A stretch of 34,369 nt of DNA from a virus (taxonomy: Duplodnaviria > Caudoviricetes), in the IMG/VR virus record IMGVR_UViG_3300037045_000029, positions 1-34,369 of that record. The stretch is one strand, 5' to 3'. The translations under genes and the position numbers were made by a program. A model generated the notes under the pieces. The model worked only from the letters and a program-made list of their open reading frames with translations. It ran no database searches and had not been told where the DNA came from. Shown in pieces: positions 1 through 34,369 of the stretch. The stretch's first letter is position 1. Each line of letters starts with the position of its first letter.

Positions 1-43
1 ATCACGCGTGAAAAATCTTCGGGAAATGGACTAAGGGGCCAAA

Positions 44-622
44 ATGGCAGGCAGACCAGGCAAACCGCTCGCTTTTCACCTCAAGGGTGGAAACAAAAGC
101 CATCTGACAAAGGCCGAGATCAAGAAGCGCGAGCAGGAAGAGGTCAAGATTGGGACCGACCGGCTGGTGATGCCGACGTATATCCGCGGCAACCCAAGCG
201 CCCGGGCCAAGTGGATCGAAGTCATAGCCATTTTTAAAAGCAGCGGCATGAACCTTGCCACCTCCGCTGACGTTGGCATCATATCCCGCTACTGCCAGGC
301 ACACAGCGACTACCTCTACCTCTTGGAGATCCGCGACCGGCTGCGCGACACCGATCTGGATATCGGAGAAGCAGAAGAAGAGCTCGAAGATATGGTGCCT
401 GGCGAACGCCGCCGCGCCATCGTGGTCCAGAAGATCAATTTTATACTTTCTGCCGCCGGGCTTTTCCAAGCCGACACCGCGGTCAACAAAAAGCTTGACC
501 AGGTGCTCAAACTCGAAGATCGCCTCTTCCTCAACATGCAGTCAAGGGTCCGAAACGTCCCGAAAAAAGAAGCCCAGGCCGCCGTAGACGAGGGTGCGGC
601 CGCCATGTTTGGAGGGGCATGA
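44..622 (+). CDS. terS: Terminase small subunit (P27-like family)
   Basis: MAGRPGKP...HLTKAEIKKREQEE N-terminus and 'D..IISRYCQAHSDY' are typical of P27-family TerS; lies upstream of TerL. Confidence 0.85.
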   Translation: MAGRPGKPLAFHLKGGNKSHLTKAEIKKREQEEVKIGTDRLVMPTYIRGNPSARAKWIEVIAIFKSSGMNLATSADVGIISRYCQAHSDYLYLLEIRDRLRDTDLDIGEAEEELEDMVPGERRRAIVVQKINFILSAAGLFQADTAVNKKLDQVLKLEDRLFLNMQSRVRNVPKKEAQAAVDEGAAAMFGGA

Positions 623-780
623 TTTTTGTTTGCATACATCTCGCAAACGATGATTATATCAACCGTGATGGCGACGATATTCTGCGAACCATACGAATAT
701 CAGCAGCCTCGATAGTTGATTTTGTTTTATTCTTCAACCACGCTCGCGACTATTACGACGTGGTGTATGTTGGGTTTTAA
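619..780 (+). CDS. Small hypothetical protein (53 aa, not in ORF track)
   Basis: ATG overlaps terS stop (ATGA), GGAGG upstream, frame open to TAA at 780 (MIFVCIHLANDDY...YVGF); fills the terS-terL gap. Confidence 0.5.
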   Translation: MIFVCIHLANDDYINRDGDDILRTIRISAASIVDFVLFFNHARDYYDVVYVGF

Positions 781-783
781 TCT

Positions 784-2532
784 GTGCCCCACCCTACCAC
801 GCAATACGCCGAAGACATCGCGGCCGGCAAAATCACCGCCTGCAAATGGGAAAAGCTCGCCTGCCAGCGCCACCTTGATGACCTAAAGCGAATCGATACT
901 GACCCGTCCTTCCCCTGGGTATTTGACGAAACCCGCGCCGATCGCATCTTCGGCTGGTTCCGCTACTGCCGCCACGTTCGCGGGGCGTTTGCCGGGCAGC
1001 CGATCGCGCTCGATGAGTGGCAAAAGTTTGATCTTGGCTGCATCTTCGGCTGGGTCAACCGCACATCCGGCGTTCGCCGATTTAAAACCGCTTACATCCG
1101 AGTTGCCCGAGGCAATGCCAAGTCGACAATGATGTCGGGGGTTGCCAACTACGGCATGGTGGCCGACGCTCTCTATCCTCCCGGCTGCAAGGATCCGAAG
1201 ACGTTTCGATTTGAGATGAAACCCGAAGTTGTCTGCGGGGCAGTCGACAAGGAACAGGCCAAAATAGTCTGGGACGATGCAAAGGGCATGGCGCTCGCCT
1301 CACCTGACATCCTCAAGCACCTCAAGGTTCAGGAGACGAAGGTCGGCCACCGGACCCGCGGCGGAGCGCTCAAGCGGCTATCCAAGGACACGAAAAACAA
1401 AGACGGCGGAGCCCCCTGCATAATCATCATCGACGAATACCACGCTCACCCGACCTCGATCGTCAAGGACGTGACCAGCTCGGGCAAGGGGAAGCGGTCG
1501 CAGTGCCTTGAGTTCATCATCACCACCGCCGGAGAAGATGCCGAAAACAAACCGTGCAAGATCGAAGACGATATTGTCAAGAAGATCCTGGCCGGGGAGT
1601 TCTCCAACGACGGATATTTCGGCATGATCCGCGAGATTGACGACGGCGACGATCCGCACGATCAAGCCAACTGGGTCAAGGCCAACCCGCTTTTCCAAAA
1701 CGACAACGAATATTCCCGGACCCTGCTTGACCAGGTGAAAGAGGAGCACGACCTCGCGTTCGGCTCGGGCGACAATTCCAAAATCCGGCAATGGATGATC
1801 AAGCGGGTCAACCGATGGCAGGCGGAGTCGGCCGAGAAATATTTCACCGGCTGCATGGAAAAATGGAAGGCCGGCGCAGTCTCCCGCGAAAAGTTCGCCG
1901 AGTTGACCCGGGGGCTGCCGTGCTGGACGGGTGCCGATGTCGGGAAATGTCGCGACTTGACGGCTGACGGGTTCGTTTTCAATTTGCCAGACGGCCGGCT
2001 GGCGGTCAAGGCGTTCGGCTTCATGCCGGAAAACACCGCGACCCACCACGAGCACGGTGACCGCGTGCCATACAAAGATTGGGCCAAAGATGGCTGGTGC
2101 CTGCTCACCGATGGCGACGTGACCGACGACCGCTATATCCGGCAGCATATCATCGATTCCGAGAAGGATAACGAGTGGAAGATCCAAGCGTTCTGTTTTG
2201 ACCCCTACGGAGCCCGCCAGTTGTCTATTGCCCTCGGGGAAGACGGCTATACTTGCGTGGAGATCCGCCAGGGAGTCCAGACCCTCAGCGCCCCGACAAA
2301 GAAATTCCGCGAGATGGTTCTGCAGGACAAGATCGTCCACGACGGCTCACCACTGCTGACGTGGTGCCTCTCCAACGCAGTCGAGGTGGTGGACAATAAC
2401 GGGAATATCAAGCTCTCCAAGAAGCACAAGGACGACAGCCAGCGGATCGACCTTGCCGCCGCCATCATAAACGCCCTGGTGCTGGCCATGGTCGCCCCGC
2501 CCCCCTCCGAGCCAAAAATACTCTTTTTTTAA
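784..2532 (+). CDS. terL: Terminase large subunit
   Basis: Walker A-like ARGNAKST, Walker B IIIIDEYH, ITTAG motif, C-terminal nuclease with 'RIDLAAA'; GTG start. Confidence 0.97.
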   Translation: MPHPTTQYAEDIAAGKITACKWEKLACQRHLDDLKRIDTDPSFPWVFDETRADRIFGWFRYCRHVRGAFAGQPIALDEWQKFDLGCIFGWVNRTSGVRRFKTAYIRVARGNAKSTMMSGVANYGMVADALYPPGCKDPKTFRFEMKPEVVCGAVDKEQAKIVWDDAKGMALASPDILKHLKVQETKVGHRTRGGALKRLSKDTKNKDGGAPCIIIIDEYHAHPTSIVKDVTSSGKGKRSQCLEFIITTAGEDAENKPCKIEDDIVKKILAGEFSNDGYFGMIREIDDGDDPHDQANWVKANPLFQNDNEYSRTLLDQVKEEHDLAFGSGDNSKIRQWMIKRVNRWQAESAEKYFTGCMEKWKAGAVSREKFAELTRGLPCWTGADVGKCRDLTADGFVFNLPDGRLAVKAFGFMPENTATHHEHGDRVPYKDWAKDGWCLLTDGDVTDDRYIRQHIIDSEKDNEWKIQAFCFDPYGARQLSIALGEDGYTCVEIRQGVQTLSAPTKKFREMVLQDKIVHDGSPLLTWCLSNAVEVVDNNGNIKLSKKHKDDSQRIDLAAAIINALVLAMVAPPPSEPKILFF

Positions 2533-2539
2533 TTTCTTG

Positions 2540-2568
2540 TTGACAAGCCGCACCATTTGAATTATGTT
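2540..2568 (+). promoter_or_regulatory. Candidate sigma70 promoter for the head operon
   Basis: TTGACA-17 bp-TATGTT in an AT-rich gap after terL. Confidence 0.5.
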
Positions 2569-2644
2569 ACGGGCATAAGGTAAAATTACCCGACTTCGGT
2601 AAAATATACCGAGCGCGGAATAGTACCAAAACAGGGCGGTTTGT

Positions 2645-2818
2645 TTGCCCGGTAAAATCAAATCTGTTTTCGTCTCCCTCCTTCAGGATTGCTTCCTCCT
2701 GCTTGGTGCGTCTGCTATTGTGTACGGGGTGTACTGCATTTACGAGCCGGTCGCCTACATGGTTGCCGGTTCGTTTTTGCTTTTTGCAGGGCTTCCCAAG
2801 CCTAAGCGGGGTGCGTGA
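2645..2818 (+). CDS. Small membrane protein between terL and portal (57 aa, not in ORF track)
   Basis: TTG start; MPGKIKSVFVSLLQDCFLLLGASAIVYGVYCIYEPVAYMVAGSFLLFAGLPKPKRGA has two hydrophobic segments; TGA overlaps portal ATG; such genes are common here in HK97-like phages. Confidence 0.7.
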   Translation: MPGKIKSVFVSLLQDCFLLLGASAIVYGVYCIYEPVAYMVAGSFLLFAGLPKPKRGA

Positions 2819-4074
2819 TGGGGTATCTCGGCGCTCTTCTGGTGGGGGAAACCCGCAGCACGATGGCCGAGGCTATCAAAAAATTCCTGTCCGGTGAGGA
2901 CGATTACCCGACAGCCACCGCCGCCGGCACCTCCGTGAGCGAGACGAGCGCCTTGTCCTTGACCGCGGTTTACTCATGCGTCCGGCTTTTGGCGTGGACG
3001 ACCGCAATGCTGCCGCTGCAGGTCTTTAAAAACCTGACGCCTCGCGGCAAGTCTCCCGCCCGCGAGCATCCGGTTTATGATCTTCTGCACGATGCTCCGA
3101 ACCCCGAGCAAACGTCGTTCAAATGGCGCGAGCTGATGAGTGTCCACATGAATCTGTGGGGCGCTGGCATTTCTGAGATTGAGTTCGACGGTGCCGGCAA
3201 CCCCATTGCACTCTGGCCTATTCCCCCCTGGCGCGTTGAGCCGAAGCGTCTCGCGTCTGGCGCAATCGTTTACGACATCAACCTCGACGCCGGCGGGACG
3301 CGGACACTTTCGTCCTACCAAGTCATCGTCTTTTCCGCAATGTCAACGTCGAGCTACCAGTGGATGAGCCCGATAGCGGTCCACCGGGAAACTCTGGGCG
3401 CGTCGATGGCTGTCAAAGAGTTCGGCGCGAAGACCTTCGGCCAGGGCACTAACCCGGCCGGCGTGGTCTATCACCCCGGGAAACTGTCGGAAACATCCGA
3501 GAAGTCCCTTAAAGAGAGTTTTGCCGGGTACGCCGGACTCGGAAACGCCCACCGCCTCATGCTGCTCCAGGAGGGCATGAAGTGGGAGCGAATCGGCCTG
3601 CCACCCGAAGACGCGCAATATCTCGAAACCCGAAGATACGACATCTCTGAGGCTGCGAGAATCTGGAACATCCCCCTGTTCATGCTGCAGGACCATGAGA
3701 AACAGACCAGCTGGGGAACGGGCATCGAGGAGCAAAAAGACGGCTTTGTGACGTTTACCATGCTGCCAATACTGATCCAGGAAGAGCAGGAGCTGAAGAA
3801 GAAGTTGATTTTCGACAAAGAATACTTTGTCAAGTTCAACGTCAACAGCCTCATGCGCGGCAAAATACTCGACAGATTCAACGCCCACAAAATCGGACGC
3901 GATGGCGGGTGGCTGTCGGCAAACGACATCCGGGAAATCGAAGATCAGAACCCGCTGCCCGGCGAAGAAGGCGACATCTATCTGGTGCCGCTCAATTTTC
4001 AGAACGCAAAATTTGCAGTCGAAAGGCCCGTCGCGGCAGCACCGACCGCACCAAAAGAGGAGCCTAAGAAATGA
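2818..4074 (+). CDS. Portal protein, HK97 family
   Basis: 'ALSLTAVYSCVRLLA', 'DAQYLETRRY', 'GWLSANDIREIED.NPLPG..GD.YLVPLN'. Confidence 0.96.
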   Translation: MGYLGALLVGETRSTMAEAIKKFLSGEDDYPTATAAGTSVSETSALSLTAVYSCVRLLAWTTAMLPLQVFKNLTPRGKSPAREHPVYDLLHDAPNPEQTSFKWRELMSVHMNLWGAGISEIEFDGAGNPIALWPIPPWRVEPKRLASGAIVYDINLDAGGTRTLSSYQVIVFSAMSTSSYQWMSPIAVHRETLGASMAVKEFGAKTFGQGTNPAGVVYHPGKLSETSEKSLKESFAGYAGLGNAHRLMLLQEGMKWERIGLPPEDAQYLETRRYDISEAARIWNIPLFMLQDHEKQTSWGTGIEEQKDGFVTFTMLPILIQEEQELKKKLIFDKEYFVKFNVNSLMRGKILDRFNAHKIGRDGGWLSANDIREIEDQNPLPGEEGDIYLVPLNFQNAKFAVERPVAAAPTAPKEEPKK

Positions 4075-4676
4075 GCCTGAGAAACTTGACACGCGCCACC
4101 TTTGAGATCGAGGATCTTGAGATCCGCAAGACGGACGACGGGAAGGTCACCGCACGAGGATATGCTGCGGTGTTTGAAAAGCTTTCCTTGCCACTTTACA
4201 ACTTCAAGGAAAAAATCAGATCCGGAGCGTTCAAAAACAGCATCTCGAAAAACAACATCCGCGCCCTCTGGAACCACAACGCCGACATCGTGCTGGGCTC
4301 GACCAAAGCCAATACGCTGCGACTCGAAGAAGATGCCAAGGGGCTGCGCTTCGAGCTCGACCTGCCCGACACTCAGGCCGGCCGTGACGCCGCGGTCCTG
4401 ATCCAGCGGGGAGACGTGGAGGGGATGTCTTTCGGCTTCCGCACGATCAAGCAGGAATGGGACGAAAGCGACCCCAAGAACATCGTGCGGACTCTGGTGG
4501 ACCTTGATTGCAGCGAGATCAGCGCGACGGCTTTCCCCGCCTACCCGCAGACCAAGGTTGGCGTGCGCAGCGTCGAGGACGATTACGCCGAGCACGTCGC
4601 CGAAAACAAGTTAACCGAAACCGAACTGAACGAAAACCATCTCAACCTCAAGCTCCGTCAGATCGCGGCGCTTTAA
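4071..4676 (+). CDS. Prohead maturation protease, HK97 family
   Basis: 'GYAAVF', 'ALWNH', 'GMSFGF', 'EISA..FPAY'. Confidence 0.95.
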   Translation: MSLRNLTRATFEIEDLEIRKTDDGKVTARGYAAVFEKLSLPLYNFKEKIRSGAFKNSISKNNIRALWNHNADIVLGSTKANTLRLEEDAKGLRFELDLPDTQAGRDAAVLIQRGDVEGMSFGFRTIKQEWDESDPKNIVRTLVDLDCSEISATAFPAYPQTKVGVRSVEDDYAEHVAENKLTETELNENHLNLKLRQIAAL

Positions 4677-4687
4677 AGGAGGCCTCT

Positions 4688-5977
4688 ATGATCGATGTAA
4701 TGAAGCTCCGCCGGGAGCAAGAAAAAGTCAAGGCCGAAATGCGCAAACTGTGCGCCGACGCCCTGGCCCGCGACGACAAGCGCATGACCGAACCGGAAGG
4801 CGCAAAATACCAGGAGCTCGAAGCTCAGGTATCTGCGATCGATGCCCAGGCCGTGCTGGCAGAGCGCAGCAACGCCTTGGAGCTCGACAAGCCCGCCGGC
4901 AACCATGAGGAGGCCCCGGCCGAGAATCGCGGCTTCAAGGGTTTCGGCGAATTCCTGCAGGCCGTCCGCGCCGCTTGCGTCTCTGGTGGACGCACCGACG
5001 AGCGCCTGCAGCGCGACACCCGCGCCGCCACCGGCCACGGCGAAGGCATCCCCAGCGACGGCGGGTTCCTGGTCCAGACCGACCACCTCGCCGAGATCAT
5101 GCAGCGGACGTATGACCGCTCGCTGATCGCGAACCGCTGCCGCCGGCTGCCGATCGGTGCCAACGCCAACGGCCTCAGCTGGCTGGAAATCGACGAAGTC
5201 AGCCGCGCCGCCGGCTCTCGCTTCGGAGGAATCCGTGGCTATTGGGCTGCCGAGGCCGCCACCGTCACCGCCAGCAAAACCAAGTTCATGAAGAAGCGCA
5301 TGGACCTCGAAAAGCTGATGTCCCTGGTCTACGTGACCGAAGAGCTGCTCAGCGACACCACCGGCCTTGAGGCGCTGTGCAGCGGCCTTGTGGGCGACGA
5401 GTTCGCCTGGCTGCTCGACGATGCGATCCTGAACGGTTCCGGTGCTGGCCTGCCGCTGGGCTGGATGAAGAGCCCCGCGCTCGTCACCGTCGCCAAAGAG
5501 CCCGGCCAGGTCGCCGACAGCATTGTGTTTGAAAACATCATCAAGATGCGCTCTCGCCTCTGGGCCAAGTCCCGCGGCAACTCGGTGTGGTACATCAACC
5601 AGGACTGTGAGCCCCAGCTGCAGACCATGGCGTTTGTCGTGGGTGTCGGCGGCGTGCCGGTCTACCTCCCCGCCACGGGCGCATCGGGAACTCCGTATGA
5701 CACGCTGTACGGTCGCCCGGTTGTGCCGGTCGAGCAGTGTGCCACCGTTGGCGACCTGGGCGACATCGTGCTGGCCGATCCGAGCCAGTACCTGCTGATC
5801 GACAAAGGCGGCATCAAGTCGGCCGCGTCGATCCATGTCCGGTTCCTCAACGACGAGCAGGTTTTCAAGTTCACGTATCGCATCAACGGGATGCCGACGT
5901 GGAACACCGCCCTGATCCCGGCGAACGGTGCCGCGAACACCGTTTCCCCGTTCGTGGCTCTGGCGGCTCGCGCTTAA
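4688..5977 (+). CDS. Major capsid protein, HK97 fold
   Basis: ATG at 4688 after AAGGAGG; N-terminal coiled-coil delta domain; 'DGGFLV', 'ILNGSGAGLPLG', 'TLYGRPV'. Confidence 0.95.
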   Translation: MIDVMKLRREQEKVKAEMRKLCADALARDDKRMTEPEGAKYQELEAQVSAIDAQAVLAERSNALELDKPAGNHEEAPAENRGFKGFGEFLQAVRAACVSGGRTDERLQRDTRAATGHGEGIPSDGGFLVQTDHLAEIMQRTYDRSLIANRCRRLPIGANANGLSWLEIDEVSRAAGSRFGGIRGYWAAEAATVTASKTKFMKKRMDLEKLMSLVYVTEELLSDTTGLEALCSGLVGDEFAWLLDDAILNGSGAGLPLGWMKSPALVTVAKEPGQVADSIVFENIIKMRSRLWAKSRGNSVWYINQDCEPQLQTMAFVVGVGGVPVYLPATGASGTPYDTLYGRPVVPVEQCATVGDLGDIVLADPSQYLLIDKGGIKSAASIHVRFLNDEQVFKFTYRINGMPTWNTALIPANGAANTVSPFVALAARA

Positions 5978-5991
5978 CAAACTGAAACGAA

Positions 5992-6013
5992 GGTGGCCGG
6001 GCAGCCGGCCGCC
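5992..6013 (+). terminator. GC-rich hairpin after capsid gene
   Basis: GGTGGCCGG-GCAG-CCGGCCGCC; no U tract. Confidence 0.4.
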
Positions 6014-6041
6014 ATCACCTAACACGCAAAAGGAATAAATT

Positions 6042-6503
6042 ATGAAGCAGATTTCCAAACTGGCCAAAGGGCTCGACCCCGTGGCCGATGCCTTTTCGGG
6101 CACCGTGTACTCCGACATCGTTTCGATGCGGAATTACAAGTCGGTCGAGTTCATCATTTACAAAGGTGTTGGCGCTGTAGGCACCTCGACGATCACGGTC
6201 GAGGCTTGCGACGATGTCGCCGGCACGAATCACCCCGCGGTCCCGTTTGCTTATCAGGCGATCACGAGCGGCGACACCCCTGGAGCGATTACTCAGGCTG
6301 CCGCCACGGGCTTCGCCACCACCGCCGGCTCCTCCCAGCTGTACCGCGTCTTCGTTGACGCCAGCGTGCTGGCCGCGTCGGGCTACGGTTTCGTGCGCCT
6401 GGCTGCCGCAGAGGTTGTCAACGATCCCGTCCTTGGCGGCGTGCTGATCGTGCTCGGAGACTCCAAAGACGAGCGGGAAATTCCGGCGTCTGCCATCGTG
6501 TAA
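6042..6503 (+). CDS. Putative head-associated/decoration protein
   Basis: AAAGGA RBS; beta-rich, Ala/Thr/Gly-rich 153 aa protein directly after the capsid gene. Confidence 0.6.
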   Translation: MKQISKLAKGLDPVADAFSGTVYSDIVSMRNYKSVEFIIYKGVGAVGTSTITVEACDDVAGTNHPAVPFAYQAITSGDTPGAITQAAATGFATTAGSSQLYRVFVDASVLAASGYGFVRLAAAEVVNDPVLGGVLIVLGDSKDEREIPASAIV

Positions 6504-6508
6504 CCATC

Positions 6509-6529
6509 GGCGGGGGCAACCCCGCCTTT
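6509..6529 (+). terminator. Hairpin, possible weak intrinsic terminator
   Basis: GGCGGGG-GCAA-CCCCGCC-TTT. Confidence 0.5.
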
Positions 6530-6547
6530 AACTGAAAGGAATCGATC

Positions 6548-7009
6548 ATGGGAGTTTACGATAACGGTTCAGCTTCGCGAGCTGCAAAGCTGGGCCTCAA
6601 AGTCAACCGATCAACGGCCACCCTCCCGCAGACCGCGGCGGCCGCGATTTTCAACGTCTTGGGCGGTCGCGTTGCGGTCACTCAGATCATCGGCCAGGTC
6701 ACGACCGCGATCCAAAACCAGGCCAACAACACCAAGCTGACTGCCACTCCCACCGTGGGCACGGCGGTTGACATCTGCGCGGTTCTCAATACCGCCGCAG
6801 ACGAAATCGGCTGCCTGTTTGGCATCACCGGCCTGCAGAGCGACGCGCTCATCGGCATCAACGCCGGTTTGCTTCCCGCTCAGACCCGCGACGTGATTGT
6901 CAACGCCGGAACGATTGACCTCAATTGTGCCGCGTCGAACACCGGGTCGGTCAAGTGGACGGTCTTTTACTACCCGATTGACGAGGGCGCATCCGTCGAA
7001 GCGGCGTAA
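6548..7009 (+). CDS. Putative head-associated structural protein
   Basis: GAAAGGA RBS; 153 aa, Ala/Thr/Gly/Val-rich; head module position. Confidence 0.55.
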   Translation: MGVYDNGSASRAAKLGLKVNRSTATLPQTAAAAIFNVLGGRVAVTQIIGQVTTAIQNQANNTKLTATPTVGTAVDICAVLNTAADEIGCLFGITGLQSDALIGINAGLLPAQTRDVIVNAGTIDLNCAASNTGSVKWTVFYYPIDEGASVEAA

Positions 7010-7016
7010 CATCAAG

Positions 7017-7041
7017 GGGCGGGGTAAAACCCGCCCTGTTT
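7017..7041 (+). terminator. Hairpin, possible intrinsic terminator
   Basis: GGGCGGG-GTAAAA-CCCGCCC-TGTTT. Confidence 0.45.
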
Positions 7042-7055
7042 CCCGGGAGAACAAG

Positions 7056-7214
7056 GTGATAATCAAAGCAAAATACACGCTCAGAATCGGCGGAAAAATC
7101 GTGCCATCCGGCCAGACCGTAGAGGTTCCTGAGAATGCCGGCCGGAGCATGATCGAGTGCGGAGTTGCACAAGCCACCAAACCCTCTTTCGAAACCCGGA
7201 AGGGCCGGAAGTGA
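7056..7214 (+). CDS. Small head-module protein (52 aa)
   Basis: GTG start after GGGAGA; 'G.TVEVPE..GR.MIECGVA' pattern typical of small genes before head-tail connectors; stop overlaps next start. Confidence 0.6.
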   Translation: MIIKAKYTLRIGGKIVPSGQTVEVPENAGRSMIECGVAQATKPSFETRKGRK

Positions 7215-7801
7215 CCCCCTACTCGATCTATGTGGCAGGCCCGCCGCCGACTGAGCCTGTGACCGTGGCAGAAGCCAAGGCGCTTGCCCGCATCTCGCAC
7301 TCTGTCGAGGATGCGCTGATTGGCGGCTGGATCAAAACCGCTCGCGAGCTGGCCGAAAAATATCAGCACCGCGCATATGTCAAGCAATCGCTTTTTATGT
7401 CCTTCGATAGTTATCCCGAGACCCCGTTTAGCTTGCCGAGGCCCCCGGCATGGTCAATCGATACCGTTCAGATTATCGACGTTGACGGCTCAGTAATCGA
7501 CCTGTACCGTCACGGCGGGGCCGGCTTGATGCAAAGCGATTTCGTAATTGACACCGATAGCCAGCCGGGCAGGGTCGATCTGAAGTCCGGCAAATCATGG
7601 CCGTCCATAGAGCTGCAAAAAATCAACGGATTTCAGATCCTTTACTATGCCGGTTACGGGGAAACTGGCGCGGATACGCCTGCGACGGTCAAGGACGCGA
7701 TCGCGCTTTATTGCGCGTGGCGAAACGAAAACCGCACCGCCGAGGTTGACGCGCCTCCCCATTTTTACAACCTGCTGACGCCCGATAGGATTTTTTCATG
7801 A
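7211..7801 (+). CDS. Head-tail connector (HK97 gp6 / phiE125 gp8-like)
   Basis: 'EPVTVAEAKALARI...EDALI..WIKTARELAEKY', 'YYAGYG...PATVKDAIAL'; GTG start at 7211. Confidence 0.9.
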   Translation: MTPYSIYVAGPPPTEPVTVAEAKALARISHSVEDALIGGWIKTARELAEKYQHRAYVKQSLFMSFDSYPETPFSLPRPPAWSIDTVQIIDVDGSVIDLYRHGGAGLMQSDFVIDTDSQPGRVDLKSGKSWPSIELQKINGFQILYYAGYGETGADTPATVKDAIALYCAWRNENRTAEVDAPPHFYNLLTPDRIFS

Positions 7802-8145
7802 TCGAGCGGCAGCCAAAAAAATCAGCGGCCACGCGCCGGAGACACCAGATATACGTGCAGCGCAAGCTGTCCGTGGCGGATGGCGAAGGTGGCTTCGCGG
7901 ACGGCTGGATGAACACGACCTCCAGCCCGATCTGGGCCGAGGTCTCGCCGATTCAAGCCCGGCAGGTGATGGATTACAAAAGCGTCGGGGTTGACGCCAC
8001 GCACCTCGTCCGCATCGATGGCTTGAACGAAGCGTCGGAGCACAACCGGATCACCTTCGGATCGCGAATCTTCGAGATCCTGACCGTTGAGAACATCCAG
8101 GAGCGCAATGTTGAAAAAGTTATCGCCTGTAAAGAGGTGCGGTGA
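7798..8145 (+). CDS. Head closure / head-tail adaptor (SPP1 gp16-like)
   Basis: 'DGEGGF..GW', 'IWAEVSP', 'THLVRI', 'RIFEILTVENIQERN'. Confidence 0.9.
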   Translation: MIERQPKKSAATRRRHQIYVQRKLSVADGEGGFADGWMNTTSSPIWAEVSPIQARQVMDYKSVGVDATHLVRIDGLNEASEHNRITFGSRIFEILTVENIQERNVEKVIACKEVR

Positions 8146-8582
8146 TGATCGCGCCCTCAAAGCTTCAAAGCTTTATCAAAGATGCCGCCAAGGAAATCCG
8201 CTCCAAAGATGCCGAGTTGCGCATGAAAGCCGCCAGACACGTGCGCGACAAAGTGAAGGCCAAAATATCAACCAAGTTTTCAGATGGCGACGCATCCGCC
8301 CCGGGCAATCCTCCGGGCAAAGTCACGGGGAATTTGATCAAGGGCCTGAAGGTCCGCGGCGGCAGAGAAGCGGCTTACGTCGGATTCGTTGCCCCGGCGC
8401 ACCACGCCCTGCTGCTTGAATTCGGCTGCACTAAGACGACCCCGCGCATGACGCTTGGCAAAGGGAAAAAGCGCAAGGGTGTAAGATCGACCGGAACCAT
8501 GGAGGCGCGCCCCGTGCTGTTCCCTACCTTTGCAGAAGAGTCCGGCACCGTCAAGGCCATCCTGTCGGAGACGCGAGAATGA
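8142..8582 (+). CDS. Neck protein, HK97 gp10-like
   Basis: 'SAPGNPPGKVTGNL', 'LLEFG', 'MEARPVLFPTF'. Confidence 0.85.
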   Translation: MMIAPSKLQSFIKDAAKEIRSKDAELRMKAARHVRDKVKAKISTKFSDGDASAPGNPPGKVTGNLIKGLKVRGGREAAYVGFVAPAHHALLLEFGCTKTTPRMTLGKGKKRKGVRSTGTMEARPVLFPTFAEESGTVKAILSETRE

Positions 8583-9004
8583 TCGAATCCGCTTTACAGC
8601 TTGCGCTCGCCTCAGATGGCGCACTTGCCGCGCTGGTCTCGACATACCAGGGCAACCCGGCGATTTTCTCGGAAGACGCTCCCGAAGACGCGGTTTTGCC
8701 ATACATCGTTTATAGCGTCTCCCGGCTGGCTGCGGATCACCCGGCGGCGGAGCAGTTCAACGTCTACGTGGACTATTACGACAACGGCAAGAGCCGCGCA
8801 AATTCCCGCAAGGCCGCTCAGCGGATCGAGTTTTGTCTCGACCAAAAGACTTTGGCCAACGATAGATACGACTCGATCCGCGTTTTTTACGAATCGGCCG
8901 GACCCGTTCCCGATCCTGACCCACGGGTAATTCATTACAATCTACAATTCACCGCCCGCGCCGGTCGCAAGGCCTGGGCTCAACAGCTCACAGAGGAGTC
9001 CTAA
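8579..9004 (+). CDS. Tail terminator/completion protein (DUF3168-like)
   Basis: 'APEDAVLPYIVYS', 'VYVDYY', synteny before the tail tube gene. Confidence 0.8.
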   Translation: MIESALQLALASDGALAALVSTYQGNPAIFSEDAPEDAVLPYIVYSVSRLAADHPAAEQFNVYVDYYDNGKSRANSRKAAQRIEFCLDQKTLANDRYDSIRVFYESAGPVPDPDPRVIHYNLQFTARAGRKAWAQQLTEES

Positions 9005-9006
9005 CC

Positions 9007-9333
9007 ATGGCAGCAATCGCAATCCAGCAGATCAGCCAGGCCGGTATCGTCCCGACTGCCGCCGCCGCATCCGTGGCCGGCGATACGTTCATCAACAATG
9101 GCCGCACCTTTCTCAAGGTCATCAACGGTGCCGCCGCCCCGATCAACGTGACGATCAACTCGCTCGTCAACTGCAACCAAGGGAGCGATCACGACGTCGT
9201 CGTCGCGGTTGCCAATGGCACTACGGCGTACATCGGCCCCTTTTCCATGGACCGGTTCAACAACTCGGCCGGTCTTGCCAGCGTCACGTACTCGGCCGTT
9301 ACCACCGTCACCGTCGCAGCCGTCAGCCTGTAA
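9007..9333 (+). CDS. Small beta-rich virion-associated protein
   Basis: GAGGAG RBS; Ala/Val/Thr/Asn-rich 108 aa between tail terminator and tail tube genes. Confidence 0.6.
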   Translation: MAAIAIQQISQAGIVPTAAAASVAGDTFINNGRTFLKVINGAAAPINVTINSLVNCNQGSDHDVVVAVANGTTAYIGPFSMDRFNNSAGLASVTYSAVTTVTVAAVSL

Positions 9334-9370
9334 TTCGCAACAATCAACCCGTTGAAAGGGGTTAAATAAA

Positions 9371-9940
9371 ATGGCAAAGAAACATGGAGTCACGGCAAAC
9401 ACTTTCACCCGCTTTCTCATCGATGCGGGAGCCGTCTACAAAAATTACGGCGAGGCGGGCGAGACTTTGCTCGGCGCAACTCGCGGCGGAAACAGTTTCA
9501 AAATTGAGACTGAGCAGCGGACGATGGAAGTCGACGGCGCGATCGGCATGGTCAAGGGCGGCCAGCGAATTGTGGGCGTCAAGGCCACGATCACCGCCAA
9601 CTTCGTCGAAATGTCCAAGGCGCTTTTCCTGCTGGCGAATCCCGGCGCGACCGCTGCGGATTTTCCGGCAACCGAGGGCAAAACCCACGACCTTATCACC
9701 CGCGCCCGCGATCTGCTGACCACCGACCATGTGACCAACATCGCAATCGTCGGCAACAGCACGTACAGCACGACCGGCTACGTTGTCGTGAAGCTGTACA
9801 ACGCGCTTGCCGATGGCAACGTCGAGCTCGGCTTCAACGACAAAGACGAATCGGTCGTGCCGGTCACCTTTCAGGCCTTTTTCGATCCGACCACCCTTTC
9901 GACCGAGCCCTGGGCGATCTACAACCCGGTCTTGGCGTAA
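9371..9940 (+). CDS. Major tail (tube) protein
   Basis: 'LIDAGAVYKNY...LLGATRGGNSF', 'DKDESVVPVTF.A'; precedes the chaperone genes. Confidence 0.88.
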   Translation: MAKKHGVTANTFTRFLIDAGAVYKNYGEAGETLLGATRGGNSFKIETEQRTMEVDGAIGMVKGGQRIVGVKATITANFVEMSKALFLLANPGATAADFPATEGKTHDLITRARDLLTTDHVTNIAIVGNSTYSTTGYVVVKLYNALADGNVELGFNDKDESVVPVTFQAFFDPTTLSTEPWAIYNPVLA

Positions 9941-9945
9941 TTCCC

Positions 9946-9975
9946 GGCGGGGTTTCGGCCCCGCTTTCACTTTTC
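9946..9975 (+). terminator. Hairpin / intrinsic terminator after tail tube gene
   Basis: GCGGGG-TTTCGG-CCCCGC followed by TTTCACTTTTT. Confidence 0.55.
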
Positions 9976-9991
9976 TGCATTAGGAGAACAA

Positions 9992-10459
9992 ATGTCAGAA
10001 ATAACTGTCCGGCCCCTACTGAAAAAAGACCAGAAGCGAATCGCGGGAATGTTCGCGACGCTGATGGACAAGATCGACGACAAGAGCGTCGCCCACATCA
10101 TCACCAGCGTCTCTGGCGGATCCGAAGGCGGCGAGGAGATCGGCGAAGCCCAGCGCAAAGCGAACGTCGCCCGCGTGTTCATGGAGCTCTTCAAGAAGCT
10201 CCTGGCGAACATGCACGATGAGGCGTGCGCCTTTCTTGCCGACCTCATCGGCGTGACGCCCGCGGTCTACGACGAGCTCCCGATCGACATCGACATCAAG
10301 ATCATCGAGGCGCTGAAAGCGAGGCCCGAGGTAGAAAATTTTTTTACTGGTGCATTGCGGCTGTACAGCTCGACAGGGTGGTTCAAGAGCACGTTGGAAA
10401 GTTTGAAAAGCAAGTACGCTACCGCCTCGGCTGCAATGCAAAAGGGCTTGACGAAGTAG
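9992..10459 (+). CDS. Tail assembly chaperone (gpG-like)
   Basis: AGGAG RBS; between tail tube and tape measure; contains a slippery heptamer. Confidence 0.85.
   Translation: MSEITVRPLLKKDQKRIAGMFATLMDKIDDKSVAHIITSVSGGSEGGEEIGEAQRKANVARVFMELFKKLLANMHDEACAFLADLIGVTPAVYDELPIDIDIKIIEALKARPEVENFFTGALRLYSSTGWFKSTLESLKSKYATASAAMQKGLTK
10336..10345 (+). other. -1 ribosomal frameshift slippery site
   Basis: GAA AAT TTT TTT ACT gives A-AAT-TTT and T-TTT-TTT (X XXY YYZ) in the gpG frame; the -1 frame stays open to 10719. Confidence 0.85.
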
Positions 10460-10719
10460 AGTTCGATCAGTTCTTTTTTCTCGGCGAGATGATCGAGGAG
10501 GAAAAAGCGGAGGCGGTTAAGCAGTCGATGATTGCCGCCTCATACACAGCGTGGCAGATGGGAGAGGCAAGAATGAGTTTCCCGCTTTACCTGAAAAAAC
10601 TTGGCCTTGCCGACTCGGAGCCGGAACTGACCGCCGAACAAAAAGAGATCCTAACCGCCCGCGGGCTTGACGTGGCGGAGAGAATCAACCAAGCAATGAA
10701 GGCCGGTAAAACAGCATGA
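10336..10719 (+). CDS. Tail assembly chaperone C-terminal extension (gpT part of gpGT fusion)
   Basis: -1 frame relative to 9992..10459; its stop overlaps the tape measure ATG. Confidence 0.8.
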   Translation, partial: KFFYWCIAAVQLDRVVQEHVGKFEKQVRYRLGCNAKGLDEVEFDQFFFLGEMIEEEKAEAVKQSMIAASYTAWQMGEARMSFPLYLKKLGLADSEPELTAEQKEILTARGLDVAERINQAMKAGKTA

Positions 10720-13148
10720 GAGAAATTTTTTCCCTTGTCGGCCGGATCTACACCGAGGGCCTCGATACTCTTGAAAAAGGGCTGAAGGGCATCGATAAGC
10801 AGCTGACGAAATCGGTCAACAAGATCGATCGGTTTGGCCGTGACGTGCAGAAGCTCGGAACCTCAATGGTCAAGCTCACGGCTCCTATCGCTGCGGTGGG
10901 CGCGGGGCTGACGGCTCTCGCCGTGAAAACCGGACAGTATGCCGACCACCTCCTTGACCTTGAGCAGATCACCGGACTATCAACCGACAGCCTGCAGGAG
11001 CTCGAAAGTGTAGCCAGGACCGCGGGCGTCGACTTCGACGGCCTGACCGGAATCATCACAAAATTCCAGGGCAAGCTACCGCAGATCATTTCGGGCAACG
11101 GTGAGGCATCCAACGCCATTAAGGCTCTTGGGGTTGACGTTTTCGACGCATCCGGCAGCGTGCGCGATATGAATAAGCTTTTTCCCGAGATGGTCAAGCG
11201 GCTGCAGTCGATTGAAAATATCACGGATAGAAACGCTCTGGCACAGCAGATTTTCGGGAAGTCAATGAAGGACCTCGCGCCGGTTCTCGGCATGACCGCC
11301 GGGCAATTCGACGCGGCAAAACAAGAAGCTCACGACATGGGCCTTGTGATGAGCAAGGACGCGCTGAACTCGGCAAATGATTTCCGCGTATCGATGGAAA
11401 AGCTTGGAGCTCAGGCGACCGCGGTCGGCCGGAATATCGCCGTGAAGTTCATTCCGATCCTGCAGGATGTAGTGCTCCCGCTGATTCGCGACAAAATCGC
11501 CCCGGCGCTGATGCTGTTCGCTGACAAGATCGCCGGAGTCATTACGTGGTTTTCCAACCTGTCGCCGATCATCCAGGACACAATCGCGGGGATGGTGATT
11601 TTTGCCGTGGCCATCGGCCCGATCCTGATCGGAGTCGGCAAGGCGATCACGATGGTCAAGACGCTGGTCACGACTATCAAGCTGCTGTCGGCCGCAATGA
11701 TTGCAAACCCTATCGGCCTCATCATTACGCTCATTGCCCTGCTGGTAACGGCCGGCATCGTGCTCTATCGAAATTGGGATACGGTCAAGGAGAAGCTGAG
11801 CCAGGCCTGGGACGCAATCGCCTACGCGACGCAACAGGCCGTGTCCTACATGAAGACGCTCATAATCTCCTATATCAAGCTGTACGTGGATGGCGTCAAC
11901 ACCATCGCCAAGTATATCCCGGTTCTCGGCCCGGCCGTCGCGGGCCTCAAGGCGAAGCTCGACGAAATGCTGGTCAAGGAAAAAGACCTGAGATACGAGC
12001 GCAAGCTGTCCCGCGAAGAGGCGAAGCTGCAGGCCAGGCAGACGGAAGAGCTGACGGCAACAATCGCGGCGGCCAAGGTGGCGACGCAAGAGTATACGGT
12101 TTCGACGCTGCAGGAAGTCGCGGCAAAGGAGAAGGACGTTGAGGCGACAAGGGACCAGATAAAGGCAGATCAGGAACTGCACCGGGCAAAATCTGAATTT
12201 GAATCTGGATGGTCCGACACCGTTCGCGGCGAAATAATGACCAGGGCGCAACTGCTCGATTGGGAATACAAGGAGGCGCTATCTAAGGCCGAAGACTTGG
12301 GGGCAGACCGCCAAGACATAGACTTGTATTACTCCATCCAGCGGATGCGGCAAGCGCAGGAAGAGCAAAAAGAAAAAGACAAGGTGGCGGCGGCGGGCAA
12401 CGCGATGCAGAAATTCATGCAGCGCGACGGCGTGCAAATGGGAATGCAGGCCCTCGATCAGCTGGCGGCACTTGGTGAACAGCAAACCGACCTCAAGCTC
12501 GCGAGACTCGACCAGGAGACTGCCAGAAACCGCGCCGCCATCGAAAACTCGCTGATGTCGGAAGAAATGAAAAAGACCAAGATCGCAGCGCTCGAAGCCG
12601 ATGCTGACAAAAAGAAAAAAGCGCTGATGATCAAGCAGGCGAAGCGAGACAAGGCCGCAGCCATCTTCGGTGCGGTCGTAAACACCTTTCAGGCGGTCTC
12701 GAAGGCGCTCACCCTTGGCTTTCCCCTCGGCCTCATCATGGCCGGGATTTTTGGGGCCCTGGGAGCGATACAGATAGGCATGATCGCCGCGGCTCCTCTT
12801 CCCCAGCTGGCAGAGGGCGGGCTGATCAAAAGCCGCTCCGGCGGCGTCGACGTGACGGTCGGAGAGGGCAAGGAGGACGAGCTCGTTTTGCCAATGAAAA
12901 CCGGCGTCAGAGACATTGTGCGCGGCATCCTGTCCGGCGTGGCGGGGGCTGTTCTCCCCCCTACCGCTGTCCCGGCCCTGGCGATGGGGGGCGGCTCGTC
13001 CGCCTCCCTTGCCGGTGTGCCGAGGGGTGATGGCGGAATGCACCTGCACATTCACGGCACACTGATTGCCGACGACAGCGGCCTGAAGAATCTTGAAAAA
13101 ACGCTTTACAAGTTCCGCGTGGCCGAAGCGCAACGGAAAGGGCAGTAA
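10716..13148 (+). CDS. Tail tape measure protein
   Basis: 810 aa, helical/Ala-rich with hydrophobic segments; 'ANPIGLIITLIALLV.AGIVLYRNWDTVK'; 'LAEGGLI'. Confidence 0.95.
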   Translation: MREIFSLVGRIYTEGLDTLEKGLKGIDKQLTKSVNKIDRFGRDVQKLGTSMVKLTAPIAAVGAGLTALAVKTGQYADHLLDLEQITGLSTDSLQELESVARTAGVDFDGLTGIITKFQGKLPQIISGNGEASNAIKALGVDVFDASGSVRDMNKLFPEMVKRLQSIENITDRNALAQQIFGKSMKDLAPVLGMTAGQFDAAKQEAHDMGLVMSKDALNSANDFRVSMEKLGAQATAVGRNIAVKFIPILQDVVLPLIRDKIAPALMLFADKIAGVITWFSNLSPIIQDTIAGMVIFAVAIGPILIGVGKAITMVKTLVTTIKLLSAAMIANPIGLIITLIALLVTAGIVLYRNWDTVKEKLSQAWDAIAYATQQAVSYMKTLIISYIKLYVDGVNTIAKYIPVLGPAVAGLKAKLDEMLVKEKDLRYERKLSREEAKLQARQTEELTATIAAAKVATQEYTVSTLQEVAAKEKDVEATRDQIKADQELHRAKSEFESGWSDTVRGEIMTRAQLLDWEYKEALSKAEDLGADRQDIDLYYSIQRMRQAQEEQKEKDKVAAAGNAMQKFMQRDGVQMGMQALDQLAALGEQQTDLKLARLDQETARNRAAIENSLMSEEMKKTKIAALEADADKKKKALMIKQAKRDKAAAIFGAVVNTFQAVSKALTLGFPLGLIMAGIFGALGAIQIGMIAAAPLPQLAEGGLIKSRSGGVDVTVGEGKEDELVLPMKTGVRDIVRGILSGVAGAVLPPTAVPALAMGGGSSASLAGVPRGDGGMHLHIHGTLIADDSGLKNLEKTLYKFRVAEAQRKGQ

Positions 13149-13150
13149 TC

Positions 13151-13519
13151 ATGGCAGCCCCCGATATTTACTTAGGCCTTTCCGGCTCCGAGACCCTGCT
13201 GTCACCCTTCGGCCGCAAATACAGCCGGACCCCGGTTGAGATCGCCCGCCAGGACCGCACGGCGTCCGGCCGGCTGGTCAAGGACATCGTGGCGCTCAAA
13301 TACTCGTTCACCCTGGCCTACTCGCTCATCGACACGGCCGACATGCTGATCTTCGAGGGCCTCTATGGCCTGCAGTCTCAGCTGTCACTGCGGATGCGGC
13401 GCCCGGATGGCGGCCTGACCACCTACGCCGTGCACATGAAGCCCTTTGCCTACGAGCGGGTCGTGTCGGTCGGGAATGGCCTATGGGGCAACGTCGTGAT
13501 TGAATTGGAGCAGGTATAA
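13151..13519 (+). CDS. Distal tail / tail tip protein
   Basis: Directly after TMP; 'RTASGRLVKD..A.K..F.L.Y'. Confidence 0.7.
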   Translation: MAAPDIYLGLSGSETLLSPFGRKYSRTPVEIARQDRTASGRLVKDIVALKYSFTLAYSLIDTADMLIFEGLYGLQSQLSLRMRRPDGGLTTYAVHMKPFAYERVVSVGNGLWGNVVIELEQV

Positions 13520-15471
13520 TGCTGGCATGTAGCCCCGCATTCACCGCCGCCGCTGCGGCCGGTATCCGCAAGCCGAAGGCTCGCGTCACGATCGTATGGA
13601 CCGACCCTTTTATTGACCCCTCGATCACCACGGAGTCCAGCAGCCTGAACCGCGTTTCGTACCCCGAGCAGGTCGCCGACCTTATCGAGGACGTGCCGTA
13701 TAAGTGGGCGCACTGTGACGGCCAGACGCCTCTTTCTGCCGGACTCCACCCGGCCCCTGGGTCGCTGGCCGACGCTCGAGACCGGCAGATGGGCTGGTGG
13801 AGCGCTGGCCGCAGCGGGGCGGACGGTGTGGTTTCCCCCGAGCAGGAGCTTTCGATATCGTTTACGGCCCGGCCGGTCTTCTCGCTGCGCGTTGCCGGGG
13901 ACGATGCGTGGGGCGAGTCTCCGGTTGATTTCTCGGTTTTGATTTATAGCGGGGCGTCACTCCTGGCCCGCGTCGACGTTGAGGACAACGACGATCAGGA
14001 TTGGACGCACGACGTGAGCTCGGCAGGGATAACGGCGGCCGACAAGATCGTGCTGATAGTCTCCAAATGGTCGCACGCCTCCCGCGTGGTCAAGATCGCT
14101 GAGTTTTACACCTCCATCGCCACCCGCTACGATGGCGACGAGATCATGTCGATGACGATCACCGAAGAGCGAGACACCAAGGACGGGACACTCCCGATCG
14201 GAAACGTCAGCGCCAACGAGATCGACCTCAAGCTGAACAACACCGATGATAAGTTCTTCCCCGGCAACACCGACGCCCCGCTCCACACGCTGGTCAAGAA
14301 AAACCGTCGGATCATCGCCGAGCTTGGCTTCGAGCTGCCCGATGGAACCACCGAATACATGCCGATGGGGGTATTTTGGTCAGGCGATTGGCAGACCTCA
14401 GAGATGGGCACCGATGCCGCCACCAGCGGCCGCGACCGCATGGAAGCGCTGAGAAAATCCAGCTTCTACGCGGGGGAAGTCTACGAAAATACGAACCTCA
14501 AGGCCTTGGCCGAGATCGTGCTGCTCGACGCCAAGACGCTGATGCCGGACCTCGAGTATTCCGTCGCCGATGAATTGGAGTCTTTCACGATCCCCTGGGC
14601 GTGGCTGGAAAAGCAGAGCCATTTCGACGCGCTCAAGAAAATAGCCACCGCCTGCATGGGTTACGCCTACTGCGACCGACTCGGAGTCGTGCAGATTCTT
14701 GGACCGACCGCCCCGTCCGGCGCTTCCGTGTTGCAGATCACGGCCGACAACTACTTCGACCGGAACCAGCCGGCCAACAGTGAGGACATTGCCAACCGAA
14801 TCGAGGTGACGACTGCCCCGCTCGTCCCGGCGACTGTGGCAGATACCGTTTACGAGTCGCAAGAAGAGATCACTATTGCGGCTGGCCAGACGGTGGTGGT
14901 CGAGTGCAAATATCAAGGCGCCCCGGTAATCGAGGCGGTGGCCACCACAATCGAGGCCGGCGACGCGGTACCCTCCGATGCCGAATATTACGCATGGGGT
15001 GCCATCGTCTCAGTTTACAGCGCGACGGGCGACACGTGCAAGATCAAGATCGTGGGGAAAAAGTTCGAGGTGGTCGGAGCGGAGACGGTGGTGGAGGAAG
15101 GCGTGGCCAGCATCCGCGAGTTTGGCGTGCAGGCCTATAAATTTCCCGAGTCCAAGCTGATCCAATCGCGGGACATCGCCGAGACTATCACCGCAACGCT
15201 TTTGCCCGTTTACAGCACCCCCAGCAAGGATACCAATCTGGATTGGCGCGGGCACCCGGCCTTGGAGCTCGGTGACGCCGTGACGGTGCCGGAGTACGGG
15301 TCAACCACGGCCGACTTTTACATCACGCGGCAAACGCACACTTACGACGGCACCTATAAAGCCAAGCTCGACGGCCGAAAGGCCGAGAACATCACCGGCA
15401 ACTACCAAGATACCGATGGGGCAGTTGCAAAATGGCAAGACACCGACGCGGCTTTAAAAATACAGGAATAG
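13519..15471 (+). CDS. Tail tip/hub (minor tail) protein
   Basis: 650 aa; 'LPIGNVSANEIDLKLNN', 'WRGHPALELGDAVTV'; synteny. Confidence 0.8.
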   Translation: MLACSPAFTAAAAAGIRKPKARVTIVWTDPFIDPSITTESSSLNRVSYPEQVADLIEDVPYKWAHCDGQTPLSAGLHPAPGSLADARDRQMGWWSAGRSGADGVVSPEQELSISFTARPVFSLRVAGDDAWGESPVDFSVLIYSGASLLARVDVEDNDDQDWTHDVSSAGITAADKIVLIVSKWSHASRVVKIAEFYTSIATRYDGDEIMSMTITEERDTKDGTLPIGNVSANEIDLKLNNTDDKFFPGNTDAPLHTLVKKNRRIIAELGFELPDGTTEYMPMGVFWSGDWQTSEMGTDAATSGRDRMEALRKSSFYAGEVYENTNLKALAEIVLLDAKTLMPDLEYSVADELESFTIPWAWLEKQSHFDALKKIATACMGYAYCDRLGVVQILGPTAPSGASVLQITADNYFDRNQPANSEDIANRIEVTTAPLVPATVADTVYESQEEITIAAGQTVVVECKYQGAPVIEAVATTIEAGDAVPSDAEYYAWGAIVSVYSATGDTCKIKIVGKKFEVVGAETVVEEGVASIREFGVQAYKFPESKLIQSRDIAETITATLLPVYSTPSKDTNLDWRGHPALELGDAVTVPEYGSTTADFYITRQTHTYDGTYKAKLDGRKAENITGNYQDTDGAVAKWQDTDAALKIQE

Positions 15472-15481
15472 GAGGGACACC

Positions 15482-17401
15482 ATGCCCGCAAACGTGACAA
15501 TAATTCCCGGAGCAAAACAGGTCGACCTTTACATGGGCAACTACACCTATGCCGACATCGTTGCCAGCATGGAGCCGCTGAAACTCCACCTCGCCACGGA
15601 CATCAACCGGCTCATCTATAAAATTGCTGATGGCACAGCGTTTAAAATCCTGACCGACGCCAGCGGGGCGGCAAACACTCCGGCGACCAGGTTGTTTTTT
15701 GCTGACTCAATCGGGGCGGCATCCTCGTCCGCCGATCTGATATTTGCATCAAATTGTCTAATAAATGGATCAATTGCCCCAACCGCTGCGGCCAGATTCT
15801 ACGCGCTTGAGGCGATCACCGCTCATGCCCACTACGCTTTTCTCGATGACTCGACCATTAACAACTCCGGCGCGATCGCCACGCTTGGCCACGCGAGCTA
15901 CAACTGCAACATTAAACTACAGGGCACAAACAATTTTGACCATCACGCCGCATTCCAAAACTATTCAAAATATGACGGTTCTGGAACTATCGGAGTTCTG
16001 CGCGGGTTCCATTCAATCCCGTCGCAGAGCGCGGGTACAATTTCAAATGTGATGCATTTTCAGGCGGACGACATCCAGCAAACAGGCGGCACGTCGGCCG
16101 CTCAGGATGGCTTTTACATTGATGCGCTATCCAAGGCAACTGCCAACTGCGGGATTCGTATTGGCGGGATACCGGACACTGCGACCAACTACGGCATCAA
16201 ATGCTCGGCGCTCGCACAATCGTACATTAAAGGTAAGCTCGGTCTCAACATCGACGCTCCCGCTTGTTTGCTGCACGTGCGCGGCGAGGCTCGTTTCGGT
16301 CGAGCCTCCGACGACGATCGGTATTTTTCAATTTTTGGCGCTAACGGAAATTTTAGTTTGTACTACACTACTGTAAAGCAAATTCAACTCGCATACACTG
16401 GCGGCGATATGTGGCTCGGAGCTGGCAGCGGAACCGTAGGTGCGGACGCTCAACTCTTTTTGCAGGGGAGTACCGGCAATCTCGGACTCGGGCGAAACCC
16501 TACATCTGGCTACCGGCTGGACATCGCGGCAGCGTCAGGGCTGGCCATGATCGCATCGACCACCACAACGTCGCTTGCGCACCTGTGCATAAAAAACAAC
16601 GGGACCGGGCTATTTATTGGTAAGGAGCGGTCGACCGGTGGCGGCATCGTGACGGGATCGATCGGATACTCCACGGTGATTCGAGACTCTGACGGCAAAC
16701 CGATCCACCTGTGTGTTGGGAATGTTTTGGGAGCGACGCTTGATGCAAGTAATAATTTCGGGGTCGGAACAATCGCCCCTGATCGCCGCTTCCACGTCAA
16801 GGTAGAGGACGCGGTGACGAGCGCCATCACGTACGTGGCGCGGTTCAGTCACTACTGTTCCGCGGCTCCGGTTTCTGGATCGTTCGGGGTCGGAATAGAA
16901 TTTGAGGCCGAACAGGACGGTTGCCCATCAGCCCCGTTCATCGGAACCCTGTCGTATGTTGGTGGCGGTTTTTCGATATCTGATCGGCTGTTTTCGGTCA
17001 ACGGCTTTTCTGTCGGAAACACGCAAACTGCGCCCAAACTTACGATTACATACGCGGCCGATCACTCGGCCATAACGTCGGGCGGGCACCTCGATCTGGT
17101 CGCCGCTCCTGGCAAAAACTTTACTCACGAGCTGCCCGACAACAGCGGGGAGGGAGGCATCTATACCGTAAAAATGAGCGATTCGCAGTCGTATGCGCTA
17201 ATTGGCGACGGGCTCAGCAGCCACACGCGGGTCGGCAAAAACGGCAGCATGACATTTACCGGAGATGCTACGCTGTGCGTGCCGACAAAAAACACGACCG
17301 GCGACCCGACCGGAGCCGAGGGGATGATCTATACGAATACGTTTGATAACAAGGTGAAAGTTTACAGCGATGGCGCGTGGAGGGAGCTGGCAACATGGTG
17401 A
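15482..17401 (+). CDS. Tail fibre / receptor-binding protein
   Basis: GGAGG RBS; Gly/Ser/Thr-rich; repeats KLGLNIDAP..LHV, NLGLGRNP..RLDI, NFGVGTIAP..FHV; C-terminal 'EGMIYTNT.DNKVKVY.DGAW'. Confidence 0.8.
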   Translation: MPANVTIIPGAKQVDLYMGNYTYADIVASMEPLKLHLATDINRLIYKIADGTAFKILTDASGAANTPATRLFFADSIGAASSSADLIFASNCLINGSIAPTAAARFYALEAITAHAHYAFLDDSTINNSGAIATLGHASYNCNIKLQGTNNFDHHAAFQNYSKYDGSGTIGVLRGFHSIPSQSAGTISNVMHFQADDIQQTGGTSAAQDGFYIDALSKATANCGIRIGGIPDTATNYGIKCSALAQSYIKGKLGLNIDAPACLLHVRGEARFGRASDDDRYFSIFGANGNFSLYYTTVKQIQLAYTGGDMWLGAGSGTVGADAQLFLQGSTGNLGLGRNPTSGYRLDIAAASGLAMIASTTTTSLAHLCIKNNGTGLFIGKERSTGGGIVTGSIGYSTVIRDSDGKPIHLCVGNVLGATLDASNNFGVGTIAPDRRFHVKVEDAVTSAITYVARFSHYCSAAPVSGSFGVGIEFEAEQDGCPSAPFIGTLSYVGGGFSISDRLFSVNGFSVGNTQTAPKLTITYAADHSAITSGGHLDLVAAPGKNFTHELPDNSGEGGIYTVKMSDSQSYALIGDGLSSHTRVGKNGSMTFTGDATLCVPTKNTTGDPTGAEGMIYTNTFDNKVKVYSDGAWRELATW

Positions 17402-17886
17402 CATTTATTATTCCGTGGTTCGGAAAAAAAATTCCGGCGAGAAATCAGCGTTGCATCGACATCTCCCGCGCCACCATCGAGGCGGCGGGGCACACGCTGG
17501 AGGTGCGGAAGCTGCCATCGGTTGGCGACGCCGTAGCGGCTGCCATCGCCAAGGATTTGCTGGCGTTTGAGCTGGCCACAACGATTCCGAACTTGGCGGT
17601 ATTTGATGCCGACCTTGAGATAAAAAGCGTTCCGACCCTCGATCCTGGGAAACCGTTTTTCATCCACGAGTTCCCCGACGACTGCCACCCGCACGGCACG
17701 CCGCGAATCGGATTTTTTTTCGTCAACGGTTGCTGCGAATGGTTCGTAAACCTGCAGGCCGAGAAAAAGCTGCGTGGGATTGTCGATTGCTACGGGTTCC
17801 CGAACAAGCTGCTGCGGGACAAAACTGTGGGACTTATCCCTGAATCATCGTACGTTCATCACCGCTTCACAAGCGGGAAACTATAA
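17395..17886 (+). CDS. Putative glycosyltransferase, GT32/DXD-motif-like
   Basis: 'PWFGKKIP...RCIDIS', 'AKDLLAFEL', 'VFDADLE' mirror the WFG...CI.S...D..R...DxD order of GT32 enzymes. Confidence 0.55.
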   Translation: MVTFIIPWFGKKIPARNQRCIDISRATIEAAGHTLEVRKLPSVGDAVAAAIAKDLLAFELATTIPNLAVFDADLEIKSVPTLDPGKPFFIHEFPDDCHPHGTPRIGFFFVNGCCEWFVNLQAEKKLRGIVDCYGFPNKLLRDKTVGLIPESSYVHHRFTSGKL

Positions 17887-17907
17887 ACATTTTTCGAGGA
17901 GAACAGA

Positions 17908-18324
17908 ATGAGCAAGGAAATTTCAAAGCGGTTCGTGCTGAAACTCAGCGACAAGTCGATCTTGGTCAAAGTCACGGAGCGAACCGAGGCTGGCGTCGTC
18001 GAGACCGAGTATCCCCTGCGGGGCATCGAGGTCGCGATGCTGACGAGTCTGTTTGATATCTCGGCCAGCTCGCAGGAATCATTCAAAGCGGCCAACGAAT
18101 GCCTTGACTGCATCGGGCATATCGAGGCGCTGACCGACGACGAGTGCGAAATCGTATTGACGCAGAAGGACCTCGACTATCTCACCGGCGCGTTCAAAAA
18201 GAGTGCCGAGCGGGCCGGACGACCTCACGCGTGGAACAAATGCCGGGCGCTCGTCGCCCAGCTGGGAAATCCGCAGGAGAAAAAAGCTGAAGAGAAAAAG
18301 GCCGAAGAGTCGAAACCCGAATAA
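17908..18324 (+). CDS. Hypothetical protein (possible fibre chaperone)
   Basis: GAGGAG RBS, 138 aa, followed by a terminator. Confidence 0.6.
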   Translation: MSKEISKRFVLKLSDKSILVKVTERTEAGVVETEYPLRGIEVAMLTSLFDISASSQESFKAANECLDCIGHIEALTDDECEIVLTQKDLDYLTGAFKKSAERAGRPHAWNKCRALVAQLGNPQEKKAEEKKAEESKPE

Positions 18325-18330
18325 TCAACT

Positions 18331-18356
18331 GCCCCCGGTGACAAGCCGGGGGCTTT
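18331..18356 (+). terminator. Intrinsic terminator-like hairpin
   Basis: GCCCCCGG-TGACAAG-CCGGGGGC-TTT. Confidence 0.6.
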
Positions 18357-18368
18357 CAAAGGATAGCC

Positions 18369-18815
18369 ATGCCAATAGCAGAATCGAAAATAGATTGGGA
18401 TGCGGATGATGTTCTTAGCGCCACCGACCTCAACCGGATCGAGGGGAACACGTTTGCGATTTTGCGATCTTCCGAATTTTCCGGATCATTACCAGTGACC
18501 GCCGATGCCGGCGCAACGCTTTTCGCTGTAACTGTCAACGTTCCGGCCGGCACAAACGTTGTTTTAAGACGTGCCAGATTTGCCAGGACTTCAACCGGCG
18601 ACCTGAAAATAAAAATTCTGATCGACGGCGAAAGCGCCACCGAGTACTTCAACGACTCCTACGCCTTCGACATGGTTACTGATCACACGCTGTACTCTAA
18701 CACGTCCGGCGTCGCAGAGCTAAAAACGCTTATCGTCAAAAAGGCTGCGGTTTTCGGCGAATACTTTATCGGCTGCGGATTTTATCTCAACATCGAAATA
18801 GTCGACCAGGCATAA
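18369..18815 (+). CDS. Minor tail / fibre-anchor-like protein
   Basis: N-terminal 'K.DW..DD.....DLNRIEGN' motif seen in siphophage tail-fibre N-termini. Confidence 0.6.
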   Translation: MPIAESKIDWDADDVLSATDLNRIEGNTFAILRSSEFSGSLPVTADAGATLFAVTVNVPAGTNVVLRRARFARTSTGDLKIKILIDGESATEYFNDSYAFDMVTDHTLYSNTSGVAELKTLIVKKAAVFGEYFIGCGFYLNIEIVDQA

Positions 18816-18827
18816 GAAAGGCCCGCC

Positions 18828-19055
18828 ATGAATATCGCCCCCGAAATACTCGTCGCCCTGCTGTCTGTTACGTGGACGGCGGGGATGTTTGTCGGCCTCT
18901 TTGCGGCCCGGTACATGAGCAAAAAGGAGTGCAAAGAGCGGTGCGATCAGATATGGCAGCGGATCGACTCGATTCAGGACGGGCTGACCGGGCAGCCGAT
19001 ACACTTCGAGCTGAAAATGGTAAGTCATAAAACCAACTCTAAAACTGTGGGGTGA
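18828..19055 (+). CDS. Small membrane protein (holin/lysis-associated candidate)
   Basis: One N-terminal hydrophobic segment plus charged tail; in the lysis cassette. Confidence 0.55.
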   Translation: MNIAPEILVALLSVTWTAGMFVGLFAARYMSKKECKERCDQIWQRIDSIQDGLTGQPIHFELKMVSHKTNSKTVG

Positions 19056-19498
19056 TTATGGCACTTGTCAAATCGGGATTGAAGGGGCAATTTTACGGGC
19101 ACCTGCTGACCGAGTACATTGACGGCAACATGTGGAGATTGGTCCAGCGCGATGGTGTGCGGTTCGGGCTGATCGTCGAGGGTGTCGGCACCATCGAGCC
19201 GCCTGACGGATTCTGTTTTGACTTCGCCAGCATTCCGGCCCCGGTGCGGTGGGTCTACCCCAAAACCGGAACGGGAGAAAAAGACGGCCGGTATGGGCGC
19301 GATGCGGTTATCCACGATTGGCTCTACAGCAATCCCGGGCCGATGGGCCGGAAGCTGTGCGACCAAATTTTCCTGCTTGGCATGGAACTCGACGGCGTGC
19401 GGCCGACGCTGCGCGGGCTGTTCTACGCCGCGGTGCGGGTGGGCGGCGCTTCTGTTTTCGGAAGGCCTGACAAACTCAACCAAATGAGGGCAAAATGA
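19052..19498 (+). CDS. DUF1353-like protein
   Basis: 'PDGF.FDFASIP', 'AVIHDWLY', 'R..CD.IF..GM', 'YAAVRVGG'. Confidence 0.85.
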   Translation: MIMALVKSGLKGQFYGHLLTEYIDGNMWRLVQRDGVRFGLIVEGVGTIEPPDGFCFDFASIPAPVRWVYPKTGTGEKDGRYGRDAVIHDWLYSNPGPMGRKLCDQIFLLGMELDGVRPTLRGLFYAAVRVGGASVFGRPDKLNQMRAK

Positions 19499-19635
19499 AA
19501 AAGCTTCTCAAGTCCAAAAGATTCTGGGCGGCCGTCGCAGCTGCTGCCGCTGGCGTCGGGCTCATCGTCTCGGGCGATCAGACGGGCGGGATCCGGGCGG
19601 TGGTCTCCGCGATCCTGCAGGTGGTGGGACAGTGA
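19495..19635 (+). CDS. Putative holin (46 aa, not in ORF track)
   Basis: MKKLLKSKRFWAAVAAAAAGVGLIVSGDQTGGIRAVVSAILQVVGQ; 'KS..FW' holin-like start; overlaps both neighbours by 4 bp. Confidence 0.65.
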   Translation: MKKLLKSKRFWAAVAAAAAGVGLIVSGDQTGGIRAVVSAILQVVGQ

Positions 19636-19970
19636 CGCTGAGGGAGGCTCGGTGTCTGATGGCCCCGCTTGTCGCCCAGCTGATCCAAGAGGCGCAGAGG
19701 ATCGGGTATGATGTTGCCGTTGACGAATGGACGCAGCGCCAGGGCGCGGGGCACATGCTCAAGAGCCTGCACTACATCGGGCTGGCCGTGGATCTGCTGT
19801 TGTATCGATCGGGTACATACCTGCAGTCCAGCGAGGACTACCGGGCCCTGGGTGAGTTCTGGGAGGGGCTGCATCCGCTTTGCCGCTGGGGCGGGAGATT
19901 TCGCAACAACGCGGGGGATCCTCGCCCGGACGGTGGGCACTTCTCTATCTCGTGGGATGGCCGCGCTTAG
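19632..19970 (+). CDS. Endolysin, peptidase M15 family
   Basis: 'SLHYIGLAVDL' (SxH...D), 'RWGGRF', 'DGGHFS'. Confidence 0.9.
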   Translation: MTLREARCLMAPLVAQLIQEAQRIGYDVAVDEWTQRQGAGHMLKSLHYIGLAVDLLLYRSGTYLQSSEDYRALGEFWEGLHPLCRWGGRFRNNAGDPRPDGGHFSISWDGRA

Positions 19971-20328
19971 CCCTGAGCTCTCCCATGTGGCAGGGATTGC
20001 AAAGGGATTCCAGGAACTGGTCATCCAGCGGGCTCAAGCCACGGGCGACCAGCTCCTCCCGCGGCGGGTTATGATGGACCATATCAGCCGGCACAACCCG
20101 ACCGGCAGCCCTACAGCGCCTGCAAAGTGGCTCAGCGGCACGATGGCGGCGGCTGGCGGCAGTCCAGGCGGCAGATGAGTAGAATCCACGAACCTCGTCC
20201 GTCTTGCGCTCATCCAGGGCCCTGAACGGCTCGCGCCGATCCACTGTATGCGCGGGGCAGTATCCGGGGGCGTCGAGCAGCACAGAGCAGCCGGTGCGGC
20301 GGCAGATCGATTTAGCGCGTTGGGGCAT
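19945..20328 (-). CDS. HNH endonuclease, HK97 gp74-like packaging type
   Basis: 'MP.RAK..C...GC......GYC..H', 'FYSSAAW', 'EPLCRRC', 'VHH..P', 'LESLC.PCH'; AGAAAGG RBS before ATG at 20328. Confidence 0.88.
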   Translation of the reverse strand: MPQRAKSICRRTGCSVLLDAPGYCPAHTVDRREPFRALDERKTDEVRGFYSSAAWTAASRRHRAAEPLCRRCRAAGRVVPADMVHHNPPREELVARGLSPLDDQFLESLCNPCHMGELRAKRGHPTR

Positions 20329-20367
20329 GGCAACCTTTCTTGTGTCCAGTATTTTGCATTTTGCTAT

Positions 20368-20493
20368 ACACAACGTTTTGGCCAATGTACGCCGTGCTGT
20401 TAATTTAAAACGATCGAGCCACAATAGAGGCAAACGGTTGTAACGCCCGTGGAGACCGATTTGTGGGCGCATGGCGTACTTGGCCTGTTAGCT
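20368..20493 (-). repeat. attC-like site 1
   Basis: + strand: AAC gtttt GGCCAA t GTACGCC GTGC ...loop... GCAT GGCGTAC TTGGCC t GTT; 126 bp. Confidence 0.8.
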
Positions 20494-20612
20494 GATGTAA
20501 ATTTTTCTTCCACCAGATTGGCAACCTTTTCTGCTGCCAAGACCGCTTCAATTTCGCACAGGCAATGCTCTCGGATCACGTCGTATACTGTTTGTTTTAA
20601 CAGGGTTGCCAT
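20400..20612 (-). CDS. Cassette-like gene 1, hypothetical, C-terminal Cys motif
   Basis: GGAGG RBS, MATLLKQ...LVEEKFTSANRPSTPCAHK...CLYCG; reads through site 1. Confidence 0.75.
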   Translation of the reverse strand: MATLLKQTVYDVIREHCLCEIEAVLAAEKVANLVEEKFTSANRPSTPCAHKSVSTGVTTVCLYCGSIVLN

Positions 20613-20639
20613 ATAACCTCCAAGGAAAAATTGAATGGT

Positions 20640-20771
20640 GTAGAACGTTATGGCAAAGGTATGCCGTGCCAGACAAAGCCACATTTGACCTCTGAACACC
20701 TGTAATCGTGGAAAAAGTCACATTGCAAACCAAGCTTCCATTGTTTGCATGGCATACTTTGTCTGTTCTGC
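20640..20771 (-). repeat. attC-like site 2
   Basis: + strand: AGAAC gttat GGCAAA g GTATGCC GTGC ... GCAT GGCATAC TTTGTC t GTTCT; 132 bp. Confidence 0.8.
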
Positions 20772-20938
20772 GCCGTTTTGTCAACACCCATAACGCACGT
20801 CGGTTTAGCTCTTTGTGTGTTAGCGATAAGGTCGCCAAGGATCAGCTCGTTAAGTTGGAACAGCTCGGGCAGGCTCAACTTTGAAACATCAGCGCGAATG
20901 TATGCAATCATTTTCTCGGTAGCGCTATATTTTTCCAT
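20648..20938 (-). CDS. Cassette-like gene 2, hypothetical, Cys-rich C-terminus
   Basis: AGGCGG RBS, MEKYSAT...TAQNRQSMPCKQWK...C...C...C; spans nearly all of site 2. Confidence 0.75.
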   Translation of the reverse strand: MEKYSATEKMIAYIRADVSKLSLPELFQLNELILGDLIANTQRAKPTCVMGVDKTAQNRQSMPCKQWKLGLQCDFFHDYRCSEVKCGFVWHGIPLP

Positions 20939-20975
20939 GCTAAACCGCCTACAAATTAAAGGTTGGCAAAATGGC

Positions 20976-21112
20976 GTAGAACGTTCGACAAACTGGCGAA
21001 GTGCTATTGCGCTGACCAAGATCCGAACATGCGCTTTTCGTGACATGCGCCACACTCAATAATCACGTTCTCGCTACCACAGCAATGGCATTTCGGAATT
21101 TGTTTGTTCTGC
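20976..21112 (-). repeat. attC-like site 3
   Basis: + strand: AGAAC gttc GACAAA ctgg CGAAGTGCTATTGC ... GCAATGGCATTTCG gaa TTTGTT t GTTCT; 137 bp. Confidence 0.78.
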
Positions 21113-21321
21113 GCCGTAGTTGGCGACTCCGCATCACGCCTTTCAATTGGGAGGTTTTCCCTCACCTCGGCCAACATGCCACGGAAACGGGCCGAGAAGG
21201 CGATTAGCTCGGAATACGTCTCAAACTTTATGATCGTAGAGTCGCCAACATGAACGAGAATGCACTCACTGTACACGTCGCCTTCGCTGTCGCGCAGGTC
21301 AACGCTGAAACCTAAATCCAT
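21004..21321 (-). CDS. Cassette-like gene 3, hypothetical with Zn-ribbon-like tail
   Basis: GGGAGG RBS, MDLGFSV...TAQNKQIPKCHCCG...CGAC. Confidence 0.78.
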   Translation of the reverse strand: MDLGFSVDLRDSEGDVYSECILVHVGDSTIIKFETYSELIAFSARFRGMLAEVRENLPIERRDAESPTTAQNKQIPKCHCCGSENVIIECGACHEKRMFGSWSAQ

Positions 21322-21365
21322 AAAACCTCCCAATTGAACTATAAAATGGCTCGTCAACTATGGCG

Positions 21366-21505
21366 TCACAACGTTTTGCTAAATGTGCGAAGTTTGCCCG
21401 CCCCACGAATGGCCACACTCTTCGCAAACCCACCGGCCATCCTTGAGAAGATGCGGATACTCGGCCTCGCACTCAGGGCAAATTTCGTCACCTTCGCTGT
21501 TGGTT
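21366..21505 (-). repeat. attC-like site 4
   Basis: + strand: CAAC gtttt GC taaat GTG CGAAGTTTGCCC ... GGGCAAATTTCG t CAC cttc GC t GTTG; 140 bp. Confidence 0.75.
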
Positions 21506-21633
21506 GATGTAAACTTTTCTTCCACCAGTTCACATAAAATTTTCCCTATCCTGGCACGCAAAGTCTCCGTCTGCGGGGGAGCCTCAATCCGTGACATAAT
21601 ACGATCTAAGTAGCCCTTTAAAATTTTATCCAT
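21379..21633 (-). CDS. Cassette-like gene 4, hypothetical with Zn-ribbon-like tail
   Basis: GAAAGG RBS, ...LVEEKFTSTNSEGDEICPEC...WVCEECG. Confidence 0.78.
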   Translation of the reverse strand: MDKILKGYLDRIMSRIEAPPQTETLRARIGKILCELVEEKFTSTNSEGDEICPECEAEYPHLLKDGRWVCEECGHSWGGQTSHI

Positions 21634-21662
21634 AACAAAAAGCCTTTCGAAAAGTTTATTTC

Positions 21663-21803
21663 AACCAACGTCTCGATTAATGGCGCTGTAAAACATTTTT
21701 ACACTCGGCCACCGCTAAACCCATCATGGTGGACAGATTGTCCTCAGATGAGCAATCCCATGCCGACACCACGTGTTTTATGGCGTCCATTTGTCTGTTA
21801 GGC
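21663..21803 (-). repeat. attC-like site 5
   Basis: + strand: AAC gtctc GATTAATGG CGCTGTAAAACAT ... GTGTTTTATGGCG t CCATTTGTC t GTT; R'' on gene strand is GCCTAAC, a perfect RYYYAAC; 141 bp. Confidence 0.8.
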
Positions 21804-22000
21804 GCTGAACTGTTTTGCACCACAGCGTCCTGCGGCGCGTCTTCGCATTTGAATCGGCAGTCACAGAACAGCTCTTCATTCAGTAGGGCGACGATATCGT
21901 CGATTACTCCACGGTCGTCTCCCCCTAAAAATTCGATGTTGAACTCATGCCGATAGTCTTCAGGTGCAGACTCGTGGGCCACCATTATTTTTTTCTTCAT
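21677..22000 (-). CDS. Cassette-like gene 5, hypothetical
   Basis: MKKKIMV...SAPNRQMDAIKH...; reads through site 5. Confidence 0.75.
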   Translation of the reverse strand: MKKKIMVAHESAPEDYRHEFNIEFLGGDDRGVIDDIVALLNEELFCDCRFKCEDAPQDAVVQNSSAPNRQMDAIKHVVSAWDCSSEDNLSTMMGLAVAECKNVLQRH

Positions 22001-22043
22001 CTTCGCGCCGCCTACGGGTAAAAGGTTTTGAAAACAGTTTTTC

Positions 22044-22080
22044 GCCTAACTGGTTATTGTACGTAATTAAACGGATAACC
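22044..22080 (-). other. Array entry site (attI-like/secondary site)
   Basis: Gene strand ...GGTTATCCGTTTAATTACGTACAATAACCA-GTTAGGC: perfect GTTRRRY with no attC-type hairpin before it. Confidence 0.6.
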
Positions 22081-22107
22081 TCAGCGGCTTACGCGATTGT
22101 GACGAAC

Positions 22108-22299
22108 TCAATTTTCGCCTCGTTTCTGCTCGATCTCTTTCAAAATCGCCTCCAAAATCTCCTTGTGATGCAGCGCCCGGGCCAGACGGTCACCGTTCGC
22201 GGCAATCTCCGTGCCGGTATTCATCCAGAGTCTGAGCCCGGCGATGGAGCGGTCGAGCTCTGCCAGGTGGCGCTCGATGATGGCGGTGGGGGTGGTCAC
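22108..22299 (-). CDS. Small helical hypothetical protein
   Basis: GTG start overlaps the upstream stop; 63 aa. Confidence 0.6.
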   Translation of the reverse strand: MTTPTAIIERHLAELDRSIAGLRLWMNTGTEIAANGDRLARALHHKEILEAILKEIEQKRGEN

Positions 22300-22706
22300 C
22301 GGATCCCCAGGACAATGCCGCGGCAAAAGATCGCGCCGTCTTCCACGATGTCAAACGGAGCGCTGTTTTCGCAGTCCGAAGTGATAAGCCACGACGCGCC
22401 TTCAACCGACACCGGACACCACTCGGCTCTGACGGCTATTTTGTTTGCCATGTCGTAGCACTTTTGGCAATAGTCCTCATGATCCATATCAACCATGAGC
22501 TCGCCGGCGTCGACATCGATCCTCCTCTCAATCCCATTGTAGGCCCCCACTTCATCGTTTATCAGCCCCTCGAATTCAAGGAGGTCGTCAGATGATCCGT
22601 AGCATACCACCAGCCCGTGAACCTTGGCGACGCCAACCTCGTCGGGAGTGAGTCTAAACGGGTACCCTCTGCCACTCAACTTTGCGGCAAACTCTTTGGC
22701 AATCAT
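22296..22706 (-). CDS. Conserved phage hypothetical protein
   Basis: AAAGGAGG RBS; 'AK..GLVV.YG.SDDL.EF.G...DE', 'F.I.EDG..FCRGIV' match a family I recognise in many temperate phages, function unknown. Confidence 0.8.
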   Translation of the reverse strand: MIAKEFAAKLSGRGYPFRLTPDEVGVAKVHGLVVCYGSSDDLLEFEGLINDEVGAYNGIERRIDVDAGELMVDMDHEDYCQKCYDMANKIAVRAEWCPVSVEGASWLITSDCENSAPFDIVEDGAIFCRGIVLGIR

Positions 22707-22743
22707 GCGGACCTCCTTTTTGTGTGCTTTGCGATTCGATATA

Positions 22744-22772
22744 AATATAGACAAAAGTATGATAAATGTCAA
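22744..22772 (-). promoter_or_regulatory. Leftward sigma70 promoter driving the cassette operon
   Basis: TTGACA-17 bp-TATATT on the - strand. Confidence 0.8.
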
Positions 22773-22814
22773 TGCTAAACAGCCTTTACAATAACCCATT
22801 GACAATAGTATGAT
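22750..22814. promoter_or_regulatory. Pair of 14 bp direct repeats (candidate operators)
   Basis: GACAAAAGTATGAT (22750-22763) and GACAATAGTATGAT (22801-22814), one in each divergent promoter. Confidence 0.65.
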
Positions 22815-22828
22815 TGTTCGGTTATATT
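22799..22828 (+). promoter_or_regulatory. Rightward sigma70 promoter
   Basis: TTGACA-18 bp-TATATT, 6 bp before ATG 22835 (leaderless geometry). Confidence 0.7.
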
Positions 22829-22834
22829 CAAGCC

Positions 22835-23020
22835 ATGCCAAGCAAATCACCGTACAAGATAAGACCAGAACAGCGCAGCCACAGGAAGAAGCTTTCAGAC
22901 ACCGAGCCGACGGTCAGAAAAACATTTTGTCTTCCCAAGAGCCTGGCGGACTGGTGCCAAAAGATCGGCCCGAAAAAACTTCGGGCGCTGCTGCAGCGGC
23001 TAAAAGATGATGGCAATTAA
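22835..23020 (+). CDS. Small basic DNA-binding protein, ribbon-helix-helix-like
   Basis: 'TVRKTFCLPKSLADWCQKIG.KKLRALL': alternating strand followed by two helices; 61 aa. Confidence 0.55.
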   Translation: MPSKSPYKIRPEQRSHRKKLSDTEPTVRKTFCLPKSLADWCQKIGPKKLRALLQRLKDDGN

Positions 23021-23110
23021 TTTGGTCCAGTTCTTGGTCCACTTACCCCCTGAACATTGTTAACTTATTTCACTTCAAAACGAACTTCTTTACGTTAAAA
23101 ACGCAACGCA

Positions 23111-23161
23111 GTTGGGCTCATAACCCAAAGGCCGCAGGTTCGAATCCTGCCCCCGCTACCA
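23111..23161 (+). other. attP core: 3' part of initiator tRNA-Met (CAT)
   Basis: Anticodon arm TTGGG-CTCATAA-CCCAA (three G-C pairs), T arm GCAGG-TTCGAAT-CCTGC, acceptor 3' strand and CCA; D arm and 5' acceptor strand absent; next to integrase 3' end. Confidence 0.9.
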
Positions 23162-23189
23162 TACATAACCTGTAACAGGGTAACGACTT

Positions 23190-23215
23190 AGGGAGATTCG
23201 CAAGATCTCCCTTTG
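23190..23215. terminator. Hairpin between attP core and integrase stop
   Basis: AGGGAGAT-TCGCAAG-ATCTCCCT-TTG. Confidence 0.6.
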
Positions 23216-24505
23216 TCATTTCTGGTCCACCGTTGGTCCATTTTTCGTGGACCAAGAGTCCATAATGGCCGGGGCCAGATCCAACGCCTCGCGGACCAGA
23301 TACAGGTCGTGCATCGCGTCCGTCTTGTGGCCCTGCAGGGATTTCGCGGTGTCCTTGTCGAGTCCTTTCTCGATTCGGTTGATAAAGTTCCGCGAATACC
23401 GATAGTCGTGAAACGGGCGCATATCTTTCAGCCCCGCCTCTTCATACAGTCCGGTCATCACCAGCCGGCCGCCACAGGCGCAATCCAGTTTCCCCCGGGC
23501 ACGCTTCGATCGGTTGTGCCGTTGGCCACAGGTTGTGCATTGCATCCAACGGATCACCGAGTATGGCGGGTTTTTCCACGGCCAGATCGGCCCGGCCTTC
23601 CGGTTTCCAATCTGGGCCACGAGCGCGTCGTGCAGCTGCCGGGACATCGGCCGGCGGACTATCATTTTCTTCCGCTGCTTCGAGATGATCGCCTTGAACG
23701 ATGGGACAGCGACCAGGCGGCCGCGCTCGTCATGGCGGGGGAGTGACAGGTCAAGGTCTTCAACCTGCCACGGCATCACCTCGTTCACCCGCAGGCCGGA
23801 CTCGTACACCACGGCCAGCAGATTCCGAATGTCATCACTCAGCCCGGTCGTGTAGGTCGCCATGTAGACGCGATCATAGTCCGCGGCGGTCGGCACATAC
23901 GACACAGAGTTGAAATCATAGTCGATGTCCAGCACCTTGCAGGGATTCACGACCCCGGCAATCCGGTTGCGATCAATAAAAAACTGGATGAGCGCCTTCA
24001 GCGTGACGGAATAATTCCAGACATATTTCTGCGACCATTTTTTTTCCGGGAAGTTGTCGAAGAAATCTTCCAACAGATCCGGCTCCTGGTCGAGTCGTAG
24101 CAGGGTATATTTCGCCAGCTTGTGCCGCCTGATGTGGCCGCACAGCGTCTTGGCGCTCGCCACCGTTCCTTTTTTCTCCTTGCCTTTTTCGAGGCGCTTC
24201 TCCTTGTACTGGAGATAGTAGTCGCACATCTGCGCGACAGAGGAGTGCTTCAGGTTAGACGGCAACGCCCGGCCACTCTCGGCTCGGTCTTTCGTCCGTT
24301 CGTCGTATTCGCTTGCCCCTACTTCGCTCTGGTAGTCGGGTGGGCATTTGTACGCCCTCCCCTTGACTACCACAAACCACTCAGGGCCGGCAGATACTAT
24401 TTTATCAATGCGTTTTTGGATGCGTATTTTCAGGGCGGGGCCTGCTTCCAACAGGCTCCGCTCAAGTTCTTTTAGCCTTTTTGCGTTCTTGTCAAAGATC
24501 GACAT
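23216..24505 (-). CDS. int: Tyrosine integrase
   Basis: Catalytic R (ESGLRVNE), HxxR (FHDYR), H (LQGH), Y (HDLY); adjacent attP. Confidence 0.93.
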   Translation of the reverse strand: MSIFDKNAKRLKELERSLLEAGPALKIRIQKRIDKIVSAGPEWFVVVKGRAYKCPPDYQSEVGASEYDERTKDRAESGRALPSNLKHSSVAQMCDYYLQYKEKRLEKGKEKKGTVASAKTLCGHIRRHKLAKYTLLRLDQEPDLLEDFFDNFPEKKWSQKYVWNYSVTLKALIQFFIDRNRIAGVVNPCKVLDIDYDFNSVSYVPTAADYDRVYMATYTTGLSDDIRNLLAVVYESGLRVNEVMPWQVEDLDLSLPRHDERGRLVAVPSFKAIISKQRKKMIVRRPMSRQLHDALVAQIGNRKAGPIWPWKNPPYSVIRWMQCTTCGQRHNRSKRARGKLDCACGGRLVMTGLYEEAGLKDMRPFHDYRYSRNFINRIEKGLDKDTAKSLQGHKTDAMHDLYLVREALDLAPAIMDSWSTKNGPTVDQK

Positions 24506-24749
24506 CGGCGCTCCTCTCCGGGGCGTGCCGACCAGAACTGAACCGTTTCGAATATAATTCCTTCAACTTCTCGTTCGCTCCTTCCATCACAAAGGCCTCC
24601 AGGTCGGCCCGGTCGACCGTGTAGGGCTTTTTCTTCCTTCCTGCCACCTTATCGTCTCGAATCCATGATCTGATCGTGGCCCGCTTGATGCCAAAAAGCC
24701 CCTCGGCAGACTCCAAACTGATAAGCTCCATCGCCGTGTTTTCGCTCAT
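24492..24749 (-). CDS. Excisionase-like HTH protein
   Basis: 'ISLESAEGLFGIKRATIRSWIRDDKV...YTVDRADLEAF'; directly upstream of int. Confidence 0.75.
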   Translation of the reverse strand: MSENTAMELISLESAEGLFGIKRATIRSWIRDDKVAGRKKKPYTVDRADLEAFVMEGANEKLKELYSKRFSSGRHAPERSADVDL

Positions 24750-25219
24750 CCCATAACCTCCACTATTTCTCTTAACCTTTGAGGGTCAATGTTTGGGCGC
24801 ATGTGTCTTATGACACTTTCGGCCTTATCGAACACTATCGACATTGTCTTGTCCCGATTCATTCTGTACAGCCGAAAATGCAAGCGCTCTGACGCATCCA
24901 TGTCAAACCAAAGATTTTTATACTCGTCGAGTTTGTCTTTTGTCAGGTCGTGCGTGACGCACACCTCTAAACACTCGATAACCAGAACCGGCCAGTTCCA
25001 TCGCTCAATTTTTACCCTCCAGCAATCTGGAACCACTCTGGCTTCTTCCAGGCATTCAAGCGACTCGTTGTATGGAGATTTTTCAAAATATTCCTTGCTT
25101 TCGGGATCTTCGAAATCGACCGAGTGGTAATAATACTCCTCGGCCCAGGGCCTCATGGACAACCGCTTGCGCATAGCTTTTTTTCCACCCGCGTGCAGTC
25201 CAGCCGAGCGAAACAGCAT
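24746..25219 (-). CDS. Hypothetical protein (5' end uncertain, possible frameshift at A7)
   Basis: 'VVPDCWRVK...LVIECLEVCVTHDLTKDKL..Y' loosely resembles a PD-(D/E)xK-like core; lower GC. Confidence 0.6.
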   Translation of the reverse strand: MLFRSAGLHAGGKKAMRKRLSMRPWAEEYYYHSVDFEDPESKEYFEKSPYNESLECLEEARVVPDCWRVKIERWNWPVLVIECLEVCVTHDLTKDKLDEYKNLWFDMDASERLHFRLYRMNRDKTMSIVFDKAESVIRHMRPNIDPQRLREIVEVMG

Positions 25220-25258
25220 AATCTATAAGCTGATTGTGGAGCGTTTCCTTTCGTGCTG

Positions 25259-25348
25259 TCAAGATGCTCCGCCTTTCTGTTTTGTTTTCAAGATCCCGGC
25301 GACCTCCTCGGGGGTGTAGTATCGGGAGTCGGAGAGTGTGGCGCTCAT
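25259..25348 (-). pseudogene. Truncated excisionase-type HTH remnant (29 aa)
   Basis: MSATLSDSRYYTPEEVAGILKTKQKGGAS*; 'YYTPEEVA.IL' is a typical first helix of Xis-like HTHs; ATG overlaps the upstream stop. Confidence 0.5.
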
Positions 25349-26235
25349 GATCGGGGGCTCGCCGAAAGCGTTCCGTTTAGGCGCATTGTGCGGACGGCCA
25401 TAATGGCATTGATTTGTCCAACAACATCACCGAGCTCCTGTCGAAACGTTTCAATCTTTTCCTTGTCGTAGTACCCGCCTTTTCTTACACGCGGGTCAAG
25501 ATGTTCATAGCCGCAACCGTCATCACTTTTTACCCCTTTTTGAATAAAGGCAAACGGCTTGAAAATTACCGAATCCATATAAAAATTTCCGCGCTCGCCT
25601 CGATACGAATTCATTTCTGGAAACATATTTGCCTTTATCAATTTCAGGCAGCTCTCTTTGGTGACCAAATTGCGCATACCGTTTGGCATGTTGCAACACA
25701 CCTCTAAAAGCGAATGGTATAACGTCTCGACAAAATGCTCAACAATAATAACGCCCCTGTGGCGATTCTTGACCTTTTTGTAATTATCCATCAAAAAACC
25801 CTTATCTCTTCCGCGCATCATGTTTATGGAGATGACAGCATCGTCGGCCAGAAGCCCCTGATAAACGTCAAATAGACTCATGGTTGTAACCATGCTAATA
25901 TCTTCGCTTAGCCCGCCGCAAAAGTCTGCTATCAGAACATTGGGGCGCATTTTTGAAAACCAACACGCCCTAACAACTGTCAAAAAATCACCCTTAAGGC
26001 ACAGTGCCCCTTTTCCCCTAAGGTGCTTTACTACCTCTTCTTCTCGGTCTATCGCTATTAAATTTGAAGGAGAAAAGCCGTGCTCAACCGCGATGGCTCT
26101 GTCGAGATCGTCTTTCCCGGCAAGGTACAAAACAATCGCGTCTATTGTTGGAATTGTGATCCGCTCTGAAATTCTGTTCCATTGCCATCTTCTCCAATTG
26201 TTTTTCGGCCCGTATTTGTACCCGTCAATCTTCAC
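25345..26235 (-). CDS. SAM-dependent methyltransferase-like protein
   Basis: GAAGGAGG RBS; Rossmann-like order 'IVLYLAG', 'LIAIDRE', 'KGDF', 'VLIADFCGG'; AT-richer than flanks. Confidence 0.55.
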   Translation of the reverse strand: MKIDGYKYGPKNNWRRWQWNRISERITIPTIDAIVLYLAGKDDLDRAIAVEHGFSPSNLIAIDREEEVVKHLRGKGALCLKGDFLTVVRACWFSKMRPNVLIADFCGGLSEDISMVTTMSLFDVYQGLLADDAVISINMMRGRDKGFLMDNYKKVKNRHRGVIIVEHFVETLYHSLLEVCCNMPNGMRNLVTKESCLKLIKANMFPEMNSYRGERGNFYMDSVIFKPFAFIQKGVKSDDGCGYEHLDPRVRKGGYYDKEKIETFRQELGDVVGQINAIMAVRTMRLNGTLSASPRS

Positions 26236-26318
26236 ATACCCTCCTTCAATTTATTCCCGCCGCCTCGGGTGCCCATCTCCAGAATCTGTGGATAATAGGC
26301 GAATTTAGCGGCGGGTTG

Positions 26319-26498
26319 TTAATCCTGTTTGAACCCGGCAATGCGGATGCTGGGCTCGCATCTTTCTTCGTCCGTTTCAAATTGCTTCTGCTTCGATCCG
26401 GGTTTCTTCTGCAGGGCCCCAAATCCATCCGGAATAAAACCGGAGACCTTGCAGATGTTCCCCTTGGCCTCCTCTTCGGCGTAGATGAGACGTTTCAT
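26319..26498 (-). CDS. Small hypothetical protein
   Basis: GGAGG RBS, MKRLIYAEEE...; ATG overlaps the upstream stop. Confidence 0.5.
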   Translation of the reverse strand: MKRLIYAEEEAKGNICKVSGFIPDGFGALQKKPGSKQKQFETDEERCEPSIRIAGFKQD

Positions 26499-26971
26499 CC
26501 CTCCACCTTTCCCGCGACGTAATTCGAGCAGTCGGCGATCCTCGACGGGTGGTATTCCTTGCAATCTGTGCCGTCTGATGCGGAAAGCGAGAACTGCGGG
26601 CAGATCGTGTTTGTGCAAGGCTTGACCTCGACCTCTGCACCTTGCGCCTCTGCCGCCAGTTTCGACTCTCTCAACTGAATGTTGAGCCACGCCCGGAAAG
26701 TCCCGCTGAACCCGGCCGCTAAGTATTCGCTGAACGTCGCCAGCGCCACACCCAGGTTCCGGTCGGCTTTGGTCGCCATCGATGCGGCGATGACTTCCAG
26801 CGAAGAACTCATCTTGTCGTCGATCCGATTCCGCTCTTCGAGCAAGTCGTGTTGATCGACCATATGCTCTTTGATCCACCCATCCGACACCTTGCCCTTT
26901 TTGACCGCTGAGAGAAGAATCACCCCGACGATTAGCGTCCACATTCCACATGCTACACCAAGAAAAAACAT
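26495..26971 (-). CDS. Membrane-anchored hypothetical protein with Cys-rich tail
   Basis: GGAGG RBS, N-terminal hydrophobic segment, C-terminal four Cys. Confidence 0.65.
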   Translation of the reverse strand: MFFLGVACGMWTLIVGVILLSAVKKGKVSDGWIKEHMVDQHDLLEERNRIDDKMSSSLEVIAASMATKADRNLGVALATFSEYLAAGFSGTFRAWLNIQLRESKLAAEAQGAEVEVKPCTNTICPQFSLSASDGTDCKEYHPSRIADCSNYVAGKVEG

Positions 26972-26998
26972 CCTATCCTCCCTTTGTTTTGCCACCCG

Positions 26999-27418
26999 TT
27001 ACGCGCCGAGCGGCGGAGCGCTTTCGATTATTTTTAATAGCTCAGGCTCGTTTTCGGTACACCATGCCACCATATCAACTTCGACTTCTTCCACCTTCTC
27101 ACACCGCCAGACGTGGTAGAGGTCAAGTATTTTTCCAGCGAAGTCTTGAGAGGCCGTGCGCATCTCTTCGGTTATTTCGCTACCGTCTTCTGGGTTACCC
27201 CAATCATCGTCCAGTATTTCGATTATGTTTTCTAAAACATACTTTCCAATCCTGTCTTTTGCGTTAGGCGGAATCTCGATTTGGGCGAACCCGTACACCT
27301 TCAACTTTCGCGGCACAACTTCCACTTCGTCAACGAAATATTGAATAGCGTCATCGACAGACTCGGCCGTCAACACTTCGTCAGATTCGTTGCAAGTCCA
27401 GTATTTTGCCTCTTTCAC
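26999..27418 (-). CDS. Acidic phage hypothetical protein
   Basis: GTG start after AAGGGGG; overlaps the upstream stop. Confidence 0.7.
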   Translation of the reverse strand: MKEAKYWTCNESDEVLTAESVDDAIQYFVDEVEVVPRKLKVYGFAQIEIPPNAKDRIGKYVLENIIEILDDDWGNPEDGSEITEEMRTASQDFAGKILDLYHVWRCEKVEEVEVDMVAWCTENEPELLKIIESAPPLGA

Positions 27419-27630
27419 GACCGCCCCCTTTCCCCACACTCTTTGGCGGCAGCGTCCCACAATTCAACCACCTTTTCCCGAACATTGATGATCGTTTTTA
27501 TCGATTTTGCATAGGTGGAGTCTTTGCTTTTTAACGAATTGTAGGAGTCTTGCGCCCTTGACAGGTCGCGTCTTGCATCCCTCAAATTGTCTGAAAGCCA
27601 CAGCGGCAGCAGATCACCAAAACCAATCAC
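27415..27630 (-). CDS. Hypothetical protein
   Basis: GAGGAGG RBS, GTG start at 27630 coupled to the upstream stop. Confidence 0.6.
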   Translation of the reverse strand: MIGFGDLLPLWLSDNLRDARRDLSRAQDSYNSLKSKDSTYAKSIKTIINVREKVVELWDAAAKECGERGRS

Positions 27631-27770
27631 ATCCACCTCCTCATCCAGTTTGAGTATTTTACCTTCGGCATCCTGCTCCGACTCTCGGCCTGCGCGACCA
27701 TCGAGACGATAATGCAGAGGACGAAAAAGCCGAGACACACGAAAGCCACATTCGTTAAAAGCTCGATCAT
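27627..27770 (-). CDS. Small membrane protein (47 aa, not in ORF track)
   Basis: MIELLTNVAFVCLGFFVLCIIVSMVAQAESRSRMPKVKYSNWMRRWM; 4 bp overlaps on both sides. Confidence 0.6.
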   Translation of the reverse strand: MIELLTNVAFVCLGFFVLCIIVSMVAQAESRSRMPKVKYSNWMRRWM

Positions 27771-28198
27771 TTCAACCCCCATACGATACAGGCGGCGTCT
27801 CTTGCGTGCTGGCTCGACCGCCCCTCGTATCCCGTCATTTTATTAAACTGCTCTGCCGTCAACTTCGTCAGCGACCGACTATTCGGCGTGACCGTCACGA
27901 CCTCGAACCCGTGATCCCGGCACCATTCGATTATCAAAGCCGCGTCTCTCTTATTCGACCCGACGTTCTGCGCCACGCGATTGTTCTTCTTGATCGTCAA
28001 CCCCCGGAAGAAAACCGGCTTATTCCCTCGCGGGTCTTCGATGTAGACCACGGGGCGGGGCTCATTGAAGACGTGGCTTGTCAGCTGCTGGATCAGTTCC
28101 CAGAAAGTGAACGTCTCAAGCCACAGATAGCCCGTTGCCGGTTTGTAAAGAGCGAAACCGCAAGAGACACCCGGATCGATGCCGATAAAAACTTTCAT
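27767..28198 (-). CDS. RuvC-like Holliday junction resolvase
   Basis: 'FIGIDPG', 'VVYIED', 'HARDAA'; ATG at 28198 after AGGAG. Confidence 0.85.
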   Translation of the reverse strand: MKVFIGIDPGVSCGFALYKPATGYLWLETFTFWELIQQLTSHVFNEPRPVVYIEDPRGNKPVFFRGLTIKKNNRVAQNVGSNKRDAALIIEWCRDHGFEVVTVTPNSRSLTKLTAEQFNKMTGYEGRSSQHARDAACIVWGLK

Positions 28199-28365
28199 CT
28201 CCTGCCACCATGCGGACACACGTGGCACGATGCCGGATGCTGCGCGATGCAATTCTGACACGGCGTTTTCTTCGACGCCGCCACCAGAAGCCCGACAATG
28301 AGGAGGACACCAGAGCCTCCCAGAAAGCACGTCACGATTCCAATCCACAAAAAGACCGTTGACAT
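28195..28365 (-). CDS. Small membrane protein with Cys motif (56 aa)
   Basis: AGGAGGAGG RBS; MSTVFLWIGIVTCFLGGSGVLLIVGLLVAASKKTPCQNC...CHVC. Confidence 0.65.
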   Translation of the reverse strand: MSTVFLWIGIVTCFLGGSGVLLIVGLLVAASKKTPCQNCIAQHPASCHVCPHGGRR

Positions 28366-28520
28366 TATTCCTCCTCCTGTAAAGACTTGAGTTGTTCGGA
28401 AATCTTCTTAAACTCAGGGTGATCCGTTTTCGCGAAGCGCTCGTAATCACCAAGAGTTTTTTGACATCCAGCGATCAGTTCGGCCTTACTTGGCTTTGTT
28501 TTTAGCGACGAGCTTTTCAA
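28365..28520 (-). CDS. Short ORF or frameshifted C-terminus of upstream gene
   Basis: Open frame ...KPSKAELIAGCQKTLGDYERFAKTDHPEFKKISEQLKSLQEEE*, whose TAA overlaps the next ATG. Confidence 0.4.
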   Translation of the reverse strand: MKSSSLKTKPSKAELIAGCQKTLGDYERFAKTDHPEFKKISEQLKSLQEEE

Positions 28521-28785
28521 GCTTGACGATCCTTTTGGCGGCCCATTTGATCATGCGCGCAATGCGGATGTCGATTTTTCCGAAGGCGGCCGGGTTTCTT
28601 TCTGTCACCATCATGATTGCGGCGTTTCTCGCGTCTGACTGCTGGGCGCGGGACATTCCAATAAAGTCCATCTTCTTCATCATCCACGACCCTACTTTCT
28701 CGGTCTTTTTATTCTGCACGTATCCTCCTCGGTTATGGTTAAAAGTCCGGCGGCCAGCTTTCTGAAAATGGCGTTTTCCCTTCAC
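28486..28785 (-). CDS. Basic hypothetical protein
   Basis: ORF track; true start may be the GTG after GAGGAGGA near 28719. Confidence 0.55.
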   Translation of the reverse strand: MKGKRHFQKAGRRTFNHNRGGYVQNKKTEKVGSWMMKKMDFIGMSRAQQSDARNAAIMMVTERNPAAFGKIDIRIARMIKWAAKRIVKLEKLVAKNKAK

Positions 28786-28814
28786 AGGTTAGATTGCCAG
28801 CCGCCGGTGGTTGG

Positions 28815-29315
28815 TTAGTTCTTTAATGCCTTGTGCGCCGCTGCATGGCAACCCCGACACAACCATTCAACAATTAGCGGTTTGGTATAGTCGGTGTGGT
28901 GCGCCTGGATTCTTTCGCGAGCTCCGCACTTGACGCAATTTTCAGGTTTTACAATTTCGCCCTTCCTCATTGCCATCAGAACCTCCATGCGGGCGCGGTA
29001 CTTTTCTGGAAACTTGCGCATTCCGTTTATGGTGGCTTTGTGAACCGCCAGCTTTCCAGCGTCTGTTTTCCTGTATTGATCTATCCGCCGGCAAACAGCA
29101 TCTTTGTTCAGGGAGTAGTGAATGCGATGGCATAGCCTGCGCTTGTCGCGATTTCTTTCGCCGTACTTGTTCCAACAAACGCGATTTGCTGCCAGCCGAC
29201 ACTCTTCGCCACAATACTTAGATTGGCTATGATTTGCCATAAAAATAGCCCCACAGTTTGAGCAAGCCACTTCCCTGAACCTGCTTTTGGCGCGATGTCT
29301 TACGGTTGAGCTCAT
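28815..29315 (-). CDS. HNH endonuclease, homing/free-standing type
   Basis: N-terminal CxxC...YCxxxC; C-terminal 'CVKCG....IQAHH.DY.KPL.VEWLCRGCH'. Confidence 0.85.
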   Translation of the reverse strand: MSSTVRHRAKSRFREVACSNCGAIFMANHSQSKYCGEECRLAANRVCWNKYGERNRDKRRLCHRIHYSLNKDAVCRRIDQYRKTDAGKLAVHKATINGMRKFPEKYRARMEVLMAMRKGEIVKPENCVKCGARERIQAHHTDYTKPLIVEWLCRGCHAAAHKALKN

Positions 29316-30709
29316 TGATTGTTTTTTACCTCGCCCTCTTCAATGTAGACCCCGGTTTTCGGATAAACTTTGCTGCCATCGGTTGCAATTTCTACGTCTT
29401 GAACTTTTTCGAGCCAGCACTGATAGTCCGCCGACTTCACCATCTCCTCAATGATCGCCATGTTCTTCGAGTCGATCAGCGACCCGTCCGTGATGCGCAA
29501 AACTCTGAGCTTCGGATTCATCGCCATGGCCATCGCGATGCTGGTGCGCAGCCGCTCGGCCGCACTGCACTGGCTGAAAGGGATGCCGTTGAACGTGACG
29601 CCGGTGTCTGAGAATCCGAGCCCGTCGACCGGGAACTTTGCGGATTTCAAGGCGGCTTCTTTCTCCGCGTCGAGCGCTTCAATTTTTGCAGTGTGGGCGT
29701 CGGCATTTTTTGTAACCTCTTCCAGGTCGCCGCGCAAGCGCTGCAGGGCCTGCTTGACGCGCACGTTGCTATTGACTGCCTCCGCGCCAGACATCTTGGC
29801 GTTGAGCGCTGCGGTGTCGGGGTCGACCAGCGCGGCTACTTCAACCTGAGAGGCTTCAAGCTTATCGTTGGCGTCGGACACGGCCTTTTCGAGCACCGGA
29901 ACACTCGCTTTTAAGCGCTCGATATCTGCCAGCCTGCGGGACTTTTCGCGCTCCAGCTCGGCCATGCGGCGGGCAATTTCGGCTTCCAGCTCGGAGTTGT
30001 GGCGATCAATGGCAACCGCCAAATCGTGATTTCTTTTCACAGCTGCATCCCGTTCGCTTTCCGCCTTCGCGGGAGCCTCGCGCCTCTTGTCATTGGCGCG
30101 TATCACAGCTTGGGCCGCGTTGATTTCTTCCGCGATGGCCGACAGCGACAGCTCCATATCCGGCGTGTCTTCCGGTACCACCGGAGCCATGGCGATCTTT
30201 GCCGATAGCAATTTGGCCACCTTGTTGACATCGGTCCTTGCGTCGCATTGCGCTTTTCTGTCGGCCGCGATCTTGTCCAGATCGATGCCCAGATCCACCA
30301 GCTTCAAGAGCGTTTCGCGCTGTTTCTTTTCGTCCATGTTCGCGAAGCTCAGCGGGTCGAAGGCGATCTTGCCGACCAGCCCATCGAGAATGGCCTGGGG
30401 TGATTTGTACGCTGCCCCCTCGCGAGTTTCAACTGCCAGGGTCGAACCGCTCGCCGTCCATTTGCGGGTGACGATATAGTCGCCGATGTCGAGCTTGACA
30501 AAGGCGCTTTTCTCCCCGTCGCGTATCGGCATGACGGTTCCGGTCGACTTCGACATCTCGCCGCCGCCCAGGGCCGCCCAGATGGCATCAAGGACGCTGG
30601 TCTTCCCTTGCGCGTTTGCCCCCGACACGATCATCATCGGATCAGTGGGCGTGATGTCGATGGCTTTGAGTCTCTTAAAATTCTCGGCTTGCAACTTGAC
30701 AACTTTCAT
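29312..30709 (-). CDS. SMC/Rad50/SbcC-like coiled-coil ATPase
   Basis: 'LQAENFKRLK', Walker A GANAQGKTS, long coiled coil, signature-like 'CSAAE', 'LRITDGSLID'. Confidence 0.88.
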   Translation of the reverse strand: MKVVKLQAENFKRLKAIDITPTDPMMIVSGANAQGKTSVLDAIWAALGGGEMSKSTGTVMPIRDGEKSAFVKLDIGDYIVTRKWTASGSTLAVETREGAAYKSPQAILDGLVGKIAFDPLSFANMDEKKQRETLLKLVDLGIDLDKIAADRKAQCDARTDVNKVAKLLSAKIAMAPVVPEDTPDMELSLSAIAEEINAAQAVIRANDKRREAPAKAESERDAAVKRNHDLAVAIDRHNSELEAEIARRMAELEREKSRRLADIERLKASVPVLEKAVSDANDKLEASQVEVAALVDPDTAALNAKMSGAEAVNSNVRVKQALQRLRGDLEEVTKNADAHTAKIEALDAEKEAALKSAKFPVDGLGFSDTGVTFNGIPFSQCSAAERLRTSIAMAMAMNPKLRVLRITDGSLIDSKNMAIIEEMVKSADYQCWLEKVQDVEIATDGSKVYPKTGVYIEEGEVKNNQ

Positions 30710-30735
30710 TCTGTTCTCCTAAAAAGGTGTAGTGA

Positions 30736-31602
30736 TTATTTACTGGAAACGAAACCCGGATCGCCCGCCACGGCGGCGAGAAACTCGTCGTTTTTGCTAT
30801 CGTCAGCGGAAATGGTGGTATCCTCGACCATCTCCGACACGTCCATCATGTCGATGATGCCGTCGAGCTCGGCGGCCTTGTGCTGCTGCATCTCGCCACG
30901 CTCCACGCGCTCCTCCTGCTCGATGGCGGTGTTCATTTCGACACTGCACGGCAGCGTCTTCATGTGCCGCCGAATCGCCGTCTTCTTGCGCATCTCTGGC
31001 TCGGCAAGCTCATCGGTCCACGGAGTCGCCCGCCCCTTCTGGCGCGCCAAAACCATCCTCTTGATATCATCGATGTGCTCGGAGTCCATCGTGTGAATAA
31101 AGTTTTTTCCATCCGACATCGTTACCACAGAATAGCCCAAAAGCTCCTTGCTTTTTTCGCGCTTCCAGCTTGGCCGGTGTAGCCAGTGCTGCCCTTTTTC
31201 ATCTTCGAAATAATCGAACTGGTCTTTTTCGAAAACGAGGGCGGCGCGGACATCCTGCACCATGCCGGAGTTGCGGGCCATCTGGATCATGCCCTTGTAC
31301 CCCAGCTGGTAGGTCAGTTTGCCCTTGTAGGGAATGAAGTAAATCAGCCCCATTGCCGGGTCAGGGTCCAGGCCGAACTTGACCGCCTGGAAGACGCACG
31401 GAAGAATGCTTTTTTTGTCCGTGACATAGGCGTCGGACAACTTCTGTTTCACGACATCTTCGAAAATCATCACGTAGCGGTCTTTGTTTTTGATATGGTG
31501 CGGTAAGGACCGCTTCACGATTTCCACGAACTTATCCCGCTTGTCCTGCCCGCCACACAACTGCACCATGTTCAAAATCCGGTCTACATTCGACTGCGCC
31601 AT
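30736..31602 (-). CDS. recT: RecT-family single-strand annealing protein
   Basis: 'GLDP...G.IYFIPY....YQLGYKGMIQMARNSG', 'EMRKKTAIRR..KTLP.S'. Confidence 0.92.
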   Translation of the reverse strand: MAQSNVDRILNMVQLCGGQDKRDKFVEIVKRSLPHHIKNKDRYVMIFEDVVKQKLSDAYVTDKKSILPCVFQAVKFGLDPDPAMGLIYFIPYKGKLTYQLGYKGMIQMARNSGMVQDVRAALVFEKDQFDYFEDEKGQHWLHRPSWKREKSKELLGYSVVTMSDGKNFIHTMDSEHIDDIKRMVLARQKGRATPWTDELAEPEMRKKTAIRRHMKTLPCSVEMNTAIEQEERVERGEMQQHKAAELDGIIDMMDVSEMVEDTTISADDSKNDEFLAAVAGDPGFVSSK

Positions 31603-31612
31603 CTCATTCTCC

Positions 31613-32269
31613 TCAGAAAAGGTATTTTGCGACTTCTTCATAAATCCGATATGTCAACTCGGAGTCTTTCATGCAATAGATCCCGATTTCTTCGCCTTTG
31701 CCGGATTCGATCAACTCGATGAATTTTGTGAAATCGTGATCGAGTTTCTTCTCGCCAAGGATAACGCTGGCGGCCACATCAAGGCTCATGTAAGCGCCGG
31801 TCTGCCAGTTGCACAACTCCTGCGCCACGTCGCAATGCGGGGCCGTTTGGTATTTTTTCATAAAGAACTTGCCACCGGGACAGCCTGACGGAAGCGCCAC
31901 CTTCAGGATCATGGCCCGCTTGAAAAGAAACGGGATGTCAAAGTTGAAACCGTTCCAGGTGCAAATCTCCGGCATACTGTCGCCAGTAATGCAGAGGTGC
32001 TCAAGGGCTCGCTCAATCAATCCGATCTCGGCAGAGTCTGATACCTCATCTATCACGTCGTAACCGCCACCCAGCGAGCCCCAGGTGGAGTAGGCGCAAA
32101 TCCGGCCGAAGAGGGGCGATAGTGCCATCTGGTCAATTTGTTTTCGGCGCTTCTCCTCGATTGCCGCGGCGATCTTGGCCGGGTCTTTGATGTTCCCCGG
32201 CGCTTCAGGTTCGGGTAAACAGTCGACCATGGCAATGTTGCTAATCGTCTCGATATCGATTGCTTTCAA
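31613..32269 (-). CDS. 3'-5' exonuclease, DnaQ/PolB-like (DEDDy)
   Basis: ExoI 'IDIET', ExoII 'WNGFNFDIPFL', ExoIII 'YCMKD'. Confidence 0.88.
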   Translation of the reverse strand: MKAIDIETISNIAMVDCLPEPEAPGNIKDPAKIAAAIEEKRRKQIDQMALSPLFGRICAYSTWGSLGGGYDVIDEVSDSAEIGLIERALEHLCITGDSMPEICTWNGFNFDIPFLFKRAMILKVALPSGCPGGKFFMKKYQTAPHCDVAQELCNWQTGAYMSLDVAASVILGEKKLDHDFTKFIELIESGKGEEIGIYCMKDSELTYRIYEEVAKYLF

Positions 32270-32281
32270 TTCGTCCTCCTG

Positions 32282-32647
32282 TTAAGCGTGACACATTTCG
32301 TTGCGTTCAATAAAAATCTTCTGTGTGCGATCGGTCCGATCTGCGGCCGTGTGGCAGTCCTGCCCCTCGCGATGACGGCGCTCGATCTCTTTCCCGAATT
32401 CTCCATAGTGAATAATCAAGCACTCCTTGCAAATCCCATGGGACGAAGAATCCCTCAGGTGCGGCACAGAGAGCCACGACCCGTCTTTCTGCTTCACGTC
32501 GTCGCAGTGCATGCAAACCTTCCCACCGTGGCACTTCAGGCAAACACCCTTATAGGTGATCCCGTCACAATGCCCGCGATTGTAGCAGTGGCCAAAGTGC
32601 CCGGTGGCGACTAAGAGATTTTTGATTAACGTGATGAGGCTTTTCAT
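32282..32647 (-). CDS. Cys/His-rich hypothetical protein
   Basis: GGGAG RBS; several CxxC motifs, 'SHGICKEC'. Confidence 0.65.
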   Translation of the reverse strand: MKSLITLIKNLLVATGHFGHCYNRGHCDGITYKGVCLKCHGGKVCMHCDDVKQKDGSWLSVPHLRDSSSHGICKECLIIHYGEFGKEIERRHREGQDCHTAADRTDRTQKIFIERNEMCHA

Positions 32648-32669
32648 ATCAACTCCCGGAAAAGATTTT

Positions 32670-32891
32670 TCAAACAACCGGCAGCAGGGCGACGCACGCC
32701 CCGCGCTTGATTTCTTCCCCGCACTTGTCACAGTAGCATTTTTTGTCTTCATGCTCGGCTACTTCGGCGCGAACCTCTTCGGCTCCCGAGTATCCGAATT
32801 TGGCCAGCATCTCGGCGGCCTTTTCTTTGTCAACCAGCGGCGACATTCTTTCGACTCTCAGATTTACAACTTCCATCTGTTCCCCTCTCAT
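32670..32891 (-). CDS. Small hypothetical protein with CxCxxC
   Basis: ORF track; likely start MEVVNL after GAGGGG. Confidence 0.55.
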   Translation of the reverse strand: MRGEQMEVVNLRVERMSPLVDKEKAAEMLAKFGYSGAEEVRAEVAEHEDKKCYCDKCGEEIKRGACVALLPVV

Positions 32892-32947
32892 ATTGGCGGT
32901 TTAGGTTTTGTATCGAACACTTTTTCGCGTGGCAGGTAAATAAAAAA

Positions 32948-33292
32948 CTATTGAACTCTGGACCATTCAAATTCGACACCGCCGTTGCGGCTCTCACGGG
33001 TGTGTCGCCGGAAGTTTCCAGTCTGCTTGAACCCGGCCTTCTTCATTCTCGGCACGAGGACTGAGCCCCAATAATTCACGTTGTCCGGCTCATGCGCGGC
33101 CATCATCCTAAGCTCGGAAAACCAGAATCGGCTGGGCATCTGCATGGCAACGTGCATCATCTCGCGGACCCACATTTCTTTAGCCGGGAGGAAGAGCTCC
33201 ATCTGCATGGGGTCACGCTCCTGACGGTCCACAATCACGCGAACGGTGGTCGACTTGCCGAGGCGGATTGATGAGACGGTGGTGGTTTTCAC
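32948..33292 (-). CDS. Hypothetical protein (possible winged-helix)
   Basis: GTG start overlapping the upstream stop; 'P...N.WG......K.G...TG......SR.GG...W'. Confidence 0.65.
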   Translation of the reverse strand: MKTTTVSSIRLGKSTTVRVIVDRQERDPMQMELFLPAKEMWVREMMHVAMQMPSRFWFSELRMMAAHEPDNVNYWGSVLVPRMKKAGFKQTGNFRRHTRESRNGGVEFEWSRVQ

Positions 33293-33462
33293 TTCTCACC
33301 CCCACAGACAACGCCCGTCAGCGGACACTCTATCACACAAGCCCCGACATTGTACCCGTGTTCCTTCGCGTGGTAGCAAGCCGGGTTGCATCCCGGGCGA
33401 CCGGCTCCGGGGCAGGGTTTGCGCATATCGGCTTTGGGCGGTGTGATTGGTCGGATGGTCAT
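33289..33462 (-). CDS. Small Cys-rich protein (57 aa, not in ORF track)
   Basis: MTIRPITPPKADMRKPCPGAGRPGCNPACYHAKEH...; 4 bp overlaps on both sides. Confidence 0.55.
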   Translation of the reverse strand: MTIRPITPPKADMRKPCPGAGRPGCNPACYHAKEHGYNVGACVIECPLTGVVCGGEK

Positions 33463-34004
33463 GCTGCGGCCCTCTTTCCTGTTTTCTTCTCTCTGGCATC
33501 GATGAGAGTCGCCAGATATTTTTTGCAGAATCCGGCAAAATTATTATCCCGGTTCGGATAAAGACCTTCGATGAAATGATCGTAAATTGGAGACCATGTT
33601 TTCGGCCTGCCGAGACGGTGCCAGTGTTCCAGGTCCATCGGCGGGCAAGACGGATGGTTGTATTTTGCGAGACCGCGGTCGTGCCACCCTTTGATCTCAT
33701 TTAGGACCGCGAAGAAAGCTGCGGAGCATTCGCCCATCCCTTCCTCGTTTTTGCCGAAGTCGACCGGGTGCTGATTCTTTGCGCACTCCTGCCGATTGTA
33801 GTCGTGGAAAATACCGATCAAAGGAAATCGGGCACCATTCAACGGCCTCCATTCGTTTTTGATCCGTTTGCAGATGGTTCTAAAAGCATCCTCTGAAATG
33901 TGGCTCAGCTCGTTGTAGAACTCGTCTACCACCGCCGGTTGGATTGTCGTGAATAGGCAGGCGGCAAGCGATTCGATTTCGCCGATGAAAAACGTCTGGT
34001 TCAC
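33459..34004 (-). CDS. Replication-associated protein (helicase-loader/inhibitor-like)
   Basis: Follows the initiator; 'FYNELSHISEDAF...C.......RFP' helical N-terminus. Confidence 0.5.
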   Translation of the reverse strand: MNQTFFIGEIESLAACLFTTIQPAVVDEFYNELSHISEDAFRTICKRIKNEWRPLNGARFPLIGIFHDYNRQECAKNQHPVDFGKNEEGMGECSAAFFAVLNEIKGWHDRGLAKYNHPSCPPMDLEHWHRLGRPKTWSPIYDHFIEGLYPNRDNNFAGFCKKYLATLIDAREKKTGKRAAA

Positions 34005-34369
34005 TTTTGCCCCTTGTTGGCGTAAAATTCTTTCATCTGGTCACTGAGTGACTGTTTTTTGTTTGGCCCTTTACTCGACCGTTCGGCCTGCTTCGCCCAA
34101 TCGACAGACCACGCCCCATCGGCCAGCCAGTTCTGCGGCTGCTTCACAAACTGCCCGCACGTCTCACTCTTAATGCAATATTCGCGGTAGGCCACGGCGG
34201 AGGCTATAAGCGCCTCTGCGGACACGTTCGGCTGATCCTTGCGTAGTCTCGCCCACGCTTGCCCGCTCAGGTAGTCCCACGCGGTCCACTCGACAGGTCC
34301 AGCGGCGAGGAAGGTGGCGTGGGAGGATTGGAACGGTTTTGCGGTTTCCCCCGCTCCCCCTTCTAATAC
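34001..34369 (-). CDS. Replication initiator, C-terminal part (5' truncated by window)
   Basis: Frame open to the window edge; 'AW..L....LI....AY...C......FVKQPQNWL...W' matches phage initiator C-terminal domains. Confidence 0.65.
   Translation of the reverse strand, partial: VLEGGAGETAKPFQSSHATFLAAGPVEWTAWDYLSGQAWARLRKDQPNVSAEALIASAVAYREYCIKSETCGQFVKQPQNWLADGAWSVDWAKQAERSSKGPNKKQSLSDQMKEFYANKGQK

Follow-up and report, generated by a model that had tools for sequence, protein, structure and literature searches.

Integron-like cassettes in a temperate phage, with probable recombination hairpins that also encode protein tails

Introduction

The origin of new gene cassettes is a long-open question about integrons. 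The systems closest to the locus described here are integron cassettes with their attC sites and the phage CALINs, which resemble it in their tandem, co-oriented and promoterless cassettes bounded at G|TT, their AAC..GTT hairpins with a G.T bias on the non-coding strand, their attI-like entry site and their occurrence in phage without an integrase (Qi et al. 2023, PMC9892861). Those parts of that article that are covered here make no mention of coding attC sites (PMC9892861). In the array reported here the reading frames traverse the hairpin, where cassette ORFs otherwise stop; the site has a spacer of 1 x 4–5 nt, a bulge in the distal arm and an outer stem of approximately 20 bp, and there is a second exchange point at AAC. 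The recombinases linked to related arrays also differ from those of integrons in having no IntI insertion.

Alteration of a C-terminus in frame, by a tyrosine recombinase whose site lies inside an ORF, is known from shufflons (Rci/sfx, with the C-terminal variants of PilV), and in this respect the cassettes are like them. A shufflon, however, works by inversion of double-stranded segments, at sites of fixed sequence within a single gene; in the present arrays many heads (the part of a gene before the hairpin) combine with many tails (the part encoded by the hairpin) across mobile cassettes, at hairpin sites. None of the 120 site-bearing loci has sites on both strands, and no invertase was found linked to the related arrays.

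Hairpins embedded in reading frames have been constructed as synthetic protein-coding attC sites and proposed for combinatorial shuffling of modules (Nivina et al. 2020, PMC7439510). Those sites are engineered, have canonical geometry and are recombined by IntI1 (PMC7439510), whereas those described here occur naturally, depart from the canonical form and have a loop that is a domain in its own right. Recombination sites are also translated in the case of short ORFs within attC and of ORF-11 across attI1, which are regulatory peptides (PMC8876359), unlike the tails in this array, which appear to be parts of larger proteins under amino-acid constraint. A survey of the literature, covering titles and the beginnings of abstracts and leaving most subscription journals outside, returned neither a natural protein-coding attC with exchange of heads and tails nor insertion-less recombinases associated with such arrays. 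attC has been regarded as non-coding, and engineering was needed to obtain coding versions for the shuffling of domains; nature appears to use such sites at scale. The array is a variant of integron-type cassettes, dual-coded and shuffled, and not a canonical integron.

Sequences analysed

The window, by which we mean the whole stretch of DNA analysed, is an entire virus record of 34,369 nt with a completeness of 86%. Relatives of its array were collected with six pattern scans, giving 155 loci (38 viral, 111 metagenome and 6 genome), overlapping ones counted. Most are short metagenome contigs, and their phage origin is assumed. Heads with an FTST end are over-represented in the sample, because the FTST motif of window genes 1 and 4 was a query. 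Together with the window (156 loci), 120 loci carry at least one site and 62 at least three, with 310 distinct hairpins across loci; three of the six genome loci carry none. Eight loci taken as bacterial chromosomal, with approximately 10 sites, were excluded from the breakpoint counts at GTT and AAC and from the four-gamete and FTST-QQL counts; they are included in the counts of geometry, stop distance, mismatches and pairing, and loop coding.

The annotated phage collection gave one chance match and no relative of the window array. Searches with tblastn of the window heads and tails against the relative loci gave weak matches only, and no homologues of gene 2 were found. A pattern for the gene 2/3 junction matched one viral locus, from which the array is absent. 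PHROGs and NCBIfam provide no name for the five genes, except for weak zinc-ribbon-type matches of gene 4.

The phage and its cassettes

The virus is a temperate tailed phage. Genes for terminase, portal, capsid, tail and endolysin occupy the + strand up to 19970, and RecT-like, resolvase, excisionase and integrase genes (PHROGs) lie on the - strand. The cassette array is also on the - strand, flanked by the integrase region and the HNH gene (Table 1). The sole Rfam match in the window is to the tRNA fragment at attP, so that the hairpins match no known RNA family, and ARAGORN detected no tRNA genes in the window. Divergent near-consensus sigma-70-like promoters (11/12) are located at 22772-22744 (-) and 22785-22828 (+), the former directed into two ORFs and the cassette array, and the latter into a 68-aa ORF.

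Table 1 Features of the window. Coordinates are those of the window.
Feature	Position	Strand	Description
RecT-like ssDNA annealing protein	30736..31641	-	phrog_148; bears on annealing as a source of mosaics
Phage tyrosine integrase	23216..24505	-	Adjoins attP core; neither IntI nor short cassette-type recombinase
tRNA-like attP core	23096-23150		Rfam match to tRNA fragment
attI-like entry site	22048..22075	-	CGTACAATAACCA|GTT; upstream hairpin absent; -10-like hexamer present
Cassette 5	21669..22049	-	381 nt; both ends pair (inverted repeat I1)
Gene 5	21677..22000	-	107 aa; 55-aa head domain with 15 relatives; hairpin-encoded, likely helical tail
attC-like hairpin 5	21667..21799	-	133 nt, coding; below detector threshold
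Gene 4	21379..21633	-	84 aa; predicted two-helix head and CPEC..CEEC zinc-ribbon-like tail; cassette 4 = 21372-21668
attC-like hairpin 4	21370..21501	-	132 nt, coding
Gene 3	21004..21321	-	105 aa; CHCC..CGAC tail, same tail on unrelated head elsewhere; cassette 3 = 20982-21371
attC-like hairpin 3	20980..21108	-	129 nt, coding
Gene 2	20648..20938	-	96 aa; four-Cys tail; cassette 2 = 20646-20981
attC-like hairpin 2	20644..20767	-	124 nt, coding
Gene 1	20400..20612	-	70 aa; CxH..CxxC tail; cassette 1 = 20374-20645, chimeric 5' end
attC-like hairpin 1	20372..20489	-	118 nt, coding; HNH gene comes next
HNH endonuclease gene	19945..20328	-	phrog_144; downstream of last hairpin site

Each cassette consists of a head, which runs from GTT through the RBS and the ORF start to AAC, and a hairpin, which runs from AAC to GTT, and the ORF reaches the distal arm. 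The hairpins are 118–133 nt long. Four of them score 34–41 on the pairing template, compared with at most 27 elsewhere in the window; the fifth lies under the template threshold and was added by hand. Folding z-scores for the whole hairpins are modest (-2.3 to +0.6), and the signal therefore resides in the arms and not in the loop.

The original prediction held that each of the five ORFs reads the AAC opening its hairpin as an Asn codon, stops only at or in the distal arm and, in four cases, encodes a cluster of Cys. All of this is found in the window. The Asn is in frame in all five (SA-N-RP, AQ-N-RQ, AQ-N-KQ, ST-N-SE and AP-N-RQ), the stops are at 20400, 20648, 21004, 21379 and 21677, and four of the tails have Cys clusters, that of gene 5 having two scattered Cys. 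The stops of genes 1–4 are 28, 4, 24 and 9 nt from the distal GTT, and that of gene 5 is inside the distal arm; genes 1 and 3 thus end at the inner edge of the arm and not deep inside it. Under base shuffling, the chance that all five loops are free of stops is 0.003. As a rule for the family, the conserved Asn codon does not hold: the frames of 96 non-FTST heads divide as 53/32/11, all three being used, and an obligatory Asn frame is rejected. The Asn frame in five of five window genes is unremarkable for the family (0.55^5, about 0.05).

Upstream of cassette 5 there is a GTT, at 22050, which has no hairpin. The motif that contains it is nearly identical, on sequence comparison, to the array entry of locus L146, and recurs in L144 (directly after the recombinase gene), L051, L102 and L085. 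As a conserved motif with a GTT crossover site at the head of the array, 22048-22075 appears to be the counterpart of attI. A CALIN is a cluster of at least 2–3 co-oriented attC-like sites with no integron integrase nearby, and the contig has this arrangement, with five sites on one strand and no such integrase. At the other end of the array, the HNH gene starts approximately 45 nt past the last GTT (20374-20328, -), and in its placement resembles a next cassette; no closing hairpin above background was found for it.

Anatomy of the sites

Canonical attC sites are recombined by IntI in the form of a folded single strand and have a central spacer of around 5–6 nt per side. The sites in these arrays are attC-like, not canonical attC. 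In order along the coding strand, they comprise AAC, A, a stem of 6 bp, a bulge in the distal arm, more stem, the loop, the distal arm, a spacer of 4–5 nt ending in C, and GTT. They share with attC an imperfect AAC..GTT hairpin with a variable terminal loop, and depart from it in the distal-arm bulge, the 1 x 4–5 nt spacer and the outer stem of approximately 20 bp. The distal spacer is 4–5 nt in 298 of 310 hairpins; the proximal spacer of 1 nt was preset in the detector template, and that part of the geometry is partly by construction. The distal (R') arm most commonly has its bulge at position 7, where 182 of 289 sites have G on the coding strand, and hence C on the folded strand. In canonical attC, the extrahelical bases (typically G and T) belong to the R'' arm of the bottom strand and lie close to L'' (PMC5027507, PMC7439510, PMC2727003).

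Mismatches on the coding strand are predominantly A.C rather than G.T, by 525:77 in the inner arms (289 sites) and 247:40 in the outer arms. This excess of A.C implies that folding takes place on the non-coding strand. The bias is that of attC, in which an excess of G.T marks the recombined bottom strand (PMC5027507).

The two ends of a head are complementary to each other over approximately 20 nt (6 bp, a 2-nt gap and further pairs) in 81% of 154 heads, compared with 9% both for cross pairs of head ends and for the array flanks of one hairpin. Since the head ends pair and the hairpin flanks do not, the outer stem would form only in the excised circle or around the head. Its pairing is visible in cassettes 2–5. 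On either strand, the reconstituted circle junctions of cassettes 2, 4 and 5 fold better than the array form, by 8.7–13.6 kcal/mol; those of cassettes 1 and 3 fold no better than it on the non-coding strand. Cassette 1 starts (20646-20632, -) with approximately 13 nt of cassette-2 type, followed by an FTST-type head, and because of this chimeric 5' end its two ends no longer pair. A crossover may have taken place within its outer stem.

Coding capacity of the hairpins

When the reading frame was set from the head alone, 82 of 84 loops (a pool that includes the window's own units) proved to be free of stops, compared with 37 and 6 in the other two frames and 19.2 by shuffling. The first stop is 4–33 nt before GTT in 82 of the 84. 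Base use by codon position, or codon periodicity, is similar in loops and heads. Cys accounts for 194 of 2089 residues in the loops (9.3%) and for 123 of 3097 in the heads (4.0%), and CxxC occurs in 30 of the 84 loops in the gene frame, compared with 3 and 9 in the other frames. In nine pairs of homologous loops (167 codons), 31 single-base changes are synonymous and 22 non-synonymous, with changes by codon position of 54/38/71; similarity of the DNA was used to choose these pairs and the alignments were made on protein, a procedure with a bias towards synonymous changes. These comparisons indicate that the loops are under coding constraint, and bear out the proposal that the DNA is dual-coded as a recombination-type hairpin and a protein tail. 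The further proposal, that the tails are rich in Cys, describes 61 of 112 tails (at least four Cys, or three plus His) and not the 41 that have at most one.

Alternatively, the sole advantage under selection in read-through could be that ribosomes open up the RNA hairpin and thereby maintain expression of the downstream cassettes, in which case the tail would be dispensable. Short ORFs within attC do relieve a translation block (PMC8876359), and extending translation to attC raised downstream expression 2-fold (PMC11511950); in the arrays themselves, stops cluster near the next RBS, and the head of gene 5 also occurs tail-less. The explanation is nevertheless improbable, given the synonymous excess and third-position bias in the loops, the restriction of CxxC enrichment to the gene frame, the head-like codon periodicity, and the conservation of Cys positions between the tail of gene 3 and P0007. 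Selection for translating the hairpin may have been the origin of read-through, but it leaves the amino-acid constraint unexplained.

Among the sites listed for five presumed chromosomal loci (contigs from Patescibacteria MAGs in three cases and metagenome contigs in two), none of the ten has a long ORF through the hairpin, and most of the upstream frames there are shut before or at AAC. In L015 (225-235), a relative of the head of gene 1, the core AAC has become GAC and the reading frame carries on through the hairpin; this site is decaying into plain coding sequence.

The products are predicted to be mini-proteins composed of a head plus a zinc ribbon, or a head plus a helix; both zinc binding by the tails and their translation are predictions. 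A zinc ribbon has two Cys/His knuckles that bind Zn in a β-ribbon. Residues 52–77 of gene 4 match PF08274 (E 2e-5), at 24.9 bits and thus below the cut-off of 30.8. The structural model of gene 4, a weak one (pLDDT 65), has two helices and a β-ribbon, and a PhnA-like protein gives the best structure match to it (30 columns, rmsd 2.0, E 0.17). Genes 1–3 have no Pfam match, and Pfam names two of 90 related proteins.

Exchange at G|TT and at AAC

A cassette with identical head and tail is present in six loci, with a different downstream neighbour each time; the upstream flanks shown also differ. At GTT, 47 near-identical module pairs are broken and none is kept. From these sequences, the dominant crossover appears to be the distal G|TT, carrying head plus tail. 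Movement of the whole unit at G|TT, which is what defines a gene cassette, is thus seen in relatives rather than in the window's own five. At or beside AAC, 27 pairs are broken, four continuous and one intermediate, all module pairs in these counts being non-independent events; the 27 include one internal duplication and four pairs in which the arm is retained and the loop is new (approximately 20 nt after AAC). AAC therefore appears to be a real second exchange point. The suggestion that tails are swapped near the Asn codon stands as regards exchange of heads and tails at or beside AAC, and fails as regards the main crossover. A scheme in which the genes are opposite to the classical cassette orientation, with crossover only at the Asn, was rejected on the grounds that 0 of 47 GTT junctions are co-inherited and on the G.T bias.

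Independent variation of heads and tails, which had been put forward as a check, was found in the homologues. In each of two head families, four tails have been found, all of them in frame; conversely, tails that are identical or nearly so are carried by unrelated heads, with head ends that differ up to the AAC core. For the window's own genes, the head family of gene 4 has three other tails in 3/3 relatives, the 15 relatives of the gene 5 head domain stand alone or with several other tails, the head of gene 1 is found with other tails in L005 and L015 (weak similarity), and the tail of gene 3 is also on an unrelated head. Head-end and arm families form 12 four-gamete sets. Joins of FTST ends to QQL arms (frame +1) number 0, compared with 4.5–5.6 expected.

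The main rival explanation for the swaps at AAC is RecT/Red-type annealing at shared short motifs (the head-end and arm families), with whole genes still moving at G|TT. The phage encodes a RecT-like protein, and genes 1 and 4, whose bodies are unrelated, have a 32-nt head-end motif in common, with 29 identical positions. Exchange driven by homology would preserve the frame unaided, which fits both the 82 of 84 in-frame loops and the lack of FTST-QQL joins. Some breaks fall inside the head-end motif and others at the arm/loop boundary; L033/L037 break approximately 44 nt ahead of AAC, and the four pairs with arm kept and loop new approximately 20 nt past it. Because these breaks are away from the core, exchange of the RecT type at shared motifs must also occur. 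As the general source of the mosaics we regard it as unlikely, since a new pairing of head end and arm requires a crossover within the only bases that they share, the AACA core. The FTST end family is combined with 36 arm families, and one arm family with 13 end families, in addition to the four-gamete sets, and in several pairs with the same tail the head ends match at only 7–13 of 20 nt.

Chimeras of metagenome assembly, formed at shared motifs of 20–30 nt, would produce similar mosaics; the majority of the loci are indeed metagenome contigs of short length, and the motifs approach the size of a k-mer. This is very improbable: some mosaic pairs share only approximately 5 nt at the junction, other mosaics are diverged at the protein level, and a single contig of 86 kb (L008) has a duplicated tail on two of its heads. 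From 20448 on, the array of the window is, moreover, unchanged on one contig of run X1, which is possibly its source. The contigs of two DNA sequencing runs contained no recombination joints and no variants.

Recombinases linked to the arrays

No short or IntI-type recombinase is present in the window contig (86% complete). Its integrase, which has no TIGR02249 match, was rejected as the cassette enzyme because it is of phage type and adjoins attP. Among 24 other array-bearing virus records, one has a short recombinase, one has an ordinary phage integrase and 22, many of them fragments, have neither. The first is the provirus G017, in which the gene for a tyrosine recombinase of 268 aa (L156:1165-1971) immediately precedes an attI-like site and a same-type array; a search of viral contigs with this enzyme returned only itself. 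Two Patescibacteria MAGs encode recombinases of 290–291 aa, divergent from arrays of the same geometry. These MAGs show that the site class occurs in bacteria, and do not identify the host of this phage.

The IntI-specific insertion of integrons is found neither in the window nor in the array-linked recombinases. Those by related arrays score 125, 216 and 194 bits against the IntI model (cut-off 265), each in two stretches, and the three align to XerA structures without the insertion. Between aligned blocks, the G017 enzyme is approximately 50 aa shorter than VchIntIA.

The G017 locus (L144:3983-4781 and downstream) has the layout of a complete integron-like platform, with the entry site immediately past the stop codon of the recombinase, and its co-oriented array of coding hairpins includes a DNA methyltransferase-like gene. 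The Patescibacteria loci (L138/L162 and L141/L161) have an XerA-like recombinase, an entry site and non-coding sites of 135–216 nt, several of them near-identical copies.

Proposed mechanism

In view of what was observed, we consider it rather probable that the window contains five integron-like cassettes in which the hairpins are likely recombination sites that also encode the C-terminal 25–40 residues, the genes having moved at G|TT and the heads and tails having been re-joined at AAC; a short tyrosine recombinase acting in trans is the likely enzyme. In such a mechanism the non-coding strand would fold, and the head's own ends would add an outer stem of approximately 20 bp in the excised circle. 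A cut at AA|C on the folded non-coding strand would be equivalent to G|TT on the coding strand, so that the whole gene would be the normal unit and would insert at the attI-like site. Occasionally the coding strand would be recombined instead, at AA|C within the ORF; it is the breakpoints that suggest this step, as the G.T bias favours only the non-coding strand. Excision between neighbouring sites would then fuse head k to tail k+1, and release a circle with head k+1 and tail k. Selection would remove the out-of-frame fusions and keep those in frame.

The enzyme would be an XerA-like recombinase of 268–291 aa without the IntI insertion, encoded in the host or in a different phage. With no insertion to read the bulge, it would choose between strands less strictly. 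Strand choice is governed mainly by the first extrahelical base (PMC2727003), and top-strand recombination by IntI1 is known but rare (PMC5027507). We have gone further and considered, with the case for and against about evenly balanced, that an insertion-less recombinase cuts the same hairpin on either strand, moving genes at G|TT and fusing heads of approximately 40 residues to tails of approximately 35 residues at AA|C. A single reaction would then give rise to new small proteins and to new cassettes, and the attC site would in itself be a library of protein domains.

The cassettes are likely a natural route to new small proteins. The mechanism would offer a concrete account of many orphan phage mini-proteins and of the birth of new cassettes, and it links phage arrays to recombinases without a domain that was thought necessary for integron activity. 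It would also make a simple test system, which needs a single small recombinase, a single entry site and hairpins in which two points are candidates for the crossover.

Duplicated and nested modules

Within a single phage array, in L008, the same tail occurs twice on different heads (1954 and 2782), and the same head start occurs twice (near 428 and 2321). From their sequences, these duplicates are as would be expected of copy-type cassette movement. Nested or duplicated modules are also present at L002:2702-3085 (-), near 4858-4907 in L006 and near 318 (-) in L126. One kind is an ORF that has two head-end motifs, and the other a short duplication, in tandem, of the hairpin's first arm, with the frame kept.
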